This document shows, one piece after another, positions 1 to 64,000 of a stretch of DNA of 64,000 nucleotides. Source of the stretch: Escherichia phage P896; sequence record OL451225.1. One strand, 5' to 3'. The position numbers and the translations under genes were made by a program. Numbering within the stretch: the stretch's first letter is position 1; each line of letters starts with the position of its first letter. The notes below the pieces were generated by a model, which was not told the DNA's origin, did not search any database, and was given only the letters and a program-made list of their open reading frames with translations.

Positions 1-1151
1 TAACCGAAAAAGGATTTAAGGCATCGGTTTCTGTTGCTGACCGAATCTCCGGGATGTTGTTCAAATATACAATTACGGCAGCAGCCGAAGCAGCCAAGCT
101 TATTGGTGGATTATTGTTGTTGGTATTCGGTATCGATGCGATACGAGTTTACTTCCAATATTTCATGAAGCAATTCGAAAAAGGATGGGCCGAATTTAAT
201 GATAAGTTCAAAGAATGGGGACCGTTGCTCGAAGGACTAATGACTTGGGCTAAGAACGCCCAGGCGATGTTTAGTGAAAAGAATTGGTTGGGATTAGCTG
301 AAGCTATTATCCGTGGGATGGTCAACTTAACGAAGAACATGGCTCAACTTCTTATGCTTGGTATTTCGAAACTGATTTCAGCTATCTTAAGCAAAATCCC
401 TGGGATGGGCGATTTAGCAGATAATGTGGAAGCCTCAGCTTTGATGTCTTATCAGCAAAATACAGGGGCAACTCTGGATGATGAAGACCAAACCAAGATA
501 GCAAAATATCATGACAAACGTTCGGCTGAAGCAATGGAAGCTGCAGAGAAGATGAATAAGAAGTATAAGGATAAACCTGAACTAATTAATCAAGCCGAAA
601 AATATGGTAACCTTACCAAGGAACAAGCTGACCAGCTTCGCGCGGGTGGTATTGACACAAGCTTCAGAGACCTTCCGGAAGAAGAACGTCTGGACTATTT
701 CAAGAAGCGTGACAAAGCACAGGCTGATATTATTCGTTTGACCCAAACTGCGGATAACTTAATGAAGCCAGACGCAACCGATAAAAAGAATGCGATGGAA
801 ATGAGAGCTAACATTGAAAAACAATTAGCTGACCCAGCTATGGCAAAAGGTGGAGCTCCGAAAGACCTGAATATGCGCGCCCTGTTGGAAAAACTTGATA
901 AGTCTCTTGAGAAGTTCAAAGACGAACCGAAAGTTAAACCGCCGGATGTTAAGACTTCTCCGGATGCACAACAAGCTGCGAAGGTAGACGAAGGCATGAA
1001 GGCCAAAGAAAATAAATACAAGGATGCACCGGCTCAGGCACAAATTAACACGGTCAATAATATTCAGAAGACTTCCAGGACGCAATACAATATGCCTCCT
1101 CAAAGTTCAACCCCTGCCCCTGGCATGAGACAGGCCACGAGAATTAACTAA
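1..1151 (+). CDS. 29: Baseplate hub / tail-length determinator, C-terminal part (5' end lies outside window)
   Basis: Reading frame is open to position 1; Lys/Glu-rich coiled-coil-like tail; sits immediately upstream of 48 and 54 as in T4. Confidence 0.55.
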   Translation, partial: TEKGFKASVSVADRISGMLFKYTITAAAEAAKLIGGLLLLVFGIDAIRVYFQYFMKQFEKGWAEFNDKFKEWGPLLEGLMTWAKNAQAMFSEKNWLGLAEAIIRGMVNLTKNMAQLLMLGISKLISAILSKIPGMGDLADNVEASALMSYQQNTGATLDDEDQTKIAKYHDKRSAEAMEAAEKMNKKYKDKPELINQAEKYGNLTKEQADQLRAGGIDTSFRDLPEEERLDYFKKRDKAQADIIRLTQTADNLMKPDATDKKNAMEMRANIEKQLADPAMAKGGAPKDLNMRALLEKLDKSLEKFKDEPKVKPPDVKTSPDAQQAAKVDEGMKAKENKYKDAPAQAQINTVNNIQKTSRTQYNMPPQSSTPAPGMRQATRIN

Positions 1152-1159
1152 GGAATAAC

Positions 1160-2254
1160 ATGAAAGTAAAAGAACTCGATATTGATATTGCGAGTTTATT
1201 TAACGGAGGTTCTAAGACCTCCGCTGGGCAGTCAAAAGCTGCCCAGACTCAAGCTACTATTGTGGCGCAATATCCAGCAGAACGAGCTTCCGGTAATGAT
1301 TCTTCAGATGATATGCGAGTTAATGACCTTTATAAAAATGGTCTGTTATTCACGGCATACAATTTCAGTTCAAGAACATCTCCGGAATTACGCTCAGACA
1401 GGTCAAGCCAATTGACTTCATTAAAGAAAGTTTCCAATGGTGCTTCATTTAACCCGGTTAAAAGTTTAACATCTTTTACTAAATCGAAATTAACCGGCGC
1501 TGGCTCAACAGGTAAAAGTTTTGATTCGAACGCTGTTGCAAATATCCTATTGCCTCGTTCGAAGTCTGATGTAGAATCCGTGTCGCATCGATTCAATGAT
1601 GTTGGTGAGTCTCTTATTACGAAAGGCGGTGGCTCAGCTACTGGCATTCTTAGTAACATCGCATCGACTGCAGTTTTCGGCGCACTCGAATCAGTTACAA
1701 ACGGTGTAATGGCCGACCATGGCGAACAGATTTACACAACGGCAAGAAGCATGTATGCTGGTCCAGATAACCGGACAAAAGTTTACACATGGGAAATGAC
1801 TCCACGTTCGGCCCAGGACTTAATCCAGATAGTGAAGATATATGAGATTTTTAACTATTACTCCTATGGGGAAACCGGTAAAAGTTCGTTTGCTTCCGAG
1901 CTGAAAGAAAAAATCGATACATGGTATAAATCCACCTTCAAAAAAGAAGCAATCGATAACTTTGACGGCAAGTTGCTCGGTGAAGAGATAACAAGCTTCC
2001 TAACGAACGTTCTGGTGGTCTCTAACCCTACTATCTGGTATATCCGCAACTTCGGCGATACAAGCTCGTACGATGGTCGTGGGGAGCTATTTGGGCCGTG
2101 TCAGATTCAGAGCATAAGATTCGATAAATCCCCGGATGGTCATTTCGGTGGATTAGCTATTGCTCCTAACCTGCCATCGACTTTTGTACTTGAAATCACT
2201 TTCCGTGAAATCATTACGCTTAACCGTGGCTCATTATATGCGGAAGGTTTCTAA
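1160..2254 (+). CDS. 48: Baseplate tail-tube cap protein gp48
   Basis: 364 aa, same length as T4 gp48; position between 29 and 54; tight coupling to the next gene (stop/start overlap at 2254). Confidence 0.8.
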   Translation: MKVKELDIDIASLFNGGSKTSAGQSKAAQTQATIVAQYPAERASGNDSSDDMRVNDLYKNGLLFTAYNFSSRTSPELRSDRSSQLTSLKKVSNGASFNPVKSLTSFTKSKLTGAGSTGKSFDSNAVANILLPRSKSDVESVSHRFNDVGESLITKGGGSATGILSNIASTAVFGALESVTNGVMADHGEQIYTTARSMYAGPDNRTKVYTWEMTPRSAQDLIQIVKIYEIFNYYSYGETGKSSFASELKEKIDTWYKSTFKKEAIDNFDGKLLGEEITSFLTNVLVVSNPTIWYIRNFGDTSSYDGRGELFGPCQIQSIRFDKSPDGHFGGLAIAPNLPSTFVLEITFREIITLNRGSLYAEGF

Positions 2255-3195
2255 TGTTTACTTTACAAGAATTTCAAACACAAGCGATTAATATCGACTT
2301 GCAGAGGAATAACCTTTTTAGTGTGGTCTTCGCGACCGCACCTTCCTCTAAATCTCAGAATCTTCTGGACCAGTTTGGTGGCGCATTATTCAGCAACCTT
2401 CCTGTTAACTCAGATTGGTTCGGATTAACACAAGGTGACTTAACTCAAGGGATAACAACTCTTGTTACTGCCGGGACACAAAAGCTTATTCGTAAATCAG
2501 GGATAAGCAAATATCTTATCGGGGCAATGAGTAACCGTGTTGTGCAATCATTATTAGGTGAATTTGAGGTTGGTACTTACCTGCTTGATTTCTTTAATAT
2601 GGCTTATCCAACGGCTGGTCTATTAGTTCACTCTGTTAAGCTTCCGGATAACACATTGAACTACGAAATGGACCTTAACCATAATGCGCCAAATATCAAG
2701 ATAACAGGGAGAGAATATTCTCCGTTGGTATTGAGTTTTAGAATGGATTCAGAGGCGGGGAACTTCAGAGCATTTAACGATTGGGTTAACTCTGTACAGG
2801 ACCCAGTTACCCAGCTAAGGGCTTTGCCTGAAGACGTTGAAGCTGATATTCAGGTTAACCTTCATTCGCGTAATGGGTTACCGCATACGGTTGTTATGTT
2901 AACTGGTTGTGTTCCTGTGAGTGTATCAGCGCCTGAATTGAGCTATGAAGGGGATAATCAGATAGCTACATTTGATGTTACTTTTGCTTATCGTGTTATG
3001 TCAACTGGTGCGGTGGGAAGAACTGCAGCATTAGAATGGTTGGAAGATAAGGTTATTAAAGGTGTATCTGGTATTAGTTCAGATAACAACTTGAACTCAG
3101 AAGTTGCCAAATTGAGTCGCTTGTCTGGTGCTCAATCTGGATTAACAAGTCTATACAATACGTTCACTGGTTCTGGGAGTCAACGTATATTATAA
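2254..3195 (+). CDS. 54: Baseplate tail-tube initiator gp54
   Basis: 313 aa versus about 320 aa in T4; follows 48; ends at a strong terminator. Confidence 0.8.
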   Translation: MFTLQEFQTQAINIDLQRNNLFSVVFATAPSSKSQNLLDQFGGALFSNLPVNSDWFGLTQGDLTQGITTLVTAGTQKLIRKSGISKYLIGAMSNRVVQSLLGEFEVGTYLLDFFNMAYPTAGLLVHSVKLPDNTLNYEMDLNHNAPNIKITGREYSPLVLSFRMDSEAGNFRAFNDWVNSVQDPVTQLRALPEDVEADIQVNLHSRNGLPHTVVMLTGCVPVSVSAPELSYEGDNQIATFDVTFAYRVMSTGAVGRTAALEWLEDKVIKGVSGISSDNNLNSEVAKLSRLSGAQSGLTSLYNTFTGSGSQRIL

Positions 3196-3230
3196 AAAGA
3201 AAGGGACCCGAAGGTCCCTTTTTTATTTGC
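3196..3230. terminator. Bidirectional intrinsic terminator between convergent genes 54 (+) and the alt.-1-like gene (-)
   Basis: GGGACC-CGAA-GGTCCC hairpin (3203-3218) flanked by an A-run upstream and a T-run downstream, so it reads as a terminator on both strands. Confidence 0.7.
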
Positions 3231-3513
3231 GGAATGAAATGAAACCTGCTGCAGTCATGACAACTTCTTTCTTAGCAAAGACTGTAATTGCAATTGGTGC
3301 TTCGGACTCAAGTTGCCCAGTTACTACACCATTAAAAATATTTTCTGTTTGTTCAGAATTTACAAAGTTTTCAACAGGGCGAAGGTCAAACTTCTTATCT
3401 TCGCCAAACACGCGCCGCAGTTCATTACCCACCGCGCTGTCAAACTCTTCTGAAGCCGGGATAACATTCTCAACTACCAGTTCCTGACCATTAAAGCGAA
3501 AAGATGATTTCAT
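3223..3513 (-). CDS. Hypothetical protein (alt.-1-like position)
   Basis: ORF with GAGGAAAA Shine-Dalgarno before the internal ATG at 3513; the track ORF 3223..3546 is probably an N-terminal over-extension. Confidence 0.5.
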   Translation of the reverse strand: MKSSFRFNGQELVVENVIPASEEFDSAVGNELRRVFGEDKKFDLRPVENFVNSEQTENIFNGVVTGQLESEAPIAITVFAKKEVVMTAAGFISFRK

Positions 3514-3576
3514 TTTGTTTTCCTCATGTGCAATTGATATGAACATTGTATCGCACTTCCTTGTGCTTGTAAACCC

Positions 3577-5637
3577 CTACGAAAGGAATTTAGGAGGAAT
3601 AGCTTCCAAATTAATACAACTAGCAAGAATACCAAGACCTTGATTGACTTTCTTCGTTACCCCAGAGGATGCAAACGATGCAAAGTCAACAGATTCTGCT
3701 GGCTCTTCTGTTTCCTCGCCCTGATAAACGACAAGCTCACCAGTTTCCATCAACACATCACCATCATAGATAACTGCATTTTCATCCAGTTGGTCCGTAG
3801 TCTGGATATCAGCTTCCAGCATTTTGACGTTCGCGTTTCCTTGATACGAAGCATCAGTAATTTTGGTAATCTTAACTACAGTCCCACGAGGAAGAATAAC
3901 TTCCTGCTCGGACGGGTTGCTTGACAATTCCCCAGGAACAATTACGTTAATTAAGTCCGCCCCAGAAATTTTCCAACCAACATGCATCATTACGTGGTCG
4001 CGGCGTGCATCCGGCATATCTGGTAAAACAATTTCGTCATCAGCCTGGAAAGATGTCCCATCACGATAGTCCTGATGAACTGCAGCCATAGCAACGTTCG
4101 CCACCCAGCCACCAAAGATAATCGGTTTAAACGACGTTGATACATAGTTCCTGAAATAAAATAATTTAGATTTCTTAATTTTATCAAATGTAGGAACGTT
4201 TAAATATTGACCACGCCAAAGAGTTGTATTAGGCGGCAACTTATGTCCAATTTCAAAGGCCGAATCCAATTCCTTAATTGTTTCGACAACTCTGTCTAGA
4301 TTTAGGAATTCAGCTTCTTCTTCATAATATTTGCCCATCAAATAATTATTAATATCGGCATAGTTTGCTCCACAATAATCTGCAATTGCTTCTCGCTGGC
4401 CATAATGGAAACGGTTGTCAGTATACCCTGCTGTGAAATTAAGAGTATTTTCTGATGCTTCTTCGGCAAAGTCTTTAACTGCAACACGAATGGCGCTTGT
4501 GTATTCTTTTTCCCAGAGCGAGGCTGCATAAGTGGCTGCATCCAGGTTAGGAGGAGCATCATTCATTTTTCTTTCGATAAATGCGGCTTTGCGAAGGTTA
4601 AGAATCTCTGCGCATGATTCGGCAAAAATCTGCATCTGCTTCATACTACCAACCGGAGCACGTTTAAGTTCACGATGCATACGGTTAAAAATTGGGTCAG
4701 AGTCTTCAACACGAATTTCTTCTTTCCAAACACCATTTGCTCGCATAGCCTCATCTGCTGCACGCATACGAGCCATAGTATTCGTTTCAGAAGGTCGAAC
4801 AAAAATTTCCAGTTCTTCATAATCATCGATAAGTTCTGCCGTAGCCGGTCGACTAAACTTAGCAGCTTCTGCATCAATTTCGTCCCAACCGTCTGGTACG
4901 GAATCACTTGGAGCGTACTGGGCTTGTGCAATAGCTCGGCGACTGATTTTAGTTTTCTGGGCAACAGCAGCATCGGTCTTTTTGTTTGCTGCGTCAATCA
5001 GAACTTCGGCTGCGATTTCTTGTTTGGAGACTTGTGCGCCTGTATCTTTATTAGTGAATACATCGCCGACTTTAGTTTCAACTTTTTGATATTTCTCAGG
5101 GACCGGTGGCATACCATCAACCGAAAGCAGGTCAACACCCTTTTTGTACATAATTACATAAGCGTTCTTTTTACCGAGGCCGGAAGCATTCGGAAGAACA
5201 TGATAACGCCCGCTGGTTTTCATTTGAATCAGTCGATTCATAATACGAATAACAGCTTGGTCTTGTCCTTTCATCTTTTTGGATGGGAAACGGAACAAGA
5301 CTACATCAGGTTTGCCTAGTTTAATGCTTTCCCAGACTGTAACAAAAATCAGGTTAATCGCATCAAGAGGTTTTTCACCTAGACCACCCTTCAGAGGAAT
5401 AGCATGGCCATGTGAAGTCCCGGATAACAGGAATACCTCGGCAATTGCATCGCCACGTTTATATTGTTTAACTGTTTCTTTGCCCGTGAATTGCATCAAA
5501 CGGGCCATAAGAGAATTGGTCCCAGGAACACCGAATTGCCAAACCTGCGGGACCTTGTATTTTGGATTCATATTAATGACAGGATAACCGAAGGCTTCGA
5601 TATATTTGTCAAAGAGTTCATTTAATTGTTCAGACAT
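3577..5637 (-). CDS. alt: Alt-family mono-ADP-ribosyltransferase (head-packaged), copy 1
   Basis: 686 aa (T4 Alt is 682 aa); R/STS/E-x-E motifs (WRGQ..., YVSTSF, EQEVILPRGT); conserved N-terminal region shared with the adjacent paralog. Confidence 0.8.
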   Translation of the reverse strand: MSEQLNELFDKYIEAFGYPVINMNPKYKVPQVWQFGVPGTNSLMARLMQFTGKETVKQYKRGDAIAEVFLLSGTSHGHAIPLKGGLGEKPLDAINLIFVTVWESIKLGKPDVVLFRFPSKKMKGQDQAVIRIMNRLIQMKTSGRYHVLPNASGLGKKNAYVIMYKKGVDLLSVDGMPPVPEKYQKVETKVGDVFTNKDTGAQVSKQEIAAEVLIDAANKKTDAAVAQKTKISRRAIAQAQYAPSDSVPDGWDEIDAEAAKFSRPATAELIDDYEELEIFVRPSETNTMARMRAADEAMRANGVWKEEIRVEDSDPIFNRMHRELKRAPVGSMKQMQIFAESCAEILNLRKAAFIERKMNDAPPNLDAATYAASLWEKEYTSAIRVAVKDFAEEASENTLNFTAGYTDNRFHYGQREAIADYCGANYADINNYLMGKYYEEEAEFLNLDRVVETIKELDSAFEIGHKLPPNTTLWRGQYLNVPTFDKIKKSKLFYFRNYVSTSFKPIIFGGWVANVAMAAVHQDYRDGTSFQADDEIVLPDMPDARRDHVMMHVGWKISGADLINVIVPGELSSNPSEQEVILPRGTVVKITKITDASYQGNANVKMLEADIQTTDQLDENAVIYDGDVLMETGELVVYQGEETEEPAESVDFASFASSGVTKKVNQGLGILASCINLEAIPPKFLS

Positions 5638-5646
5638 TTTTAACCC

Positions 5647-7521
5647 TTAATTGAGAAGGTGTACAAGTTTTTCCATAGACAAATCATAAGAGATTCTGTC
5701 ATATTTTTTCAAAAGCGAATTTGATTCGTCTATCTGGTCATTTTCTAAGATAGAGCATTCAACGAGAATGTATTTACCCATCGAACCCATCATGCCAGCT
5801 GTAGCACCATAGACTTTATCAATCTTAAGCATTGTTCCACGTGGAAGAATAACTTCGGTTTCAACGGACCAGTTTGCCAGGTCACCAGGAATAACTACCT
5901 TGATATTTTCTGCACCTTTGATAATCATACCAATCTTGATTGTAGGTTTCGCCGAACCAGTTGCACTTTTAATAGTTGCATCGATTGCCCCATCATCGAT
6001 ATCACTCGATAATGCATTTGGGTCAAGGTTCGCAGCGGTGTGGCCCATACGACCGAAAATATTTGGCGCCAGAGATGTACTCGCAAACATAGGAAGATAC
6101 ATCGTTTTATTTTTGATGGAATTAATTGCCATATCGGTTGGCATGACTTGAGCACGGTAGATGATAGTTCCTTTTGGAAGCTTAACACCGTTTTCAAATA
6201 CTTTATCCATATCGGAAATCATTTTGATTTCGCTTTCTTTTGCGTCAGCTTTCCCTAGCAGGAAATTATTGATTGCAGTATATTTTCCGCGAGTATATGC
6301 CTTAATTGCTTCGGCCTGGTCTTCAGTTATTTCAGGGTTGTCGGAGATATGAAATAATGGTTGGATGGCCTTGGTGTAAATTTCATCTGCGATAATACGA
6401 ATAGCTTCTTTAGTCTTATCTTCGCGCGCCCAGGTCCCCACAATGGAGTCGTCAAGCAACATATCAGCAACTCTGCGCAATGTATCAACAGGATTCTTTG
6501 AGGCCCGCAGGACGTTCGAAAACTCACTTATTTTGTGTTCCATGCCAACTTCTTTAAGAGCATTAAACACATCCATGGCTACACGAGTTTTTGTCTTATC
6601 TTCACCAACACCACCTTGTGCAACTAAATCAAAATAGTCTGCATACTCATCACCCGCACGGTCGATTACTTTTATTGAAGCTTTAGCTATCTGACTTTCT
6701 CTGGCATCATCTGCTGAATGCACTGCGCTACTGGTCGAGAGTTTTGTATAAATCTCTTTGTGCTCTGGTGAGAATTTAGCAAGGCCAGTTGGTTCGTTCC
6801 CCGAATACAATGCGTTAATAGCTGCGCGTTTAGAAAACTTGGTTTTAACAACAACTGCCTGGTCTGTACGTTTTTCTTCAACCTTTGCAATAGAGGCCGC
6901 AATAGCTTCATTCTTGGTAACAGTTTCGCCGGTGGCTTTGTCTACATAAACATCACCGACTTTCGATTCCACTTTTGTGTACAATTCGGTATTGATGCCA
7001 GGAATTCCGGCGATAGATTCAATTGGTTTGGATTTACGATAAATCAATACGTAAGTATGTTTACCCGTGTACTGATACATATCATCCAGAACTTTGAACT
7101 GACCGCCGGCACGGGCCATAATAAGCCGAGCAAGAACACGCTGAATAGTTCGTTCTTGTCCCTTCATTTTGCGGGTCGGGAAGCGGAACATAATTGCATC
7201 CATTTTCATCAGTTTTACTTGTTCGTAAACTACATCAAAAATGGATTTAATTGCTCCAATCGGGTTATCACCAAGACCACCTTTAAGAATAGCTGGAGTA
7301 CCGTTTGAATTTAATGACATCAAAATAACGTGTGCATACTTATCGCCAGTTTTGACCTGTTTAATAGCATCGCCTTCGGATGCGTAAGACACCATACGAG
7401 CAATAAGATTATCATTCCCCGGGACCTGGATATTCCAAATCTGTGGAACTTTTGACTTTGAAAGGTTAATGGCCGGGATATTAGATTCCCCTTCAAAAAC
7501 CTCTGACAATAATTCGGTCAT
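5647..7521 (-). CDS. Alt-family mono-ADP-ribosyltransferase paralog, copy 2
   Basis: 624 aa; N-terminal region homologous to copy 1 (KVPQ.W..VPG, LKGGLG, FRFP..KMKGQ, KVE.KVGDV); R/STS/E motifs (YRAQ, FASTSL, ETEVILPRGT). Confidence 0.8.
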   Translation of the reverse strand: MTELLSEVFEGESNIPAINLSKSKVPQIWNIQVPGNDNLIARMVSYASEGDAIKQVKTGDKYAHVILMSLNSNGTPAILKGGLGDNPIGAIKSIFDVVYEQVKLMKMDAIMFRFPTRKMKGQERTIQRVLARLIMARAGGQFKVLDDMYQYTGKHTYVLIYRKSKPIESIAGIPGINTELYTKVESKVGDVYVDKATGETVTKNEAIAASIAKVEEKRTDQAVVVKTKFSKRAAINALYSGNEPTGLAKFSPEHKEIYTKLSTSSAVHSADDARESQIAKASIKVIDRAGDEYADYFDLVAQGGVGEDKTKTRVAMDVFNALKEVGMEHKISEFSNVLRASKNPVDTLRRVADMLLDDSIVGTWAREDKTKEAIRIIADEIYTKAIQPLFHISDNPEITEDQAEAIKAYTRGKYTAINNFLLGKADAKESEIKMISDMDKVFENGVKLPKGTIIYRAQVMPTDMAINSIKNKTMYLPMFASTSLAPNIFGRMGHTAANLDPNALSSDIDDGAIDATIKSATGSAKPTIKIGMIIKGAENIKVVIPGDLANWSVETEVILPRGTMLKIDKVYGATAGMMGSMGKYILVECSILENDQIDESNSLLKKYDRISYDLSMEKLVHLLN

Positions 7522-7546
7522 ATTGTTTTCCTTATAAAATATGATG

Positions 7547-7554
7547 TATTTATA
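7547..7554 (-). promoter_or_regulatory. T4-type late promoter (TATAAATA) upstream of the alt paralogs
   Basis: Exact TATAAATA on the minus strand about 26 nt upstream of the ATG at 7521. Confidence 0.55.
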
Positions 7555-7580
7555 CGAAAAAAGGACCGAAGCCCTTTTGT
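7555..7580 (-). terminator. Intrinsic terminator after DNA ligase
   Basis: Minus-strand RNA AAAAGGGC-UUCG-GUCCUUUU (one G.U pair) followed by a U-run; abuts the ligase stop codon. Confidence 0.55.
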
Positions 7581-9121
7581 TATTTTAATCCAGTCTTTGA
7601 CCAGTCGCCAAATACATCTTCGAATGTGTCTGCATGGTCTTTATCGAAACGGAACCCTTTGATAATCGGCAGGAACAATGCAACCGTATTATCTTTACGA
7701 GTCTCGGAAGTCAACCAACCATTACATTCACAGTCGGCAATCATTCCAACCAATTCGCCTTTACGGGCTTTAACCATCAAGGCTTCACGGTCCATTTCAT
7801 GACGCTCCTCAATCGGAATAGTAACCCATTTTTTGGTTTTCTTATCTTTAACTTGAGTTGTGTCTTTAAAACCAGAACCACAGTTATTTGTAATCTTACC
7901 ACAAGAAGAACGAAGCACAACACCACCAATCTTATTCGGGTCTTTATCGTGCTCGTAATATCCAATGATTTCCATTGCGATGTCAATTACTTCTTTGAAC
8001 TTGTACAAGTTCTTTGAGCGCTTGTTTTCCCAAATCGATGCCATGTTCTTAAGGATAATACCTTCAAGACCTTCATCCACATATTTCTTATAGATAACCT
8101 TCGCTTCATCGAGATTGTTAACAACATGGTTTTCAATCAGAATCATGCGGTCAAAACCATGCAGCACCACGTTATCTGCAATCATCTTTTCCAGAACAGC
8201 AAAACGCACATCGTATTTTAACGGATTGAGTATCTTAACATCAGAATAGACTTCAATCAATGGAACATAATCCCAAACCTGGAATTTCATGCAAGAAGCT
8301 TCTGCTGCAGAAATAGTTCCTTTCAATGATTTGTTTGCCAGACCATTTGAAAAGGTTCTTGATTCCGCGAATTCTGCGAATTCTTTTGCCTTACTAAGCT
8401 CAGGCATATCGTCAAAAAGGAAGCTCAAACCATCATTCTGGGGAGCTATTTTCTGTTCATGATATACTAACTCGCCGTCAATCAAAACGCCCTCAGGATG
8501 TCTCTCACGCGCTTCACGGGTAGCTTCAATCAATTCCTTTTTAAGGAGGTCAAGCTTGAGGTATTCGTTGCCAGCTCGGGATAACAATCGAACATCATCC
8601 AACTCATCGCCACGAACTTCTGCAAAACACCGAGCGCCGTCGGCTTTCAATTGTGCAAAGGCCGGGAACTTAATGTTCTTGGCAATACCGGCTTCATCAT
8701 AGGAAGAAGCGAGCATCTGCGGTTGTTCAGGAATTAAACCTTTCCAAACCTTATTTGCAATTGATACGGATGCCCCGCATTCCAGGTCACGCATCATAAC
8801 ACGCCGCAGGACTTCAACATCTGCTTTTTTACCATCAGCAATATAGCCAGATAATTCCTCGATTGCAGCATTACCTGTTAATTTACGAGAGGCTAATGTG
8901 AATTCAATAAAGTCAAGCATATCATCGATATTCAGCATACCAAAGCTTTGAGTCGTTGTCCCAGGTTTTGGCCATTTCTTAATATAGAACTGGATGCCTT
9001 TGGAATATGTCAAACGATACACACGTTTGAGGGTTTCATTGTCAGAATACGATTCCAGAATAGCTTGTTTCTCTTTAGTAGAATCGGTTGCAGCAATTTC
9101 ATTTAAAATATCTAAAATCAT
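7580..9121 (-). CDS. 30: ATP-dependent DNA ligase gp30
   Basis: 513 aa; N-terminus and body closely resemble T4 DNA ligase (ILNEIA...KRVYRLTYS, KADGARC adenylation motif, ...FEDVFGD). Confidence 0.95.
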   Translation of the reverse strand: MILDILNEIAATDSTKEKQAILESYSDNETLKRVYRLTYSKGIQFYIKKWPKPGTTTQSFGMLNIDDMLDFIEFTLASRKLTGNAAIEELSGYIADGKKADVEVLRRVMMRDLECGASVSIANKVWKGLIPEQPQMLASSYDEAGIAKNIKFPAFAQLKADGARCFAEVRGDELDDVRLLSRAGNEYLKLDLLKKELIEATREARERHPEGVLIDGELVYHEQKIAPQNDGLSFLFDDMPELSKAKEFAEFAESRTFSNGLANKSLKGTISAAEASCMKFQVWDYVPLIEVYSDVKILNPLKYDVRFAVLEKMIADNVVLHGFDRMILIENHVVNNLDEAKVIYKKYVDEGLEGIILKNMASIWENKRSKNLYKFKEVIDIAMEIIGYYEHDKDPNKIGGVVLRSSCGKITNNCGSGFKDTTQVKDKKTKKWVTIPIEERHEMDREALMVKARKGELVGMIADCECNGWLTSETRKDNTVALFLPIIKGFRFDKDHADTFEDVFGDWSKTGLK

Positions 9122-9396
9122 TTAATATCTCTTCTGGTCATAAAGATTCTATTATAAGCTACTTCATCTTGAAGCTCATTTAAAGTCTTTTGATATGTAT
9201 TAATCCAACGTCTACCACGAGAGGTTGTTACAAAATACTCGGAGATGTAAATAAATCCTTGTTCAACACATTCCATGAATATTTTTTCATATCTAGCTTG
9301 GTTGTATAAAGGCTTTGCTCGTAAGAACTGTGTCACATTCCCGTAATCATGGGTAGAACATCTTCCGTCTGAAATATCATGAACGACAAACATCAA
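9118..9396 (-). CDS. Hypothetical protein (30.1-like position)
   Basis: 92-aa ORF translationally coupled to its neighbours. Confidence 0.5.
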   Translation of the reverse strand: MMFVVHDISDGRCSTHDYGNVTQFLRAKPLYNQARYEKIFMECVEQGFIYISEYFVTTSRGRRWINTYQKTLNELQDEVAYNRIFMTRRDIK

Positions 9397-10217
9397 TTAC
9401 CCCCTTGGCCACCGGTCGGTTGGTTGTACCAATATTCAATGCCAGTACCTACGCGTGGACCATATTGATATGGATATGCTGGATTATAACCAGGAGTCCA
9501 TGGTTGACCTGGTTGCCAGCCTTGTTGCATTTGTTGTTGAAGACGGCGAGTTTCACGAAACAGCTCTTCCAGTTTACGGAGTTCATCAGGGGTGAATTCT
9601 GGTTTGACTGGTTCATCTTTGTGTTTCAGTTTAAGCTGCCCAGCTACATCGTCCCAATTAAAAACTTTGGAAGCTGTTTTAGGAATAGCATCACGTTCAC
9701 CACGAGCCATCCAATAAACCGGAATCTCAAGGATTTCACTCGCATGGTCGCAATGGTGTGCAAGGTCATCAATATAACAAACGACATTATATTTGGTCTT
9801 CGCCTTCTGGAATAACTCTTCTTTAGAAGCTGTATGGCCGCACATCATCACTTCTTTAAATGCACCAGGGAACAAAGCATTCAGGTTGAATTGACGATTC
9901 AGACGGGCGTCAATGGAATCACCCAGAGCCGTAACAGCCACAAAATCATATTGCTCTTTGAGGTTATTAATAACCCTTAACGCATCTGCGTAAGGAGACA
10001 AATAGCGAATAAAATCTGAACAGTTATATTTCTCAATCAACTGTGCTCCCAACTCTTCATCACAATTGAACAGTTTACCAGGGGTCACAAATTTTTCATC
10101 CTGAATCATCTTAAGGATATGTTCCAGGGGTAAATTATATTTTTGGGCGAAATAAGGCAAGCCAGACTGCCATGACAAACATACGCCATCAATATCTGTT
10201 AAAATAACGGGTTTCAT
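9393..10217 (-). CDS. HAD-like (DxDG) putative nucleotidase/phosphatase with Q/P/G/Y-rich C-terminal tail
   Basis: N-terminal ILTDIDGV motif typical of HAD phosphatases and 5'(3')-deoxyribonucleotidases; C-terminal about 60 aa are low complexity (QQQMQQGWQPGQPWTPGYNPAYPYQYGP...GGQGGN). Confidence 0.55.
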   Translation of the reverse strand: MKPVILTDIDGVCLSWQSGLPYFAQKYNLPLEHILKMIQDEKFVTPGKLFNCDEELGAQLIEKYNCSDFIRYLSPYADALRVINNLKEQYDFVAVTALGDSIDARLNRQFNLNALFPGAFKEVMMCGHTASKEELFQKAKTKYNVVCYIDDLAHHCDHASEILEIPVYWMARGERDAIPKTASKVFNWDDVAGQLKLKHKDEPVKPEFTPDELRKLEELFRETRRLQQQMQQGWQPGQPWTPGYNPAYPYQYGPRVGTGIEYWYNQPTGGQGGN

Positions 10218-10699
10218 AATGCATCTCTCAATTGGTTAAGTATGTCAATAAATTCTTGTTCAGTCAATATTGTATCATGAACAGTAAGGTGACTCGCCAT
10301 CGAATGCTTTAAAACTTTGCCCTTTGTAGCTTGTAATGCGTCGCGGAATCCTTTGTTTTGGAGCGCTGCTTCAAAATAAGCATTTGTATACAACTCTTTC
10401 CATGATGTAGAGTATCTTGAAAAGGGAATTCCAAGCCAGAAAAGCGTCCCACGGTCCGCAGCTCTCGCATAAGCTCTTCCACTTTGCTGGGCGGCCAGGC
10501 CGGACATCCCAAATATACGTTTTTGTTGTTCATGATTTCTCACCTTACACCCTTGCAGGAAGCCTTCAAGACCTCCAAACTGGATGCCCTCCATAACAAA
10601 AGGCCATTTAGCAAAGTTACTTAATGCACATGATGGCCATGGGAAATTGCTTCTGATTTCTAACTCAGACATCTTTGACACTGATAATCTTGGTTGCAT
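10214..10699 (-). CDS. Hypothetical protein (30.3-like position)
   Basis: 161-aa ORF in the conserved gene-30 downstream block. Confidence 0.5.
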   Translation of the reverse strand: MQPRLSVSKMSELEIRSNFPWPSCALSNFAKWPFVMEGIQFGGLEGFLQGCKVRNHEQQKRIFGMSGLAAQQSGRAYARAADRGTLFWLGIPFSRYSTSWKELYTNAYFEAALQNKGFRDALQATKGKVLKHSMASHLTVHDTILTEQEFIDILNQLRDAL

Positions 10700-10877
10700 A
10701 CCACATACCGTGGTCCGGTAATCTGGATTTAATTGACCGCCCGCGATATGTTTTTCGCATTACAACAGTCTTAATAGCATCTTCATCACAAGCATATGGA
10801 GGTGATAAATCAATAACACGATAAGTAACTTCAACCATTTCCAAGCCAAACAGCTTTTTAAATAATTTCTTAATCAT
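10665..10877 (-). CDS. Small hypothetical protein, tandem paralog A
   Basis: 70 aa; clearly homologous to the adjacent 70-aa ORF (shared EMVEVTYRV.D.SP ... SIK.RLP..G.W ... IISVKD). Confidence 0.5.
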   Translation of the reverse strand: MIKKLFKKLFGLEMVEVTYRVIDLSPPYACDEDAIKTVVMRKTYRGRSIKSRLPDHGMWYATKIISVKDV

Positions 10878-10886
10878 GAAGGTTCC

Positions 10887-11099
10887 TTAAATATCTTTGA
10901 CGCTGATAATATATACATCAGCCCAATGACCATAACCAGGTAGACGGTCTTTAATAGATAATCCACCGTCAGATTTCAGCATTTTAATTGTTTTAGTATA
11001 TGGTTCAATATTTCGGGCCCATGGACTCACGTCAGTTACGCGATAAGTAACTTCAACCATTTCTGTTCCCAAAATTTTCTGAATCAGTTTCTTAAACAT
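10887..11099 (-). CDS. Small hypothetical protein, tandem paralog B
   Basis: 70 aa; paralog of 10665..10877. Confidence 0.5.
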   Translation of the reverse strand: MFKKLIQKILGTEMVEVTYRVTDVSPWARNIEPYTKTIKMLKSDGGLSIKDRLPGYGHWADVYIISVKDI

Positions 11100-11100
11100 A

Positions 11101-11295
11101 TTATCCTCGCCTTAAACATTTGATTACAGACAGTTCACCGTCCATGCGAACGTCTTCTGTTCCGTCAACCCACAGGACTAGATACGCTTCTTTAATTACA
11201 ATACCACCGAATTTAAAAGCAGGCAAGACCTTAGAAATCATTCCAGGAATACCTACGCCTTTTAACTGGACAGTTTGCGATAGAAATAGTTTCAT
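11101..11295 (-). CDS. Hypothetical protein
   Basis: 64-aa ORF, coupled to flanking genes. Confidence 0.4.
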   Translation of the reverse strand: MKLFLSQTVQLKGVGIPGMISKVLPAFKFGGIVIKEAYLVLWVDGTEDVRMDGELSVIKCLRRG

Positions 11296-11612
11296 TAGAA
11301 CCTCATCTGGAAACCGTGTGATTTAACATTACCGCCATTAATATCAGACGAATTGACTTCACGTGCTGCAATTGGGTCAATATCAATGTCGCGGCTAAGC
11401 TTGGTGATTGCCAGCGTATCACGTCCATTAACAGTCCTGAATTCAACTGGGCAAACTATATCCACATAGTTTTTAATGGATTCTTTAGTTGGTTCACACC
11501 CAGCAGGAACATTAGGGCCTTTTTTAGAGAAAACAACTTCACAGAAATTTTTGCGTGTATCAAAGTAAGTAGTCATAAACATAGTATTTTCCTCAAGGGG
11601 CTTTCGCCCCAT
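11295..11612 (-). CDS. Hypothetical protein
   Basis: 105-aa ORF. Confidence 0.5.
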   Translation of the reverse strand: MGRKPLEENTMFMTTYFDTRKNFCEVVFSKKGPNVPAGCEPTKESIKNYVDIVCPVEFRTVNGRDTLAITKLSRDIDIDPIAAREVNSSDINGGNVKSHGFQMRF

Positions 11613-11618
11613 TTAAGA

Positions 11619-11984
11619 TTAGATATCAAATTCATTAAGAACTACATCAAAGATTGCTTCCAGGTGTTCAGGTTTTGCTTTGTTACCCAGGATATGACGA
11701 ATCCAAGTTTTAACCAACAGCTTGCGATTAACACCATTCCAACAAGGATGAGTACCTAAATCACGCTCGCGGAAATCATCATCTAAAGCAATTTTAAAGG
11801 TTGAACCAGTCATAGTGATTGAAAGAGTGATACCATTTTCAAATCGCATATAAACGTAGTTAGGAGTCATATACTGTTCAATTTCGCACACTGAACCATT
11901 TTTATGTTTCCACAGGCAAATAACTTCAGAAGAACCTGGGATGCAGTTAGAAACATATTTGCGTTCAAAGTTGATGTAGTTCAT
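11619..11984 (-). CDS. Hypothetical protein
   Basis: 121-aa ORF preceded by the conserved leader module ...TGGAGAATAAAATG. Confidence 0.5.
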   Translation of the reverse strand: MNYINFERKYVSNCIPGSSEVICLWKHKNGSVCEIEQYMTPNYVYMRFENGITLSITMTGSTFKIALDDDFRERDLGTHPCWNGVNRKLLVKTWIRHILGNKAKPEHLEAIFDVVLNEFDI

Positions 11985-12011
11985 TTTATTCTCCAGTTGT
12001 TTTCATTTGTT

Positions 12012-12052
12012 GGTACAGGTCTATAATATCATAACCTGTACCAAAGTAAACT
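12012..12052 (-). promoter_or_regulatory. Early-type promoter with an inverted repeat flanking the -10 region
   Basis: Minus strand GTTTAC (-35-like) then GGTACAGG-N15-CCTGTACC palindrome enclosing an AT-rich -10-like segment. Confidence 0.4.
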
Positions 12053-12055
12053 GTT

Positions 12056-12424
12056 TTATGCGACTTTAATCCAATTATCTAAATTTAATTCACCCTTAGC
12101 TTTCATTTTTTCAATCAAATCATCAGCAGTAGTGCGACCATTTTGATACCATGTAACATCTTCAGAATAACCAGTTTCTTCATCTTCATAGGTCTTACAG
12201 CGAATCTTACCAAGAATCAAAGTTTTCAGTTCGTAGGTATCACCAGTAAAAAAGTTTGTTACCATAATTTTCCAGGAGAAGTCATCAGAAGGACCTTCTG
12301 GAGTCATGCAAGAAACGAATTCAAATTGTTCTTTATACAAGTGCCATTGCATTTCTTTAGTTTCAATGGCTTTGTAACCGTCGTGGTCTTTACCTTTGAT
12401 GTATGAGTTAAGATTGATTTTCAT
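12056..12424 (-). CDS. Hypothetical protein
   Basis: 122-aa ORF with TGGAGAATAAAATG leader. Confidence 0.5.
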   Translation of the reverse strand: MKINLNSYIKGKDHDGYKAIETKEMQWHLYKEQFEFVSCMTPEGPSDDFSWKIMVTNFFTGDTYELKTLILGKIRCKTYEDEETGYSEDVTWYQNGRTTADDLIEKMKAKGELNLDNWIKVA

Positions 12425-12465
12425 TTTATTCTCCAGTGTTTTATTGTGTAACTCAGTATGGAATC

Positions 12466-12497
12466 ATTATGCACTGGACCAACCCTGTTGTAAACCC
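12466..12497 (-). promoter_or_regulatory. T4 early-type promoter (GTTTAC -35, CATAAT -10)
   Basis: Minus strand GTTTACAA-N-CATAATGATTCCATACTGAG; member of a repeated promoter-leader cassette family in this window. Confidence 0.5.
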
Positions 12498-12504
12498 CTT
12501 TATG

Positions 12505-12536
12505 GAAAATAAAAAAGGGACTCCGAAGAGTCCCTG
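12505..12536 (-). terminator. Intrinsic terminator
   Basis: Minus-strand GGGACUC-UUCG-GAGUCCC hairpin followed by UUUUUUAUUUU. Confidence 0.6.
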
Positions 12537-12539
12537 AAC

Positions 12540-12701
12540 TTATGCTTTCGGCTTACCAAAGCAAGCTGCATCGGCACGCAATACCGCACGAGCACGAGCC
12601 TGAAGTTTATCAGTTACCTGATTGATTCGCTTGTTGGACGCACGCTTGTAACCAGCGCGTTTGGAGGAGCCATCAACAACTTTAACTTCTTTCTTAGCCA
12701 T
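12540..12701 (-). CDS. Small basic protein (53 aa), hypothetical
   Basis: ORF below the track's 60-aa cutoff, MAKKEVKVVDGSSKRAGYKRASNKRINQ...; Lys/Arg-rich; followed directly by a terminator. Confidence 0.4.
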   Translation of the reverse strand: MAKKEVKVVDGSSKRAGYKRASNKRINQVTDKLQARARAVLRADAACFGKPKA

Positions 12702-12996
12702 ATTAAATTCTCTTTAAAATAGAATGCAGGACTTATTGACATTGCCTGCGCAAGCCCTCGAAGGGAACATTAGGTTTCGGATATTTAACGACAGGATAAC
12801 CATAAACCTCGTCATCATACCAACCACGACTTAGACAGATAACCTTTTTCTGACGCGTGATAGTACAAAATACATTCAAGAGGTACACCACAAAATTATC
12901 GGGGTCTAAAACTATAATGATTCGCAAATCATTAATCAGATAATTCGGTGGCTCCTCGATTTTCTAGCCGCACTAAGGTAGCGAATCACCTACAGC

Positions 12997-13251
12997 TTAC
13001 TTCAGGGTTACGACAAAATGGCGAACAGCTTTACGCGCAGCAGATGCCAGCGGCTTAGCAAATTTCAGTTCATCTTTTGCTTCGAGCACTGCGCGAAGGT
13101 CGGTTTGAATCGGGTTAAGATGTTTGAAATACTGCAGAATTTCCAGTGCTTCGGCTTCAACATCAATAGATGCGCCGTAGTTTTCGTGACCGTTATTCCA
13201 TGCAGTGCGTTGCAGTTCGAGAGCGTGTTGTAATTGTTTGTTTAAAGACAT
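12997..13251 (-). CDS. rIII: rIII-like lysis-inhibition accessory protein (start probably the internal ATG)
   Basis: About 84 aa from the internal Met (MSLNKQ...WNNGHENYGASIDVEAEALEILQYF...), matching T4 rIII in size and in position between the gene-30 block and gene 31. Confidence 0.45.
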   Translation of the reverse strand: MSLNKQLQHALELQRTAWNNGHENYGASIDVEAEALEILQYFKHLNPIQTDLRAVLEAKDELKFAKPLASAARKAVRHFVVTLK

Positions 13252-13405
13252 TTTAGAAGCCTCAATATGAGGTGAATATTTGGTGGACACGTTCTTCTGA
13301 ATTTCACTTCCTTTCGGCAAGTCTCTCAGTTGTAGTCCACCGTTTAGGATTAGCTAACCCAATACACCAGCAAAGCTCTGTATGACATCAACCAATCCAT
13401 ATTAT

Positions 13406-13413
13406 TATTTATA
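13406..13413 (-). promoter_or_regulatory. T4-type late promoter (TATAAATA) upstream of the rIII-like gene
   Basis: Exact TATAAATA on the minus strand between the gene-31 stop and the rIII-like start. Confidence 0.4.
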
Positions 13414-13422
13414 ACGCTAATT

Positions 13423-13770
13423 TTACTTATAAAGACAAGGAACAGCTTTATAATGACAGGTCACAAATTTCTGCTTAACTTCTTTAGCCTGCTTAAGTCC
13501 CAGAGCAACCAGAGGATGCGGAACGTTTGCAATCTTGCCAACCGGAAGAGGAGTCAAATCACCTACTTCACAGAAACCTTCAGGAACATCCGGACCAACC
13601 GAAAATACTTCACACATCTCCGGGATTTCACCCTGATGGAGTTTTCCGATAACGATACCTGATGCCGTAGTTTCTTCATCACCAGCTTGCTTTGGCTCAG
13701 AAACCAAAATAATATATTCACCTACTGCTTTAATTGGTAATTCCATATTTAATCCATGTTGTTTGGTCAT
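13423..13770 (-). CDS. 31: Co-chaperonin gp31 (GroES analogue)
   Basis: Strong similarity to T4 gp31 (...AVGEY.ILVSEP.QAGDEE...[20 protein letters not shown]...VPHP.VALGLKQ...[16 protein letters not shown]); exact start codon uncertain. Confidence 0.85.
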
Positions 13771-13801
13771 GTATTAATAATAACACGCATTGTTTGAAGC
13801 A

Positions 13802-14101
13802 TTAAAGGACAAGCAGTGTCTCGGTCTGCAGTCCATTCACGGAAATCAATTTATTGAAACAGAATGAACGCCATTCATTAAGCTTGGTATCAAATACCCG
13901 GATATAGCTAACTGGTTCTTTATGAGCTTCTGGCCCAGGGACCTGGATTTCTTTATACGGCAGCAGGTCCAGGTCGCGAGTACAAGTCATACGGCGGATG
14001 CTACCATCTGCTTTTTCAAACAGAACTTCGTGAAAACCAACAGACAAAATAGTCTTGACTTTTTCACGGAGACGAATTGTTTCTTGTTCAGTTAAAATCA
14101 T
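13802..14101 (-). CDS. Hypothetical protein (31.1-like position)
   Basis: 99-aa ORF. Confidence 0.5.
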   Translation of the reverse strand: MILTEQETIRLREKVKTILSVGFHEVLFEKADGSIRRMTCTRDLDLLPYKEIQVPGPEAHKEPVSYIRVFDTKLNEWRSFCFNKLISVNGLQTETLLVL

Positions 14102-14103
14102 AA

Positions 14104-14337
14104 TTATTCCAAAACAGTTTTAATGGTTGTTGCATTACGCTCTTTTAGAGCTCTTAATAGGCTATGGCAATTTTCAAGAATAGGCACCGTTTTATAGTTC
14201 ATTTCGGCGCGAGCCCACTCGGATTTATAGTACGATTTCCAACGAGAGAAAAAGTACTTTTTGTATTCTACTGAATAGGCTACCAGGTTTTCACCTTTTG
14301 AGTTCAGACCTGAAAACTTAACTAGACGAAATTTCAT
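14104..14337 (-). CDS. Hypothetical protein (31.2-like position)
   Basis: 77-aa ORF. Confidence 0.5.
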   Translation of the reverse strand: MKFRLVKFSGLNSKGENLVAYSVEYKKYFFSRWKSYYKSEWARAEMNYKTVPILENCHSLLRALKERNATTIKTVLE

Positions 14338-14918
14338 TATTCACCACAAAATTCGTTAATGTTTTCCCAGTTCAATTTGTCTAGACTGCGCTTAGGCACA
14401 TTGAACACCTCAATTCCCGCGTTCTTCAGGATATCATCCCAACCAGGAATATTCTTATCATACGTTTCACAGTAAACCAATTTCTTGATTCCTGATTGAG
14501 AAATTGCCTTTGCACAATCAGGACAAGGAGAAAGCGTCACATACATAGTAGCGCCTTCAATTGACGAACCCATTCTGGCTGCGAACAGAATCGCATTAAG
14601 CTCGGCATGAATTTCGTTGTTCTTTGACCATGCAGAATGTTCTTCGCGATGGGCTTTCGCCAATACAAAACGGTCAACCTTACTGAATCTCACACATTCT
14701 GGCTTATGACCAGGGACGAGAACAGGTTTAGGTTTATTCAGTAACCAACCTTGCTCTTCCGCATGCTCGCAACAGTTAACCCCACCTGCAGGGGAACCAT
14801 TATACCCTGTAGAAATAATGCGGCCATTCTTTTCAATAACAGCCCCCACTTTCCAGGAGCAACATTTGGATTCTTGAGATACAAGGTATGCGATTTGCAG
14901 AACAGTAGTTGGTTTCAT
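14337..14918 (-). CDS. cd: dCMP deaminase
   Basis: 193 aa; zinc-binding deaminase motifs (CAEHAE and PCPDCAKAI); T4 position and size. Confidence 0.9.
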   Translation of the reverse strand: MKPTTVLQIAYLVSQESKCCSWKVGAVIEKNGRIISTGYNGSPAGGVNCCEHAEEQGWLLNKPKPVLVPGHKPECVRFSKVDRFVLAKAHREEHSAWSKNNEIHAELNAILFAARMGSSIEGATMYVTLSPCPDCAKAISQSGIKKLVYCETYDKNIPGWDDILKNAGIEVFNVPKRSLDKLNWENINEFCGE

Positions 14919-15254
14919 TTACATCACCACGAGATAATTGGTTTTAATAGTTTCAACACGATATAATTCATGTCGCAATTTAGTAATGCTCTTAACATGT
15001 GTTGTAATTATACTATCACCGTCGCTGAAGCGTTTTTTCTTATCGCCAAAAATCACCCCAAACATTCGCTCACCAATTTCTACAGGAGCTTCTGTAATAA
15101 CAACCGCATCATAATTACTTGGGTGAATACTTTTAAACAGAGCATCATTCGCAAGCGTTACTTTGATAAATGCAGCTGTCTCCGGGTCCAACTTACGATG
15201 GTCACCCAAATCATTTTTAAGGGCTTCCTGGAAAATATCCATTAAATTCATCAT
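14919..15254 (-). CDS. Hypothetical protein (cd.x block)
   Basis: 111-aa ORF. Confidence 0.5.
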   Translation of the reverse strand: MMNLMDIFQEALKNDLGDHRKLDPETAAFIKVTLANDALFKSIHPSNYDAVVITEAPVEIGERMFGVIFGDKKKRFSDGDSIITTHVKSITKLRHELYRVETIKTNYLVVM

Positions 15255-15496
15255 TGAATATACACTCGCTGCGCTTCAACCAGACCATCAGAACCCAATT
15301 TCAGTTGGGTCAACTGGTCACCACCTTTTAGAGTAATTTTCGGATTAATGACAATCATAAAACTGCGTGCGGATTCCTGAATAACTTGCAAAGTCGCATT
15401 AGGGAATCGCTCTGATACGCGATTAATCATCGCTTGAGCGAATGCTTTCACTTTTTCGTGGAACTCTTCAACAGTAATTGGTGTTTCGCTAAGCAT
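15251..15496 (-). CDS. Hypothetical protein (cd.x block)
   Basis: 81-aa ORF. Confidence 0.5.
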   Translation of the reverse strand: MLSETPITVEEFHEKVKAFAQAMINRVSERFPNATLQVIQESARSFMIVINPKITLKGGDQLTQLKLGSDGLVEAQRVYIQ

Positions 15497-16038
15497 CAGA
15501 TTGTCTCCTGTTTTACTTGTTTAACGATAGAAGCTTTTGTGATATCGCCTTTGATAATATAGCAATCTTCTGCAGTACCACGGTTTAACAGACGCTCTGC
15601 CTCGCCTTCCGCATATTCTTTTGACACATGACGAGAGTTAATCTCAATCTTGCCATTTTTAACCACAAGCAATTTCCAAACTGATGCAAGTTTCACTGGC
15701 ACAGGTTCAACTTCTGGCTTAACGCCAACTTCCGCTTGGATGAAATAATCAAATTCATCAGACAATGGACCAGCAGAAACAAACATTGCCCCATGATGCC
15801 TGTTTTCTGCACCAGATATTTTTGCCAAATCCACAAAATTCTTTTCATCAATCAAACGAATCTCACAAACTTTTCTTCCACCGCTAGCAGTATCAGGGAC
15901 AATCTTAACTTCAAACGGAGTCATACCGATGTATTTGGCAATTTGGTAATTAGCTGCCCAGCCTCCGGCAATAAACTGTTTTTTGGCATTTTCAGATGCG
16001 AACTTGTAAAACTTGCCTTCTTCAAAGAAATTACTCAT
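15496..16038 (-). CDS. Hypothetical protein (cd.x block)
   Basis: 180-aa ORF. Confidence 0.5.
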   Translation of the reverse strand: MSNFFEEGKFYKFASENAKKQFIAGGWAANYQIAKYIGMTPFEVKIVPDTASGGRKVCEIRLIDEKNFVDLAKISGAENRHHGAMFVSAGPLSDEFDYFIQAEVGVKPEVEPVPVKLASVWKLLVVKNGKIEINSRHVSKEYAEGEAERLLNRGTAEDCYIIKGDITKASIVKQVKQETI

Positions 16039-16098
16039 TTTGTTTTCCTCATGTGTTGATGAAATTCATTATACACCATCCGTGGTGAAAGTAAACAC

Positions 16099-16377
16099 TT
16101 AAATTGCTTCGACAACTACCGTTTGTTTCTGGAAGTCCATTTTGCATGAAATAGCCAAAATGTGGTTATCAATTTTAAACGGAACAATTGCAAATGCTGC
16201 ACCAGGCGTGAGTTGAACAGTGATTGCATCAACTGCATCCGGGAACATGATTTCCAGAATAGCAGACAAACGACCATGCACTTTTAGTTCAGTCGACACG
16301 TCGACGCTTTCGTATAGATAATCAGATACAATCTGACTAAAAACTACTTTAACAATTTCAGAATACGTAGGAAACAT
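16099..16377 (-). CDS. Hypothetical protein (cd.x block)
   Basis: 92-aa ORF. Confidence 0.5.
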   Translation of the reverse strand: MFPTYSEIVKVVFSQIVSDYLYESVDVSTELKVHGRLSAILEIMFPDAVDAITVQLTPGAAFAIVPFKIDNHILAISCKMDFQKQTVVVEAI

Positions 16378-16425
16378 TTTCTTTTCTCGCTTAGTTATTT
16401 GGGGTATCCAAAGGACCTAGACCCC

Positions 16426-16449
16426 ATTATAACATAAAATTTTTAAAGC
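16426..16449 (-). promoter_or_regulatory. Candidate MotA-dependent middle promoter
   Basis: Minus strand cGCTTTA (MotA-box-like), then about 11 nt, then TATAAT. Confidence 0.3.
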
Positions 16450-16450
16450 G

Positions 16451-16666
16451 TTAATGAACGGTATGCACCTTGACATTAACGATAAATCGGTCAATGACTT
16501 CAGTCAGCGGAACGAATTCAACATAATATTCGCCCTTGTATCGTTCGTTGATATCATTGCGCAGTGCAGCCAGGTTGTTGATAAGAGCAGGAGACATATT
16601 CTGCCCTACCAGTTTCTGAAGCTCTTTATAAGCTTCTTCTTCAACTTCATGGTGTTTGTTATACAT
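16451..16666 (-). CDS. Hypothetical protein
   Basis: 71-aa ORF. Confidence 0.45.
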   Translation of the reverse strand: MYNKHHEVEEEAYKELQKLVGQNMSPALINNLAALRNDINERYKGEYYVEFVPLTEVIDRFIVNVKVHTVH

Positions 16667-16868
16667 AATGTTCTTCCAAGAAGGCTAAGAGTTCTGGAGC
16701 GGATTTAAAGATACCGCCATCAACCTTGTCTTCACTATCATAATCCATTACATCCAGGCCAATACGTCCATCAGTTAAAGGCCATACGCCGAAGAAAAAG
16801 CATTTACGTTTTTCAATTTCTTCGATTGTACGAAAAATCTTTTCGATATTATTCATAGGGGTTTCCAT
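16659..16868 (-). CDS. Hypothetical protein
   Basis: 69-aa ORF. Confidence 0.45.
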   Translation of the reverse strand: METPMNNIEKIFRTIEEIEKRKCFFFGVWPLTDGRIGLDVMDYDSEDKVDGGIFKSAPELLAFLEEHYV

Positions 16869-17572
16869 TTTCTACCTAGTTGCCAATCGGGGTGGCTCAA
16901 TCTAGGGTCATTTTCATCGGTGGTAGAAGATTTCTTGCCTGAAATATGGATAAGCCATTTTCTAGACTTAGCTACTCTTGAATAATTGGCTTTTGCCTCA
17001 TCTGAACGAATCTTACCTTTGTTCGATTCAGATATTTTATTGCCCCATTCAATAATAGCTTCTTCACTCATAAAATCTTTTACATTTTTACCGTACACTG
17101 GATTATTTTCGCCTTTAAATGAATTACCATTTTTAAGGCGGCTTTTTTTGGATTTAAGCCCACTACCAGGCAATCTCTTGCCTTTATTCCATGGTATAAC
17201 ACCGTTTTTGTATCTTTGCTTTTGTGATTCTGAAATTTTTAACGAAGTTTCGGGACTCGAGTTAACATTAATACGATTTTCATTAATGTACTCCCAACCT
17301 CCTTCTCCACCGGGCTTCAAATTGTAATTAGTATCCAATTTTATAAATTCTTTAGTTACTAATTCGGCTTCTAAATCATATGCTTCTTGTTTAGTTTCAA
17401 ATATTTTTATGATTTCTTTAATAAAAGAATCTTTACCATATTTTGATTCAGCATTTTTAAAAGCTGTACCGGAACCTAAATAAGAATCGTTTTCTTCCAA
17501 GGTCTTATGAACCCCTATATAAATTTTATTATTAACCAAACATGTAGTTTTATATACAGTATATTTTTCCAT
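16853..17572 (-). CDS. GIY-YIG homing endonuclease (Seg-like), free-standing
   Basis: N-terminal GIY-YIG module (YTVYK...NNKIYIGV); C-terminal basic repeats (IPWNKGK, NPVYGKN) typical of Seg-type DNA-binding regions; likely start is the second ATG (MEKYTVYK), preceded by GGAGGUGA. Confidence 0.75.
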   Translation of the reverse strand: MEKYTVYKTTCLVNNKIYIGVHKTLEENDSYLGSGTAFKNAESKYGKDSFIKEIIKIFETKQEAYDLEAELVTKEFIKLDTNYNLKPGGEGGWEYINENRINVNSSPETSLKISESQKQRYKNGVIPWNKGKRLPGSGLKSKKSRLKNGNSFKGENNPVYGKNVKDFMSEEAIIEWGNKISESNKGKIRSDEAKANYSRVAKSRKWLIHISGKKSSTTDENDPRLSHPDWQLGRKWKPL

Positions 17573-17581
17573 TAGAATCAC

Positions 17582-17611
17582 CTCCATAGATATTTATACT
17601 TATCTATGGAG
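17582..17611 (-). promoter_or_regulatory. Hairpin sequestering the endonuclease RBS, with an embedded late promoter (TATAAATA at 17591-17598)
   Basis: CTCCATAGATA-N8-TATCTATGGAG perfect inverted repeat; the 3' arm contains GGAG and the first AUG; TATAAATA lies across the loop and the start of the 3' arm. Confidence 0.55.
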
Positions 17612-17619
17612 ATTTCTAA

Positions 17620-18838
<1,219 letters not shown>

Positions 18839-18842
<4 letters not shown>

Positions 18843-19321
18843 ACACCAAGCTCCTTATAAAGTTCTTCGCGACAGGTTTTAAGGATTTTACCAGTTTCAT
18901 AAGCTGCACTTTCAGAAACATCACCAAGTGCAGCGGCAGATTGCATTTGTCCATGGCGTTTAGCTGCATATTCAAAACTTTTCACCAATTCACGAATACG
19001 TTCTTTTTCATTGTACTCTTCAATGAATTCAGGGTATTCCCAAACAGGTCGCATCATACGATACCAATGCTGAATAGTAATATAATTACTTCCATCCAGA
19101 TTAATAATTTGCGAAGGCTTAATAGACCCTGGGGCATAAAAAGTTACCTGTCTTACTACATCAATACCGTCCACCATAGCCCAAGCAAAATCGAAAGTTG
19201 CCTTCTTTTCAATTGGTGTGCTTGCACAGGACCCTAATTTTAAGAGCTTTTGTAATACAGGAGATTTAACACCTGAAATGTATTCAGGATTAGCTACAAA
19301 AGAATTGTCACGTAAAGTCAT
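18839..19321 (-). CDS. Hypothetical early protein (about 160 aa)
   Basis: ORF with GAGGAAA Shine-Dalgarno and its own early promoter; the track ORF 18839..19438 is an upstream over-extension. Confidence 0.5.
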
Positions 19322-19357
19322 AGTCATTTCCTCAAATATTTTATAATCCGTAGGAGC

Positions 19358-19390
19358 ATTATACTCTGCTCCCATGAGTTTGTACACTAC
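19358..19390 (-). promoter_or_regulatory. T4 early-type promoter with an inverted repeat around the -10
   Basis: Minus strand GTGTACAAA-N-GGAGCAGAGTATAATGCTCC; the palindrome GGAGCA/TGCTCC encloses TATAAT. Confidence 0.5.
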
Positions 19391-19490
19391 TTTCCAAAAA
19401 GACCCTGAACACATAAAGTGGCCGCAATTCCAAAACAAAAACAGAATGCACCAAATCTAACAATATCCCAACCAAGGCTACAGGTCTCAA

Positions 19491-19781
19491 TCATTTGCAA
19501 CGTTCCTCTTTTAGTTCAGAACGATAATAACATAACATACCTTTTTGGTCACGTACATATCTTTTTACATCATTCATCCAAATCCTGAATTCTTGCGATG
19601 CTTCAAAAGGCATACCAACCCAGGCTTGACCATCAATTACCTTCACTTCCCATTGCTGCTTATAATCAGCCAATGCAACAGGCCAATTAGGATGAACTTG
19701 GATTGTGGGCTCCACAACGGGCTTCTGGGCGCATGAAACGAGTCCAATAGCCAAACATACTGCCATGATAGATTTCATCAT
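19491..19781 (-). CDS. Outer-membrane lipoprotein spanin (o-spanin; pseT.2-like)
   Basis: 96 aa; signal peptide with lipobox LVSC; followed directly by the i-spanin candidate, as in T4 pseT.3/pseT.2. Confidence 0.55.
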   Translation of the reverse strand: MMKSIMAVCLAIGLVSCAQKPVVEPTIQVHPNWPVALADYKQQWEVKVIDGQAWVGMPFEASQEFRIWMNDVKRYVRDQKGMLCYYRSELKEERCK

Positions 19782-20131
19782 TTGGTGAGCTCCTGGAAGT
19801 CCTGGGCGAACTTATCAAAAGACTGATTAATCTGTTTTTCAACTAATTTAGGCTTCGCTGCCACAACCTTAGTACGTTTTGCATCTGCGCGAAGTTTATC
19901 ATTTTCCTTCTGCAGGTGTTCAACATATTCCTGGCGCTGTTGGTCAAGGAGATTAATTTGATTAACCTGGTCTTTTATTGATTGCAGATTTTTCGCATTA
20001 TCTTCTGCGACTTTGGTGACTTCCGCCACCGCTGTCTTGAGATTATCCACTTTTGCTTTTAGATAGAAACCACTACCAGCAGTTACTACCAGGGCGAGCA
20101 TAAGCCCTGTGGTGAGATTACTTATTTGCAT
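19778..20131 (-). CDS. Inner-membrane spanin (i-spanin; pseT.3-like)
   Basis: 117 aa; N-terminal transmembrane helix followed by a long charged coiled-coil region. Confidence 0.55.
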   Translation of the reverse strand: MQISNLTTGLMLALVVTAGSGFYLKAKVDNLKTAVAEVTKVAEDNAKNLQSIKDQVNQINLLDQQRQEYVEHLQKENDKLRADAKRTKVVAAKPKLVEKQINQSFDKFAQDFQELTK

Positions 20132-20625
20132 AACTTGATGATTACCTCAACAATATCATCCTGGGATAAACCATTCAGGAGGATGTGATTTGTACTGTCA
20201 GATGCTGAAATGCGGAACTGATTACCAACTTCATCCGCCATATCATCCTGGGTTAACACTGGGTGTTTAATTCCCAGGCGGTGTTGAAGTGTCAGGGGTT
20301 CAACCACAACATAACAAACACATCCATTGATATGCACATTAGGTTGGGTCTGATTGATGAACACTTCTGCATCATATTTAACCAAATGGTTCTTTAAGAA
20401 GTCAACCATTTCAGGAACAGATTCATGCAGTGCTTCTTTCCGCTCTTCTGATTTCTTATCACGATATTCTTTTTGTTTCGCCTTCAACTTATTATCAGAC
20501 GCCAGTTTCTTTCTTAAGTCAGTAAGGAACCCAACATTTTTGGAACCTTTATAAACATAGATTCCGTCATGGCGGTCACCATATACATCAACAATCATTT
20601 CATTTGAAATCAGTTGCATATTCAT
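20122..20625 (-). CDS. Hypothetical protein at the position of T4 alc (167 aa from the internal ATG)
   Basis: GAGGAAAA Shine-Dalgarno before MNMQLISNEM; 167 aa equals T4 Alc length and the position between rnlA and the spanins matches; identity not verified. Confidence 0.35.
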   Translation of the reverse strand: MNMQLISNEMIVDVYGDRHDGIYVYKGSKNVGFLTDLRKKLASDNKLKAKQKEYRDKKSEERKEALHESVPEMVDFLKNHLVKYDAEVFINQTQPNVHINGCVCYVVVEPLTLQHRLGIKHPVLTQDDMADEVGNQFRISASDSTNHILLNGLSQDDIVEVIIKLCK

Positions 20626-20638
20626 AATATTTTCCTCA

Positions 20639-20872
20639 TTAGTAGCGGTTGTAACCTCTAGGACCAAAAGAGTTGGCACCCAGGCGTTCATCTTTCTTTT
20701 TGGCTCTTGCTCTAAACCCAGAATCACCTGTTTGAGCTTTCAGTTCTTTTAACAATTTGGCCTTCAGGTCAGTAATGAAACCAATCCGGCGGTCTCCCTT
20801 GTAGACATAGATTCCGTCATTACTGTCACCATATGCCTGTGTAACTCTTTCATTTGTAATTAAGTTTAACAT
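20639..20872 (-). CDS. Hypothetical protein, paralog of the N-terminal region of the downstream ORF
   Basis: 77 aa; shares L(I/T).NE.V...YGD..DGIYVYKG....GF.TDL..KL with 20122..20625; own promoter and Shine-Dalgarno. Confidence 0.45.
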   Translation of the reverse strand: MLNLITNERVTQAYGDSNDGIYVYKGDRRIGFITDLKAKLLKELKAQTGDSGFRARAKKKDERLGANSFGPRGYNRY

Positions 20873-20903
20873 GTTTTAGTCCTCATCAGTAGTTGATGGA
20901 ACC

Positions 20904-20935
20904 ATTATGTATAGAAAGAAGGGGCTTGTACACCC
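20904..20935 (-). promoter_or_regulatory. T4 early-type promoter
   Basis: Minus strand GTGTACAAG-N-CATAATGGTTCCATC; overlaps the AAGGGG/CCCCTT hairpin. Confidence 0.45.
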
Positions 20936-20942
20936 CTTTTTA

Positions 20943-22079
20943 TTATTCAGGAAGGATTACTTCCGCTTGGTAGTCCGACGGAATGTAAAGTTTATGATTT
21001 TTAAGGAAAACTTTATTGATTTGAGCAATCGTTTGTTCGGTTTCCTGGGGGCGTTGATAGGTGTTCATTAATACGGAGAACAATCCCGGGTACGGTTTAC
21101 ACAACTCTTGACCTTTAATCGCAAACTCGCGACGGTCTTTTCCTGCCAGTTGTTTCTGGGCGTCAAGCAACAATCCCAGCGTATTGGACAGATAATCCAG
21201 ATGTACAATGGTAAAGGCATTAACTTTTTCGCGAGCATAATCATCACCAGTAAACATGGCAATAACATCATCAGCCCCGCCGGCAACAACAACTTCAAAC
21301 AAACGCTCATTATTATTAATGGAGTCTTTAGTATGGTGCAGAGCACAATACCATTCTGTTTTCAGCTTGAACTTCTGACCACTTGCCAGCTCGTAGACGA
21401 AGCCTTCAATCTCTTTCATACCACGAACATTCTCAATGCTCACCAGGTCATATGCTTCAACCAGGAAAGGACGGAGTGCAGCATCTTTGAACAGTTCCTG
21501 GTATGGGATATATTCGCCAGTTTCATTATGACGAACGTTCAGTAAAATCAGGTCACGTTCCTGGTAAGGCAAAACAATGCGGTTGGTTGGTGCAACATAT
21601 TCCATATTGCATGCATAACCAGCTTCAGTGATTTCAGTCACACGAGCCCTGAACGCTTCACGGTGCGGTTGTTTAAACACCTGCAGAGATTCAGCAGCTT
21701 GGGAACTTTTAATCGACCCTTTGGATTTAAAAGCAATATTAGTCTGGTCCATATAAGTAGAAACCAAGCTACCATCAGCTTTTGCAGTAACCAGGACAAC
21801 TTCATCAAGGTTAAGGTCCATGGTCATTGGGTTCTCACCCAGATTAAAGAATTTTTCCATAGGACGGGCAGCAATGCGAACTGGACCATTGTCATCCATT
21901 TCAAACATAATGCCGCGGCACTCCAGTGCGTCATCAAGAAGCCAATCACTATAGGAAGCATAGTTATAGCTAAAGATGCGGAACTTAGTTTCAAATGGAG
22001 AAACAAAATCCGTATAGAAAAACTTACCTTTATCGGATTCGGCGCAAAGCTTCATTAAGTTATCATATAATTCAATCAT
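20943..22079 (-). CDS. rnlA: RNA ligase 1
   Basis: 378 aa (T4 Rnl1 is 374 aa); ligase motif I KADGSL; conserved N-terminal ...FRIFSYNYASYSDWLL.DALECRGIMFEMD... Confidence 0.85.
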   Translation of the reverse strand: MIELYDNLMKLCAESDKGKFFYTDFVSPFETKFRIFSYNYASYSDWLLDDALECRGIMFEMDDNGPVRIAARPMEKFFNLGENPMTMDLNLDEVVLVTAKADGSLVSTYMDQTNIAFKSKGSIKSSQAAESLQVFKQPHREAFRARVTEITEAGYACNMEYVAPTNRIVLPYQERDLILLNVRHNETGEYIPYQELFKDAALRPFLVEAYDLVSIENVRGMKEIEGFVYELASGQKFKLKTEWYCALHHTKDSINNNERLFEVVVAGGADDVIAMFTGDDYAREKVNAFTIVHLDYLSNTLGLLLDAQKQLAGKDRREFAIKGQELCKPYPGLFSVLMNTYQRPQETEQTIAQINKVFLKNHKLYIPSDYQAEVILPE

Positions 22080-22492
22080 TTCTTCACCTTATGTTGGTAA
22101 TTCCACGGGGGATTAAAAAGCTTGATGAACATCGGCTCTTCCAGAGACATCGTTTCGACTGACATCGTACCAAGTTCATTGGTCATTGACAGATTGAAAC
22201 ATTGTCGTGCATAGAATACCACCTTTTTACCTTCTTGTAAAGCTTCATGTATCATCCGGGATTTGTTTGAATCACTCGTCTGTTCGATTCGGTTAATTGC
22301 AGTCCGGTAATAGTTGATACGCTTCTTAAGGTTGTTCGTCTTACCAATATACACTAGTTCATCATCAACCGAAATAGCATAGATAACATTTTTCTTATTT
22401 GCGAGAGTAAGGATAGGGATTTTACCATCGACTAACTCCAACTCCGCGTATTTTATAAAACTGTATTCATCAGCGATTTGTTTCATGGGCAA
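22076..22492 (-). CDS. denA: Endonuclease II (GIY-YIG family)
   Basis: 138 aa (T4 EndoII is 136 aa); GIY-YIG motif VIYAISVDDELVYIGKT; position between nrdB and rnlA. Confidence 0.8.
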   Translation of the reverse strand: MPMKQIADEYSFIKYAELELVDGKIPILTLANKKNVIYAISVDDELVYIGKTNNLKKRINYYRTAINRIEQTSDSNKSRMIHEALQEGKKVVFYARQCFNLSMTNELGTMSVETMSLEEPMFIKLFNPPWNYQHKVKK

Positions 22493-22512
22493 AAAGGGCC
22501 GAAGCCCTTTCC
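22493..22512 (-). terminator. Intrinsic terminator after nrdB
   Basis: Minus-strand GGGC-UUCG-GCCC hairpin followed by UUUUUG, between the nrdB stop and the denA start. Confidence 0.5.
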
Positions 22513-23691
22513 TTATAGATATTTACGGAAACCAGCAAGAACATTCTCATCGACGTCATTGTCAATCTGGGCTACCAGGTAAGCAGACAACTCAACTTCT
22601 TGCGGTGCAGATTGCACATTATCAGAGTTAAGATATTCACGAATCCATGGAATCGGGTGCTTAGTAGATTCTAACACGATTTCACAAGGGAGACCGCATT
22701 GCTTCATACGAGAAACTGTCAGGTAATCGATGAAGCAGTTAAGAATCTCGACGCTCAACCCAGGGAGTCCACCATCTTTAAACAGATGTACGGCCCATTC
22801 TTTTTCCTGGCGATTAACTTCCATGAAAATAGCTGCGGCTTCTGCTTCGCATTCGTGAGCGATTTTAACCCATTCGTCACCGTCAACACCAGTCTGCAGC
22901 TGACGAAGAATATATTGGGTCCCCTTAAGGTGGAGCTGTTCATCACGGGCGATGAACTTCATTATCTTCGCATTACCTTCCATGATTTCCATGTTCTTAT
23001 GGAAGTTGAAAGTACATGCGAAAGATACATAAAAACGAATAGCTTCCAGGGCGTTAATAACATGCAGGCAGAGATAAAGAGACTTCATCAATGCTCGTTT
23101 GGCGATAGCTTCTTGTTTGATAGCTCGTTCCAAACGTTCGTCCGCTTCGGGAGTTTCTTTGGCCAGTTCAACAAAAGCAATCTGGTTTTGCCATTGACGA
23201 GTTTTATTCAGAACATCATCATAGTAATGACCAATGGATTCTGCGCGCTTCATGATTGCATCATCTAACAGGATTTCGTCGAATACCTTCGCCGGGTCCG
23301 TATAGAGATTTCGCATGATGTGCGTATAAGAACGAGAGTGAATTGTCTCGCTGAATGTCCAGGTCTGAATCCATGTATCAAGGCTCGGGTCAGAAACTAA
23401 TGCGGCTAATGCTGCAGCTGGAGCACGCCCCTGGATACTATCCAGAAGTGATTGGTATTTCAGGTTGTTGGTAAAAATATTTTGTTGATGTTCAGGAAGC
23501 TTATTAAATTGGGCTCCATCCATCATCAGGTTTACTTCCTCTGGTCGCCAGAAGAATGATAATTGCTTTTCTGTTAATTCTTCGAAAACTTTATGGCGCT
23601 GGATATCATAACGGGCGATGCCCAATCCTGAGCCAAAAAACATAGGCTCGGCTAAAACATCCACTGGAGTGGTATTAAAAACTGTACTCAT
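22513..23691 (-). CDS. nrdB: Ribonucleotide reductase small subunit (uninterrupted)
   Basis: 392 aa continuous ORF with class Ia R2 features; no intron. Confidence 0.95.
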   Translation of the reverse strand: MSTVFNTTPVDVLAEPMFFGSGLGIARYDIQRHKVFEELTEKQLSFFWRPEEVNLMMDGAQFNKLPEHQQNIFTNNLKYQSLLDSIQGRAPAAALAALVSDPSLDTWIQTWTFSETIHSRSYTHIMRNLYTDPAKVFDEILLDDAIMKRAESIGHYYDDVLNKTRQWQNQIAFVELAKETPEADERLERAIKQEAIAKRALMKSLYLCLHVINALEAIRFYVSFACTFNFHKNMEIMEGNAKIMKFIARDEQLHLKGTQYILRQLQTGVDGDEWVKIAHECEAEAAAIFMEVNRQEKEWAVHLFKDGGLPGLSVEILNCFIDYLTVSRMKQCGLPCEIVLESTKHPIPWIREYLNSDNVQSAPQEVELSAYLVAQIDNDVDENVLAGFRKYL

Positions 23692-23729
23692 TTTATTTCC
23701 TCAATAGCTCATCCATGAGCATAATTATA

Positions 23730-25985
23730 TCAAAGTTTGCAGGCGGAGCAGTCTTCTGCTTTAGGAGCTTCGATTTCGTAATCGTCTGTTCCGGAACCAT
23801 CTCTAGTGTTATGATAATAAAGGTTTTTTCCACCAAAATACCAGAAGTACATCAAGTCGTCAAGCATAACTGACATTGGAACTTTTCCTTTCGGATAATT
23901 CTGCGGGTCATAATACGTATTTGCCGATGCTGACTGACAAATCCATTTCAACATAATCGCGACTTGGGTCAGATAAGGTTTGTTACCCTGCTTAGCTAGC
24001 ACCCATGCGTAATCGTACAATCCTTTATTGTGCTCAATATTGGGCACGACTTGATTAAAGGAACCCTCTTTTGACTCTTTAATAGAGACTGGTCCACGCG
24101 GAGGTTCGATACCGTTTGTACTGTTAGAAACTTGGGAAGATGACTCACAAGGCATAAGTGCTGATAATGTGCTATTACGGATGCCATGTTCAACCAGGTC
24201 TTCCCGCAACTGCGCCCAGTCACAAACGTAGTTTGGAGCTGCGATTTGGTCAATCTTTTTATTGTACCAGTCGATAGGTAATTCGCCTCGAGCCCAACGA
24301 GTGTCTGAATAATATTCGCAAGGTCCTTTTTCTTTGGCGAGCTTGATTGATGCTCGGATAAGGCCATATTGTAATCTCTCGAACAGTTCATGTGTTAAAT
24401 CATTTGCATCAGCATAGGAAGCGAAATTGCTTGCCAGCCATGCAGCATAGTTAGTAACCCCAACACCCAGGTTGCGGCGTTTTTTGGCTTTCAGAGCTTC
24501 TTTAACCGGATAACCCTGATAGTCCAACAGGTTATCAAGAGCACGAACTTGAACTTCAGCCAGCTCGTTAATCTTATCTTGGTCCTGCCAGTCAAAACTA
24601 TCCAGAACAAATGCCGACAATGTGCACAATCCGATTTCAGCGTCTTCGCTGTTCACATCAGTAGTCGGGATTGCAATTTCGCAGCAAAGGTTTGATTGAC
24701 GAATCGGAGCCTTATCACGGATGAACGGAGTGTAGTCATTCACGTTATCGACGAACTGCGGATAAACCCTGGCTGTACCGGAACGTTCAGTCATGAATAA
24801 TTCGAATACATCTTTTGCTTTGATACGTTTCTTGCGAACTGTCGGGTCTTTTTCTAAGGCTTCATATAACTCGCGGAATTTATCCGGGTTATCAAAATAT
24901 GAATAATACAATTCACCGCCAGCTTCGTGCGGACTAAACAGAGTGATGTAATCATTCTTAGCCAGTCGTTCCATCATCAGGTTATTCAGCTGGACGCCAT
25001 AGTCCATATGTCTGATGCGGTTTTCTTCAACGCCCTTGTTGTTCTTCAGAACGAGTAAATTTTCAACTTCCAAATGCCAAATAGGATAATAAGCAGTAGC
25101 AGCGCCGCCACGGATTCCACCTTGTGAACATGATTTAACAGCCGTTTGGAAATGTTTCCAGAACGGAATAACACCAGTATGCTTAACTTCGCCCATACCG
25201 ATTTTCGAACCTTCGGCACGAATCATGCCAACGTTGATACCAATACCTGCGCGCTTACTGATATATTCGATGATTGAATTAGCAGTCTTATTAATTGACT
25301 TCAGGGAGTCAGCCGCTTCGATAACCACGCATGAACTGAACTGCCTGGTAGGTGTTCTGGCGCCCGCCATGATTGGCGTGGGCAACGAAACCTGTCGAGT
25401 GGATACTGCATCATAAAAACGGCAAACGTGCTTCAGACGGTCCGTTGGTTCATCCTGGTGCAGTGCCATGCCGATAGCCATGATTGCGAATTGCGGAGTC
25501 TCGTAGATTTTCCCAGTGGTTTTATCTTTAACCAGGTATTTTTCTTTAAGCTGCATCGCGCCTGCATAAGTCAAGTCAAAATCACGTTCGTGTTTGATAC
25601 GAGATTCCAGATAAGTAATCTCTTCGGCCGAGTAGCTTGACAACAGTTCCGGGTCGTATTTGCCTTCATTGACACAATAAGAAATCTGGTCAATAAAAGA
25701 ACGCGGTTCGAACTGGCCATAAACATCTTTACGCAGAGCAAACATCGTAGCCTTCGCTGCAACGTATTGGTAATCTGGTTCTTCAACCGAGATAAGCCCA
25801 GCAGACACTTTGATGATAACCGTCTGAATATCGCGAGTAGTCATACCATCGCGCAGGTGTGGTTTGATTGTTTCGTATAATTCATACGGGTCGATATTGG
25901 TTCCTTCACATGACCAGGAAAGAACTTTAATAATTTTCTGGCCATCAAAATCTTGAGATACGCCACTACTTTTTTGTACTTGCAT
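23730..25985 (-). CDS. nrdA: Ribonucleotide reductase large subunit
   Basis: 751 aa; class Ia R1 (ATP-cone N-terminus, C-terminal CxxC tail ...CSACKL). Confidence 0.95.
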   Translation of the reverse strand: MQVQKSSGVSQDFDGQKIIKVLSWSCEGTNIDPYELYETIKPHLRDGMTTRDIQTVIIKVSAGLISVEEPDYQYVAAKATMFALRKDVYGQFEPRSFIDQISYCVNEGKYDPELLSSYSAEEITYLESRIKHERDFDLTYAGAMQLKEKYLVKDKTTGKIYETPQFAIMAIGMALHQDEPTDRLKHVCRFYDAVSTRQVSLPTPIMAGARTPTRQFSSCVVIEAADSLKSINKTANSIIEYISKRAGIGINVGMIRAEGSKIGMGEVKHTGVIPFWKHFQTAVKSCSQGGIRGGAATAYYPIWHLEVENLLVLKNNKGVEENRIRHMDYGVQLNNLMMERLAKNDYITLFSPHEAGGELYYSYFDNPDKFRELYEALEKDPTVRKKRIKAKDVFELFMTERSGTARVYPQFVDNVNDYTPFIRDKAPIRQSNLCCEIAIPTTDVNSEDAEIGLCTLSAFVLDSFDWQDQDKINELAEVQVRALDNLLDYQGYPVKEALKAKKRRNLGVGVTNYAAWLASNFASYADANDLTHELFERLQYGLIRASIKLAKEKGPCEYYSDTRWARGELPIDWYNKKIDQIAAPNYVCDWAQLREDLVEHGIRNSTLSALMPCESSSQVSNSTNGIEPPRGPVSIKESKEGSFNQVVPNIEHNKGLYDYAWVLAKQGNKPYLTQVAIMLKWICQSASANTYYDPQNYPKGKVPMSVMLDDLMYFWYFGGKNLYYHNTRDGSGTDDYEIEAPKAEDCSACKL

Positions 25986-26006
25986 GTTTTCCTCTGTTAT
26001 AAAATG

Positions 26007-26055
26007 GGGTCATGCTTATAATAACGCATGACCCTGAAGCGGAATCGTATTTATA
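26007..26055 (-). promoter_or_regulatory. Late promoter (TATAAATA at 26048-26055) plus a 9-bp-stem hairpin in the nrdA leader
   Basis: Exact TATAAATA on the minus strand; GGGTCATGC-N10-GCATGACCC hairpin at 26007-26034, just upstream of the nrdA Shine-Dalgarno. Confidence 0.4.
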
Positions 26056-26115
26056 GAAGGAAGTTAAGCCCAACCATTACGACCAAAAATAAAATGCCAG
26101 CAATTTGAATATTCA

Positions 26116-27892
<1,777 letters not shown>

Positions 27893-27902
27893 TATATTTT
27901 CC

Positions 27903-28142
27903 TCACGCTTTCTTAGCAACTTTCCAGTCAGCTTTAAATTGGTCAACGTCAGAGTGATGAATCCAGAAACCAGATGAGCTACCATCTTCATAAAGAGGAC
28001 AACCATCACACTCATCTTTCCAACCCATCGCGCATAAAGTTTCTTCAGCTTTTTCCAGAGCTTCTGGATTGTTACCCTGGATTGTGAAGTACCATTTGCC
28101 TTTAACTTCTGAATCTTTGATGCTCTCACGTTGTAATTTCAT
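27903..28142 (-). CDS. Hypothetical protein (cysteine-containing, 79 aa)
   Basis: ORF with TGGAGAATAAAATG leader; CDGC motif. Confidence 0.5.
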   Translation of the reverse strand: MKLQRESIKDSEVKGKWYFTIQGNNPEALEKAEETLCAMGWKDECDGCPLYEDGSSSGFWIHHSDVDQFKADWKVAKKA

Positions 28143-28184
28143 TTTATTCTCCAGGGTTTTAGTTGTTAACTCAGTATGGGACCA

Positions 28185-28220
28185 TTATGTCATAGCCCCA
28201 TTTGGTTGTACACTACTTTT
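28185..28220 (-). promoter_or_regulatory. T4 early-type promoter
   Basis: Minus strand AAAAAGTAGTGTACAAC-N-CATAATGGTCCCATACTGAG. Confidence 0.5.
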
Positions 28221-28486
28221 TAAATTTTATCAAGCCATTTGCCAAGTTTAATCATTTCCTTGGTGGCTTTTTCCATACTTCTGAACTTAACTAATAAAGG
28301 ATGAGTATCAACACCCATAACAAGATTGGTTGCAAGACTGTGCTCACCCACAAGCCACAATGAGTATGTTTGAACATCGAGACCATAATTTCTGTCTTTA
28401 TGAACTCGTACACCCATTACTTCAAATTGCTTGCTTGCTTTTTCTACTGCATCCAGGAAATCATCTTTAGTCATATTAGACCCCAA
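28220..28486 (-). CDS. Hypothetical protein
   Basis: 88-aa ORF. Confidence 0.5.
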   Translation of the reverse strand: MGSNMTKDDFLDAVEKASKQFEVMGVRVHKDRNYGLDVQTYSLWLVGEHSLATNLVMGVDTHPLLVKFRSMEKATKEMIKLGKWLDKI

Positions 28487-28889
28487 AAGTTGCTTTAATC
28501 AGGGCAATAACTTCCGCGGCATTTTTATGATTTACCTGCACATGAATGGTTTGGGTATCAACATCAGGAGCATCGCCATCAACTTCCAGGAAGTGACAGA
28601 ATTCCCATTCAGCGAGTTCAAAGTACTCATCAACATCACCCATACTATTCAGGATGGTGCCATCTTTCATTTCAACTTTTTCAACAAAATAATCACCTTC
28701 AATATAACACATATCCAGGACTTTGAAGGAATTGCCATGCTGTTCCATTAACTTGACCATGCACGAATTATCATCAGGACTACCAGCGATGAATTGTTTT
28801 TTAGCAGCAGGGTCTAATACGTAAAATTTACCAGTTTCCATCATTTTAATTTCCTCATGTAGTTGATGGGTCCATAATAACATAATCAT
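28476..28889 (-). CDS. Hypothetical protein, paralog pair member 1
   Basis: 137 aa; shares ...DEYFELAEWEFCHF... with the next ORF. Confidence 0.5.
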   Translation of the reverse strand: MIMLLWTHQLHEEIKMMETGKFYVLDPAAKKQFIAGSPDDNSCMVKLMEQHGNSFKVLDMCYIEGDYFVEKVEMKDGTILNSMGDVDEYFELAEWEFCHFLEVDGDAPDVDTQTIHVQVNHKNAAEVIALIKATFGV

Positions 28890-28906
28890 AGACCCGTTGT
28901 AAACTG
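28872..28906 (-). promoter_or_regulatory. T4 early-type promoter
   Basis: Minus strand GTTTACAAC-N18-TTATTATGGACCCATCAACTAC. Confidence 0.45.
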
Positions 28907-29269
28907 CTATTTGAAAGCTTTTTGTAGAAGTTCAATGATTTGGTCGACGTTATTAGCATCCACAACACAATTAATAGAAACCGCCCCCGAAGGTGTTTTT
29001 GTATAATTGGAGTATTCACGGAAGCAATAAAACTCTTCTTCACTAAGTTCAAAATAATCGTCACCCATGCCATCATCATTATAGATTGCACCATTAGCAC
29101 AAATGATTTCGGTTACATAATCATAGCCGTCTGCACTTGATATTGATTTAACTTCAAACCAACCGCCATTTTCTTGGATGATGTCGACCATACTAGCATT
29201 CGATGAACTAATATCAATGAAAGATTTAATACGATGTGGATTGAACTCATATTTTTTGCCGATTTCCAT
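28907..29269 (-). CDS. Hypothetical protein, paralog pair member 2
   Basis: 120 aa; ...DDYFELSEEEFYCF... homologous to 28476..28889. Confidence 0.5.
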   Translation of the reverse strand: MEIGKKYEFNPHRIKSFIDISSSNASMVDIIQENGGWFEVKSISSADGYDYVTEIICANGAIYNDDGMGDDYFELSEEEFYCFREYSNYTKTPSGAVSINCVVDANNVDQIIELLQKAFK

Positions 29270-29307
29270 TTTTATTTCCTCAGTTGTTATCAGTAGTTGA
29301 TGGAATC

Positions 29308-29340
29308 ATTATGCCTTAGCTCAAAGGACTTGTACACTAC
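29308..29340 (-). promoter_or_regulatory. T4 early-type promoter
   Basis: Minus strand AAAAAGTAGTGTACAAG-N-CATAATGATTCCATCAACTAC. Confidence 0.5.
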
Positions 29341-29349
29341 TTTTTGAAA

Positions 29350-29376
29350 ATAAAAAAGGGACCCGAAGGTCCCCTT
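29350..29376 (-). terminator. Intrinsic terminator after gene 32
   Basis: Minus-strand GGGACC-UUCG-GGUCCC followed by UUUUUUAUUUU, directly after the gp32 stop codon. Confidence 0.7.
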
Positions 29377-29379
29377 ATA

Positions 29380-30291
29380 TTAAAGGCCAGCCAGAAGGTC
29401 GTCAAGACCATCATCAGAAGGCTCTGGAGTGCTTGGAGCAGTCGCAGTGCGTTCAGACTTAGCAGGTTTGCTGGAAGTGAAGTCTTCCATATCTTTATCG
29501 AAATCGTCCAGGTCAGCGCCCAGTTTATCAGCTTGTGCAGCGGCTTTAGAAGCAGCCCCGCCAAGAGCAGCCGTACCCATTACTTTAGAGAATTTCTTCT
29601 GATTCTCTTCAAGGGATTTAAATACCAGCAATTCATTCAGGTCAGACATTTCGTCCCAAAGTTTTTTCTGGAATGCTTCATCATTGATACCAGCGATTTC
29701 AGACTGGTTCATGAATTTGGAATCATCGTAGTTTTTATAACCGGAAACCAGTTTGGATTTCAGTACAAAGTTTGCACCTTCAAAAGGACAAGTTACATCA
29801 ATAGCTGTTTCGCCCATGTCAACATCGACTTCAACCATCTGGTTAATTTTGTCCATGATTTTCTTGCCGAAGCGATATTTGAATACTTGACCTTCGTTAG
29901 ACGGAACAGCAGGGTCTTTAATGACCAGGATGTTAGCCCAGTAAGAAGTATTACGCTTCAGTTTACGATATTCGGATTCGTTTGTGTTGTACAGGTCATT
30001 CTTGTTCATGTACGCACACACAGGGCAGTTTTCATAATCGCCGTGGGTAGAAGTACAGTTTTCAATATACCATTGACCGCCATTTTTAAAGCCGTGGTTA
30101 ACGAGCTTGATGAACGGAGATGGATTTTCTTCATTCTTGGAAGGCAGGAAACGAATAACCGCAGAACCGACGCCATCAGTATCTTTCAGTTTCCATTCTT
30201 TTTTATCGTCAGAAGAGAAACCAGAACCACCTTTCAGAGCATTAAGGGAAGCAGCCAGGTCAGCAGGGTTTTTACGTTTAAACATAGACAT
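29380..30291 (-). CDS. 32: Single-stranded DNA-binding protein gp32
   Basis: 303 aa; strong similarity to T4 gp32 (MFKRK...VIRFLPSK, zinc-site region ...HGDY..CPVCAY..., acidic C-terminus). Confidence 0.95.
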
Positions 30292-30372
30292 ATGATTTTC
30301 CTTAGATTATTTGATTTTTAGCAGTTGTTTTGATTACATATTAATTATACTTCAAAGTGCTTGAAGCGTTAT
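30292..30372 (-). promoter_or_regulatory. Gene 32 5' leader: hairpin plus AU-rich unstructured region (candidate autogenous translational operator)
   Basis: CTTCAA-N5-TTGAAG hairpin, then a long A/U-rich stretch ending in AAGGAAAAUCAUAUG. Confidence 0.3.
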
Positions 30373-31020
30373 TTGACAGTTTTTAACGGTCTCGATGAAC
30401 AATTTACGAGCTTCAAGAGAATCGATATTTAAGATTTTCTTATAGGCATTTAGTTTGGTTGAATACTTTTCCCAAACCAAGTCGTTAGTCTGTTCATCAT
30501 GTTTATTTATAATATCTAAAAATGAATCAAGCAAACAAAACGTTTCAAATGAGATAACATTCGATTGGAGAAGTTTGAAAATATAACTTGTGTTTACTTT
30601 AGTATTATACTCGAAAATCTCTTGAAGCGATTTGACTTCGACTTTCTTACTGAAGTAATAGATATTCTTTATATCATCTTCGTATACTTGTCTAATTCTT
30701 TTAAGTCTGCCAATGTATTCTCTATAAAATATCAGAGCATCGGCATCACTTATATCGCCTATCCATGCATCCTGGTTTGCAACCAGGTTTGACATGAATA
30801 TTAACGTTAATTCTTTAAGAGTGTACTTATCACTAAGCTTTTCGAAAAAATACTTATCGCGGCGTTTTTGATAAGCACTATCGGAGATTCGCATGGTCCA
30901 GTTATATTTGATAATATCATAACGACCCGAAAAATGCTGTTTGATGGATAAGTACAGTTGATATACTGATTTACCATTTATATATCGGTTGTTATTTGGA
31001 GGCATGCGAATCGTAATCAT
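30352..31020 (-). CDS. 59: Helicase loader gp59
   Basis: 222 aa; closely matches T4 gp59 (...YKLYL.IKQH..G.YD.IKYNW.MR.SD.AYQKRRDKYFF.KLS.KY.LKEL...). Confidence 0.9.
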   Translation of the reverse strand: MITIRMPPNNNRYINGKSVYQLYLSIKQHFSGRYDIIKYNWTMRISDSAYQKRRDKYFFEKLSDKYTLKELTLIFMSNLVANQDAWIGDISDADALIFYREYIGRLKRIRQVYEDDIKNIYYFSKKVEVKSLQEIFEYNTKVNTSYIFKLLQSNVISFETFCLLDSFLDIINKHDEQTNDLVWEKYSTKLNAYKKILNIDSLEARKLFIETVKNCQITLQAL

Positions 31021-31310
31021 AACAAAAAGTCCAGCGTATTAGTTTTCTGTGTACGAGACATACTCGGACGAAGCAGGTTATCATCATATGCTTCATTCAT
31101 AATCTTATCGACGATTCCCGCAGGGATATATCGAGCAAAATTACCTTCGGGAATTCCACGTTCTTCCAACCAGGCAGTCGCAGCTTCCAGATAAGACATT
31201 TCAGTTGTCTCGACCATGGCTTCAATATCAAGCCCGTTTTGCTGCTTACTAATCGCCCCGGAAGGCGATTCAGTTTTCTGTGTATCAAAATTAACTAAAG
31301 AGGACATCAT
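31017..31310 (-). CDS. 33: Late transcription co-activator gp33 (start at internal ATG)
   Basis: Conserved C-terminal region (...MSYLEA.TA.LEE..IPE..FA..IP.GI..KI..EA.D.NLLRPS......NTLDFLL); GGAG Shine-Dalgarno before the ATG at 31310; the track ORF is over-extended. Confidence 0.75.
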   Translation of the reverse strand: MMSSLVNFDTQKTESPSGAISKQQNGLDIEAMVETTEMSYLEAATAWLEERGIPEGNFARYIPAGIVDKIMNEAYDDNLLRPSMSRTQKTNTLDFLL

Positions 31311-31560
31311 AGAGCTCCACAGCTTCGGTTTTTTCATCTTCAAAACGCTCACGAGTACCTTTATGATACAGACCGAGCTGTGTATTGAACATCTTACCGT
31401 CAACGCCTAATTCAGTTTTTGCCTTATCTTTAAGGTCTTTAATTTCGTCTGCATATGCTTCCATTTTTAATTTGGTATCGGAAGCAGCTTTAATCAGCTT
31501 GGCCAGTTCAGCACCATGAGTATCAGGACAAAATTCAACTTTCACTTTTTTCTCTTTCAT
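31291..31560 (-). CDS. dsbA: dsDNA-binding protein DsbA
   Basis: 89 aa, same as T4 DsbA; position between rnh and 33. Confidence 0.7.
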   Translation of the reverse strand: MKEKKVKVEFCPDTHGAELAKLIKAASDTKLKMEAYADEIKDLKDKAKTELGVDGKMFNTQLGLYHKGTRERFEDEKTEAVELYDVLFS

Positions 31561-31568
31561 AATATACC

Positions 31569-32513
31569 TTAATAAAATTCGGCAATGTTTGCAGTTAGTT
31601 TAGACAGACCAGACTTAACAAAGTAAGGATAAACTTTACTTTTGGCTGGGATAACGTAGTTATTATATCGTTCTAAGATTGAAGCGGATATTTCCGTTGG
31701 GATAAAGTCCATATCAATCAGCAATTGGTTTTCACAGAATCTATTATATTGCTCTTCTGTTAAAAGCGTTTTCAGCACGTCATGGTCGTAATAGTTGAGC
31801 GCAATTTGTTCAAGTTCAGCAGCGCGGGTCGGTGGAGTGCGTTCACCTTCTTCGTGAGTGTAATAAAAATCACCACGAACCTTGATGCTTGACACGTTAT
31901 CTTTTTTGTCACCTTTAACAACCTTTGTCACGCAATCCATAAGGGCATCGCCTGATTTAGTTTTGACATATTTTTTCTGCATCGGGGACCATTGTTTCAC
32001 CCCAGGGAATTTATGCAACTGGGTAAAGTCGCCATCTGAAGAAACAACCATAATCGGATGGCCGAGACCAGTGAGCAATTTTGTTAATACTGCAATATGG
32101 TCATCAGCCTCGACTTTATCTATATTCATCACGATGTAAGGCATATGTTTTTCCATTTCATCGATGATGATGTGCATAGCAGCATGTAGACCTTCCCAAT
32201 CAAATTGAGACTCTTCACGAGCTTTCGCACGGTTTTTCTTATAATAATAAGATTTTGTGCGGCGCCAATAGCCATTCTTCGAGTTATCAACACAAATAAT
32301 TGGAATTGTATAACCAAGCTTCTTGAACTGCACAATATTTTTTCGGATAGAGTTCAGAACCAGATGTCTAGTCATTGCAGTTGTTACCTTCGGAAAGCCT
32401 GCGTCTTTGCCGAATTCCTGGAAGGCGGCTGCCATAATAAGCTGGCTAAAATCGAGTAACAGAAAACCATCTTTTTGACGGTCTTCTTCGGGGAGTAAAA
32501 AATCTAAATTCAT
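31569..32513 (-). CDS. rnh: RNase H (FEN-1 family 5'-3' exonuclease)
   Basis: 314 aa; conserved blocks shared with T4 RNase H (...LNSI..N.....LGYT......DN...GYWRR...YYYKKNR.KAREES..DWEG..., ...ADDHIAVL..., ...SSDGDFTQLHK.P.VKQWSPM.KK.VK.KSG...). Confidence 0.9.
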   Translation of the reverse strand: MNLDFLLPEEDRQKDGFLLLDFSQLIMAAAFQEFGKDAGFPKVTTAMTRHLVLNSIRKNIVQFKKLGYTIPIICVDNSKNGYWRRTKSYYYKKNRAKAREESQFDWEGLHAAMHIIIDEMEKHMPYIVMNIDKVEADDHIAVLTKLLTGLGHPIMVVSSDGDFTQLHKFPGVKQWSPMQKKYVKTKSGDALMDCVTKVVKGDKKDNVSSIKVRGDFYYTHEEGERTPPTRAAELEQIALNYYDHDVLKTLLTEEQYNRFCENQLLIDMDFIPTEISASILERYNNYVIPAKSKVYPYFVKSGLSKLTANIAEFY

Positions 32514-32569
32514 ATGAACCTCTGTTCAATTAGTTGACTCGATTATATTAGCATAAAATTTTTAAAGCA

Positions 32570-32577
32570 ATATAAAT
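32570..32577 (+). promoter_or_regulatory. T4 late promoter (TATAAATA) for gene 34
   Basis: Exact TATAAATA 31 nt upstream of the gene 34 ATG, in the divergent rnh/34 intergenic region. Confidence 0.7.
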
Positions 32578-32608
32578 ACACGTATACCAATCAATAAGGA
32601 TAAAGCAC

Positions 32609-35600
32609 ATGGCCGATATTTTAAAACCAGCATTCAGAGCAACATCCGGTCTCGATGCTGCTGGTGAGAAAGTCATTAATGTCGCGAAAGCTGATTACTC
32701 AGTTTTATCAGACGGCGTTAACGTAGATTTCTTTATAGAAGAAAACACAGTTCAACAATATGATGCGACACGAGGATACAAAAAGAACTTTGCAGTTATT
32801 AACGATAACCGTATTTGGGTTGCTCAACGTGATATCGCGGCTCCGGCAGGGACATTTACCCCTCAGTATTGGTTAGCAACCCGTACTGACCCGAAATGGG
32901 AAACTGTTGCATCTCCAACTCGTCAGCTTAGCTCGGGTGAATTTATCGCGGTCGACTCAGCTGCAAGCTTTACCACATTTACATTGCCTCCGAACCCGAC
33001 TGATGGTGATACCATCGTTATTAAAGATATCGGTGGCAATACCGGTTATAATGAAATCAAAGTTCAATCGAGCAATGTACCTGGTCAAGGTAACCAAAAG
33101 ATTGTTCGTTTCGGTAACCAATTTACTGAAATATTAATCAGTAAGCCGTTCTCTTACAACATGCTTATTTTCTCCAACCGCTTATGGCAGTTCTGGGAAG
33201 CAGGTAACGAAGAACGCGGAATAAGAATTGAACCAAGCTCTGGCAAATATCGAACTCAAGCATCAGATTTTATTATGCGTCATTATACGACTGCAGAAAA
33301 AATTACATTTATTCTTCCTAAGTATGCTAACCAAGGTGATATTATTAAATCTGTTGATATAGATGGATTAGGCCCATTATATCACCTGGATGTTGAAACG
33401 TTTGACGAGTCAAGTTCTCTGGGTAAACAAGGCCAACACAGTATGGAATTCCGTACTACTGGTGATGGTTTCTTCGTTTATAATGCCACCGAAAAATTGT
33501 GGGTGACCTGGGACGGTGATAATAAAACTCGTTTGCGTGTAATTCGTGACAATGTGAAATTGTTACCAAACGAAAGTATCATCGTGTTCGGTAATGATAA
33601 CAACACTGCGCAGACAATTAACATCGACCTTCCGACGGGTGTTCGTCCAGGTGATGTTGTTAAGATTGCTCTGAACTATCTCCGTAAGGCACAGACTGTT
33701 AATATTAAAGCTTCGGGTACTGATAAAATTGCATCTTCTGTTCAGTTGCTTCAGTTCCCGAAACGTTCGGAATATCCGCCGGATACTGAATGGGTACTGG
33801 TTGACTCTTTGACTTTCAATGGTAACATAAGTTATACTCCGGTTATTGAATTAAGTTACATGGAAGATACAGATAAAGGAATTAACTATTGGGTTGTTGC
33901 TCAGAACGTTCCGACTGTTGAGCGTGTTGACTCGAAGGATGATTTGACCCGTGCTCGCCTGGGTGTTATTGCATTGGCTAACCAGGCTCAGGCTAACGTT
34001 GACCATGAAAATAACCCTGAAAAAGAATTAGCAATTACTCCGCAGACTTTAGCTAACCGTGTGGCTACTGAATCACGTCGTGGTATTGCACGAATTGCTA
34101 ACACTGCCCAGGTAAACCAGGATACGACTTTTGCTTTCCAGGATGATATTATTATCTCTCCGAAAAAGTTAAACGAACGTACAGCTACTGAAACAAGACG
34201 TGGGCTTGCAGAAATCGCCACACAGCAAGAAACTGATGCAGGCACAGATGATACTACCATCATCACTCCACGTAAGCTACAAGCTCGTCAGGGCTCAGAA
34301 AGCCTATCTGGTATCGTTAAGTATGTTCCTACTACCGGGACTACTCCAGCAGCAAGCCGTATAACTGTTGGGACCAACGTTTATAATAAAAATACAACTA
34401 CTCTGGTAATTTCTCCGAAAGCTTTGGACCAATATAAAGCTGACCAGAACAACCAAGGTGCTGTATATTTGGCCACACAGTCAGAAGTTAACGCGGGGGC
34501 AACAAATACAGGATTCAGTAACTCGGTCGTGACTCCGGAAACATTAGGTGCACGCAGAGCAACAGATTCAAACCATGGTTTAATCGAGATTGCAACTCAG
34601 GCTGAAACTAATGCCGGAACCGATTATACCAGAGCTGTGACTCCTAAAACGTTGAATGACCGTAAAGCATCAGAATCATTATCCGGCATAGCCGAGATTG
34701 CTACGCAATCAGAATTTGATACTGGCACGGATGATACTCGTATCGCAACGCCATTAAAAATTAAAACTAGACTTAATAATACTGCTCGTACTTCTGTTAT
34801 TGCAGCAAGTGGTTTAGTAGAAACAGGGACGCTCTGGGACCATTATACGCTGAATATTCTTGAAGCAAATGAGACTCAACGTGGCACTGCAAGACTGGCT
34901 ACTCAACTTGAAGTTAATACCGGTACTGACGATAAAACAATCGTTACTCCGCTTAAGTTGATGTCGAAAAAAGCCACAGAAAGTACAGAAGGTATTGTTC
35001 GCATCGCTACTCGTGCAGAAACTATCACAGGAACAAGTTCGATTCTTGCTGTTTCTCCGGTTAGTCTGAAATGGATTGCACAGTCCGAACCAACATGGGC
35101 AGCAACCACGACGACCCGCGGTTTTGCTAAGATGTCCGAAGGCGCAATTACTTTTGTCGGTAATGCAACTGCAGGTTCGACCCAGGCTCTTGACCTGTAC
35201 GAGAAAAATAGCTATGCTATCTCTCCGTACGAGTTAAACAAAACTCTTGGTAACTTCCTGCCGCGGCTGGCTAAAGCAGCAGACTCGGATAAACTGGATA
35301 ACCTGGATAGCACGCAGTTTATTCGTCGTGATGTAGCACAAGATATTAATGCTAATATGACATTCAAACAGCCTGTTAGAATTGAAAGTACTTTAACAGT
35401 TACCGGCGTAGTTAATTTGAGTGGTTCTGTTACTTCAAATAATACTACATTAACCGGTGCTACTGCAATCAATAGCAATTCTACTGTAGGTGCTTTGAAT
35501 TACATTGAGTTCACTTCAGAATCTCAAGGTGCGGGTACTTGGAACTCTCAACATGATAGTAATGTTAAAGCTCCTGTATTTTTAAATATAACTACTCCGT

Positions 35601-36484
35601 CTGGCTCATCTAAATACGTTCCTTTAATTAAGCAACGTTATAAAGATGGGACATTTACCTTTGGTACATTGATAAATGAACCTACCTCAAATGATGAAGG
35701 TGCTTTTGTTCTTCATTATATAGATGCAGTAAAAACCCAGCGTAAATGGACCTTTAGACGGAATGGTGATTTAGAAATAACTGCAGGTAATTTCGTTATT
35801 GGTAATGGGTCTGCTGTAATTAATGGTGGTCTTAATGTTACTAAAGCTTCTGGTATTACAACCACTGGGCTAGTTGCCAATAGTGAATCCAGATTCGAAG
35901 GTGCTGTTGCTATTAACAACTTCCTTACGGTAAGCAACAAAGCTACACTTAACAACGGCTTAGCTGTTCAGAAATATGCAAGGGTTACAGGCGATAAGAC
36001 TTCTGACATCTATAACAGAAAACCTACAATGGATACTGTCGGCTTCTGGTCCGTTGATATCGATGACCCTGCTACATATAATCAGTTCCCGGGCTATTTC
36101 AAAATGGTCGAAAAGACTAACGAAGTAACTGGTCTGCCTTATTTGGAGCGTGGTGAAGAAGTTAAATCACCTGGCACATTGACTCAGTTTGGCAACACGC
36201 TGAATTCACTCTATCAAGACTGGATTACTTATCCGAATACTGCTAATGCCAGCACCACTCGTTGGACTCGTACATGGCAGCAGAACAAAAACGCGTGGTC
36301 TGGTTTTGTTCAGGTCTTTGATGGAGGTAACCCACCTCAGCCGTCGGATATTGGTGCATTGCCTGCTGATAACGCTTCGATGAGTAACCTGACTATCAGG
36401 GATTGGTTAAGAATCGGTAACGTACGTATTGTTCCGGACCCAGTAACCAAATCCGTTAAATTCGAATGGATTGATACACCATAA
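32609..36484 (+). CDS. 34: Long tail fiber proximal subunit gp34
   Basis: 1291 aa (T4 is 1289 aa); repeated ...ATQ.E.N.GTD.T...TP..L... fiber repeats; first gene of the 34-35-36-37-38 cluster. Confidence 0.9.
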   Translation: MADILKPAFRATSGLDAAGEKVINVAKADYSVLSDGVNVDFFIEENTVQQYDATRGYKKNFAVINDNRIWVAQRDIAAPAGTFTPQYWLATRTDPKWETVASPTRQLSSGEFIAVDSAASFTTFTLPPNPTDGDTIVIKDIGGNTGYNEIKVQSSNVPGQGNQKIVRFGNQFTEILISKPFSYNMLIFSNRLWQFWEAGNEERGIRIEPSSGKYRTQASDFIMRHYTTAEKITFILPKYANQGDIIKSVDIDGLGPLYHLDVETFDESSSLGKQGQHSMEFRTTGDGFFVYNATEKLWVTWDGDNKTRLRVIRDNVKLLPNESIIVFGNDNNTAQTINIDLPTGVRPGDVVKIALNYLRKAQTVNIKASGTDKIASSVQLLQFPKRSEYPPDTEWVLVDSLTFNGNISYTPVIELSYMEDTDKGINYWVVAQNVPTVERVDSKDDLTRARLGVIALANQAQANVDHENNPEKELAITPQTLANRVATESRRGIARIANTAQVNQDTTFAFQDDIIISPKKLNERTATETRRGLAEIATQQETDAGTDDTTIITPRKLQARQGSESLSGIVKYVPTTGTTPAASRITVGTNVYNKNTTTLVISPKALDQYKADQNNQGAVYLATQSEVNAGATNTGFSNSVVTPETLGARRATDSNHGLIEIATQAETNAGTDYTRAVTPKTLNDRKASESLSGIAEIATQSEFDTGTDDTRIATPLKIKTRLNNTARTSVIAASGLVETGTLWDHYTLNILEANETQRGTARLATQLEVNTGTDDKTIVTPLKLMSKKATESTEGIVRIATRAETITGTSSILAVSPVSLKWIAQSEPTWAATTTTRGFAKMSEGAITFVGNATAGSTQALDLYEKNSYAISPYELNKTLGNFLPRLAKAADSDKLDNLDSTQFIRRDVAQDINANMTFKQPVRIESTLTVTGVVNLSGSVTSNNTTLTGATAINSNSTVGALNYIEFTSESQGAGTWNSQHDSNVKAPVFLNITTPSGSSKYVPLIKQRYKDGTFTFGTLINEPTSNDEGAFVLHYIDAVKTQRKWTFRRNGDLEITAGNFVIGNGSAVINGGLNVTKASGITTTGLVANSESRFEGAVAINNFLTVSNKATLNNGLAVQKYARVTGDKTSDIYNRKPTMDTVGFWSVDIDDPATYNQFPGYFKMVEKTNEVTGLPYLERGEEVKSPGTLTQFGNTLNSLYQDWITYPNTANASTTRWTRTWQQNKNAWSGFVQVFDGGNPPQPSDIGALPADNASMSNLTIRDWLRIGNVRIVPDPVTKSVKFEWIDTP

Positions 36485-36492
36485 GAGGTATT

Positions 36493-37629
36493 ATGGAAAG
36501 ATTTATGGCTGAATTTGGACAGGGATATGTCCAAGTTCCCGTGCTTTCTGAAAATAACGCAGTAAGATATAAATTGTCGATTGCTGGGACTTGTACCAAA
36601 TCGCCAAACTATCCCTACGTTAAGTTTCAAGATGAGGCCTTCGGGCCTCAGAACTTCCAGAATGGATTAAACCTTATTGAGATTGACCCTGTAACAAATA
36701 CAATCACTGCAACCAAAAGTTATGGCTTCACAAAAGACTACGATGTTATTTCGCAGGCTTTTGTGGCTTATATTAATTCCATCCCGGCGGGTAGGATTGT
36801 TTGTTTGATATCACAGGGGAAATTGAATGCTTCTCAAACTTTAATTGATTGGTTCAGAACACACGGCTCGACTGCATTCCCGGATAAGTGGCTGATTGAC
36901 CAAGTTGATACTTCATATTCGGCATTTTATATAACTGGTCGAAATGCAATCGTTAAAGAGCATGTGTTGTATAATGACGGGAAAACTGTTGAGGATGTAT
37001 TGACTCCATTGGAAATGGTGTATGACAACTTTGCTGATGTGGGCGGCACAGGGTTCCCTCTGCGCATCGTGGAAGACGAAAACACATATTACAGTAATAG
37101 TACACAAGAAATAAAACGTTTCCCCACAGACTCTCCTATCACTCCTGCGGCCGATTATAATATGGCCCCTGGTGATACTTTTTACCTGAAGTTTCAGCTG
37201 ACATATGACCAGGCACTTAAAGACCTTGGAACAACTCAGATGTCTGTTCGATTCTTTAATGGTCAGACGATGATTCAGTCAAACGATTATGATATCCCAT
37301 CTTCAGGACAAGCAAGCCCACCGGCTGGTGCATGGATGACGTTTGAACGTTATGTAGTTGTTCCACCGAATGCTGATGGATTTACACTGTACGCAAGGAA
37401 GACTGTTACTGCTGGACAAGGTGGAGTAAGGAATATTTTCTTTACAGAAATCGCGCGACAAGAAACACAAGCTAAATCCGCGGAAATCGGTGTCAACGGT
37501 ATAAGAATGGTTGTAGCTGGAGAACCAGGAAATCTTGGTAATGTCATTGCACAATTGAATGATAAAAATGCAACTAAAGCAAGTCAGTCTGGATTTGTAT
37601 TTGCCGCAGAATTCCGTGAAAAAGAATAA
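36493..37629 (+). CDS. 35: Long tail fiber hinge connector gp35
   Basis: 378 aa (T4 is 372 aa); position between 34 and 36. Confidence 0.85.
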   Translation: MERFMAEFGQGYVQVPVLSENNAVRYKLSIAGTCTKSPNYPYVKFQDEAFGPQNFQNGLNLIEIDPVTNTITATKSYGFTKDYDVISQAFVAYINSIPAGRIVCLISQGKLNASQTLIDWFRTHGSTAFPDKWLIDQVDTSYSAFYITGRNAIVKEHVLYNDGKTVEDVLTPLEMVYDNFADVGGTGFPLRIVEDENTYYSNSTQEIKRFPTDSPITPAADYNMAPGDTFYLKFQLTYDQALKDLGTTQMSVRFFNGQTMIQSNDYDIPSSGQASPPAGAWMTFERYVVVPPNADGFTLYARKTVTAGQGGVRNIFFTEIARQETQAKSAEIGVNGIRMVVAGEPGNLGNVIAQLNDKNATKASQSGFVFAAEFREKE

Positions 37630-37650
37630 GGACCTTCGGGTCCTTTTTTC
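37629..37650 (+). terminator. Intrinsic terminator after gene 35
   Basis: AGGACC-TTCG-GGTCCT hairpin followed by TTTTTTCATT. Confidence 0.65.
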
Positions 37651-37652
37651 AT

Positions 37653-37660
37653 TATAAATA
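37653..37660 (+). promoter_or_regulatory. T4 late promoter (TATAAATA) for gene 36
   Basis: Exact TATAAATA about 25 nt upstream of the gene 36 ATG. Confidence 0.7.
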
Positions 37661-37685
37661 CTCTTATCTAATAAAGGGGAATAAT

Positions 37686-38333
37686 ATGGCCGATTTAAGA
37701 GTAGGCTCAACGACTGGAGGCTCAGTTATCTGGCACCAGGGTAACTTTCCGTTGACGCCAGTAAGCAATGATTTATTTTACAAAACATATAAAGTATATA
37801 CAGAATTCAATAAACCACAGGCAGCAGATAACGACTTTGTTTCAAAGGCTCTTGGTGGTAATTATAAAGCAAACGTATATTTCGAGCAAGGTCTGACCTT
37901 TAACGATACAAATGGTTATGGCATTAAACTCGGAGCAAGAACTGGTGGTGCACCATTTACGGCTTCATTCCGTATAAAAGGTCCGTTTGGTTTCGAAACC
38001 GAAACAGGCACGCCATTTATTATTTTTGACCCTGATACTACAACCGGAGCCAAAAGATTCACGGTTATGGGTGATACGCTGGCTCGTCAAGTTTATGATG
38101 ATTCGGGTCGTGTATTTTCCCCAGGGAATACTCCGTCAAAAGCACAAGTTGGATTAAGTGATGTGGATAACGCAAAACAGGTCCAAATAAATAATAGTAA
38201 CATACAATCTATGGCTGGCGTTCTTTCAGCCCCCAATTTTATATCTAGGAGCCCAGGTACATTGAACGAACACGTTCCTCGTATTGACCAGGTTGTTCTT
38301 AGAGGTACATCTGAAGATTTTGGATATTATTAA
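37686..38333 (+). CDS. 36: Long tail fiber distal connector gp36
   Basis: 215 aa (T4 is 221 aa); position between 35 and 37. Confidence 0.85.
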
Positions 38334-38341
38334 GAGGCATT

Positions 38342-41300
38342 ATGGCTACTTTAAAATCGATACAATTTAAAAGAAGTAAAACACCAGGAGCCAAGCCTAC
38401 TGCAGCTCAGTTAGATGAAGGCGAACTGGCTATTAACTTGCGTGACCGTACTATTTTTACCAAGTCAGACCAGGGACAGATTATTGATTTAGGCTTTGCT
38501 AAAGGTGGTACTATTGATGGTGATGTGACTATTAATGGTAAATTTACTTTAAATGGTGCGCATGTTCAGACATTAGGTGGTATTAATACTACTGGCGGAA
38601 TTTATTCCGGCGCGGATGTGAGTGCATTGATTTATCGTGCTCGAAATGGTTCGTTTTATTCTAGAGCGTCGAATGATACTTCTAATGCTCATTTGTGGTT
38701 TGAAAATACCAACGGTTCTGAACGCGGTGTTTTATATGCCAAACCCCAGCTTGAAAATGAAGGCGTAATTACCATGCGCGTTCGCCAGGGTACTGCTGCC
38801 GGTGCGCAAAATTCAGAGTTCCATTTTATTTCTAATGATGGTGGTATTTTCCAGGCACGCAAATTAACTGCTTTAACTTCTATTAGTACACCAACTATTA
38901 GTGTTAATTTAATTAATCATGATTCAAAAACATTTGGACAATACGACAGTCAATCTTTAGTTAACTACGTATATCCAGGCACCGGCGAAACAAATGGTGT
39001 AAACTATCTTCGTAAAGTTCGAGCTAAATCAGGCGGAACCATTTATCATGAAATTTGTACGGCTCAAACAGATCAGGCAGATGAGGTTTCTTGGTGGTCC
39101 GGTAATACACCATCATTTAAATTATATGGTATTCGTAATGACGGCCGAATGATCGTCCGCAATAGCGTAGCCATCGGGACCGTGACTGCAGGATACCCGT
39201 CAAGCGACTATGGTAATGGTGCCGCTTTAGGATTCGGTGTTTATTTAGCTCTAGGCGATAACGGGACGGGGCTGTCATACAAAAAAACCGGTGTATTTGA
39301 TTTAGTTGGTTCAGGGAATTCTGTCGCATCTATTACTCCAGATAGTTTCCGTAGTACTCGTAAAGGTATATTTGGTTGTTCAGAAGACCAAGGCACCACA
39401 TGGATTATGCCTGGCACTAATGCCGCTTTCTTGTCTGTTCAAACACAAGCTGATAATAACAATGCTGGAGACGGACAAACTCATATTGGATACAATGCTG
39501 GCGGTAAAATGAGTCATTATTTCCGCGGTAAAGGCAAAACTAATATTAATACTCAGGAAGGTGTAGACGTTAACCCTGGTATATTGAAGTTAACCACCGG
39601 CAGTGAAAGTATTAGCTTTAATGCCGCAACTGGAAGTATTAATTCTACATTAGCTTTTCGTCTTAATAAAGGCATAATTATTGACGGACCTGATAATCAG
39701 GGATTCCAGTTTAACGCCCCGACGGCCGCAGATGGTACTAGAAGTATATACTGGAATAGTGGTACTCTCGCAGGTCAAAACAAAAACCCTGTTACAGTTA
39801 AAGTGTGGGGTAATTCATTTAACGCATCTGGTGATCGTAATCGTGAAACCGTTTTTGAAGTAGCTGATGGGCAAGGTTATTATTTTTACGCTCAACGTAC
39901 TAATCCTGCATCAGGTCAAACGGTAGGTCCGGTCAACTTTAAATTTAACGGAACTGTCGAAACAGGTCATATCATAGGCCTTGGAAATATAAGTGCCTCC
40001 GGTACAGGTTCTTTCGGTGGCAATGTTACCATGTCTAATGGTTTGTTTGTCCAAGGTGGTTCTTCTATTACTGGACAAGTTAAAATCGGCGGAACAGCAG
40101 ATGCATTAAGAATTTGGAATGCTGAATATGGCGCTATTTTCCGTCGTTCAGAAAGTAACTTTTATATTCTTCCAACCAATCAAAATGAAGGCGAAAGTGG
40201 AGACATTCACAGCTCTTTGAGACCTGTGAGAATAGGATTAAACGATGGCATGGTTGGGTTAGGAAGAGATTCTTTTATAGTAGATCAAAATAACGCTTTA
40301 ACTACAATAAACAGTAACTCTCGCATTAATGCCAACTTTAAAATGCAATTGGGACAGTCGACATACATTTATGCAGAATGTACTGATGCTGTTCGTCCAG
40401 CAGGGTGTGGTTCCTTTGCATCACAGAATAATGAAAACGTCCGTGCTCCGATTTATATGAATATAGAGCGTACTGCTACTTCTGAATATATTCCTATTGT
40501 TAAACAGCGGTATGTTAAGGGTAACGGTTGCTATTCATTAGGGACTTTAATTAATAATGGTAACTTTAGAGTTCATTATCATGGTGGCGGAGATAATGGT
40601 TCAACAGGACCACAGACAGCTGATTTTGGATGGGAATTTATTAAAAACGGTGATTTTATTTCTCCTGGTAGAATTATTGCCGGTGCTGCTATTCTTGGCA
40701 CTGATGGTAATATCACCGGTGGCTCTGGTAACTTTGCTAACTTAAACAGTACAATTGAATCACTTAAAACTGATATTGTTTCAAGTTATCCTATTGGAGC
40801 CCCAATTCCATGGCCAACGGATACTCCTCCTAATGGTTATGCTTTGATGGAAGGTCAGACCTTTGATACTGCAGCTTATCCTAAGCTCGCTATCGCATAT
40901 CCTACAGGTACTATTCCGGATATGCGTGGACAAACTATCAAGGGTAAGCCAAGTGGGCGTGCTGTGTTGAGTGCAGAAGCTGATGGTATTAAGTCCCATA
41001 CCCATGGTGCATCTGCTTCGAGTACTGACTTGGGCACTAAAACCACATCAAGCTTTGATTATGGCACTAAAACATCTTCAAGCTTTGATTATGGTACTAA
41101 AACTACCAACACCACAGGTAACCATAACCATAGTGTTAGTGGTAATACCAACACCACAGGTAACCATAGCCATAGAGATGGACGTCGATTTAACCCCAGT
41201 ATTTTTAAAGATACTTATCAATATGGTTATACAAGCTCAGGTCAAAATAACTGGGGTGTACAAGGCTCAGTAGGTATGTCTATGGGGTGGTTAGCGAATA

Positions 41301-41530
41301 CCAGTACAGATGGTAATCATAGCCACTCGTTCTCGGCTACTACTAACACAACAGGTAACCACGCTCATACTGTTGGTATCGGTGCCCATACTCACACTGT
41401 AGGTATCGGCGCTCACACTCACACGGTAGCGATTGGTTCACATGGACACTCTGTTACCATTAACAGCACCGGTAATACAGAAAACACGGTTAAAAACATT
41501 GCTTTTAACTATATCGTTCGTTTAGCATAA
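38342..41530 (+). CDS. 37: Long tail fiber distal subunit / receptor-binding protein gp37 (T4-type tip)
   Basis: 1062 aa; C-terminal His-x-His box repeats ([42 protein letters not shown]) and terminal ...[12 protein letters not shown] as in T4 gp37. Confidence 0.9.
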
Positions 41531-41534
41531 GGAG

Positions 41535-41550
41535 AGGGGCTTAGGCCCCT
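41535..41550 (+). promoter_or_regulatory. Hairpin between genes 37 and 38 (weak terminator or structure)
   Basis: AGGGGC-TTAG-GCCCCT stem-loop with a poor downstream T-run. Confidence 0.3.
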
Positions 41551-41557
41551 TCTGAAT

Positions 41558-42103
41558 ATGAAAATTTATCATTTTTATTTTGACACAAAAGAATTTTACA
41601 AAGAAGAAAATTATAAACCAGTTAAAGGCCTTGGTCTCCCGGCCCATTCAACAGCTAAAAAGCCTTTAGAACCTAAAGAAGGATATGCAGTTGTATTTGA
41701 TGAACGCATTCAAGATTGGATTTATGAAGAAGACCATCGAGGCAAACGTGCATGGACTTTTAATAAAGAAGAAATCTTAATAAATGACATAGGAAGCCCA
41801 GTCGGTATAACTTTCGATAAACCTGGCGAGTTTGATATATGGACAGATGATGGCTGGAAAGAAGATGAAACATATAAACGAGTGATGATTCGCAATCGAA
41901 AAATTGACGATTTGTATAAAGAATTCCAGGTATTAAGTAATATGGTTGAAGCCTCAGTCGCCGATAAGAAAGAAAAATTCTATCACCAGAATCTTAAACG
42001 TTTCTTTGCTCTTTTAGAAAAACACGAACACCTCGGTGGTGAATTCCCGGCTTGGCCAGAAAAAGAGAAAAAATCATTCTTCAAAAGATGGTTTAAAAAA
42101 TAG
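41558..42103 (+). CDS. 38: Tail fiber assembly chaperone gp38 (T4-type, not an adhesin)
   Basis: 181 aa; near-identical pattern to T4 gp38 (MKIYH.YFDTKEFYKEENYKPVKGLGLPAHST.KKPLEPKEGYAVVFDER.QDWIYEEDHRGKRAWTFNKEEI...). Confidence 0.9.
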   Translation: MKIYHFYFDTKEFYKEENYKPVKGLGLPAHSTAKKPLEPKEGYAVVFDERIQDWIYEEDHRGKRAWTFNKEEILINDIGSPVGITFDKPGEFDIWTDDGWKEDETYKRVMIRNRKIDDLYKEFQVLSNMVEASVADKKEKFYHQNLKRFFALLEKHEHLGGEFPAWPEKEKKSFFKRWFKK

Positions 42104-42117
42104 TAGCACAAAAGCAT

Positions 42118-42125
42118 TATAAATA
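42118..42125 (+). promoter_or_regulatory. T4 late promoter (TATAAATA) for holin t
   Basis: Exact TATAAATA about 18 nt upstream of the t ATG. Confidence 0.65.
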
Positions 42126-42143
42126 TCTTTAAAGGAGAAAAGT

Positions 42144-42797
42144 ATGGAACCAAAAGTAGGATTTTCATTATCAGACCTACTTTTTGGACTTCTTGATAGA
42201 ATTTTTAAAGATAATGCGACCGGGAAAGTTGTTTTTTCCCGGGTACTAGTTATTGTTCTATTATTTTTAATGGCGGTAATCTGGTATAAAGGTGATGCAA
42301 TTTTAGATGCGTACAGGGATGCTTCATATGCCTCGTACACAGAAATGATAAGGCAAGACCAGGATAACAGATTTAAAATTGCAGCTATCGAGCAAATCCA
42401 GATAGTTCACTCATCAAGCGGGGCTGACTTCACGGCGATATATTCTTTTAGACCAACTAACCTTAACTACTTTGTGGATATGGTAGGGTACGAGGGGATA
42501 TTACCTGAATCAGTTGATGAAAAAAATTTGGGTGGGTTTCCAATAGATAAGACTTCAGCAGAATATTTGGCGGGGGTTAATGGTAATTATTTTGAATCCA
42601 GTACGGAATCTGTATTCTTACCAACAAAGAAAAAAAGCAGCTTCGCATATATGTTTAGCTGCCCATTCTTTAATTTGGAAAACGTTTATGCAGGTACAGT
42701 CTCGCTGTACTGGTATAAGCAAAAACCTATCCTTGGTTTTGATAGGCTTTCTGCTATGTGTGGACAAGCAGGTCGTACGCTTGGGCGTACACGTTAG
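42144..42797 (+). CDS. t: Holin T
   Basis: 217 aa; T4 holin pattern (...SDLLFG.LDR.FKDNATGKV..SRV.V..LLF.MA..WY.GD..., ...LGGFP.DKT..EY...NG..., ...YMFSCPFFNL.N.YAGT...YWY...). Confidence 0.9.
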   Translation: MEPKVGFSLSDLLFGLLDRIFKDNATGKVVFSRVLVIVLLFLMAVIWYKGDAILDAYRDASYASYTEMIRQDQDNRFKIAAIEQIQIVHSSSGADFTAIYSFRPTNLNYFVDMVGYEGILPESVDEKNLGGFPIDKTSAEYLAGVNGNYFESSTESVFLPTKKKSSFAYMFSCPFFNLENVYAGTVSLYWYKQKPILGFDRLSAMCGQAGRTLGRTR

Positions 42798-43069
42798 AAT
42801 CCGGAGGTATACATCATAAGATAACGGTGTATATCTTCGAATCCTTCGTTAAATTGTTCAATGATTTGTTCAATTTCATCTTCAGATAAACTTTTAAACA
42901 ACTTGTTAAACGATACATTGTTTAACTCATTACCATTCTCATTCCTCAATCCCAACTCATTCAAAAACGCGATAAACACATCACGCTTCATCGTAATATC
43001 TTCCCGGTCGGTTTTAATCAAAATTGAAGTTACAGTAACAATTTCAGAAACGATTTCAAATTTAGTCAT
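42794..43069 (-). CDS. asiA: Anti-sigma70 factor AsiA
   Basis: 91 aa; T4 AsiA-like (...EI.TV.SILIK..REDI...R..FIAFLNE.G......LN..SF.K.......E....I..FNEGFE...RYL.MYT..); converges on t with overlapping stop codons. Confidence 0.75.
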   Translation of the reverse strand: MTKFEIVSEIVTVTSILIKTDREDITMKRDVFIAFLNELGLRNENGNELNNVSFNKLFKSLSEDEIEQIIEQFNEGFEDIHRYLMMYTSGF

Positions 43070-43118
43070 TTTAATTTACTCAAGTATTCAATAAGACATT
43101 CAATTATTCAGTAAGGAT

Positions 43119-43150
43119 ATTGTACTATTATTCCTCTGGGTTGTACACAT
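43119..43150 (-). promoter_or_regulatory. T4 early-type promoter upstream of asiA
   Basis: Minus strand GTGTACAAC-N17-TACAAT. Confidence 0.45.
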
Positions 43151-43292
43151 GATTTTCCATCTGTACAACATATTCCTGATACATCTGTTCAACTGGTTCC
43201 TGGAACTTAAAATCAGCTCCAAGGAATTCCTCAAAGCAAGACTGTTCGTGTGTACGTTGGCCAGTGATGGTGTTCTCTAAGTTATGACTCAT
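43128..43292 (-). CDS. Small hypothetical protein (54 aa)
   Basis: ORF below the track cutoff, MSHNLENTITGQRTHEQSCFEEFLGADFKFQEPVEQMYQEYVVQMENHVYNPEE, with GAGGA Shine-Dalgarno; acidic. Confidence 0.35.
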   Translation of the reverse strand: MSHNLENTITGQRTHEQSCFEEFLGADFKFQEPVEQMYQEYVVQMENHVYNPEE

Positions 43293-43301
43293 AACGATTC
43301 C

Positions 43302-43583
43302 TCAATCAATATAATATTCTAGACCAAAATCATCAATTTCTTCTTGAATTTCTCTTAATACTTGTTCTTCATCTAGACCAGACCCAAAAGTTACTTTAGC
43401 ATAACCTGGACGTTCACAAGAGAACCGAATTGTGTATTCCGGTTGGATATATCCAAAACTACTATCCAAATCACAAAGAATTTCTGCATAGATTTCGTCG
43501 CCGACAGCAGCATGAATTTTAAAAAGTTCATCAATGAGAATAACTAGTTCAGTTGCTTCGTACGTATGGAGTTTAGTAATCAT
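43302..43583 (-). CDS. arn: Small acidic protein, Arn-like (anti-restriction DNA mimic) by size, charge and position
   Basis: 93 aa (T4 Arn is 92 aa); strongly acidic; next to asiA as in T4. Not verified by alignment. Confidence 0.35.
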   Translation of the reverse strand: MITKLHTYEATELVILIDELFKIHAAVGDEIYAEILCDLDSSFGYIQPEYTIRFSCERPGYAKVTFGSGLDEEQVLREIQEEIDDFGLEYYID

Positions 43584-43672
43584 AACCTTTACCCTTATGT
43601 TTCTGTTTACGATTAGATTCTTTAAAGTTTTTCTTCTTATCCTTATGGACAGACGCCTTATTGAAATCGTGT

Positions 43673-43951
43673 TTAGCTACCAGGTTGTTCATGTAATTTC
43701 CTTAATTGGTATTCAAGAGAGCTAATAATTTCTTTATTAGTCGCAATATACATATCACGCAGGAAGGGCTTCAGACCTTCTCTAACTCTATATGTGTTAT
43801 CACTAATATCCTTTATATATTCATGGTCTAGGGCATCCCAACCTGGCTGGTTAACATAAGTTCCCCAGTTGTCTTCCATCATGGTATTCAGATGTTTGAT
43901 ATGATTAATATGGTTTTCAATCGCATCAATTTGGAGTTGTTTAAGGTTCAT
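43673..43951 (-). CDS. Hypothetical protein
   Basis: 92-aa ORF. Confidence 0.5.
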   Translation of the reverse strand: MNLKQLQIDAIENHINHIKHLNTMMEDNWGTYVNQPGWDALDHEYIKDISDNTYRVREGLKPFLRDMYIATNKEIISSLEYQLRKLHEQPGS

Positions 43952-44421
43952 TAGTAAAGGTCCTCTGAATAAAGTTCTTTCTCACTGCCGCCACGTTCAA
44001 TGTGCACCTGATTTGCATAAGTCGCAATAATCATTGCTTCTTCGCGGGTCCAGTAATTGCTGTATTGGTCAATAAATCCTTGATTATCACCACAAACATG
44101 GTCTGACACAAGTTTATCACTTACCTGGTCAAGCACTTCTGCCATATCCTTGGAATAATGTCTGGCGCCGGGAATAACCAGAGTCCCGCCATCTTTCAAC
44201 TTAAAGCGGTTGGCTGCACACACAATCCTGCGCTGATATTTTTCATTGTTGTTCCAATGAGCAATCTGCCAACAGATTTCAGGAACTTCCTTTAGAATAT
44301 CTTCTTCTGTGCATTTATAACCATGTGCTTTAAATTTTTCAGCAAGACTTTCTGGAGTCTCACGAGATAAAGGAACATTCAGCATTTTTAAACGATTAAT
44401 AAATGGATTCATTTGAACCAA
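43951..44421 (-). CDS. Hypothetical protein
   Basis: 156-aa ORF. Confidence 0.5.
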
Positions 44422-44741
44422 CCTTTAACACGTTGCCACAGACTTTTCTGTTGAGCTTTATTAACACCAATTGAGCGAATAACTGGTTGTGATTCCTGGT
44501 ATTCTTTGTAGTCAGCTTTATATACTTCATATGCTGCTGGAACAAAGGCACCAATCGCTGCCATGAAGTTCTTGCGTGCACCAAACGGAGCTACTGCATC
44601 ATCCTGACGATGGATAAGATACTGGCCAGCTTTGACCTTGACAATAGTTCCAAGGTAAGCGCCATGATACCAAACATCCCAACCTTCTTGAGTAGGTTCC
44701 ACACAAGCGCGTAATTCATTAACAATATTCAGCTTATTCAT
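44409..44741 (-). CDS. Hypothetical protein
   Basis: 110-aa ORF. Confidence 0.5.
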
Positions 44742-44748
44742 AATTTCC

Positions 44749-45357
44749 TCACTTTAAGATGTTAATAACATGTTGAATGTTTTCAGTTGACATAACGTTG
44801 TCAATGTAGGTATTCAATCCACCTACTTTAACGCTAAATCCCACGTCTGTAAACTGTTTTACTATCTTTTGTTCAGTATTATACGCATGCACACGAATCT
44901 GACCATCACGACGTACATCAATCTGTTTTAATGTCTTGATACGTTTGAACTTCACAATCAGATTGCTGCGGTCTTCTGAAATGCTCTTAAAGTCAATACC
45001 AATAGACAACAATTGCTCTTTGATATATTCTGCAGTCGCTTCCATTTCATCAGTCACACCGCGTTTTGTTCTTGTCTTTTTCACTTCCAGAAGGTCAGGA
45101 TTATTTTCATTCGCCCAAAGTTCAGCTGCATCCAGAATAAGGTCAACGCCTTTTTCTGTAACCATCAAACCATCACCAGAAGCTTCAACATAGTTGTTAT
45201 TCAACAAGGTCTGTACGCTATCAATTGATGTGTTCTGCTGGTCTAAAACAACCTCTGGACTCACGAAGTTGTTTTTGTATACAAACACCAGAGCATTGAC
45301 ATCAGTCTCATGCAGCGCGTTCTGGGAGCATTTAACGATATAATTTAACTTGTTCAC
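44749..45357 (-). CDS. motA: MotA-like middle-transcription activator (tentative)
   Basis: 202 aa (T4 MotA is 211 aa); position between the arn block and gene 52 matches T4; similarity not verified. Confidence 0.4.
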   Translation of the reverse strand: MNKLNYIVKCSQNALHETDVNALVFVYKNNFVSPEVVLDQQNTSIDSVQTLLNNNYVEASGDGLMVTEKGVDLILDAAELWANENNPDLLEVKKTRTKRGVTDEMEATAEYIKEQLLSIGIDFKSISEDRSNLIVKFKRIKTLKQIDVRRDGQIRVHAYNTEQKIVKQFTDVGFSVKVGGLNTYIDNVMSTENIQHVINILK

Positions 45358-45359
45358 AA

Positions 45360-45587
45360 TTATCCCTTAATAGATTTCATGTAATTTGATGCATATGATT
45401 GTACCACAGTACGTTTCATATGGGAAGTAGAAACAATCACATCAATCGCTTGTTTACGTTCTTCTTTAGAATTCGCCAGTTTGAACATGTCAAAGTAATA
45501 ATAGCAAGCTTCTTTGTTAGATTTGAATTTAGCGTTGATGTATTCTTGACCTTCATTCTGTTGTGCAGTAAACATTTTATTCTCCAA
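45360..45587 (-). CDS. Hypothetical protein
   Basis: 75-aa ORF with TGGAGAATAAAATG leader and its own early promoter. Confidence 0.5.
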   Translation of the reverse strand: MENKMFTAQQNEGQEYINAKFKSNKEACYYYFDMFKLANSKEERKQAIDVIVSTSHMKRTVVQSYASNYMKSIKG

Positions 45588-45624
45588 AGTTTTTGTGATT
45601 CAGTGTGTAACTCAGTATGGAATC

Positions 45625-45660
45625 ATTATGCCTCATGACCATCTGGTTGTACACTACTTT
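45625..45660 (-). promoter_or_regulatory. T4 early-type promoter
   Basis: Minus strand AAAAAAGTAGTGTACAACC-N-CATAATGATTCCATACTGAGTTAC. Confidence 0.5.
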
Positions 45661-45667
45661 TTTAAAA

Positions 45668-45692
45668 TAAAAAAGGACCCCGAAGGGTCCTA
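45668..45692 (-). terminator. Intrinsic terminator
   Basis: Minus-strand GGACCC-UUCG-GGGUCC followed by UUUUUUAUUUU. Confidence 0.65.
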
Positions 45693-45788
45693 GTCTTTAT
45701 CTATCTTATTACCAATAAACATACCAACAATCACACCTGCGATTGCCGCAAAAATACAAAGCAATGCAAACTCAACTCCAAAACTCAT
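45690..45788 (-). CDS. Small hydrophobic protein (32 aa), coupled to gene 52
   Basis: MSFGVEFALLCIFAAIAGVIVGMFIGNKIDKD; its ATG overlaps the gene 52 stop (ATGA). Confidence 0.4.
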   Translation of the reverse strand: MSFGVEFALLCIFAAIAGVIVGMFIGNKIDKD

Positions 45789-47164
45789 AGAGCCTCCAAA
45801 TCATTAAGGTATTCAGTTTTAACATCAGTTGTCTTCCAGTACTCATGCTCAGCTTTCTTAGCCTTTGCTTCGTCTGCAAGCTTCTTGGCTTCATCAGAGG
45901 TCATATGGTAGATGTTCATCGCCACTAACTTCTCTGCATAATCGCCATATATTTCACTCGCCTGGAGTTCCTCAATCAACTTCTTACGAGGTTTCCCCTG
46001 GATAACAACCTTACCATCAATCACTTCTTTAATAAAGAAGACTTTCGCGCGGGCCAGTTTAAATGCCGCTTCAGTTTCTTTAATCTTACTGTCAATTCGC
46101 ACTTGAACATAAGTCTTACGGACATCAACGAAATCGCGAATCAGGTCAAGCGTGTTGGTGTATTCAGCCAGCTTGCCTTTGTGATTAAGCACCGTTAAGT
46201 TCTGGGAGAGCTTCTCAATCAGACCGAAGTCTTTCATGATTTTCTCATGATTCTCTTCTTCAGTACCATCCAGCTTGTATTCTTTGCGGAATTTAATCTT
46301 AAACCCGAAACCATGCTCGCCGCAGTTATCTTTCCAGGTGATAAAACCTTTCTCTTCCAGTGGGTCCAGAATTTTACTTATATACTTTTCCAGGTTCCAT
46401 TGGACCGGGATTTCAGTAATTTCCATTTGAGTCCTGGAGGTCATTTTGTATGTGCCATGAAGCTCATACTTGCCAGGCTCTTCCAATTCAACAACTTTGC
46501 CACGGAATTCTGGATATTTTACTTTCGGAGCAACCGGCTCACGACCTTCCACGATAGCTTTAACAGCTTCCTTGACGTCCTGGAACGAATGAGGAAGAAT
46601 ATCAGTAGCGAAGCCAACAGCAATCCCAGAAGTGGCGTTAAGTAATACAGTAGGAATAACAGGAAGATAAAAAGCAGGAGGCTTATGTTCTTCATCAGGA
46701 TGGACCGGAGCATATTCTGTATCCTTAAACAAGTTATAAAAGTTCTTTGAAACCCTTGCGAATACATAACGAGCTGATGATGCTTCTGGCACCATTCTGG
46801 AACCAAAGTTACCTTGCCCATCAAACATGGGGTATTCATTTTTATATGTTGCAACCAGACCAGAAGTTGCTTCTTCCGCTGATGCTTCGCCATGGTGATA
46901 ACCATAATCAGCTACGCCACCTGCAATGGATGCAACCTTATGGAATTTATTCTTATCACCGCGCGCCAGGTCTAATGCTCTCGCCATAACAAATCTGTGA
47001 ACTGGTTTAAAACCATCAATCATGTTTGGGATGGCACGACCTTCCACAGTGTATATAGCATATGACAATGCTTCCACATCAATAATGTCTTTTAGACTGC
47101 GTGGGTTAAGGGTCCCCATGGAATCACTGAACTGTTTGGACATCATACTTAAAACGTCAGACAT
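45785..47164 (-). CDS. 52: DNA topoisomerase II medium subunit gp52 (GyrA-like cleavage core)
   Basis: 459 aa (T4 is 442 aa); GyrA N-terminal features (...AIPNMIDGFKPVHRFV..., active-site region ...SSARYVFARVS...). Confidence 0.9.
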   Translation of the reverse strand: MSDVLSMMSKQFSDSMGTLNPRSLKDIIDVEALSYAIYTVEGRAIPNMIDGFKPVHRFVMARALDLARGDKNKFHKVASIAGGVADYGYHHGEASAEEATSGLVATYKNEYPMFDGQGNFGSRMVPEASSARYVFARVSKNFYNLFKDTEYAPVHPDEEHKPPAFYLPVIPTVLLNATSGIAVGFATDILPHSFQDVKEAVKAIVEGREPVAPKVKYPEFRGKVVELEEPGKYELHGTYKMTSRTQMEITEIPVQWNLEKYISKILDPLEEKGFITWKDNCGEHGFGFKIKFRKEYKLDGTEEENHEKIMKDFGLIEKLSQNLTVLNHKGKLAEYTNTLDLIRDFVDVRKTYVQVRIDSKIKETEAAFKLARAKVFFIKEVIDGKVVIQGKPRKKLIEELQASEIYGDYAEKLVAMNIYHMTSDEAKKLADEAKAKKAEHEYWKTTDVKTEYLNDLEAL

Positions 47165-47172
47165 ATATCACC

Positions 47173-47313
47173 TTACCAGATTAACGAATGTACTGCCATT
47201 ATAGCATCAGAAATAAAAAGCACAACCTGCACTAATGCAAATACAACTCCATAATACAGCGCTACCAATAATGCAGCAAGGGCTAACGAGTAGCCCAGGA
47301 TTTTCTTAATCAT
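47173..47313 (-). CDS. Small membrane protein (46 aa)
   Basis: MIKKILGYSLALAALLVALYYGVVFALVQVVLFISDAIMAVHSLIW; overlaps the next gene by ATGA. Confidence 0.4.
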   Translation of the reverse strand: MIKKILGYSLALAALLVALYYGVVFALVQVVLFISDAIMAVHSLIW

Positions 47314-47474
47314 CTATTAACCACAGAAATCATAAATTTAACAAAAGCGTCAGTTACAAACCATCCACATAAGAAATAAACAAACCCCATAGGCGGAACA
47401 AAGACACCTGCAAGAAAAAGCGTTACCAAAACAACTACTGCTATCATATAAATGAACGAAAAGACCGTTGACAT
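47310..47474 (-). CDS. Small membrane protein (54 aa; ac-like position)
   Basis: MSTVFSFIYMIAVVVLVTLFLAGVFVPP...; GAGGAAAAT Shine-Dalgarno; the track start at 47495 is a TTG upstream extension. Confidence 0.45.
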   Translation of the reverse strand: MSTVFSFIYMIAVVVLVTLFLAGVFVPPMGFVYFLCGWFVTDAFVKFMISVVNR

Positions 47475-47481
47475 ATTTTCC

Positions 47482-47562
47482 TCAGGGGCGTCCAAAGACG
47501 CCAGTTAATTTCAGATTATGACGATGCCATTGCATCACATGTTCATTATGGAAATTACTCAT
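47482..47562 (-). CDS. stp: Stp peptide (26 aa; inhibitor of type I restriction / activator of the PrrC anticodon nuclease)
   Basis: Hand-translated 26-aa [29 protein letters not shown]; size, sequence and position next to ndd match T4 stp. Confidence 0.65.
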
Positions 47563-47563
47563 A

Positions 47564-48013
47564 TTAATAGCTCTGCAAAATGAATTTAAAGTTATCAGCA
47601 AGCATGCGATTCATTTCTGAAAGGGTCTGACAATCAGAACTATGTGAGCGAGTGAACGCCATCGCAATTTGACCTTTACCATAACCAGTTGTCAGAGATT
47701 TCATTTTAGAAACTGGGACAAACAGGACTTCATAGATAACACCATTGTTCGCCATTGTGCGAGACAGTTGAGAACGCTGTTTGCGGATGTGACTTAACAC
47801 AGTGTCAAACCCTTGTTGTGAACGTTGGTTACCAACATAAAAACGTGCCGCAACAATACGTGATTCACCTTCACCTTTAACCACGAAATAAAAACCTGGC
47901 TGGGCGATAGCTTCTTTAGTTGGACGCCCTGCAACATAATTACCATTATGGATGTAAGCAACAGTGGTAGCGCCGGCATTCAGTACGTCACGACGGGTCA
48001 TGTAAGTAGTCAT
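47564..48013 (-). CDS. ndd: Nucleoid disruption protein Ndd
   Basis: 149 aa (T4 Ndd is 151 aa); position after stp. Confidence 0.7.
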
Positions 48014-48057
48014 ATTAATTTCCTCAGTAAGTTAAAGTTTTGTGCTCCAGTGGGGTC

Positions 48058-48090
48058 ATTATACTCTGACCCCAAGAGTATGTACACTAT
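48058..48090 (-). promoter_or_regulatory. T4 early-type promoter with a palindrome around the -10
   Basis: Minus strand GTGTACATA-N-GGGGTCAGAGTATAATGACCCC (GGGGTCA/TGACCCC inverted repeat). Confidence 0.5.
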
Positions 48091-48431
48091 TTTTGAAGTT
48101 GTTCTAAAATAAATCCGCTGGTGTAAAGGCTTGCATTATACAGGCGGTCAAGAGACAACGAATCCAATCCATAAGCTTCGCGAATTGCATTGATAGCACT
48201 CTCATAACTTGTATAATAAACATCGCGATAATCGCGGTCCATAGTCATGCGGAACTTAATAAATTTGTAGAAACCAGTTTCAGGGTCCTGATAGAATGCA
48301 AATTCTGCAGACATCAAATTTTTAAGGTTAACAGCTTTTGTACCACCTGAATAACTTAAATCAAATGCTTCTGATATGCTAATCTGTTTAAAGAACATAA
48401 TGTTGCGATTACCAAAAAAGATTTTAGACAT
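48087..48431 (-). CDS. Hypothetical protein
   Basis: 114-aa ORF. Confidence 0.5.
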   Translation of the reverse strand: MSKIFFGNRNIMFFKQISISEAFDLSYSGGTKAVNLKNLMSAEFAFYQDPETGFYKFIKFRMTMDRDYRDVYYTSYESAINAIREAYGLDSLSLDRLYNASLYTSGFILEQLQK

Positions 48432-48470
48432 AATGATTTCCTCAGTTAAATTTTATTATCCACTGGGAAC

Positions 48471-48503
48471 ATTATACTCTGCTCCCAAGAGTTTGTACAC
48501 TAT
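48471..48503 (-). promoter_or_regulatory. T4 early-type promoter with a palindrome around the -10
   Basis: Minus strand GTGTACAAAC-N-GGGAGCAGAGTATAATGTTCCC. Confidence 0.5.
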
Positions 48504-48745
48504 TCTACATCAACTGCGTCATCCCACAAGTCAACTTCTTCTGATGATTCCATCAGTTCATCAACTGTGAAGCACTCAGTATTATTTTCAATTGCAAAAC
48601 GCTTCTGATAAAAAGGATAATCCAAACAGTTTTCAGTGCGCACGGGGCGTTCACTGTTATCCATTAAAGGCGAAATGCGAATCAGTTGTTGACCATTACC
48701 CAGGACAAATTTTTCACCAACTGCAATGTCTTTAAAAAGTTTCAT
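48500..48745 (-). CDS. Hypothetical protein
   Basis: 81-aa acidic ORF. Confidence 0.5.
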   Translation of the reverse strand: MKLFKDIAVGEKFVLGNGQQLIRISPLMDNSERPVRTENCLDYPFYQKRFAIENNTECFTVDELMESSEEVDLWDDAVDVE

Positions 48746-48948
48746 TGCTTAGCTCCATTCCAAATTACATCAACAACAGACTTCAAACCATTATCCTGGA
48801 TTTGTGTGAATACTTCAGCAGCAATCCAGACCTGGAAACCAATCATTGCAATGGCACCAATGAAAATCAGGATAATCATCGCCACAATAAACTTGAACAT
48901 AAAGTCAAAGCGACGATTGGATTTCTGAAAGTGTGAATTGTAATTCAT
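48742..48948 (-). CDS. Small membrane protein (68 aa from internal ATG)
   Basis: GAGGA Shine-Dalgarno before MNYNSHF...; one clear transmembrane helix. Confidence 0.45.
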   Translation of the reverse strand: MNYNSHFQKSNRRFDFMFKFIVAMIILIFIGAIAMIGFQVWIAAEVFTQIQDNGLKSVVDVIWNGAKQ

Positions 48949-48958
48949 AATATTATCC

Positions 48959-49075
48959 TCAAAAGAAATAGTTAAAGTAAACACGCACATGGTCAATCAT
49001 AAAAACAATTGGGAAAATGCTCAGGACAACAAACAGTACAAACATGTTCCAAATGGCTTTAAGTAACTTTTTCAT
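48959..49075 (-). CDS. Small membrane protein (38 aa)
   Basis: MKKLLKAIWNMFVLFVVLSIFPIVFMIDHVRVYFNYFF; GGAGA Shine-Dalgarno. Confidence 0.35.
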   Translation of the reverse strand: MKKLLKAIWNMFVLFVVLSIFPIVFMIDHVRVYFNYFF

Positions 49076-49100
49076 AATCATCTCCAGTAGTTGATAGGTT

Positions 49101-49132
49101 CATTATACTACAACCACCGGAGATGTACACTT
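49101..49132 (-). promoter_or_regulatory. T4 early-type promoter
   Basis: Minus strand GTGTACATC-N16-TATAATGAACCTATCAACTAC. Confidence 0.45.
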
Positions 49133-49220
49133 TTTTATGCAAGTTTCATTAATAATAAACTAAAACAAACGCAAATTACTGGGATACACAACATCCAGAT
49201 AAGACACCAGGTTTTGCTGC

Positions 49221-49487
49221 TCAAAATATCACCTCTTTGATTTCAATCAGACCCCTGTGCAATGCGGTGCGAAGGTCATAAAGAATATCTATGCCATCAA
49301 CATTATCCAGTTTTCCATCAATAAGCTTTTTTAAATCATGCTTTGATGCAACTAGCGGGCGAAGAAATTTACATTCAGAAAGAGACAATTCTGTAGTAAT
49401 ATCATCACCATCACCTGACGCATCATACATGGCAGCAACAACCATACCTGTAACTTTGTGCTTGGCGTAATATAATTTGATATCCAT
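49221..49487 (-). CDS. Hypothetical protein (start at internal ATG)
   Basis: GAGGAAAA Shine-Dalgarno before MDIKLYYAK...; 88 aa. Confidence 0.45.
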   Translation of the reverse strand: MDIKLYYAKHKVTGMVVAAMYDASGDGDDITTELSLSECKFLRPLVASKHDLKKLIDGKLDNVDGIDILYDLRTALHRGLIEIKEVIF

Positions 49488-49497
49488 TTTGTTTTCC

Positions 49498-49704
49498 TCA
49501 ATAATCAGCAAGCAAATCAACAATACAATCGCGAAGACATTTGTTTGCAATACGTTTAAGAGCAATTTCAGTTTCTGGAGCATTTTGAATAATCAAGGAA
49601 TTCAATTCAGCTTCAGCAAATTGCAATTCTTTAACCAGTTCAGCTTTATGCTTGCCTTCGCCTTGTTTTGCTTTAGCACGTTTTAATTCAGCAGTAGTCG
49701 ACAT
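49498..49704 (-). CDS. Hypothetical protein
   Basis: 68-aa ORF with TGGAGAATAAAATG leader. Confidence 0.5.
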   Translation of the reverse strand: MSTTAELKRAKAKQGEGKHKAELVKELQFAEAELNSLIIQNAPETEIALKRIANKCLRDCIVDLLADY

Positions 49705-49738
49705 TTTATTCTCCAGTTTGGTAACTCAGTATGGAATC

Positions 49739-49770
49739 ATTATGCACTGACTCCATACTGATGTACACTA
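49739..49770 (-). promoter_or_regulatory. T4 early-type promoter
   Basis: Minus strand AAAAAGTAGTGTACATC-N-CATAATGATTCCATACTGAGTTAC. Confidence 0.5.
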
Positions 49771-49778
49771 CTTTTTAA

Positions 49779-50144
49779 TTAATTGTGCATTTGTTCTTTA
49801 ACTTCTTTATATGCGCCAACTGCATTCACGACCCCAGTAAAATCTGCAGTCCCACGATAGAGATAGAAAGCAATTTCAGTCAGGTGGTAGACTTCAAATT
49901 CTGAAAGATAAACGATAACGTCATAATATGCAACTTGGCCCTGGACTTCGTTGAATACCACATCAAAAATTTCATGGGTTGGAAAATTGATGTTGTTGTT
50001 TTTGAGTGCTTGAATAAGAATTTGTTTGATGTTGTGAGTAGTAACGTGTTCCATGATAATGTCCTCATTTGTTGGTGTGAGGACATTATTCCATAGTTGG
50101 TTCAGCTTGTAAACCGGTGATAGGGAAATTTTTCTTCTGAACAA
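49779..50144 (-). CDS. Hypothetical protein
   Basis: 121-aa ORF. Confidence 0.5.
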   Translation of the reverse strand: MFRRKISLSPVYKLNQLWNNVLTPTNEDIIMEHVTTHNIKQILIQALKNNNINFPTHEIFDVVFNEVQGQVAYYDVIVYLSEFEVYHLTEIAFYLYRGTADFTGVVNAVGAYKEVKEQMHN

Positions 50145-50695
50145 GAACGGAGGTACCAGCCATCCCCTTGTGACTTCTGCACAAGACCAGACTCAGGAAC
50201 GAAAGCACCAGGTCCAGCAAGGAATTTTGGTTTAAATCTATAACCTTTGAGAGTCTCTTTTACATCGAGCATAATCATAAGGTCAGCAAGCTTGTGTTGC
50301 ATAAAAGGACCAAGATTGACCCCGTAACCATGCGGATAATCGCCCTGGTGACCAGTATGCACGGATATCCATTTGGAACCGGACTGATGAGTCTTGACTT
50401 CAATTCTTACGCCTTCTTTCGAAACTACATCAAATGCAAAGGAATAAGGATTATCGTAATCTTCATCACCGCCGCATAAAAAACCGGAGGTCCATTTGGC
50501 AATAGCTTGTTCAGCCATTGTGGCCACCATACATCTTTGCATGACTTGCTCACGGTCCTGACCTGGGTCTTTACGCAATGAATACCTGGCCGTGTCTACA
50601 ATCTTCTGCAGGGATTCAGGGGTTAAGTCTTCCTTCGTATAAAGAAAGGAGGGCATCTTTTTCAGATGCTCCCATGTTTTACTCTTCTGAATCAT
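50102..50695 (-). CDS. Hypothetical protein (possible denB / endonuclease IV position)
   Basis: 197 aa; lies in the ndd-rIIB interval where T4 carries denB; identity not verified. Confidence 0.3.
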   Translation of the reverse strand: MIQKSKTWEHLKKMPSFLYTKEDLTPESLQKIVDTARYSLRKDPGQDREQVMQRCMVATMAEQAIAKWTSGFLCGGDEDYDNPYSFAFDVVSKEGVRIEVKTHQSGSKWISVHTGHQGDYPHGYGVNLGPFMQHKLADLMIMLDVKETLKGYRFKPKFLAGPGAFVPESGLVQKSQGDGWYLRSCSEEKFPYHRFTS

Positions 50696-50948
50696 TTACG
50701 ACCTCATCGATGCCGACGATTCCCCGGATATGAAGCTCGCCATAGTACAAACGGTCATTAGCATCAAATGTATCAGAATCCGGGTCAGGGAATTCCCCAA
50801 CAACTACTTCATCACATTCCAACCAGCCATAGTGAACATCACCTTCATGCTTGATGAGCTTACCGCAGTAAACTATTCCTGCGTAATGGTGACCCCGGAG
50901 ATTTGAAACTTTGATGTCACGGTCTGACACATTGAAATGCTTAATCAT
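50679..50948 (-). CDS. Hypothetical protein
   Basis: 89-aa ORF. Confidence 0.45.
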   Translation of the reverse strand: MIKHFNVSDRDIKVSNLRGHHYAGIVYCGKLIKHEGDVHYGWLECDEVVVGEFPDPDSDTFDANDRLYYGELHIRGIVGIDEVVNDSEE

Positions 50949-50951
50949 AAT

Positions 50952-51149
50952 TTATTCACCAAAATAAGAGATACGAGTTGCCAGTACATGAGCATATGCG
51001 CCCATCGCGTCAAGTTGTGAAATCAAAAAACCTTGTTGACGAGCATCGAGAGTTTCAAAAACACCGCCCTTAATAAATTCTTCAAGAGCATTAATTTTCA
51101 AAACCAGCTGGTCATGTTCTTCAACTACACGTGCTTGGAAACCTAACAT
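50952..51149 (-). CDS. Hypothetical protein
   Basis: 65-aa ORF. Confidence 0.45.
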   Translation of the reverse strand: MLGFQARVVEEHDQLVLKINALEEFIKGGVFETLDARQQGFLISQLDAMGAYAHVLATRISYFGE

Positions 51150-51182
51150 AAAGCCTCATTAGGGGCCGAAGCCCCGATTAAT

Positions 51183-52157
51183 TTAGAATTGTTCAGTTAC
51201 ATCATCAAGGACTAAGTAACCACACACCCTCATTTTTGCATTATTATAATCCACCGGGATACTTACAACATCACGCGGGTGAACTTTACAGGATACGATG
51301 CGTCCATCACCATGACCAAAACCACTTCCGATATAACCTTTAGAGCAAACATGCAACCCAGTCGAACAAGTCTGTTCGTCATTGTCATTCACACGAGAGC
51401 GCGGCATTTTAACATATTGACCAGGGCTGTTGTCAAATGTGTTTGAGTGGCAATCTTTGTAAGTTGCACGAACCATTTTCCATGCGATGAAATGACCGTC
51501 TTCGGTGATTTCGATATCGTTCGCAACCAGGAAGTCAAACAAACGCTGTACAGCTTTCTCACTCGGGTTCTCAAGGAGATTCTCGAGGAATGGCAGATAG
51601 AATTCAAAGTCTTCGCCATTTTGCATTGAATCAATGATACGAGTAACCAGGCCAGAGCGCAGTTCAATTCCCTGATAGAACAGGCTACCACCTTCAATAC
51701 GCACATCGCCTTTCACATATTTTTGTACTGCAGCTTTGATTGAGATAAACTCGATAGCATCATCAAAACGAGATTCAATCAATGCCTGAATAATATCATT
51801 AAAGTGTTTATGGTCTTTTGTTGCGTTCCAAACCGTACGACCTTCGGTGATGGAAACGAATTTGCTTGATGCATTCCATACGATTTCTGGGCGGCTACCG
51901 CCGATTGTATCTTCAACAACCGGAACTTCAACCGTTACTGCCACTGGAGCATTAATCGCCACCCCGACATCGGCTTTCAATGATGCAGAAATGGTTTTAG
52001 CTAATTTTGATTCTTTATCATTTTTCAAAACACGGCGAATGGTGTCAACCGATACACCGAAATTATCTGCTAGTTCCTGTTGGGTATAATTACCAGTTTT
52101 ATAAAGAGAAACTACCTGATTTTGGTCAAATTTGGATAAAGCTTTAATATTAAACAT
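51183..52157 (-). CDS. rIIB: Rapid-lysis protein rIIB
   Basis: 324 aa (T4 is 312 aa); strong match to T4 rIIB (...GNYTQQELAD..GVSVDTIRRVLKN..., ...GDVRIEGGSLFYQ.IELRSGLV.RI.DSM..GE.FEFY.PFLENLLENPS.KAV.RLFDFLVANDIEITEDG...). Confidence 0.9.
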   Translation of the reverse strand: MFNIKALSKFDQNQVVSLYKTGNYTQQELADNFGVSVDTIRRVLKNDKESKLAKTISASLKADVGVAINAPVAVTVEVPVVEDTIGGSRPEIVWNASSKFVSITEGRTVWNATKDHKHFNDIIQALIESRFDDAIEFISIKAAVQKYVKGDVRIEGGSLFYQGIELRSGLVTRIIDSMQNGEDFEFYLPFLENLLENPSEKAVQRLFDFLVANDIEITEDGHFIAWKMVRATYKDCHSNTFDNSPGQYVKMPRSRVNDNDEQTCSTGLHVCSKGYIGSGFGHGDGRIVSCKVHPRDVVSIPVDYNNAKMRVCGYLVLDDVTEQF

Positions 52158-52158
52158 A

Positions 52159-54393
52159 TTATTCCTTATTGGTCGCTTCCACGGCCTTCATGATTTGAGC
52201 AACGTTCTGCACTTGTTCAGTTGACATGGCGTTACGGTTATATAAAAAGTGTGAAACAATCGGGTGATTCTTTTCAAATTCAAAAACCATTTTATCGCTT
52301 GTTACCGAAGCGTTTTTGGTCAGGTCGTCATAAATCTTATTACAAAGGACCAGCGTTTCCTGCATGGTCTTATCAACCGTTCCACTGTTATATGCGTTAT
52401 AGGCAAAGAACTTATTGAACTGCATTAGTTCGGCATAGTCAGTATTCACATCTTTCTGAACATCTTTCGCATAAAAATACTTGAACATAAAATTCAGTTC
52501 TGCATATTCAGACAGGATAGGAATATAATAACGCGAACGGCTTGAAGCGGCAATGTACTGGTCCGCATCAACCGCATCAATCAATTCCACATAACGATTG
52601 ACTGCAGCTTCAATCAAACAATCACACTGTGCCAGCTTGGTAACCTTTTTCTGAAGCTGTGGACGAATAACACAGAATTCATTGATTTCCAACAGGTTTG
52701 CCAGTTTACACAATGTCTGGGTCCCGAAGGTCGTGGTGCCATATTCTTGATTCAACGGGGAAATGCTACTGCGGTTAATGAATACAGCATAACCATCGAT
52801 TTCCTCTGCATCAGCTGCACATGTAAATTCTTCAACAGACTGCCATTTGCCGTTGGTTTTAGTCCAACGAATCAATGATGGAGTCTTTGACTTAACGCGC
52901 GCTTTCGGGTCGGCAACCGGAATCCAGTCTTTTACAAGGGCAATCAGTTCAGACGTACGATAGATATTAACCGTATCGCCTTCAAATCGTTCCTGGAGTT
53001 GAACCATCAACCGTGTTTGAATTTCGCTGGTTGGGTCAACGAACAATAGACTACTACCTTGTACAGTCGGAACTTTACCAGATGCTTTGAGCTTTTTGGC
53101 TTTCGCGCTGGTGTCATACAGCATTGAACTGATACCACGAATCATCGCAATTCGCCCTTTAGCATCGTCAATAACAATATTCAAGGTATCATTATGAATA
53201 CCAAACATGCTTGTCAGGCTTGCAGTATTCGTGTTCGAGCTTGAGTTGCGCAGACGTTTCAGACGAGTAGTGCTATAGATATCATAGACAACCCCGGCAT
53301 TAACAAGGTCTTTGTCCAGCTCGAACATTTCGTACATCTGGTTAAAAGTCAATTGTGATTTTGTAAATTTCGTTTCAGCATTACGAGCTTTCAGAAAATT
53401 ACGAGCTTCATAATTCAAACTCTGCAATTCGCGATACGTATGGCGGATGCATTCTGATTCCTGCCATTTCTTACAATCATCTTCCATGACCTTCTTATCA
53501 AGGGATTCAATACGTTCAACGATATTTGCGACCGTACGTTTGTCCAGTGATAATGCTTCGCGAGAAGGTGCAATATCCAACGAACCCATCGGGAACTTAA
53601 TAAAGACAACATCATTTTTGGCAGTCATCCAGGTTTTCTTTGTATAACCGTCACCAATCGGATAAACAATACCACCGTAAATTGCATAAAGTCCATAACG
53701 TTCTGGACTGCTATAATTAATACGCGCTGGAGCATAATAATCATCAAATTCCGGGAAGTATTCAATTTCGCCAGCGCCTTGCACTTCAGCCAGCCCGGCA
53801 AATGGACGCATGATATATGCAATCTCGTGGCGGAACTTACCGAAATCATTACTATCAACCGGGACAACAACTTCAATCCCTGTGCGGTCACCAGGTTTCA
53901 TTGGTTCGCTAAAGGTTGGCTTAATCTGTGGACCATCGCCATCCATATAAGCGACATAACCATTAACTTGTCCATCATGATATGAAATCAGGCTAAACGT
54001 CTCTGTATAACTGAACGGAGATTTAGAACCCAGGCCAAAGCCACCAATAAAATCGTTGGATTCAGCCTTGGATGATGCAAAGAAACTGTTATACAGACCT
54101 GGAGTATTTTCATCACCACGAATCTGGAAATCACTCATACCCGGACCAAAGTCACGACATACAAAACGTGGGTCCAGTTCACCAGGAGCTTGCACAATGA
54201 ATTTATCCTGACAGCCATTGAGCATATGAGCATCAATCATATTGGTAATCAGCTCACGAACAACTGCGCGCACCTTATTTGTGTAAAGGTCGCTGGTCAG
54301 AATCTTAAACACCTTTGGAGATGCCTGGATTGTGAATGCTGACGCCTTGGCACCATTACCAAGGATTGTTTCCTTTTCAGTTTCTAAAATCAT
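52159..54393 (-). CDS. rIIA: Rapid-lysis protein rIIA (GHKL-type ATPase fold)
   Basis: 744 aa (T4 is 725 aa); N-terminus ...EKETILGNG.K..AF.I.ASPKVFKIL.SDLYTNK.RAVVRELITNMIDAH.LNG...RFVCRDFGPGMSDF...GGFGLGSKSPFSYT as in T4 rIIA. Confidence 0.9.
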   Translation of the reverse strand: MILETEKETILGNGAKASAFTIQASPKVFKILTSDLYTNKVRAVVRELITNMIDAHMLNGCQDKFIVQAPGELDPRFVCRDFGPGMSDFQIRGDENTPGLYNSFFASSKAESNDFIGGFGLGSKSPFSYTETFSLISYHDGQVNGYVAYMDGDGPQIKPTFSEPMKPGDRTGIEVVVPVDSNDFGKFRHEIAYIMRPFAGLAEVQGAGEIEYFPEFDDYYAPARINYSSPERYGLYAIYGGIVYPIGDGYTKKTWMTAKNDVVFIKFPMGSLDIAPSREALSLDKRTVANIVERIESLDKKVMEDDCKKWQESECIRHTYRELQSLNYEARNFLKARNAETKFTKSQLTFNQMYEMFELDKDLVNAGVVYDIYSTTRLKRLRNSSSNTNTASLTSMFGIHNDTLNIVIDDAKGRIAMIRGISSMLYDTSAKAKKLKASGKVPTVQGSSLLFVDPTSEIQTRLMVQLQERFEGDTVNIYRTSELIALVKDWIPVADPKARVKSKTPSLIRWTKTNGKWQSVEEFTCAADAEEIDGYAVFINRSSISPLNQEYGTTTFGTQTLCKLANLLEINEFCVIRPQLQKKVTKLAQCDCLIEAAVNRYVELIDAVDADQYIAASSRSRYYIPILSEYAELNFMFKYFYAKDVQKDVNTDYAELMQFNKFFAYNAYNSGTVDKTMQETLVLCNKIYDDLTKNASVTSDKMVFEFEKNHPIVSHFLYNRNAMSTEQVQNVAQIMKAVEATNKE

Positions 54394-54400
54394 GTTTTTC

Positions 54401-54610
54401 TCACTTTATGTTACGTTTGATTAATTCTGCAACTTCAAGAAGTTCATCCTTTGTTGCGGTGTCTGAAGCTATTTTATTACGGATTTCTTTGAAGCGTTCT
54501 TTAAACTCTTCGGCTTCTCTTATATCAAAAAATCGTTGGATAACGCGGTATTCTTTATGAACAGCTTTATCAAACAGCTCCATATTAACTTTGAAGTTCG
54601 TCATTTCCAA
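54401..54610 (-). CDS. Hypothetical protein (rIIA.1-like position)
   Basis: 69-aa ORF. Confidence 0.45.
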   Translation of the reverse strand: MEMTNFKVNMELFDKAVHKEYRVIQRFFDIREAEEFKERFKEIRNKIASDTATKDELLEVAELIKRNIK

Positions 54611-54869
54611 TCTCCTGTAATATTTTTCTCATACTACGCATGGTAGCTTTATGTTCTTGGTCATGGTATATCAATGCAAGGAGTGCTTCAATTCGCTCCT
54701 CAGGGACCTTCTGGCCAGCCTTAATACTCATGGCTGTTGTTCTTACAGCTAATAAGTAACTTCGCTTCCTGTCGCTGTCTGGGAGCTCCTGCACCTTCCT
54801 CAGACCAGCTTCCATAATACAACGAGCAACATTTTGCAGATTAACTAAACTTCCGTCAGACATAATCAT
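54585..54869 (-). CDS. Hypothetical protein
   Basis: 94-aa ORF with GAGGTGA Shine-Dalgarno. Confidence 0.45.
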   Translation of the reverse strand: MIMSDGSLVNLQNVARCIMEAGLRKVQELPDSDRKRSYLLAVRTTAMSIKAGQKVPEERIEALLALIYHDQEHKATMRSMRKILQEIGNDELQS

Positions 54870-54886
54870 ATTTTCACCTCAAAGAC

Positions 54887-54918
54887 ATCTTAACACACTT
54901 TTTGTGGCTTGTACATAA
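54887..54918 (-). promoter_or_regulatory. Early-type promoter variant (TGTACA -35, TAAGAT -10)
   Basis: Minus strand TGTACAAGCC-N-GTTAAGATG; same architecture as the promoter at 63849-63880. Confidence 0.35.
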
Positions 54919-54944
54919 TAAAAAGGTCTCCCGAAGGAGACCAA
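54918..54944 (-). terminator. Intrinsic terminator
   Basis: Minus-strand GGUCUCC-UUCG-GGAGACC followed by UUUUUAUUAU. Confidence 0.65.
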
Positions 54945-54947
54945 ATT

Positions 54948-55100
54948 TTATTCTACTTTATAGACCTGACCATACGCCATGAAAGTTTCACCTTCCCAGG
55001 TTTCGCACGTGATTGTCACAAATTCTGCAAACAAAGGTTTTTTCTCTGCCCAGAGAAAACCATATTCACCGGTAGCGAGTGTAATCCAGTATTTAGTCAT
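54948..55100 (-). CDS. Small hypothetical protein (50 aa) with late promoter
   Basis: AGGAGACAAU Shine-Dalgarno before MTKYWITL...; the track ORF is extended upstream into the promoter and the topoisomerase stop. Confidence 0.4.
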   Translation of the reverse strand: MTKYWITLATGEYGFLWAEKKPLFAEFVTITCETWEGETFMAYGQVYKVE

Positions 55101-55137
55101 ATTGTCTCCTAGTAGCGGGAGAATATTCTCCCACATC

Positions 55138-55145
55138 TATTTATA
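55138..55145 (-). promoter_or_regulatory. T4 late promoter (TATAAATA) overlapping the gene 39 stop codon
   Basis: Exact TATAAATA on the minus strand, about 37 nt upstream of the ATG at 55100. Confidence 0.45.
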
Positions 55146-56973
55146 GCGTCGCATTCATCCAATCTTTACGCTGTTGGGAATCTTTACCGAATAGCATTTC
55201 GAACAGTTCTTTCCAGTTATCAGGCAATTGAACAACTTCGAATACCGGCTCGAGCAATACGCGTTTGTACTCAGAATCTTCCAAAGAACCAAGCCCCTTG
55301 ATATATCGGATGGTGTGCTTCGGAAGTTTATCCTTAGCTTCTTCATAGTCAGGAAGAGAATAGAACCATTCTTGTTTGTCTTTGAGCTGCGCAATAATAA
55401 CAGGAGTTTTCACAAAGCGAATTCGTCCTTCATGGAACAGCTCTGGCCAGTTACTGAAAAACGCCAATAACGATGGATAGATACTACCGACACCATCCAC
55501 ATCCGCATCTGTCATGATAGCAATGTTTCGGTAATTCATATTCTTGGCCGGTTGTCCAATCGTTAACCCAGTAATTGCACACACATCAAAGGCTTCAGCG
55601 TTCTTCATAACTTCAACAGCTTTCAGACCCCATGTGTTTTTAAACTTACCACGTAATGGATAAGCACCTTGCAATTCACGGTCGCGAACCTTAATAAATG
55701 GCCCTGTTGCAGAATCACCTTCGGTCAGGAACAGAGTCGTTTCCAACTTATCATTGCCCCATTCGTTGGCTTTGATATGCTTTTGTACCTTGGCCTTTGA
55801 AGCTTTCTTATTTGCTTTAGTCTCTGCTGCTTTCTCTGCAGCCAATTTACGGGCTAATGCAGCTTCAACAATCGGCATAATCAGCGGTTCATTTTTCAGA
55901 ATAGCTTGTGCGATTTTCTTGGCATCAATCTTGATGTGATTTCGAATTTCACCGGCCGGAGAAGTCAATCGCTCCTTAGTCTGGGAATCAAATCGCATAT
56001 TGCTCATATCGCGGATGAACATAAGCATGGTGAGGCATTCTTTAACTCGTGCCTTGGTCACCTCAATGCCTTTATATTTGCGCTTAATCGCTGGTTGAAG
56101 ATGTTCGCAGATATCATCCATAACACATTCAACGTGGTGCCCGCCATTCTTTGTATGAATGTTGTTGACATAAGTCAACTGACGAAAACCATCCGGGCTA
56201 GTCGTAAAGGCCATCGATACCGTATCAGTTTCCTGGATAACAACTTCGGTTCCAAATTGCTTGGAGAACTTCTTGAAGTTGCCATCAACCTTTTTACCAT
56301 TAAAGGTAAACTGAATATCCGGATAAACAACTGCAAGAGTCTGTAGACGGTCCAATGTAATATCCAGATAAATCTGGGACAGACTATTTTCTTCAAAGTG
56401 ACTAAAGTCTGGAATAAATATAACAGTCGTACCTTTACCCTTTGATTTCTTAGTCGACCAACATTTGTTTTCCATACCGTTGGAGCAGTTAACAGTGATT
56501 TCATTTGCACCATCAGCGGTAATCCCGGTGAACAATACAGAGAAAATATTAGTCAGAGAAGACCCGACGCCATTCATCCCGCCAGTTTTACGTTCAGCAT
56601 CATCGCCAAAGTTGCCACCTGCTTTTGGAATAGTCCATGCTGCAACAGGGCCAGGGATTTGTTCACCGTTTTGGTCTGTAACCATTGCTTGTGGAATACC
56701 ACGGCCATTATCAGAAACCGAAATCTGATTATCTTTAATTTGGACATCAATTTTATTGGCAAATTTAAAACTGGTGCGAATTGCTTCATCAACAGAGTTA
56801 TCGATAATTTCATCAATCAGTTTTACAATACCAGGAACATAGCTTACGGACTTATATTCACCAAACAAGAATCGCTCATGCGCTTCATTTGAACTGGAAC
56901 CAATATACATCCCGGAACGTTTTTTGATATGCTCGACGTCCGAGAGTACTTTAATTTCATTATTAATCATCAT
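55141..56973 (-). CDS. 39: DNA topoisomerase II large subunit (GyrB-like), single uninterrupted ORF covering the gene 39 + gene 60 equivalent
   Basis: 610 aa continuous ORF with GHKL ATPase motifs (...DNGRGIP..., GGMNGVGSS...) and a Toprim region; no separate gene 60 and no mobA between it and rIIA. Confidence 0.85.
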   Translation of the reverse strand: MMINNEIKVLSDVEHIKKRSGMYIGSSSNEAHERFLFGEYKSVSYVPGIVKLIDEIIDNSVDEAIRTSFKFANKIDVQIKDNQISVSDNGRGIPQAMVTDQNGEQIPGPVAAWTIPKAGGNFGDDAERKTGGMNGVGSSLTNIFSVLFTGITADGANEITVNCSNGMENKCWSTKKSKGKGTTVIFIPDFSHFEENSLSQIYLDITLDRLQTLAVVYPDIQFTFNGKKVDGNFKKFSKQFGTEVVIQETDTVSMAFTTSPDGFRQLTYVNNIHTKNGGHHVECVMDDICEHLQPAIKRKYKGIEVTKARVKECLTMLMFIRDMSNMRFDSQTKERLTSPAGEIRNHIKIDAKKIAQAILKNEPLIMPIVEAALARKLAAEKAAETKANKKASKAKVQKHIKANEWGNDKLETTLFLTEGDSATGPFIKVRDRELQGAYPLRGKFKNTWGLKAVEVMKNAEAFDVCAITGLTIGQPAKNMNYRNIAIMTDADVDGVGSIYPSLLAFFSNWPELFHEGRIRFVKTPVIIAQLKDKQEWFYSLPDYEEAKDKLPKHTIRYIKGLGSLEDSEYKRVLLEPVFEVVQLPDNWKELFEMLFGKDSQQRKDWMNATL

Positions 56974-56995
56974 CTTTCCTCTTGTGTATGGAGGT

Positions 56996-57022
56996 ATTAT
57001 AAGTCACATATTTTAAAGCAAA
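56996..57022 (-). promoter_or_regulatory. MotA-dependent middle promoter candidate for gene 39
   Basis: Minus strand tTTGCTTTA (MotA box), 12 nt, then TATAAT, about 25 nt upstream of the gene 39 ATG. Confidence 0.45.
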
Positions 57023-57040
57023 AAGGCCCGAAGGCCTTAT
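57019..57040 (-). terminator. Intrinsic terminator after the lipoprotein gene
   Basis: Minus-strand AAGGCC-UUCG-GGCCUU followed by a U-run; overlaps the upstream stop codon. Confidence 0.5.
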
Positions 57041-57297
57041 TCAAATCGGATGGTACTGTTCTTGAACAATAATCCAGAACAAACAGTTCCTTCAACTTTC
57101 TTACCAGTTGGCCCCACGGCTGTAAAACCTGTGTGTTGAAAATCATCTTTACCACAAGAGAACCAGTTATATCCGGTGATTTGGATTTGCTCATAGCCGT
57201 TTGCATCTAATACCCGAATGGCATTATCTGCATCAGTACAACCTGCCAATGAAACCGCCAGCACCAGCGCGGCAATAGAACGATTAATGTATTTCAT
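57037..57297 (-). CDS. Small secreted lipoprotein (86 aa)
   Basis: Signal peptide with lipobox LAGC (MKYINRSIAALVLAVSLAGCTD...); two further Cys residues in the mature part. Confidence 0.55.
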   Translation of the reverse strand: MKYINRSIAALVLAVSLAGCTDADNAIRVLDANGYEQIQITGYNWFSCGKDDFQHTGFTAVGPTGKKVEGTVCSGLLFKNSTIRFE

Positions 57298-57303
57298 AAT
57301 TTC

Positions 57304-57480
57304 TCACTTAGTCAGCAGGTCATAGAACCCGCCGTTAACATGTTTAGGAGCTGAAACTAACCGAACAGCCAGCCGATGGCAATCAGGACAAACATCATTA
57401 TCTCTTTCAGAGATTTTCTTGATTTTTTCGTATTCTTTCGCGCAGTCTTCGGATTGGCATTTGTAGTCATAAAGTGGCAT
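57304..57480 (-). CDS. Zinc-ribbon protein (58 aa, FmdB-like CxxxxC...CPxC)
   Basis: Hand-translated: MPLYDYKCQSEDCAKEYEKIKKISERDNDVCPDCHRLAVRLVSAPKHVNGGFYDLLTK. Confidence 0.5.
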   Translation of the reverse strand: MPLYDYKCQSEDCAKEYEKIKKISERDNDVCPDCHRLAVRLVSAPKHVNGGFYDLLTK

Positions 57481-57481
57481 G

Positions 57482-57856
57482 TTATTCCTTAAAGTGTGCT
57501 TTCAACATCTGGTAAACGGTCCAGGCTTCAGAGTTATTAGAAATGGTGATTTTAGTCAAAGGGAATTCGCTTGGTTCAAATGCTTCATCAGCGTCTTCGC
57601 ATTCGTCTTCAGTATCGTCATCTTTTTCTTCTTCAAAGAAACGACGCTCATCTTCCTTTATGAATATTCTCTCCATTCCACCGGTCGAAAATTCTATCCG
57701 ATATACATCACCGCCTTCAATTCCGACTGGTCTAAATCCTTCACCATTGATTATAGCATCAGCTATATTATCATTATCAGAGCATAACAAACGAAATCTG
57801 CTTTCAGCAACATTATCTTTAAAATAATACCATTTATCAGTTTCAAATTTCAACAT
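57482..57856 (-). CDS. Hypothetical acidic protein (start at internal ATG)
   Basis: AAGGAG Shine-Dalgarno before MLKFETDKWYY...; acidic C-terminal stretch EEEKDDDTEDECEDADE. Confidence 0.45.
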   Translation of the reverse strand: MLKFETDKWYYFKDNVAESRFRLLCSDNDNIADAIINGEGFRPVGIEGGDVYRIEFSTGGMERIFIKEDERRFFEEEKDDDTEDECEDADEAFEPSEFPLTKITISNNSEAWTVYQMLKAHFKE

Positions 57857-58073
57857 GATAAGTCTCCTTCCAAAAATCTGTACCATCTTCTGATTCTTCG
57901 CGGAACAGTGCATAGCTAGGTAATTCCGCACCTTCATACGCATACACATAAATGATATCAGTGGTGCAAAGAAATTCATTGATGTTTTTCTTCACAATCA
58001 CTTTATCACTTTCAGCGGTTTCCCAGAACTCTTCAGCGGTCAGGGAAGTGGTCACACAATCTTCATTAAACAT
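57843..58073 (-). CDS. Hypothetical protein
   Basis: 76-aa acidic ORF. Confidence 0.45.
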   Translation of the reverse strand: MFNEDCVTTSLTAEEFWETAESDKVIVKKNINEFLCTTDIIYVYAYEGAELPSYALFREESEDGTDFWKETYHVEI

Positions 58074-58120
58074 AATATTCTCCTCATTGATAGGGCAAAT
58101 TACCCTATCATTTTTATAAT

Positions 58121-58612
58121 TTAGGCAAAATGAATATCAGCATACTCAACGATAAAGCTTTCAGGAACAACCTTAAAGGTTCCAAGGAACACAATATTAT
58201 ACAATTTAACCCCTTCTTCAACCCACTGGTCGGTGATGTAACCGGACATACTAGTGGTTTCATAAGTCGGACCATACATGCAATTGTATTCAAACGGTTT
58301 AGGTGAAACAAAAAAGACACCTTTGCCCAATTTCCATTTAAAATCAACCCCAACATGAGACTGGTCAATGGTTTCAACGTCTTCGGCCACAGGAGCGATG
58401 TACCCAGTAAATTCGGTTGATTCCAGGAATTTAGGATGCACATAAGCCAATTGAGTTTCAGTCTGACCATGTTTAGGAATAATACGCACTTTAACTTCTT
58501 TAATTCCGCCTACTAAATTAGTGCGAAGACTCACAACCTCAACAAAACGACCAGCCGCTTTAGAACGAGATTCTTTAGAAACACGTACAATATCACCAGC
58601 TTCAACTTTCAT
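58121..58612 (-). CDS. Hypothetical protein (MotB-sized, 163 aa), paralog of the next gene
   Basis: C-terminus YITDQWVEEGVKLYNIVFLGTFKVVPESFIVE is homologous to the C-terminus of 58689..59444; size and position resemble T4 motB. Confidence 0.45.
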   Translation of the reverse strand: MKVEAGDIVRVSKESRSKAAGRFVEVVSLRTNLVGGIKEVKVRIIPKHGQTETQLAYVHPKFLESTEFTGYIAPVAEDVETIDQSHVGVDFKWKLGKGVFFVSPKPFEYNCMYGPTYETTSMSGYITDQWVEEGVKLYNIVFLGTFKVVPESFIVEYADIHFA

Positions 58613-58654
58613 AATTTTCTCTCTTGGTTAATAAATTTATTCTCCAGTGGGGTC

Positions 58655-58686
58655 ATTATACTCTGACCCCAAGAGTTTGTACACAA
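58655..58686 (-). promoter_or_regulatory. T4 early-type promoter with a palindrome around the -10
   Basis: Minus strand GTGTACAAAC-N-GGGGTCAGAGTATAATGACCCCAC; near-identical to the promoter at 48058-48090. Confidence 0.5.
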
Positions 58687-58688
58687 AT

Positions 58689-59444
58689 TTAATTAAAAAT
58701 TTCAACAACCATGGAACGTGGTACAACAGTAAATTCACCAGCATGGACAACGTTCAGGAGTTCAACACCATCTTCAATCCACTGGTCTGTTACCCAACCA
58801 CAAATGGAACTATTAAATGGACGTTTGATTTGAACTGGTTTGCACAACAAGTCAATAGGGTCACCCAGTTCGCTAACTTCTTTCAGCAGTACAGATTCAC
58901 GCGGATAAAGGATAGCTTCAAGATTGTCACCTGATTCATTGACTGCAGTAAATTCAAAGATGCTTTGGTGATTGTGGTACTTAACTGTTTTAACGGTAAA
59001 TGGAGTAAATCCAAAAATACCTTTTAGTACACGCCAACCAGCATGCATTGCAACGGTCTTTCCAAACTGACTGGCATCTTCAATAAGCTGATAGGTTTTA
59101 CCAACTTTGATAGGAGTTTCTTCAACTTCTTTGAAGAGTTCAATCTCAGCTTCATAAACCATAATTTTTTCTACTTCATTTGTATCAAGGCGACGTGCAT
59201 GTAGAATATATGCTTTATCAAACCAGTTACTTTTTACAAAAGTTTCAACAATAAATTCACCTTCGCCTAAAGCATCAGTCAGAGTATTATACCCAGAAAC
59301 CATAGCTGCATTTTGAATAATAGGTTCAATCAGTTGATAAGTTTTGTTAATTTCAATAGTCATATTTTGTTTCTCAAGTTTTAATGGTTTAATTGGGCGA
59401 ACATACATACTTACAACATCAAAGTCAATAAATTCTGGTTTCAT
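58689..59444 (-). CDS. Hypothetical protein with internal duplication, paralog of 58121..58612
   Basis: 251 aa; two internal KTYQLIE-containing repeats; C-terminus WVTDQWIEDGVELLNVVHAGEFTVVPRSMVVE. Confidence 0.5.
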   Translation of the reverse strand: MKPEFIDFDVVSMYVRPIKPLKLEKQNMTIEINKTYQLIEPIIQNAAMVSGYNTLTDALGEGEFIVETFVKSNWFDKAYILHARRLDTNEVEKIMVYEAEIELFKEVEETPIKVGKTYQLIEDASQFGKTVAMHAGWRVLKGIFGFTPFTVKTVKYHNHQSIFEFTAVNESGDNLEAILYPRESVLLKEVSELGDPIDLLCKPVQIKRPFNSSICGWVTDQWIEDGVELLNVVHAGEFTVVPRSMVVEIFN

Positions 59445-59749
59445 TATGCAACCTTATTGAACATCGCCAGTTGATTAGGTTGTACAACCATAATTTCACG
59501 ACGACCTTTTGTATTTGACACGTTCAGGTAGATGCCTTTGTTCATGTCTGTTTCTTTATCATATACCGCAATTTTATTGACAGTAAAGATTTTACCACGA
59601 ATATTTGCAAATGCACATTCAAACGCTTTAGTCAGACCTGCTTCAGCAGCTTGAAGAGCGGACATTTCATATTGTTGGCCAATTTCAAAAGAAGTAATCA
59701 TTTTGTTGTCCTCATCAGTAGTTGATGAGATGATTATGTCTCTTTCCAT
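59444..59749 (-). CDS. Hypothetical protein
   Basis: 101-aa ORF. Confidence 0.5.
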   Translation of the reverse strand: MERDIIISSTTDEDNKMITSFEIGQQYEMSALQAAEAGLTKAFECAFANIRGKIFTVNKIAVYDKETDMNKGIYLNVSNTKGRREIMVVQPNQLAMFNKVA

Positions 59750-59765
59750 TGGCCTTGTACACTAC
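59733..59765 (-). promoter_or_regulatory. T4 early-type promoter
   Basis: Minus strand AAAAAGTAGTGTACAAGG-N-CATAATCATCTCATCAACTAC. Confidence 0.5.
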
Positions 59766-59768
59766 TTT

Positions 59769-60452
59769 TTATCGTTTTTTCGGCAAAGATAATGGGTCTG
59801 CATCTTCTTCGGAAGGAACTTCATCTAAACCAAGGGCATAGCGCTGGGCATACTTCAACATCAAAATATCTTTCGCGCAGTCATGTACCGAATCGTGCGC
59901 CACGAATCCATCTAAAGTCCCCTTTGGTAATGGAGTTTCACACATTTTACGGACGAGTGACAGGGCTTCGATTGCTGTTCTGATATCTCGCTGGTTCCAG
60001 AATACAACCGGCTCCAGGTTATAGGTATTCAATTCGCGCTCAGGAATCCCCTCATTGCGCTGTAGGTCACGGATAAGGTCAACAAACAACGGGAAGTCAA
60101 AAGACATTCCACGACACCACATAAGGCTTTCGTATTTGTTAATTCCATTACCATTCAGATAATCAATTGCCTGTTGGATACCAGTTAAAGTATCAACATC
60201 TTGCGCAGAAGGGACCAGGTTAACACGTGCTTCTGCTGATTGCTTTTTCCACCAATCCATGGTTGTTGTATCGAACAGACGCTTACCTTTTTGGTATTCA
60301 AGGCTGAACTTGATACGTTTGCCGCGATTAACTAGGGTTTCGAATGATTCCACAATAGCAGGGTCAGATTCGAATGTAATCAGAGCCAGGTCAATAACGG
60401 CTCCCTTCGAGCCGTTTCCCAGAGTTTCAAAGTCAATAATAGCATCAATCAT
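59769..60452 (-). CDS. dexA: Exonuclease A (DEDD 3'-5' exonuclease)
   Basis: 227 aa, same as T4 DexA; N-terminal exo I motif IIDFETLG. Confidence 0.85.
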   Translation of the reverse strand: MIDAIIDFETLGNGSKGAVIDLALITFESDPAIVESFETLVNRGKRIKFSLEYQKGKRLFDTTTMDWWKKQSAEARVNLVPSAQDVDTLTGIQQAIDYLNGNGINKYESLMWCRGMSFDFPLFVDLIRDLQRNEGIPERELNTYNLEPVVFWNQRDIRTAIEALSLVRKMCETPLPKGTLDGFVAHDSVHDCAKDILMLKYAQRYALGLDEVPSEEDADPLSLPKKR

Positions 60453-60720
60453 CGCACATCTCTTTTAATTTCTGAATTTCACCAGCAACATAGTCGGAGA
60501 TAAAAATCCCTGGCTCTTCATTGTTAAAATATTCAATCGCGGCCATACGTTTCCGAATAAGATTCAGTTCCAGTAAAACGTAATTACCCTGCACGACGAT
60601 AGTCGGATTATCTTCGAAAAATTCAACCGCGTCCTGAATACCATAGATGAGATTATCTAAATCTTCTTTATGTACCTTATACATAATATGCGTCGTACCT
60701 CGCTCGTGTGATTCCAACAT
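60445..60720 (-). CDS. Hypothetical protein
   Basis: 91-aa ORF. Confidence 0.45.
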   Translation of the reverse strand: MLESHERGTTHIMYKVHKEDLDNLIYGIQDAVEFFEDNPTIVVQGNYVLLELNLIRKRMAAIEYFNNEEPGIFISDYVAGEIQKLKEMCDD

Positions 60721-62005
60721 AAGCTAACTGGCTCGCTAATGAAGCTTCGGCCATATGGATGCATGGAGTATAGATGAATGCTTTGTCCACTGAAACACCC
60801 TGTGCCTTATGGATTGTACTGACCGGAAGAGCACGAACTTTCAAGAAGGTCCGGCGAGCTTTCCAGAAGTCTTTCCATTCTGGACGTTTACCAGCGGCTT
60901 TCATCTGTTTGTATGTGTCAGCAACTTTAGCCAGGTATGCCTGGAATTTTGGTTGCTGGTCTTCTGGTAAAACTTTGATGCGGTCAACCTGATATTCTTC
61001 ATCTTCATCAATTGACTCAACTTCCAGGTCCCAGTAATTAATCACCAACTGGTGCGATTCGCCTTTACAACGGAGAATTGTGGAAGTGTATTTGCAATCC
61101 TTGATGCGAACCAACTGACCATTATTAAAAATGGTTTCGCTGAATTTCTTGCCTTCAAATTCCAGCTCTTTCATGTGTGGCTCTTGCATAACCAGGACTT
61201 CATACGGTAAAAATGCTTTATCTGTTTCATAGAGCTTGCGACGAATAATATTGTTCAGTTTTTCAACTGATTTATTCGTGTACGCATACATCCTGTTTTC
61301 CATCAACATATCAGCATCTTTTACAATACCGAAATAGTTTATCATGAAATCCTTTAAAGCGGTTTGTGAGGTAAAACCCTGCACACCATGACCATCATAC
61401 ATACAGTCGCGGAACCAACCACCATTGCGAATTTCTGTCGCCACTTCAATGATAGGAGCATTGCTTCGCATGACTTCAGTCAGATGAATCTGTTTGAACT
61501 TAGGATGCGTAAAGAATGGGCTTATCTTTTGTTGTGTGCTTCCTGGGTCAACTGGCTGCAGCTGGTGCATATCACCAATCCCAAGAATAGTACACCATTC
61601 AGGAACAGAGTTAAGAATAATCTTAAACAGAGACCCGTCATACATACTCGCTTCATCACAAACCAGAACATTACATTTTGACATATCAGGCATTTCGCGC
61701 TGTTCAAAAACGTTTTGGTCTTCATATGTGGTCGGGTTAATCTTCAAGATACTATGGATTGTATTCGCTGTTTGACCAGACAATTTAGATAAAACTTTTT
61801 TCGCCTGGTGAGTTGGTGCAGCAAGCACAATTCCCATAACTCCATTACGCACTAAATGGTCAATGACAAATTTTGTCAGAGTAGTTTTACCTGTACCAGC
61901 TGGACCATTCAGAGTGATACATTCCCCTGAACGTCGCTGAATAGCTTCAGTGATATAATCAAAAGCTTCTTTTTGTCCTGTGTTCAAGTCTTCAAATTTA
62001 ATCAT
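60677..62005 (-). CDS. dda: Dda DNA helicase (SF1B)
   Basis: 442 aa (T4 is 439 aa); Walker A LNGPAGTGKTT, Walker B VLVCDEASM, SF1 motifs. Confidence 0.9.
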   Translation of the reverse strand: MIKFEDLNTGQKEAFDYITEAIQRRSGECITLNGPAGTGKTTLTKFVIDHLVRNGVMGIVLAAPTHQAKKVLSKLSGQTANTIHSILKINPTTYEDQNVFEQREMPDMSKCNVLVCDEASMYDGSLFKIILNSVPEWCTILGIGDMHQLQPVDPGSTQQKISPFFTHPKFKQIHLTEVMRSNAPIIEVATEIRNGGWFRDCMYDGHGVQGFTSQTALKDFMINYFGIVKDADMLMENRMYAYTNKSVEKLNNIIRRKLYETDKAFLPYEVLVMQEPHMKELEFEGKKFSETIFNNGQLVRIKDCKYTSTILRCKGESHQLVINYWDLEVESIDEDEEYQVDRIKVLPEDQQPKFQAYLAKVADTYKQMKAAGKRPEWKDFWKARRTFLKVRALPVSTIHKAQGVSVDKAFIYTPCIHMAEASLASQLAYVGITRARYDAYYV

Positions 62006-62301
62006 GCCAATTTTACTCGCTTAACATATAAAGTATCTAAAACTAATTTCAATTCTCGTGCGTGTTCTTCAGTAGGAAAAACAGTTTTTGTTTCCCGCTT
62101 ATCAAACCACCATTTTCTGGGAGTACACCGTGTTTCTATACGTCCCATACTTAAATATCTTTTTGTATTATATAAATAGCCAGCCATTTCATAATCTGCG
62201 ACAGCTTTTGTGGCGTATAAGGTCACCTTTCCATCATACTCCAATGGGCGTTCAAAACCATCTTTATCTTTGTGGACCAGCACATATGCGTAGTACATCA
62301 C
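62002..62301 (-). CDS. Hypothetical protein (dda.1-like position)
   Basis: 99-aa ORF. Confidence 0.5.
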   Translation of the reverse strand: MMYYAYVLVHKDKDGFERPLEYDGKVTLYATKAVADYEMAGYLYNTKRYLSMGRIETRCTPRKWWFDKRETKTVFPTEEHARELKLVLDTLYVKRVKLA

Positions 62302-62302
62302 A

Positions 62303-63046
62303 TTAACCTCTAATCAGTTTAAAAATTGACGCGTTCAAAGGTAGACCTTTTTTCAGTTTAAGGCGGTCAATGAATGACAACTTATCTAAACGCTCCAGAC
62401 CTTGAATAATTTTATCATACATATCGTAACGCGTTTCAGCGTCAGATGATTTCATTTTCAGACGCCAGTCAGGACCGCCCATAACCATTTTCAGTCCACG
62501 TTGACTAGTTCCGATGGAAGCCATTTGTCCATGGATACGAGCCTTGACTGCAATCACAGAAGGGGTGGTATCTTTAGCGCCACTTTTATAAAGCTCTTTT
62601 AAATGTTTTTGACGCTTCTTGATTCCACGTTCGGTATCTTTAATATTTTTAACAATTTTGCGAATTTTATAATAGTCAGCAGGAGTTACTTTAAAACTAT
62701 TGGGCATCTTAGAACCACCATTAATACGCACCGCCAAACGAGTCTGTGCACGTTTAAGTTCATCAAGAGATAAATCAGCACGTAAACCGTTGTACTTAGT
62801 TTTGACAGGGATAACATTGCCTTCAATATAACCTATATCATTGTTAAAGCGTTCAAAGGAAACTTTATCTTGAGTTGAATTTTCATCAAAACGTTCACCA
62901 GAATACGCACAGAATTCTTGTTTCAAAAGATTGGCGATATACTTACTAGACAGATTGAAATCCTTGTTACGACGTTTTGCAGACGTTTTGGTATGCTCGC
63001 GACGTTTGTAAACTTTTAATTCAAACTCTTCTTTTGACATATTCAT
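62303..63046 (-). CDS. srd: Srd-like protein (tentative)
   Basis: 247 aa, the size of T4 Srd, at the T4 position between dda.1 and modA; basic; identity not verified. Confidence 0.4.
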   Translation of the reverse strand: MNMSKEEFELKVYKRREHTKTSAKRRNKDFNLSSKYIANLLKQEFCAYSGERFDENSTQDKVSFERFNNDIGYIEGNVIPVKTKYNGLRADLSLDELKRAQTRLAVRINGGSKMPNSFKVTPADYYKIRKIVKNIKDTERGIKKRQKHLKELYKSGAKDTTPSVIAVKARIHGQMASIGTSQRGLKMVMGGPDWRLKMKSSDAETRYDMYDKIIQGLERLDKLSFIDRLKLKKGLPLNASIFKLIRG

Positions 63047-63092
63047 GATATTTTTCTCATCTTACGGACGATTGAAAACTCAGTATGGATTC

Positions 63093-63124
63093 ATTATACA
63101 CTATTCATCTTTTATGTACACTAC
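63093..63124 (-). promoter_or_regulatory. T4 early-type promoter
   Basis: Minus strand AAAAAGTAGTGTACATAA-N16-TATAATGAATCCATACTGAG. Confidence 0.5.
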
Positions 63125-63202
63125 TTTTTAGCCTTTAACGCTTTTATTTTTACTGTGTATAATGGTTCTAAGGTCTTTGGCCTTTTGTTAACCCAGAATA
63201 CT

Positions 63203-63817
63203 TCAGTAAGAAAGAACGGAAAGATTCCATAATTTATAGTCTTCCCATCTATAAATGCTCTCAATAGAGTCCACGCGTAGCGTAGTTCCCGCAGGGAACA
63301 TCATCTCATCTTCATCATTTACTAATTGTAAGTTTGAAGAACGAGTTATTTCAGGATATAGTCCGTTGAACTCTTCAGGAGGTGCCGCACAAATCATTTT
63401 AAAAATCGCTTCCTGATAATCAAATGCGAATGGTGCATCATTAATACAGAAAATATTTTTGGTTCCATAGAAGCTAAAGGAAGCAAAGTTACGCGCAACA
63501 CTGAAATCTTTGGAGAAACTCATTACACGGTCAAACTCAATCGTAGCACCAACACATCCTACGGTTTCAAGATATGCCAAAGTTTTCTTAGAAATCCCGC
63601 GATATAACTTACCAGGCACAACAGAAGTCAAATTCTTACGAATAATTTTGTTCAAAGTTTCCTGGATAGTGTCTGGCTTATTTTCCATGCACTGCCAGAG
63701 TGTACTCTGTTCCAACTCAGAGTAAATTTCATCAATTTCAATCTGGGTATTTTCGCGAAAATATTCACATTTAACTGCATTGATGTACTCTGCTAATTGG
63801 TGACTTGCGTACAGCAT
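63203..63817 (-). CDS. modA: ModA/ModB-family mono-ADP-ribosyltransferase
   Basis: About 204 aa from the internal ATG with GAGGA Shine-Dalgarno; ART motifs (LYRGIS, MSFSKDF, DEDEMMFPAGTTL); T4 position after srd. Confidence 0.65.
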   Translation of the reverse strand: MLYASHQLAEYINAVKCEYFRENTQIEIDEIYSELEQSTLWQCMENKPDTIQETLNKIIRKNLTSVVPGKLYRGISKKTLAYLETVGCVGATIEFDRVMSFSKDFSVARNFASFSFYGTKNIFCINDAPFAFDYQEAIFKMICAAPPEEFNGLYPEITRSSNLQLVNDEDEMMFPAGTTLRVDSIESIYRWEDYKLWNLSVLSY

Positions 63818-63848
63818 TTTATTATCCTCATCAGTAGTTGATAGGAAC

Positions 63849-63880
63849 ATCTTAACATGTCTTATTGTGCTTGTACACAG
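63849..63880 (-). promoter_or_regulatory. Early-type promoter variant (TGTACA -35, TAAGAT -10)
   Basis: Minus strand GTGTACAAGCACAATAAGACATGTTAAGATG. Confidence 0.35.
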
Positions 63881-64000
63881 TCAAGAACATAATAATCACC
63901 AACAAATCCAGCATCAACTATCACGAATTTCTGGTCAACTGGAACAAACCATTCAAGCTCAGAATCAATCATGTCCATGTATTCTTCACGTCTTAACGTT
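63862..64000 (-). CDS. C-terminal part of a gene truncated by the window end (possibly a second Mod-family protein)
   Basis: Open frame to the window edge, ending ...EWFVPVDQKFVIVDAGFVGDYYVLDCVQAQ; position matches T4 modB. Confidence 0.3.
   Translation of the reverse strand, partial: TLRREEYMDMIDSELEWFVPVDQKFVIVDAGFVGDYYVLDCVQAQ

Follow-up and report, generated by a model that had tools for sequence, protein, structure and literature searches.

Alt is a textbook phage enzyme that is injected with the DNA for host reprogramming, and the genome of Escherichia phage P896 raises the question of what two adjacent alt-like genes do at a place where T4 keeps a single intact copy. The analysis covered a 64,000-nucleotide stretch of this genome (OL451225.1; hereafter the window), whose features are collected in Table 1.

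Two alt genes in the T4 alt position

The ORF listing gave exactly the adjacent minus-strand ORFs of 686 and 624 aa that had been reported in a first-pass annotation of this DNA, here called altB and altA, respectively. Both lie between gene 30 (ligase) and alt.-3/gene 54, which is the same place as T4 alt, and the order gene 30 - alt - alt.-3 - 54 - 48 is syntenic with T4. Among T4-type phages, P896 is close to Shigella phage SP18, and the tandem pair is already known: SP18 (NC_014595) carries alta (YP_003934835) and altb (YP_003934834) in the same order and with the same spacing, annotated as Alt-like RNA polymerase ADP-ribosyltransferases. SP18 and P896 are 98.2% identical at the nucleotide level over this 6.1-kb region, with just point differences, and their altA proteins are 99.8% identical. 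altB corresponds to SP18 'altb' and to 'alt' of phage VR20, and alt duplication in T4-like phages has been discussed previously (PMC1524935, PMC4177764). The present analysis adds the boundaries of an altA cassette and its apparent recent exchange, the retention of both protease sites despite a short altA propeptide, domain mosaicism as judged from sequence comparison, and a weak resemblance of the N-terminal domain to the GNAT fold.

The resemblance to T4 Alt (682 aa) extends to the slot between genes 30 and 54, the hairpin and late-promoter leader, the domain order, the R-S-E residues and the gp21 motifs, at an overall identity of 33% for altA and about 35% for altB. The earlier statement that T4 has a single alt gene holds for intact copies, but a second, decayed copy persists downstream of alt, where alt.-1 and alt.-2 represent its residues 1-63 and 64-118 (PMC1524935).

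Table 1. Features of the alt locus of P896, with positions given in the window
Feature	Position	Strand	Remarks
Hairpin, 8-bp stem, UUCG loop	7559-7578	-	dG -8.5 kcal/mol, z -3.3 (RNA fold)
Late promoter, T4-type TATAAATA	7547-7554	-	Exact match, 25 nt upstream of altA ATG
altA cassette	5638-7527	-	6-nt leader, altA ORF and 9-nt spacer before altB ATG
altA	5647-7521	-	624-aa Alt-family ADP-ribosyltransferase, extra copy
altA N-terminal propeptide MTELLSE	7501-7521	-	Predicted gp21 cleavage after LSE-7
altA conserved N-terminal domain, residues 8-240	6802-7500	-	Pfam PF26846 Tevenvirinae_ADPRT
altA ART catalytic domain, residues 397-599	5725-6333	-	Pfam stretch 397-589
altA catalytic codons	R456 6154-6156; S481-T-S483 6073-6081; E554-T-E556 5854-5862	-	
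altA short C-terminal propeptide, 25 aa	5650-5724	-	After predicted gp21 site IDE-599
altB	3577-5637	-	686-aa Alt-family ADP-ribosyltransferase; PF03496, PHROG 802
altB ART domain, about residues 410-619	3781-4410	-	
altB catalytic codons	R475 4213-4215; S500-T-S502 4132-4140; E577-Q-E579 3901-3909	-	
altB C-terminal propeptide, 67 aa, acidic, pI 4.05	3580-3780	-	After predicted gp21 site LDE-619
alt.-3 (DUF5498)	3223-3513	-	PF17602 E 1.2e-33, residues 12-107 matched
Strong terminator hairpin	3200-3221	-	Terminator scan; dG -14.9 kcal/mol, z -3.8

Catalytic domains and predicted prohead-protease sites

Both ORFs encode Alt-family ADP-ribosyltransferases with intact catalytic residues. Each matches PF03496 (ADPrib_exo_Tox; E 2.3e-19 for altB and 2.5e-15 for altA) and PHROG 802, 'Alt-like RNA polymerase ADP-ribosyltransferase' (E 1e-199 to 1e-225); altB is matched end to end (residues 1-685, E 9.5e-225) and altA over residues 1-603, its match ending at profile position 618/674. 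The two proteins are 32% identical to each other over 643 columns (BLASTP, E 2e-86). Identity is highest over the N-terminal ~245 columns (43%) and falls to 32% across the ART domain, 21% for the tail and 17% for the middle region, in agreement with the previously described conserved N-terminal region and diverged C-terminal half. As the middle and ART regions are so diverged, it is plausible from the sequences that altA and altB have different targets.

The R / S-T-S / E-x-E motifs ascribed to both proteins in the first-pass annotation are all in place, occupy aligned columns in the two copies and are near-invariant in an alignment of 66 family members (65/66 members have the R, and all 66 have the first Ser and both Glu), where neither copy has lost the catalytic Glu or Arg. 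R456 of altA aligned with the VIP2 catalytic Arg region, and AF2 models of the two proteins (pLDDT 79-81; 80.7 for altB) have predicted C3/VIP2-like folds. The altB model matched Vis/C3/VIP2 with a Foldseek E of 2.7e-7, and the best PDB matches were all R-S-E ARTs, C3, VIP2, Vis, iota/CDTa, Certhrax and SpvB among them. Sequence identity to the C3 exoenzyme, VIP2, iota-toxin Ia and Vis toxins is 14-21%, and, unlike these bacterial R-S-E toxins, the P896 Alts have STS and ExE separated by a large, variable insertion and carry a phage-specific N-terminal domain. The mode of delivery also differs, being head injection for phage Alts and secretion or a binary-toxin pore for the bacterial toxins.

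Given that some ARTs of the R-S-E clade modify DNA or RNA, that T4 ModB RNAylates proteins (PMC8120803; PMC9503650) and that the ART domains are just 32-39% identical to that of T4 Alt, we considered whether one or both enzymes might modify a non-arginine substrate such as nucleic acids, or attach NAD-capped RNA like ModB. This is very unlikely, as both copies carry the E-x-E motif typical of arginine-specific ARTs (PMC8120803), their nearest structural matches are protein-targeting toxins and T4 Alt is itself an arginine ART. Altogether, altA and altB are very probably paralogous Alt-type mono-ADP-ribosyltransferases specific for arginine, encoded in one late-transcribed operon.

Each protein opens with a predicted 7-residue propeptide that ends in L-x-E. 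A conserved N-terminal domain of ~230 aa, peculiar to T4-like phages, comes next, and a helical region of variable sequence links it to the C3/VIP2-type ART domain, behind which lie the second (L/I)-x-E site and a C-terminal propeptide. In T4 Alt, prohead-protease sites have been mapped at ITE-6 and LTE-619, and removal of the C-terminal propeptide was mapped by mass spectrometry (PMC5694885; see also PMC9026906). A candidate N-terminal site, for which the first-pass annotation had suggested a search, was found in both proteins: LSE-7 of altA and LNE-7 of altB align with ITE-6, while IDE-599 and LDE-619, respectively, align with LTE-619. The presence of (L/I)-x-E motifs at both positions mapped in T4 supports packaging and processing of both proteins. 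Conservation of these sites across the 66 family members is high, both at the N-terminus (E7 in 66/66, L/I at P3 in 64/66) and at the C-terminus (Glu in the E599 column in 65/66, L/I at P3 in 63/66). Cleavage at both would convert the 68.6 kDa altA precursor into a mature protein of 64.9 kDa (residues 8-599) and the 76.6 kDa altB precursor into one of 68.7 kDa (residues 8-619).

T4 Alt is found in the virion head at ~40 copies and is injected with the DNA (PMC9958956, PMC9026906), and its targets include RNA polymerase alpha (R265), MazF (R84) and EF-Tu, among others (PMC8120803). By homology with T4 Alt, both P896 proteins would be assembled into the core of the prohead and would lose a piece at each end to the gp21 protease. 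The processed Alts would stay in the head, enter the host along with the phage DNA and, with NAD+ as substrate, ADP-ribosylate host proteins on arginines at the first moments of infection. We infer by this analogy that altA and altB are transcribed late, packaged, cleaved and injected, and likewise their enzymatic activity and targets; RNA polymerase alpha is an assumed target solely on the basis of the T4 homologue (33-39% identity). Two or three diverged, injected Alts would probably act on more host proteins, or on different ones, and could thereby influence host range as well as resistance to defences such as toxin-antitoxin systems.

The C-terminal tails set the two copies apart. The altB tail is 54% identical to that of T4 Alt and is homologous to the 63-aa propeptide that T4 Alt loses on processing; it includes the long family pattern YDGD..LMETGEL..F.SF..LASCI...P.KF, which altA does not. 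In contrast to T4 Alt, most of this propeptide is absent from altA: ~40 conserved residues are missing (25 aa instead of ~65), the altA tail is unrelated, and tails of 54-75 aa are found in 63/66 family members, with just two others short. Because of these missing residues, the packaging or regulation of altA may differ from that of the family. Taken further, altA could be expressed late and act in the producing cell, or be packaged or activated in some other way, leaving altB as the only classical Alt. The short tail and the early end of the altA match to PHROG 802 fit such a scenario, and targeting, tethering or control are candidate roles of the two Alt propeptides (PMC5694885). Nevertheless, it is improbable, since altA has an intact and typical N-terminal propeptide and N-terminal domain, the N-terminal propeptide of T4 internal proteins is regarded as the signal that targets them to the capsid (PMC7411985), and retention of the I-D-E site would be pointless unless it were exposed to gp21 in the prohead.

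The altA cassette and family mosaicism

altA has no counterpart in most Gapriverviruses, such as VR20, whereas altB is common to all of them. A blastn comparison showed that VR20 is collinear with positions 3000-5637 and 7528-9121, with just 6 nt between these two blocks, and four records covered at least 80% of a 6.2-kb query while many 68%-covered records lacked the altA cassette. Synonymous divergence of altA is near zero (dS 0.007 to SP18 and 0 to phage 212), whereas altB and the ligase gene on either side reach 0.07-0.11, and a tract of low divergence spans ~5000-7750. The clean indel relative to VR20 and this near-zero dS between diverged flanks indicate that altA is a clean one-gene cassette that appears to have been recently exchanged among Gapriverviruses by homologous recombination. 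altB itself is closer to VR20 (dS 0.045) than to SP18 (0.086), which makes the P896 backbone a mosaic unlike that of SP18.

One copy could also be redundant or decaying and be heading for loss without a function of its own, like T4 alt.-1/alt.-2. The second T4 copy survives just as fragments, altA is lacking from most Gapriverviruses, and a third alt copy in phage 04086 is seemingly disrupted or truncated. We give this explanation scant credence for P896, where both ORFs are full length with every catalytic and processing residue kept, and where dN/dS is well below 1, reflecting purifying selection (0.07-0.18 for altB; 0.095 for altA, from 3 synonymous and 1 nonsynonymous differences). Moreover, altA is found in four other phage genomes with 98.9-99.8% conservation, a WG01 relative at 63% identity retains all motifs, and the 32% identity between altA and altB excludes a recent, still-redundant duplication.

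This WG01 relative, ORF201, is the closest to altA outside the SP18 group, and resembles it in its first, ligase-proximal position, short tail and full set of motifs. Dhakaviruses carry full-length alt genes head to tail behind one leader, two in JS98 (alta/altb) and three in WG01 (ORF201-200-199), in effector combinations other than that of P896, which pairs a WG01-201-type gene with the Gaprivervirus-specific altB type. altB is the resident Gaprivervirus copy, and altA an added cassette most closely related to the first gene of the three-gene array in WG01-like Dhakaviruses. In P0021, a gene within a three-gene alt array has an altB-type middle, ART domain and tail (82%, 76% and 61% identity) behind a Dhakavirus-type N-terminal domain, and sequence comparison thus points to a mosaic family in which a conserved N-terminal domain is combined with swappable effector halves.

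Tentatively, the P0021 mosaic, its three-gene array and the near-zero altA dS with diverged flanks could be read as signs that the alt locus is a swappable array of injected effectors. N-terminal domains and interchangeable middle-plus-ART modules would be joined near residue 240, whole genes would be gained, lost and swapped by phages that co-infect a cell, and altA would be a recently spread cassette adding a second, distinct set of host targets in SP18-type phages. This is a possibility that we hold to be less than probable; if true, a host defence toxin would be a possible altA target, comparable to the neutralisation of MazF by T4 Alt.

The N-terminal domain, for which PF26846 is precomputed along with PF03496 on a protein identical to altA, has 28 invariant columns across 15 diverse members, altA and altB included. 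The altB domain, of a Gaprivervirus-specific type, is the outlier, with 38-46% identity to all others. An invariant loop (G82-L83-G84..P87) precedes a helix at residues 87-105, and structural comparison revealed a weak resemblance to the GNAT fold. A search of PDB sequences with the N-domain profile returned no GNAT at E<=10, Pfam acetyltransferase families gave no matches to the 15 members at E<=10, and the loop departs from acetyl-CoA motif A (R/Q-x-x-G-x-G/A) in having Leu at the first motif position. That this domain might be a GNAT-like module with its own function is a model-based addition, weaker than the proposal of a swappable effector array.

Promoter, terminators and probable transcription unit

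The exact late promoter that had been placed ahead of the pair, TATAAATA at 7547-7554, was found on the minus strand, with an AAGGA Shine-Dalgarno sequence between it and the altA ATG. By itself this octamer is weak evidence: the window contains 10 copies where 4.3 would be expected (~2-fold), and 3/100 shuffles reached that number. What counts is where it lies, with the post-ligase hairpin and U-run immediately before it and the altA ATG 25 nt further downstream, and it is the sole exact copy on either strand of positions 1-13400. The 7559-7578 hairpin, with its U-run at 7553-7558, lies just past the gene 30 stop and is likely a terminator of early/middle transcription coming from gene 30. 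An equivalent hairpin is found upstream of alt in T4, VR20 and WG01, the complete arrangement of hairpin, TATAAATA, RBS and ATG is also seen in T4 and VR20, and the terminator upstream of alt is kept in 5/6 T4-like genomes (PMC1524935).

Downstream, the 3200-3221 hairpin closes the altA-altB-alt.-3 unit, which is convergent with gene 54. Promoter and terminator scans within the unit detected no further exact late promoter or terminator before this hairpin, so altA, altB and alt.-3 are probably carried on one late transcript. Transcription would most likely run from the 7547-7554 promoter through altA, altB and then alt.-3, and stop at the 3200-3221 hairpin. altB has an AAGGG RBS within the 9-nt spacer and no promoter of its own, but weaker, non-consensus promoters inside altA, where there is a sigma-70-like match at 5712-5683, could drive it separately.

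The start of alt.-3 is probably the ATG at 3513, giving a T4-like protein of 96 aa, rather than that at 3546; a GAGG sequence lies 9 nt 5' of this second ATG, and the 96-aa form is the one annotated in phage 212. alt.-3 also has its own candidate sigma-70/early-type promoter at 3573-3545 (TTTACA-17-TACAAT).

Tandem alt genes and their known relatives

The window belongs to the genome of a T4-type phage. Over its entire length, a 6.2-kb query around the tandem alt genes matched Shigella phage SP18 (genus Gaprivervirus) at 98.2% identity; for Escherichia phages 212 and PSD2001 the figure was 97–98%. The two ORFs reported in the first-pass annotation, altA and altB, were reproduced exactly by an ORF listing, and their gene surroundings are the same as those of alt in T4. 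The encoded proteins are 32% identical (E 2e-86), and both match Pfam PF03496 (ADPrib_exo_Tox) and PHROG 802 ('Alt-like RNA polymerase ADP-ribosyltransferase'). Identity falls from 43% over the N-terminal ~245 columns to 17% in the middle region, with 32% for the catalytic domain and 21% for the tail, which bears out the earlier description of a common N-terminal region with diverged C-terminal halves.

Features of the alt region and of the T4 alt remnant
Feature	Coordinates	Strand	Remarks
Hairpin	3200-3221		strong; closes the alt unit; dG -14.9
alt.-3 (DUF5498)	3223-3546	-	as listed ORF; downstream of altB
altB	3577-5637	-	686 aa
altA	5647-7521	-	624 aa
Gene 30 (DNA ligase)	7580-9121		upstream of altA
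Gene 54, then gene 48		opposite strand	beyond alt.-3
Gene 30.1 region ORF	9118-9396		
gp30.2 homologue	9393-10217	-	274 aa
Small paralogue 1	10665-10877	-	70 aa
Small paralogue 2	10887-11099	-	70 aa
T4 alt.-1 and alt.-2	5556-5941 of L004 (T4 locus)		

Both proteins were aligned with T4 Alt, three copies from WG01, two from JS98 and the Alt of VR20, a Gaprivervirus lacking altA. The R / S-T-S / E-x-E motifs previously read in each ORF are present in both and fall in invariant columns of this alignment: R456, S481–S483 (Ser-Thr-Ser) and E554/E556 (Glu-x-Glu) in altA, and R475, S500–S502 (Ser-Thr-Ser) and E577/E579 (Glu-x-Glu) in altB. In the family alignment, these catalytic residues are retained in 65–66 of 66 sequences. 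A sequence search of the PDB returned a marginal VIP2 match for altA (E 0.0027), none for altB and no Alt structure. The observation of an ADP-ribosyltransferase pair is confirmed and its interpretation supported, and it is plausible that altA and altB differ in function.

The SP18 record names these very genes 'alta' and 'altb'. JS98 also carries alta and altb, while WG01 and one metagenomic Dhakavirus-like contig each have three Alt-like genes in tandem, and a tblastn search with altA hit 1817 places in 1221 phage records. A full-length alt duplication has been described in phage 44RR, along with the paralogy of T4 alt.-1 and alt.-2 to alt (Nolan et al. 2006, PMC1524935), and alt duplications are known in Ac42, JS98 and Bp7 (Jin et al. 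2014, PMC4177764). No open-access paper discussing the SP18 pair was found; it is on record through its GenBank annotation, plus general statements on alt duplication (PMC1524935, PMC4177764). The tandem Alt pair is thus not new, being already annotated and of an already described kind of tandem paralogy. The assertion that T4 holds a single alt gene is only approximately right: T4 Alt.-1 (61 aa) is 58% identical to residues 2–63 of annotated T4 Alt and Alt.-2 (67 aa) is 62% identical to residues 64–118. T4 thus retains, directly downstream of alt, what is left of a second tandem copy.

Probable late transcription and predicted prohead protease sites

The exact late-promoter match noted at 7547–7554 ahead of the pair was confirmed. 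The octamer TATAAATA lies at 7554–7547(-), 25 nt ahead of the altA ATG; between the two is an AAGGA ribosome-binding site. It occurs 10 times in the window versus 4.3 expected (~2-fold), a number reached in 3 of 100 shuffles, and it is convincing because of its context rather than this count. An 8-bp UUCG hairpin and U-run follow the ligase stop with the octamer directly next, the same order of hairpin, octamer, ribosome-binding site and ATG is found ahead of alt in T4 and VR20, and a terminator upstream of alt is described as conserved in T4-like genomes (PMC1524935).

The stretch from 7521 down to 3223 contains neither another exact late promoter nor anything resembling a terminator. The altB start lies 9 nt past the altA stop, behind AAGGG. 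Together with the hairpin at the end of the unit, this arrangement argues for a late transcript that likely comprises altA, then altB, then alt.-3. A separate transcription unit for altB was rejected, as 3577–7521(-) contains neither an exact octamer nor a terminator-like site and the spacer is only 9 nt; weak non-consensus promoters may nevertheless be present.

T4 Alt is a core component, present at about 40 copies per head and injected with the DNA (PMC9958956, PMC9026906), and mass spectrometry has placed the cuts made in it by the prohead protease gp21 at ITE-6 and LTE-619, with the loss of 6 and 63 residues (PMC5694885). A candidate N-terminal protease site, which the first-pass annotation had suggested looking for, was found in both proteins, where LSE-7 (altA) and LNE-7 (altB) align with ITE-6. 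At the C-terminus, IDE-599 (altA) and LDE-619 (altB) likewise occupy exactly the columns of the T4 cleavage site, all four being (L/I)-x-E motifs. The P1 Glu is present in 66/66 homologues at the N-terminal site and 65/66 at the C-terminal site, and the P3 Leu/Ile in 64/66 and 63/66, respectively. The mature proteins are predicted to be 64.9 kDa (altA) and 68.7 kDa (altB). One real difference between the two is the length of the C-terminal propeptide: that of altB is long, acidic and family-typical (67 aa, 54% identity to that of T4), whereas the 25-aa tail of altA is unrelated to it, and only two other members of the family set have short tails.

The altA cassette and mosaicism of the Alt family

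Compared with VR20 and with most other Gapriverviruses, the window stays collinear as far as the altB ATG (5637) and resumes collinearity at 7528. What they lack is precisely the altA ORF with 6 nt of leader before it and the 9-nt spacer after it, and altA is a clean cassette, found at ≥95% identity in the collection only in SP18, 212, PSD2001 and DCP80. It looks recently exchanged: dS for altA is 0.007 versus SP18 and 0 versus phage 212, compared with 0.07–0.11 for the flanking altB and ligase genes, and the low-divergence tract spans about 5000 to 7750. The altB of the window is nearer to that of VR20, which has no altA, than to that of SP18. A recent in-place duplication was rejected, given the 32% identity of the copies and an altA N-domain (the conserved Alt N-terminal domain) that is nearer to those of Dhakavirus Alt proteins (63–72% identity) than to that of altB (43%). 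Purifying selection acts on both genes (dN/dS 0.07–0.18, that for altA coming from only four differences); with the motifs also intact, decay to a pseudogene was rejected.

The Alt family as a whole is mosaic, with mean pairwise identities of 63% in the N-domain, 24% in the middle region and 47% in the catalytic domain. The N-domain of altA shares 60–72% identity with its nearest counterparts in the family, against 43% with that of altB. P0021, an Alt protein from a three-gene Dhakavirus-like array, has a Dhakavirus-type N-domain only 40% identical to that of altB, yet beyond it matches altB at 82% (middle), 76% (catalytic domain) and 61% (tail). This different N-domain joined to an altB-type remainder points to recombination near residue 240 and indicates module swapping. 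Dhakavirus-type genomes (L007, 4270–10530; L005, 6001–12113) carry three tandem Alt genes in differing combinations of effector types.

The strand and helix order of the N-domain resembles the GNAT β2–β4, α3, β5, α4 core, with an invariant G-L-G..P loop ahead of a long helix. Sequence-level tests for this likeness were negative, and it stands as an unconfirmed resemblance. A profile search with the N-domain identified 72 clusters among 1.84 billion representatives, nearly all of Alt length, with no clear case of alternative cargo. Its few members of unusual length carried no Pfam domain besides the ADP-ribosyltransferase, or showed degenerate motifs of this type by eye. Two rare, distant proteins with an Alt N-domain, P0175 (1142 aa) and P0178 (541 aa), have a long and a shorter C-terminal region, respectively, neither with a Pfam match; these may be either another kind of cargo or highly degenerate ADP-ribosyltransferases.

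Neighbouring features

The alt.-3 ORF is listed at 107 aa, but the start that corresponds to T4 is its second ATG (3513), which gives 96 aa and has a GAGG 9 nt ahead of it. A candidate promoter of the T4 early type (GTTTACA-17-TACAAT, 3573–3545) overlaps the first ATG. In T4, mutants with a C-terminal extension of Alt.-3 evade the CmdTAC defence system (PMC11618068).

In the gene 30.1 region, positions 9000–9500 are ~30–39% divergent from SP18 and 212 between flanks that are 97–99% identical, making this a replaced segment with sharp bounds and an instance of the mosaic backbone. Two adjacent 70-aa ORFs in the gene 30.x region are paralogues (54% identical, E 9e-23) and constitute another small tandem duplication, with equivalent pairs annotated in WG01 and phage 04086. 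The gp30.2 homologue has a low-complexity end rich in Q, P, G and Y (QQMQQGWQPGQPWTPGYNPAYPYQYGP...GGQGGN), and relatives differ in how long gene 30.2 is annotated to be: 825 nt in both SP18 and VR20, 849 nt in phage 212 and 639 nt in WG01.

What the first reader, a model, noticed from the sequence alone, without database searches (positions are those of the whole stretch)
9393..10217. HAD-family protein with a Q/P/G/Y-rich low-complexity C-terminal tail
The N-terminus carries the HAD catalytic signature ILTDIDGV, consistent with a nucleotidase or phosphatase. The last 60 residues or so are a glutamine/proline/glycine/tyrosine-rich low-complexity segment, unusual for a phage metabolic enzyme. 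It might mediate condensate-like self-association or host protein binding.
Basis: partly seen in the sequence, partly recalled or inferred. Interest (0 to 1): 0.4.

Follow-up and report, generated by a model that had tools for sequence, protein, structure and literature searches.

The report
T4 gp30.2 phosphatase with docking tail
This gene is the T4 gp30.2 homologue, an apparently active HAD-type phosphatase, and its odd Q/P/G/Y-rich tail is a strongly conserved peptide module that an unrelated phage family also carries on a different protein beside its DNA ligase gene, so it is probably a docking tag.

Summary
Window 9393-10217 (minus strand) encodes a 274-aa protein. It is the gp30.2 orthologue (phrog_420) of a Gaprivervirus-type T-even phage and is translationally coupled in the run 30.3 (AdfN) - 30.2 - 30.1 - 30 (DNA ligase).

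Residues 1-200 form a confidently modelled HAD fold with a C1 helical cap. All four catalytic motifs are invariant or nearly so in 56 homologues (D8/D10, T96, K132, D150/D151). The closest solved folds include 5'(3')-deoxyribonucleotidases, but no Pfam model reaches threshold, so the subfamily and the substrate stay open.

The tail has three parts: a confident helix (210-233), a predicted-disordered stretch (234-274), and two conserved motifs, W-x-P-G and G-x-G-I-E-Y-[WL]-x-x-[QR]-P-T. Its composition is an outlier: 66% Q+P+G+Y against at most 30% for any other ORF. The Q/G richness is specific to this lineage. Purifying selection on the tail is as strong as on the core (pN/pS 0.04 vs 0.03).

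The same module ends an unrelated zinc-knuckle protein encoded next to the DNA ligase of Salmonella phage 7-11-like podoviruses (BLASTP E 1e-6). I read it as a portable docking peptide, possibly tied to ligase. A condensate role is not supported as a family feature. The partner is unknown.

The parts
9393..10217 (-). gp30.2 orthologue, 274 aa plus stop (phrog_420, annotated 'unknown function')
   Evidence: ORF. phrog_420 E 1e-78. 96.7-99.6% identical to gp30.2 of VR7 and TH44 and 67% to RB14 (T4-like) gp30.2.
9633..10217 (-). HAD-fold catalytic core with C1 cap, residues 1-195
   Evidence: AF2 pLDDT 90-98. Foldseek PDB hits are all HAD hydrolases at probability 1.0.
10182..10205 (-). HAD motif I, ILTDIDGV (residues 5-12; D8 nucleophile, D10 acid/base)
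   Evidence: D8 and D10 are invariant. They align to N12/D14 of the 2jao D12N cdN variant.
9954..10181 (-). C1-type helical cap inserted after motif I (residues 13-88; helices at 16-26, 32-40, 46-49, 54-65, 68-72 and 77-86)
   Evidence: AF2 secondary structure.
9921..9947 (-). HAD motif II strand FVAVTALGD (T96)
   Evidence: T96 is conserved in at least 90% of sequences and lies at the end of strand 91-96.
9822..9824 (-). HAD motif III lysine K132
   Evidence: Invariant. It precedes helix 133-142.
9762..9785 (-). HAD motif IV strand VVCYIDDL (D150, D151)
   Evidence: D150 and D151 are invariant, at the end of strand 145-150.
9519..9590 (-). Amphipathic helix of the C-terminal extension (residues 210-233, PDELRKLEELFRETRRLQQQMQQG)
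   Evidence: AF2 helix 210-233, block pLDDT 93. pN/pS 0.06 for residues 196-233. By eye, most long tails start with a charged, helix-like stretch.
9396..9518 (-). Predicted-disordered Q/P/G/Y-rich tail (residues 234-274)
   Evidence: pLDDT 47-59. 66% Q+P+G+Y in the last 50 residues. pN/pS 0.043 with pS 0.24.
9480..9500 (-). Tail motif M1, W240-T-P-G-Y-N-P246 (family pattern W-[RKV]-x-P-G)
   Evidence: Tail alignments. PWRNPG in phage 7-11 gp042 and RPWRD in pSal-SNUABM-01_046.
9414..9449 (-). Tail motif M2, G257-TGIEYWYNQPT268 (family pattern G-x-G-[IV]-E-Y-[WL]-x-x-[QR]-P-T)
   Evidence: E, Y and T are invariant in 14 class-A tails. Codons differ between genera. The identical peptide occurs in Grimontviridae proteins and in P0183.
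10214..10699 (-). Upstream neighbour gp30.3 = AdfN (NADAR ADP-ribosylglycohydrolase, anti-DarTG1). The likely true start is the second ATG at 10672. Its stop overlaps the 30.2 start (ATGA).
   Evidence: Pfam Phage_30_3 E 7.7e-64. Function from PMC11825919.
9118..9393 (-). Downstream neighbour gp30.1 (DUF3045, phrog_2054, unknown function). Its ATG overlaps the 30.2 stop (TGATG).
7580..9121 (-). gp30 ATP-dependent DNA ligase, 513 aa. Its start overlaps the 30.1 stop.
   Evidence: Pfam DNA_ligase_A_M E 2.4e-28. Synteny.

Best explanation
The gene encodes the gp30.2 orthologue of a Gaprivervirus-type T-even phage. Residues 1-200 are a catalytically intact, C1-capped HAD-superfamily phosphomonoesterase. 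This fold and cap type normally act on small phosphorylated metabolites such as (deoxy)nucleotides, but the substrate is inferred, not shown. The gene is co-translated with AdfN (30.3), gp30.1 and DNA ligase. The C-terminal ~80 residues are an appended, lineage-variable extension with three parts: a helix, a proline/aromatic-rich flexible segment, and a terminal peptide module (W-x-P-G ... G-x-G-I-E-Y-[W/L]-x-x-[Q/R]-P-T). I propose that this module is a short-linear-motif docking tag. It would tether the phosphatase to a partner macromolecule, in the manner of the 'folded domain - flexible linker - C-terminal peptide' design of SspB, SSB or FtsZ. The same module also sits on an unrelated zinc-knuckle protein encoded next to the DNA ligase of 7-11-like podoviruses. 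The best guess for the partner is therefore the ligase-centred nick-sealing/replication machinery, meaning the phage ligase itself or a factor it works with. Shown: the fold, the intact motifs, the synteny, the conservation and selection on the tail, and the sharing of the module. Inferred: phosphatase activity, the substrate class, the docking function and the partner.
For: Identity and context:
- phrog_420 E 1e-78.
- 1439 phage records carry homologues.
- The order 30.3-30.2-30.1-30 has overlapping stops and starts.

HAD core:
- AF2 mean pLDDT is 88.8, with the core above 90.
- Foldseek probability is 1.0 to HAD hydrolases; cdN-type nucleotidases give the best target TM, 0.64-0.70.
- D8, D10, K132, D150 and D151 are invariant, and T96 is at least 90% conserved.

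The tail is functional:
- Pooled pN/pS is 0.043 for the tail against 0.033 for the core, with equal or higher pS (0.24 vs 0.20) among five Gaprivervirus genes.
- M1 and M2 are conserved from T4 to Karamvirus, with different codons.
- AF2 does not dock the tail on the core (pLDDT 47-59).

The module is portable:
- The metagenomic protein P0183 matches the motif profile at E 7e-7 against 1.84 billion proteins. It shares YGVGTGIEYWYNQPT with VR7 gp30.2, 15 of 15 residues, while 8 of 15 codons differ.
- Its cultured homologues, 7-11 gp042 and pSal-SNUABM-01_046, carry PWRNPG..GGIEYWYNQPTAIGGQ and GGIEYWYNQPTALTGGQGG.
- BLASTP of the query against them gives E 9e-6 and 1e-6.

Link to ligase:
- The Grimontviridae gene lies beside the ligase gene in every record examined, with coordinates overlapping in the four fetched loci.
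- 30.2 lies directly upstream of ligase, or one small gene away, in Tevenvirinae, RB43, Acinetobacter and Aeromonas T4-like phages.
Against: - No partner has been identified, and no interaction test could be run.
- Only two protein families carry the module. Adjacency to ligase in both could be coincidence, roughly 1-3% by gene count judged post hoc.
- About half of the gp30.2 clusters have no long tail (57 of 117). Other tail classes lack M2. The tail is therefore not needed for the core function and may do different things in different lineages.
- No Pfam or NCBIfam model reaches threshold for the core, so enzymatic activity is inferred from motifs only.
- No bacterial genome among 185,579 species representatives carries the motif, so there is no sign that it mimics a host protein.
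Confidence: 0.5

Rival explanations
1. Condensate or prion-like tail. The Q/P/G/Y-rich segment drives multivalent self-association or phase separation and concentrates the enzyme in a phage compartment.
For: The composition is extreme for this window. The segment is predicted disordered. Phage P479 has expanded an 8-residue unit, NPAYPYQY x2, which is oligopeptide-repeat behaviour. The related metagenomic protein P0183 also has a G/S/Y-rich end.
Against: Q/N/G richness is 0.30 only in this lineage and 0.08-0.22 in the other long tails, including T4's at 0.20. What is conserved is specific motif sequence, with pN/pS 0.04. Composition-driven domains usually tolerate substitution and shuffling. 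The biased segment is only 41 residues long.
Confidence: 0.12
2. Intramolecular or oligomeric regulatory arm. The tail folds back on the cap or active site, acting as an autoinhibitor or substrate-specificity element, or wraps a neighbouring protomer to build a dimer or tetramer.
For: Helix 210-233 is modelled with high confidence (pLDDT 93), which suggests it packs on the core. Many HAD nucleotidases are oligomers (general knowledge). Strong selection on the tail is compatible with this reading.
Against: AF2, given an alignment that includes about 14 class-A tails, does not place residues 234-274 on the core (pLDDT 47-59). The same module sits on a zinc-knuckle protein that has no HAD domain. 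That is hard to reconcile with a HAD-specific intramolecular role. Tail-less orthologues keep all catalytic motifs.
Confidence: 0.15
3. Nascent-peptide or translational-coupling element. The proline/aromatic-rich C-terminal peptide acts inside the ribosome tunnel and tunes termination-reinitiation onto the overlapping 30.1 and ligase cistrons.
For: The 30.2 stop overlaps the 30.1 start (TGATG), and the ligase start overlaps the 30.1 stop. The Grimontviridae carrier also overlaps the ligase gene. Conservation at the amino-acid level alone would fit.
Against: The distance from the motif to the stop codon varies from 4 to 10 residues among 30.2 genes, and in P0183 the motif is internal, at 80-100 of 152. 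In Grimontviridae the carrier lies downstream of ligase, not upstream. No known arrest motif is present (my own knowledge, not tested).
Confidence: 0.05
4. DNA-end-healing enzyme. The HAD domain is a DNA 3'-phosphatase working with ligase, as in PNKP or LigD-PE, and the aromatic tail binds nicked or single-stranded DNA.
For: Synteny with ATP-dependent ligase is conserved. There are weak matches to polynucleotide kinase/phosphatase families: phrog_415 at E 0.0012 and BFVD kinase-phosphatase hits. The tail is rich in aromatic residues.
Against: The model has a large C1 helical cap. By general HAD knowledge, such a cap encloses the active site and goes with small-molecule substrates, whereas macromolecule-directed HADs such as PNKP are capless. 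From my memory of the classical pseT genetics, T4 3'-phosphatase activity is accounted for by PseT; this was not checked here.
Confidence: 0.1

Closest known systems
Bacteriophage T4 gp30.2 family (phrog_420; 'hypothetical protein 30.2')
   Same: Orthologue: 67% identity to RB14 (T4-like) gp30.2 over 99% of the length, the same position between 30.3 and 30.1/ligase, and a homologous tail with motifs M1 and M2.
   Different: The tail of this lineage is much richer in Q and G. It carries the W-Y-N variant of M2 and a GGQGGN end, which otherwise appear only in Grimontviridae proteins. No experimental function for the family turned up in the held literature.
Cytosolic/mitochondrial 5'(3')-deoxyribonucleotidases (cdN/mdN; Pfam NT5C, PF06941; PDB 2jao, 2i7d, 3bwv)
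   Same: HAD fold with a helical C1 cap, a DxDGV motif I, similar size (about 200 aa), and the best target-normalised TM-scores (0.64-0.70).
   Different: Sequence identity is 15-19%. The query does not match NT5C, and only 5 of 56 relatives do so weakly. Generic HADs (YfnB, dehalogenases, epoxysuccinate hydrolase) score equally well by E-value. The nucleotidases have no C-terminal extension.
Grimontviridae ligase-adjacent zinc-knuckle proteins (phrog_38244; Salmonella phage 7-11 gp042, pSal-SNUABM-01_046)
   Same: They carry the same C-terminal module (PWRNPG ... GGIEYWYNQPT ... GGQ(GG)). The module is present in some members and absent in others. The gene is fused by overlap to an ATP-dependent DNA ligase gene.
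   Different: The N-terminal part is unrelated: helices plus CxxCG...GAH[FY]C, with no HAD domain. The gene lies downstream rather than upstream of ligase. The phages are podoviruses of 75-90 kb.
Tethering designs 'folded domain - disordered linker - short C-terminal peptide' (E. coli SspB XB peptide, SSB acidic tip, FtsZ C-terminal peptide)
   Same: The architecture matches: a conserved short motif at the end of a variable, proline/glycine-rich disordered linker. The motif is under stronger constraint than the linker. This is an analogy to how it may work, drawn from general knowledge.
   Different: There is no sequence similarity to those peptides, and no partner is known here. Membership of these families is not claimed.
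Ligase plus end-healing phosphoesterase pairings (T4 Pnkp with RNA ligase 1, LigD phosphoesterase domain, mammalian PNKP-XRCC1/XRCC4)
   Same: A phosphatase-fold enzyme is genetically coupled to a polynucleotide ligase.
   Different: Those phosphatases are capless HADs or belong to other folds, and they act on polynucleotide ends. gp30.2 has a C1 cap. No activity data exist.

Membership tests
HAD superfamily phosphatases | Rossmann-like alpha/beta core fold | tested here: met
   AF2 pLDDT is above 90 over residues 1-200 with alternating strands and helices. 134 PDB chains match at E <= 0.001, and the listed top 50 are HAD-fold hydrolases or engineered derivatives.
HAD superfamily phosphatases | Motif I DxD (nucleophile plus acid/base Asp, the mark of phosphotransferases rather than dehalogenases) | tested here: met
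   D8-I-D10 is invariant in 56 sequences and aligns to the catalytic Asp pair of 2jao.
HAD superfamily phosphatases | Motifs II (S/T), III (K/R) and IV (DD or ExD) in the canonical order and on the canonical structural elements | tested here: met
   T96 is at the end of strand 91-96. K132 precedes helix 133-142. D150 and D151 are at the end of strand 145-150.
HAD superfamily phosphatases | Match to a curated HAD sequence model above threshold | tested here: not met
   HAD_2 scores 14.2 bits against a cut-off of 23.8. NCBIfam gives no hit. PDB profile search gives E 0.4. Membership rests on fold and motifs, not on curated HMMs.
HAD superfamily phosphatases | Mg-dependent phosphomonoesterase activity | not testable with these tools
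   Needs an enzyme assay.
NT5C 5'(3')-deoxyribonucleotidase family (PF06941) | Match to PF06941 | tested here: not met
   The query has no hit. 5 of 56 relatives hit weakly, best E 0.0029.
NT5C 5'(3')-deoxyribonucleotidase family (PF06941) | C1 helical cap plus DxDGV motif I, with closest structural similarity to cdN/mdN | tested here: inconclusive
NT5C 5'(3')-deoxyribonucleotidase family (PF06941) | Specificity for dNMPs (base-stacking cap residues, activity) | not tested
   No coordinates were available for inspection, and no assay was possible.
T4 gp30.2 family (phrog_420) | Full-length sequence match and conserved position upstream of 30.1 and DNA ligase | tested here: met
   phrog_420 E 1e-78 over residues 1-268. 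Synteny.
Prion-like or condensate-forming low-complexity domain | Compositional bias conserved across orthologues while the sequence is free to vary | tested here: not met
   The Q/N/G fraction is 0.30 here against 0.08-0.22 elsewhere. Sequence motifs are conserved, and pN/pS is 0.043.
Prion-like or condensate-forming low-complexity domain | Intrinsic disorder and low sequence entropy | tested here: met
   pLDDT 47-59 for residues 241-274. Minimum entropy 1.78 bits.
Short linear motif / docking peptide | A short conserved island inside a disordered, otherwise variable region, conserved at the protein level and not the DNA level | tested here: met
   E, Y and T are invariant and P, G and P nearly so in 14 tails. 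Codons differ between genera. pS of the tail is at least that of the core.
Short linear motif / docking peptide | Recurrence on unrelated proteins | tested here: met
   The phrog_38244 proteins of 7-11-like phages and P0183. A second apparent carrier, small metagenomic ORFs, was shown to be an artefact.
Short linear motif / docking peptide | A defined binding partner | not testable with these tools
No interaction data were found in the held literature.

The most novel reading that the evidence does not exclude
The W-x-P-G ... G-I-E-Y-[W/L]-x-x-Q-P-T peptide is a recruitment tag for phage ATP-dependent DNA ligase, or for the clamp or nick site it works on. On this reading, enterobacterial phages of unrelated families equip their ligase with accessory proteins through one shared peptide: a HAD phosphatase in T-even phages and a zinc-knuckle nick or DNA binder in 7-11-like phages. 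Together they would form a previously unrecognised phage nick-processing complex.
Probability: 0.2. Interest if true: 0.7.

Novelty: new variant of a known kind. Interest (0 to 1): 0.45.

Why it matters
gp30.2 is among the widely conserved genes of T4-like phages that still have no function: 1439 of 50,697 phage records carry a homologue. It sits between an anti-defence enzyme (AdfN) and DNA ligase.

This work gives three concrete handles on it. The catalytic core looks intact. The odd tail is under selection as strong as the core. The terminal peptide is shared with a ligase-adjacent protein of an unrelated phage family. In practice this offers a 12-residue peptide to use as bait and two point mutations to test.

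If the partner proves to be ligase or a replication hub, it would reveal accessory factors for T4 DNA ligase, one of the most used enzymes in molecular biology. If the partner is a host protein, it adds a new host-takeover motif. If neither holds, the finding remains an ordinary HAD enzyme with a lineage-specific appendage.

Tried and rejected
1. Small metagenomic 'proteins' ending in ...LTGGILPPSEP..GTGIEYLSHQPTSK.
- They surfaced at E 0.5-5 and at first looked like a second set of carriers of the tail motif. I rejected them.
- The shared C-terminal 'module' is the translation of a repeated, structured, mostly non-coding DNA element. It has a 16-bp stem with 3 compensatory pairs, and conservation runs past the stop codon.
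- pN/pS over the module is 0.61.
- The element occurs in more than 120 metagenome contigs, with up to 4 copies per 2.7 kb.
- ORFs enter it in all three frames, or not at all.
- Its resemblance to the 30.2 motif is at chance level for the database size.

2. Motif conserved as DNA or RNA in 30.2: rejected. Codons differ between genera, pS in the tail is not reduced, and Rfam finds nothing in the window.

3. Tegunavirus 312-aa gp30.2 as a 30.2-30.1 fusion: not supported. There is no DUF3045 hit, and BLASTP gives E 0.65. Only the metagenomic P0022 is such a fusion, and it may be an assembly or frameshift artefact.

4. Obligatory link of 30.2 with AdfN (30.3): rejected. Karamvirus, Roth19-type and Gelderlandvirus phages lack 30.3 next to 30.2.

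5. Strict co-occurrence of the tail with gene 30.1: rejected. Dhakavirus NC-G has 30.1 but a short-tailed 30.2.

6. Host-protein mimicry: no exact back-translated match to GIEYWYNQPT or GTGIEYLxxQPT in representative genomes of 185,579 bacterial and archaeal species.

7. Further carriers:
- IMG/VR scans found only T4-like and 7-11-like contigs.
- tblastn against 50,697 phage records found only gp30.2 and Grimontviridae genes.

9. Literature: no paper in the held library discusses gp30.2. It is mentioned only as a map label in the AdfN paper.

10. A resemblance I recalled between proline/aromatic tails and GroEL-binding peptides or GroES mobile loops was tied mainly to the repeat-derived ORFs. 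It was not tested and carries no weight here.
Full report
**What is there.** The ORF at window 9393-10217 lies on the minus strand and encodes 274 aa. Its ATG overlaps the stop of the upstream gene (ATGA), and its stop overlaps the ATG of the downstream gene (TGATG). The local gene order, in the direction of transcription, is:
- 30.7 (Pfam Phage_T4_Gp30_7);
- a run of small genes;
- 30.3 (Pfam Phage_30_3, E 7.7e-64);
- this gene;
- 30.1 (DUF3045);
- gene 30, the ATP-dependent DNA ligase.

The 6-kb neighbourhood is 94-97% identical to Gaprivervirus phages such as SP18, VR7, VR20 and TH44. The protein is 96.7-99.6% identical to their gp30.2 and 67% identical to the T4-like RB14 gp30.2. It matches phrog_420 ('unknown function') at E 1e-78 over residues 1-268. 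So this is the gp30.2 orthologue of a T-even phage.

ILTDIDGV occupies residues 5-12. The last 50 residues are 66% Q+P+G+Y; the highest value for any other ORF of at least 100 aa in the window is 30%. The 12-residue entropy falls to 1.78 bits at residue 227, against a core mean of 3.13 bits.

**The N-terminal domain.**
- AlphaFold2 with a 56-sequence alignment gives mean pLDDT 88.8, with blocks of 90-98 over residues 1-200.
- Foldseek against the PDB returns 134 chains at E <= 0.001. The top 50 listed are HAD-fold hydrolases or enzymes engineered from them.
- Cytosolic 5'(3')-deoxyribonucleotidases and a staphylococcal deoxyribonucleotidase-like protein give the highest target-normalised TM-scores: 2jao 0.64, 2i7d 0.62-0.66, 3bwv 0.65-0.70.
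- Across 56 homologues, D8, D10, K132, D150 and D151 are invariant and T96 is at least 90% conserved. They sit where HAD motifs I-IV belong on the modelled strands (4-7, 91-96, 145-150) and on helix 133-142.
- HMMER aligns D8 and D10 to the catalytic Asp pair of mouse cdN.
- Six helices between strand 1 and strand 2 form a C1-type cap. By general knowledge of the superfamily, such a cap goes with small-molecule substrates.

Sequence models are weak:
- Pfam HAD_2 scores 14.2 bits against a cut-off of 23.8.
- NCBIfam finds nothing.
- Only 5 of 56 relatives touch NT5C.

I therefore accept 'HAD phosphatase with intact catalytic machinery'. 'Nucleotidase' I treat as a reasonable but untested guess. 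Several depositors have already annotated homologues as 5' nucleotidase, HAD hydrolase or 5'(3')-deoxyribonucleotidase, so this part is not new.

**Anatomy of the tail.** AF2 gives a confident helix at 210-233 (block pLDDT 93). From residue 241 onward, block pLDDT is 47-59. Among 117 sequence clusters of the family:
- 57 end within 40 residues of the core. These include Acinetobacter phages, RB43-type phages and Dhakavirus.
- 60 carry extensions of 43-151 residues that fall into several classes.

Proline enrichment is general in most long tails (0.08-0.17 against about 0.04 in the core). Q/N/G richness of 0.30 is peculiar to the query lineage; the others score 0.08-0.22. The query tail is homologous to those of T4, Karamvirus, Moonvirus and related genera. 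They share two motifs:
- M1, W-[RKV]-x-P-G (query W240-P246);
- M2, G-x-G-[IV]-E-Y-[WL]-x-x-[QR]-P-T (query G257-T268).

E, Y and T are invariant in 14 aligned tails.

**The tail is selected as protein.**
- The M2 codons differ between genera. The query has GGT ACT GGC ATT GAA TAT, RB14 has GGT GGC ATA GAG TAT TTG, and Pet-CM3-4 has GGG ACA GGT ATC GAA TAT CTG.
- Among five Gaprivervirus genes, pooled Nei-Gojobori ratios are 0.033 for the core, 0.061 for residues 196-233 and 0.043 for residues 234-274.
- Synonymous divergence in the tail (0.24) is no lower than in the core (0.20). This leaves little room for an overlapping nucleotide-level element.
- The low-complexity part still behaves like a repeat. 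Phage P479 has duplicated NPAYPYQY. VR7 has lost two residues and has a different last four.

**A false lead, resolved.** A profile of the tails retrieved small metagenomic proteins ending in ...GTGIEYLSHQPTSK. A follow-up search showed many unrelated N-termini joined to the same ~35-residue end, and the same N-termini joined to other ends. This looked like a portable peptide, but it is not.
- The DNA is conserved beyond the stop codon, and pN/pS over the module is 0.61.
- RNAalifold finds a 16-bp stem whose arms encode 'LHLTGG' and 'PTSK*', with three compensatory pairs in five sequences.
- The element is flanked by an inverted repeat, GCCGCCGAAC...GTTCGGCGG, that resembles integron attC ends. 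That comparison is my reading and was not tested.
- A metagenome scan found the element in more than 120 contigs, often 2-4 copies spaced 600-1000 bp apart.
- Of 155 copies, 119 have no ORF of at least 30 codons entering them. The rest are entered in all three frames.

These 'proteins' are read-through products of a repeat. Their match to the 30.2 motif (E about 0.5-5 for 5.8 billion sequences) is what chance allows.

**A real second carrier.** An exhaustive HMMER scan of 1.84 billion representatives with the motif profile also found P0183 at E 7e-7.
- P0183 is a 152-aa protein with YGVGTGIEYWYNQPT at residues 80-94. This is identical over 15 residues to VR7 gp30.2, while 8 of the 15 codons differ.
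- P0183 is a homologue of gp042 of Salmonella phage 7-11 and its relatives, 29% identical over residues 2-98. This is phrog_38244, unknown function.
- These proteins have N-terminal helices and a CxxCG...GAH[FY]C zinc-knuckle-like element.
- In Moazamivirus-type phages they have a C-terminal extension. In 7-11 it reads ...GGGIPWRNPGAGGIEYWYNQPTAIGGQTQ.... In pSal-SNUABM-01 it reads ...GRPWRDFLSGPGGIEYWYNQPTALTGGQGGIK....
- BLASTP with composition correction gives E 9e-6 (21 of 40 identical, spanning M1 to GGQ) and E 1e-6 against the query.
- Relatives in Cronobacter phage A24 and phage PKM.Lu.22.1 keep the zinc knuckle but lack the module. This mirrors the tail-present and tail-absent pattern of gp30.2.
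- The W-Y-N variant of M2 and the GGQGG end are shared specifically by Gaprivervirus and these podoviruses. This points to an old transfer of the module between phages of enteric bacteria.

**The ligase connection.** In every Grimontviridae record examined, the carrier gene lies next to the ATP-dependent DNA ligase gene, with overlapping coordinates in the four fetched loci. In T4-like phages, 30.2 lies immediately upstream of ligase, or is separated from it by one small gene:
- Tequatrovirus, Gaprivervirus, Karamvirus and Roth19-type phages, with one small gene (30.1 or a gene at its position) between;
- Dhakavirus;
- Gelderlandvirus and Tegunavirus;
- RB43 and an Acinetobacter phage;
- an Aeromonas phage, where the intervening gene is a 153-aa ORF that is not 30.1-like.

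Only the distant KVP40-type homologue sits elsewhere. By contrast, the link to 30.3/AdfN is not universal. AdfN's anti-DarTG1 role is described in PMC11825919. Two unrelated proteins that carry the same peptide and both sit at the ligase gene are unlikely by chance, roughly 1-3% by gene count, but this is a post hoc estimate from two cases.

**Interpretation.** The best-supported reading has two parts. The first is an active small-molecule HAD phosphatase. The second is a C-terminal extension that acts as a flexible arm ending in a docking peptide. The evidence for docking is that the module is conserved as protein, lies in a disordered context, is not placed on its own core by AF2, and is portable to a protein with no HAD domain. 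The partner is unknown. The ligase-centred machinery is the best lead, at about 0.2 for ligase or its immediate co-workers.

But it does not explain what is conserved.
- An intramolecular or oligomeric role, a DNA-end phosphatase role and a nascent-peptide role are listed as rivals, each with its test.
- I could not run any interaction prediction.
- I found no host protein with the motif and no further carriers in cultured phages or IMG/VR.

**Verdict.**
- The HAD call is right but already present in public annotations.
- The tail is real, unusual in composition and clearly functional.
- Its conserved property is a specific peptide module shared with a ligase-adjacent protein of an unrelated phage family, not low complexity as such.
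- This makes it a new variant of a known kind, an enzyme with an appended short-linear-motif tail. It is of moderate interest and offers a concrete, testable lead.

Noticed in passing
L001:1826-1950; L004:786-930; L026:5303-5440; L088:146-238, 807-899, 1463-1555, 2266-2357; also L031-L110 and further listed loci: A highly repeated structured DNA element of about 110-135 nt lies at the 3' ends of small genes in metagenomic contigs; the five inspected carry phage-type genes. It has a 16-bp stem with compensatory changes and outer inverted repeats GCCGCCGAAC/GTTCGGCGG that resemble integron attC R''/R' sites. Up to 4 copies occur per 2.7 kb. There is no Rfam match, and no match in representative genomes of 185,579 species or in IMG/VR. 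Gene callers translate it into spurious conserved C-termini (...LTGGILPPSEP..GTGIEYLSHQPTSK).
   Followed up: partly
window 10214-10699 (-): The upstream gene is the gp30.3/AdfN homologue, a NADAR ADP-ribosylglycohydrolase that counters DarTG1 (PMC11825919). The ORF as listed has 9 extra N-terminal residues compared with SP18 gp30.3, so the likely start is at 10672. That paper notes AdfN may need another T-even protein to work fully. The co-translated gp30.2 is an untested candidate.
   Followed up: partly
window 10665-10877 (-) and 10887-11099 (-): Two tandem 70-aa paralogues, 54% identical (BLASTP E 9e-23), occupy the position where SP18 has a single gp30.4. This looks like a local gene duplication in this phage.
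   Followed up: partly
L017:1873-2721 (phage P479) and L013:101-913 (VR7): There is indel dynamics inside the tail. P479 has a tandem duplication of the 8-residue unit NPAYPYQY (282 aa). VR7 lacks 'PR' before motif M2 and ends ...QPTCGRG (270 aa). Motif M2 itself is untouched.
   Followed up: yes
P0022 (302 aa, from a 1.4-kb metagenomic contig): A tail-less gp30.2 core is fused in frame to a DUF3045 (gp30.1) domain (Pfam E 8e-15 at residues 230-295). It is either a natural fusion that hints at a 30.2-30.1 functional link, or a frameshift or assembly artefact.
   Followed up: partly
window 7580-9121 (-): The DNA ligase of this lineage is 513 aa (510-518 in relatives), against 487 aa in RB14 and 481-484 aa in Karamvirus. 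By eye, the extra residues lie mainly in the C-terminal third (...KDTTQVKDKKTKKWVTIPIEERHEMDREALMVKARKGE...).
   Followed up: no
L020:3001-4708 (Vibrio phage VH1_2019, KVP40-like): The distant gp30.2 homologue (33% identity, no tail) is not next to ligase. It sits beside a radical-SAM protein and a QueE-like 7-carboxy-7-deazaguanine synthase gene, which suggests a link to nucleotide or base modification in that lineage.
   Followed up: no
L009:12175-12831: A 61-kb metagenomic phage contig with T7-like replication genes carries a Gad2-family (anti-Gabija) gene inside a long array of small early genes.
   Followed up: no

Follow-up and report, generated by a model that had tools for sequence, protein, structure and literature searches.

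The DNA analysed here, called the window below, is a stretch of 64,000 nucleotides from Escherichia phage P896 (sequence record OL451225.1). It belongs to the genus Gaprivervirus, and its positions 10000 to 12000 share 96.8% identity with phage CJ20 and 94-96% with SP18 and VR25. The minus strand carries an accessory cluster located between the ligase gene and rIII, in the order 30.8, 30.7, 30.6, 30.5, copy B, copy A, 30.3 (adfN), 30.2, 30.1 and ligase, which is syntenic with SP18, WG01 and T4. The features that matter for copies A and B are as follows.

12466..12535, minus strand: intrinsic terminator (12535-12516) followed by a putative promoter (12494-12466), from a consensus scan and reading of the sequence.
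11101..11295, minus strand: homolog of gene 30.5, 64 aa, assigned by phrog_1690 (E 1.6e-28) and synteny with SP18 gp30.5.
10887..11099, minus strand: copy B, upstream 30.4-family gene, 70 aa, ATG start, from the open reading frame and a phrog_2042 match.
10878..10886, minus strand: inter-copy spacer of 9 nt, coding strand GGAACCTTC, the junction created by the duplication.
10665..10877, minus strand: copy A, downstream divergent 30.4 paralog, 70 aa, ATG start, from the open reading frame and a phrog_2042 match.
10214..10672, minus strand: gene 30.3 (adfN), NADAR ADP-ribosylglycohydrolase, PF08010 match (E 7.7e-64).
7580-9121, minus strand: DNA ligase (gene 30).

The putative promoter reads GTTTACA-N17-CATAAT, a form which we take to be typical of T4 early promoters, and it would head a unit reaching from 30.8 to 30 that includes both copies. 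The initial annotation, which was made from the letters of the sequence, had called the pair small early genes, and this fits their apparent place in an early-type unit of accessory genes. A search of positions 9000 to 14000 against Rfam returned no RNA families.

Two adjacent reading frames of 70 codons had been described there as clear paralogs in tandem, and both are indeed present, each with an ATG start and separated by the 9-nt spacer. The proteins align without gaps over 38 identical positions out of 70 (54% identity, 64% positives, BLASTP E 9e-23), which is far above the background identity that had been named as speaking against paralogy, and the residue patterns quoted for A and B are correct. 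At the nucleotide level the identity is 59%, with different codons for many of the conserved residues, although a perfect match of 23 nt is found over the EMVEVTYR codons. The stop codon of the gene 30.5 homolog lies 1 nt ahead of the start of copy B, whose Shine-Dalgarno sequence, GAGGA, is located inside the end of 30.5. Copy B itself ends with SVKDI followed by TAA and has lost the overlap with adfN, and its TAA together with the spacer forms the AAGGA Shine-Dalgarno sequence of copy A. The stop codon of copy A overlaps the start of adfN (ATGTCTGA), the two genes sharing 8 nt. Among the orthologs of A and among those of B, dN/dS is about 0.1-0.3, which argues that both are real coding genes. 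From these substitution patterns we conclude that A and B are translated genes kept by purifying selection. A reading of the two as spurious frames is ruled out by the omega of about 0.1, the synonymous divergence and the conservation. The small opposite-strand or out-of-frame reading frames at 10675-10824 (plus strand) and 10874-10966 (minus strand) were set aside as by-products.

Both proteins match the phrog_2042 profile over residues 1-70 (E 7.7e-26 for A and 1.3e-33 for B), and PF26911 (Phage_T4_Y12I) is precomputed on every homolog in a collection of 5.8 billion proteins. We are therefore highly confident that A and B are members of the T4 gene 30.4 family (PF26911/phrog_2042), a judgement that we make jointly with that on the origin of the pair given below. 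The family has a length class of 68-72 aa, is confined to four genera and is small: an exhaustive HMM search of 1.84e9 cluster representatives yielded just two full-length clusters at 50% identity, and there are only 45 clusters at 90% identity, all of them from E. coli T-even phages or metagenomic relatives. One further HMM match (P0046, 1821 aa) was rejected, as it consists of 17 short stretches matching profile positions 15-34, which point to a repeated short motif rather than to homology; these stretches are presumably VTYxVTD-like, as in bacterial Ig-like repeats.

The single 30.4 product of T4 is annotated as an uncharacterized 8.1 kDa protein (UniProt Y12I_BPT4). It belongs to the same HMM family and length class as A and B, occupies the same slot between 30.5 and 30.3, conserves the N- and C-terminal motifs and is encoded by a gene whose stop likewise overlaps the adfN start. 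However, most T-even phages, T4 among them, carry a single copy, where the window has two, and T4 gp30.4 is acidic (net charge -6), whereas copy A is basic (net +6); its identity is 44-45% to B and about 30-37% to A. By position as well as by sequence, copy B is the ortholog of the single 30.4 gene of most T-even phages, and it is 95.7% identical to the single copy of the Gaprivervirus TH22. Both copies keep the invariant columns of the family (K8, V17, Y19, K42, R52, G57 and W59). The near-invariant PGYGHWAD motif is complete in B and reads PDHGMWYA in A, and A departs at four positions that are otherwise conserved out to T4 (I38V, D51S, Y56H and A60Y). Since at least 90% of the other members keep Y56 and A60, these changes mark A as a member of a divergent subfamily.

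The claim that neither protein has an assignable function holds. A Pfam search with a library copy lacking PF26911 gave no match to A or B, a PDB sequence search with the family profile found nothing even at E 10, PADLOC had no match for A, B or six neighbouring proteins, and no informative fold match was obtained. In the literature we found nothing on the function of gp30.4/Y12I or on a connection of 30.4 with anti-defense. The pair is not an orphan, however, but belongs to the T4 gene 30.4 family.

The copy number in related phages, a check that had been suggested together with the claim of paralogy, was determined by tblastn against 50,697 phage records. The family occurs at 734 places in 721 records, from which 13 two-copy records result, and the same 13 were found with A as the query. 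As two of these records are of WG01, the number of phages is 12; none of the 721 records has three copies. Two-copy Gaprivervirus phages are CJ20, TH44, TH54, TH57 and PSD2001, and the two-copy Dhakavirus phages, according to the taxonomy of the records, include WG01, PSD2002, 04086 and dhaeg. LHE83, ABTNLS3 and fDHCT2 also have two copies, in a region with about 86% identity to the window, as in WG01. Copies of A at an identity of at least 94% occur only in the 13 two-copy records, while phage 212 carries a hybrid gene, and one metagenomic contig with an A cluster has the same arrangement. It is secure that the pair is maintained by selection in a minority lineage of T-even phages.

All two-copy phages examined, from two genera, share one junction, GATATTTAAGGA(A/G)(C/T)CTTCATGATTAA, in which the last codons of B (GAT ATT TAA) are followed by GGA(A/G)(C/T)CTTC and by the first codons of A (ATG ATT AA(G/T)). 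From the common junction it follows that the tandem arose once. Compared with the single-copy phages SP18 and TH22, the window has about 204 extra nt, a stretch that begins in the last codons of B and stops 24 nt short of the end of A. At synonymous sites the divergence of A from B is saturated (34 of 45 sites, dS undefined or above 1.5) at a dN of 0.41, so that the duplication must be old, and a recent tandem amplification is ruled out by the saturated dS. In a neighbour-joining tree, which is weak because it is built on 70 residues, A forms a long branch within the non-T4 clade, and its sister is P0023, a single-copy allele in the normal position; for A and P0023, too, dS has reached saturation. 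Judging from junction and divergence, we consider it very likely, jointly with the family assignment, that the pair is an ancient tandem of 30.4-family genes with a single origin.

The two copies have since evolved in different ways. Orthologs of A from the two genera are 94-100% identical in amino acid sequence, with dS of about 0.25, dN of about 0.02-0.03 and omega of about 0.1. Copy B, with an omega of 0.06-0.3 among its orthologs, represents one of a series of alleles that occupy the canonical 30.4 position. Across this series the first third of the protein (MFKKLIQKLLGTEMVEVTYRV) and its last third (LSIEDRLPGYGHWADVEIISVKDV) are conserved, and residues 24-48 are replaced wholesale between phages. 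The middle segment has a pN/pS of 0.85-1.33 among the B-position alleles, compared with 0.04-0.4 in their N-terminal third and 0.08 for the middle segment in A. In keeping with this, A adjoins three different loop alleles of B, namely WARNI, VHPQD and HTADHL. These comparisons indicate that divergence of the pair is asymmetric, with A nearly invariant and B hypervariable. Therefore, the description of the locus as a tandem duplication with divergence stands as far as the paralogy is concerned, but the process is neither recent nor ongoing, nor is it symmetric. Selection by interaction with the host, which had also been put forward, is plausible in view of the pN/pS of the middle third and of the adjoining adfN; a pN/pS near 1 over 25 codons and with small counts could reflect relaxed constraint just as well as diversifying selection. 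In some T4-type phages the 30.4 alleles are frameshifted or truncated (P0041 and P0043-P0045), from which it follows that 30.4 is readily lost.

Recombination has left clear traces at the locus. Between the window and Dhakavirus WG01, a block with the 3' half of B, the whole of A and most of adfN is 93-100% identical, while its flanks are 75-85% identical, which indicates that A moves between genera by homologous recombination. A single hybrid gene, made of the N-terminus of B and the body of A, is found in phage 212 and in the metagenomic clusters P0029 and P0030; its crossover point falls within the perfectly shared stretch coding for EMVEVTYR. These hybrids show that homologous recombination can reduce the tandem to a single gene. 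Judged by block and hybrids together, we regard it as secure that the pair both spreads and collapses in this way.

The arrangement as such is already public. In the Dhakavirus phages WG01 (ORF207/ORF208) and dhaeg (dhaeg_55/56) architecture and junction are identical to those of the window, and A is 95.7-97% identical, whereas the partner B has the loop VHPQD or HTADHL in place of the WARNI of the window, and the DNA on either side is only 75-87% identical; the 30.4 family and the two-copy arrangement of these two phages are annotated as hypothetical. The present analysis adds that A forms a conserved paralog subfamily of its own, that the two copies evolve asymmetrically, that the tandem can collapse into hybrid genes and that adfN is probably coupled to the gene ahead of it.

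A comparable case in T4 is the segmental amplification of the counter-defence gene tifA (61.2 region), which Srikant, Guegler and Laub reportedly observed in 2022 in phages evolving against toxIN. The two cases are alike in that a T-even phage has extra copies of a small accessory early gene, plausibly driven by defence. However, the tifA amplifications are recent, identical and unstable, whereas the pair described here is ancient (saturated dS), 54% identical and inherited stably, its junction being fixed.

Structure prediction, which had likewise been suggested, was carried out with AlphaFold2 and the family alignment for both proteins. It gave confident models (pLDDT 89.3 and pTM 0.73 for B, 84.5 and 0.70 for A) with the same topology, that is a helix at residues 2-10, strands at 14-23 and 34-41, a short helix at 49-52 and a strand at 60-69. 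The predicted fold is compact, as an amphipathic helix at the N-terminus packs against an antiparallel sheet of three strands, and the hypervariable residues fall in the modelled beta1-beta2 loop, beta2 and the following stretch. Foldseek found no significant match for either model in the PDB. The first-ranked entry for B and the second-ranked one for A was the RNAP epsilon subunit YkzG (4njc_A; probability 0.63-0.66, TM 0.45-0.51, E 0.7-1.0), a weak and non-significant lead, and B. subtilis RNAP epsilon (7ckq_H) was also among the matches for A. In BFVD, the Foldseek matches were limited to the WG01 paralog, a Citrobacter phage Merlin protein of 76 aa (E 2e-3) and some unnamed proteins. Members of the family span net charges from -6 (T4) to +6 (A), which argues against a conserved nucleic-acid-binding or DNA-mimic surface.

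Next to the pair lies adfN, the start of which at 10672 agrees with the annotations of the 152-aa protein in SP18, WG01 and T4. Its start context, ATTATCAGTGTCAAAG-ATG, is conserved and has no Shine-Dalgarno sequence, and the stop codon of the neighbouring 30.4-family gene overlaps this start in all T-even phages that were examined. Both features suggest that translation of adfN is coupled to the upstream reading frame, so that in the window it probably depends on copy A. AdfN has been shown to be necessary and, when expressed alone, sufficient to neutralise the DarTG1 defence system (PMC11257639). AdfN (T4 gp30.3) and the 30.4 family are encoded by directly adjoining, overlapping genes of the same early unit, but AdfN is an orphan, antitoxin-like NADAR enzyme of 152 aa that is widespread in T4-like phages and sufficient alone, whereas the 30.4 proteins are unrelated in sequence, lack enzyme-like features and are narrowly distributed. 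Homologs of adfN occur in 1510 phage records, compared with about 721 for 30.4, and a profile search found no 30.4 near adfN in Krischvirus, Slopekvirus, Lazarusvirus, Tegunavirus and Citrobacter phage Ci1 (best E 0.11); 30.4 therefore does not accompany adfN wherever the latter occurs.

Published transposon genetics of T4 bear on this neighbourhood. According to the HIDEN-SEQ preprint (bioRxiv 10.1101/2025.11.20.689424), 30.4 is non-essential, with insertions at 21 of 21 TA sites, and has no phenotype on K-12. In competition on hosts with DarTG1, 30.4 insertions were depleted 3.5-fold (log2FC -1.79, p 1e-4, adjusted p 0.014), while 30.6 and 30.7 insertions were unaffected and adfN insertions reached a log2FC of -7.25; on DarTG2 the 30.4 insertions were unaffected (log2FC -0.03), and the text of the preprint reports no 30.4 phenotype from its other screens. 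The 30.4 insertions thus share the DarTG1-specific depletion of adfN, but far more weakly. As described there, the transposon has no terminator and permits read-through, and it carries stop codons in all three frames. Taken together with the missing Shine-Dalgarno sequence of adfN, the stop codons make lost coupling into adfN the simplest explanation, and in our view the depletion of 30.4 insertions on DarTG1 is most simply read as translational polarity on adfN.

We propose that the 30.4 proteins would act stoichiometrically, binding or inhibiting a host or defence protein that is polymorphic, that the variable loop would set the target specificity and that the neofunctionalised paralog A would add a second, fixed specificity. 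In addition, translation of the 30.4-family gene abutting adfN may have a role in cis by delivering ribosomes to the adfN start, which lacks a Shine-Dalgarno sequence; this would explain the mild depletion of T4 30.4 insertions on DarTG1. We give the whole explanation, an ancient 30.4 tandem together with a binder or counter-defence mechanism, a probability of roughly 0.45. Its functional part, that A and B are small early non-enzymatic binders of a polymorphic host or defence target, we put forward tentatively. The small size and the range of net charge suggest that they are neither enzymes nor conserved nucleic-acid binders, and a role as binders fits the location in a counter-defence neighbourhood. 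However, the argument from the neighbourhood is weak, since most accessory genes of T4 sit in such clusters, and sequence searches, Foldseek against PDB and BFVD, and PADLOC found no similarity of the family to characterised inhibitors. A bolder version, in which the family is an unrecognised counter-defence module whose loop tracks polymorphic immunity proteins, possibly DarT1 variants in view of the depletion of T4 30.4 insertions specifically on DarTG1, and in which A is a second inhibitor spreading between genera, is quite unlikely in our estimation.

The proximity to adfN could also mean that the 30.4 proteins are part of the anti-DarTG1 function itself, either assisting or regulating AdfN, or binding DarT1 directly, with the second paralog widening the coverage to other DarT variants. 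The overlap with adfN in every T-even phage examined, the inclusion of A and adfN in the same high-identity recombination block and the depletion of 30.4 insertions on DarTG1 but not on DarTG2 are in line with this. However, AdfN provided alone in trans is sufficient against DarTG1 (PMC11257639), adfN is present in 1510 records as opposed to about 721 for 30.4, with five adfN lineages having no 30.4 nearby, and the partial depletion is what a loss of translational coupling would give, so that we regard such a role as unlikely. If, conversely, the protein mattered little and 30.4 served in cis as a translated leader for adfN, with the second copy as a neutral passenger, the overlapping adfN start without Shine-Dalgarno sequence, the polarity pattern in the transposon data, and the dispensable and sometimes frameshifted 30.4 would all be accounted for. 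This is harder to reconcile with the strong amino acid conservation (omega of about 0.1 at a dS of 0.25 in A), the conservation of the N- and C-terminal thirds from T4 to Gaprivervirus and the confident predicted fold, and especially with copy B, which is uncoupled from adfN, yet intact and constrained in all two-copy phages; we therefore judge it distinctly improbable. Finally, many T4 early proteins target RNAP, and the ranking of YkzG at the top or second for both models would be compatible with RNAP-binding modulators related to Firmicute YkzG or the T7 Gp2 class, which have a similar size and a similar architecture of one helix and three strands. There is no sequence similarity to them, though, the order of elements may differ, with the helix N-terminal in A and B, and neither model had significant structural similarity to a solved member of the Gp2 or RNAP-epsilon class; we consider this relationship very improbable.

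A further alternative concerns the origin of the pair only and is compatible with the binder explanation. Instead of a duplication, unequal recombination during co-infection could have stacked two pre-existing, divergent 30.4 alleles. At the 30.4 locus interchangeable alleles form a mosaic, A adjoins three different B alleles, recombination in the conserved 5' stretch is documented by the hybrids of the type seen in phage 212, and P0023, the sister of A in the tree, is a single-copy gene in the normal position. However, the tree is weak at 70 residues, dS between A and P0023 is saturated and P0023 may itself be a collapse product; no single-copy phage has a full A-type gene with the N-terminus of A (MIKKLFKKLFGLE), and every single-copy A-type body has a B-type N-terminus instead, as expected from collapse of a tandem. 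We consider allele stacking somewhat unlikely.

As it stands, the pair is a tidy evolutionary observation in a narrowly distributed family and not a new kind of system. In T4, the published depletion of 30.4 insertions on DarTG1 is probably an artefact of the translational coupling of adfN. If the 30.4 proteins do bind host or defence targets, the locus would give a clean view of how small inhibitors diversify in T-even phages, in which one copy cycles through loop alleles by recombination and the duplicate is fixed for a second target, and one of the many unassigned early genes of T4 would obtain a function.

The tandem copies B and A of the gene 30.4 family are followed on the same strand by adfN (gene 30.3), and the neighbouring features in the window are:
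12466-12535, minus strand: intrinsic terminator and T4-early-type promoter
10214-10699, minus strand: longest ORF of adfN (gene 30.3), with its start at 10699
9393-10217, minus strand: gene 30.2, 274 aa

A strong intrinsic terminator 3' of gene 30.9 is directly followed by a predicted T4-early-type promoter upstream of gene 30.8 (GTTTACA-N17-CATAAT), and judged by its sequence this pair is the predicted beginning of the transcription unit holding both copies. The gene 30.2 protein carries an N-terminal DxDGV motif, which looks like that of a HAD-phosphatase, and a low-complexity, Q/P/G/Y-rich C-terminal tail (QQQMQQGWQPGQPWTPGYNPAYPYQYGPR...GGQGGN); its homolog in the Dhakavirus WG01 is shorter (212 aa).

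The copies have been reshuffled by recombination. The following gene combines a B-type N-terminus with an A-type body, as do P0029 and P0030 from metagenomic clusters:
L003:1166-1378: single-copy hybrid gene of phage 212
We conclude that these three single-copy hybrids represent the tandem pair collapsed to one gene, with the crossover located within the EMVEVTYR-coding stretch common to copies A and B. Furthermore, when compared with WG01 (L004), 10300-10980 forms a block of 93-100% identity that takes in the 3' half of copy B, all of copy A and most of adfN, while its flanks reach 75-85%, clearly marking a recombination tract between genera.

The T4-type 30.4 gene is evidently lost with ease, since natural variants exist: frameshifts or truncations affect the alleles P0041 and P0043-P0045, in P0042 a deletion appears to have joined the N-terminus of 30.4 with the C-terminal portion of AdfN, and P0037 harbors a 7-aa internal tandem duplication (VEFRLPC twice). 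The exhaustive profile search of the family gave a sole non-phage-like match, P0046 (1821 aa), of which 17 short stretches align to profile positions 15-34; we rejected it as a homolog, as it is presumably a large repeat protein with a putative repeated VTYxVTD-like motif.

The adfN product is a NADAR enzyme with an experimentally validated anti-DarTG1 role (PMC11257639). The conserved adfN start lies at ATG 10672 (152 aa) and not at 10699, where the longest ORF begins; the former overlaps the copy A stop by 8 nt and lacks a Shine-Dalgarno sequence. The T4 gene corresponding to copies A and B was covered by the HIDEN-SEQ Tn-seq screen (bioRxiv 10.1101/2025.11.20.689424; Extended Data Table 6, sheets S6 and S7):
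L006:4759-4965: T4 gene 30.4
According to these sheets, insertions were significantly depleted on DarTG1 (log2FC -1.79, adjusted p 0.014) and not significantly depleted on DarTG2; the main-text passages covered do not mention the DarTG1 depletion, which probably reflects putative translational polarity on adfN. Small ORFs unrelated to 30.4 directly precede adfN, overlapping or abutting it, in two distant T4-like phages:
L015:1341-1505: 54-aa ORF, Krischvirus G2248
L018:1306-1500: 64-aa ORF, Yersinia phage phiR1-RT, which looks like a membrane protein
Having adfN preceded by a translated leader may therefore be a general arrangement.
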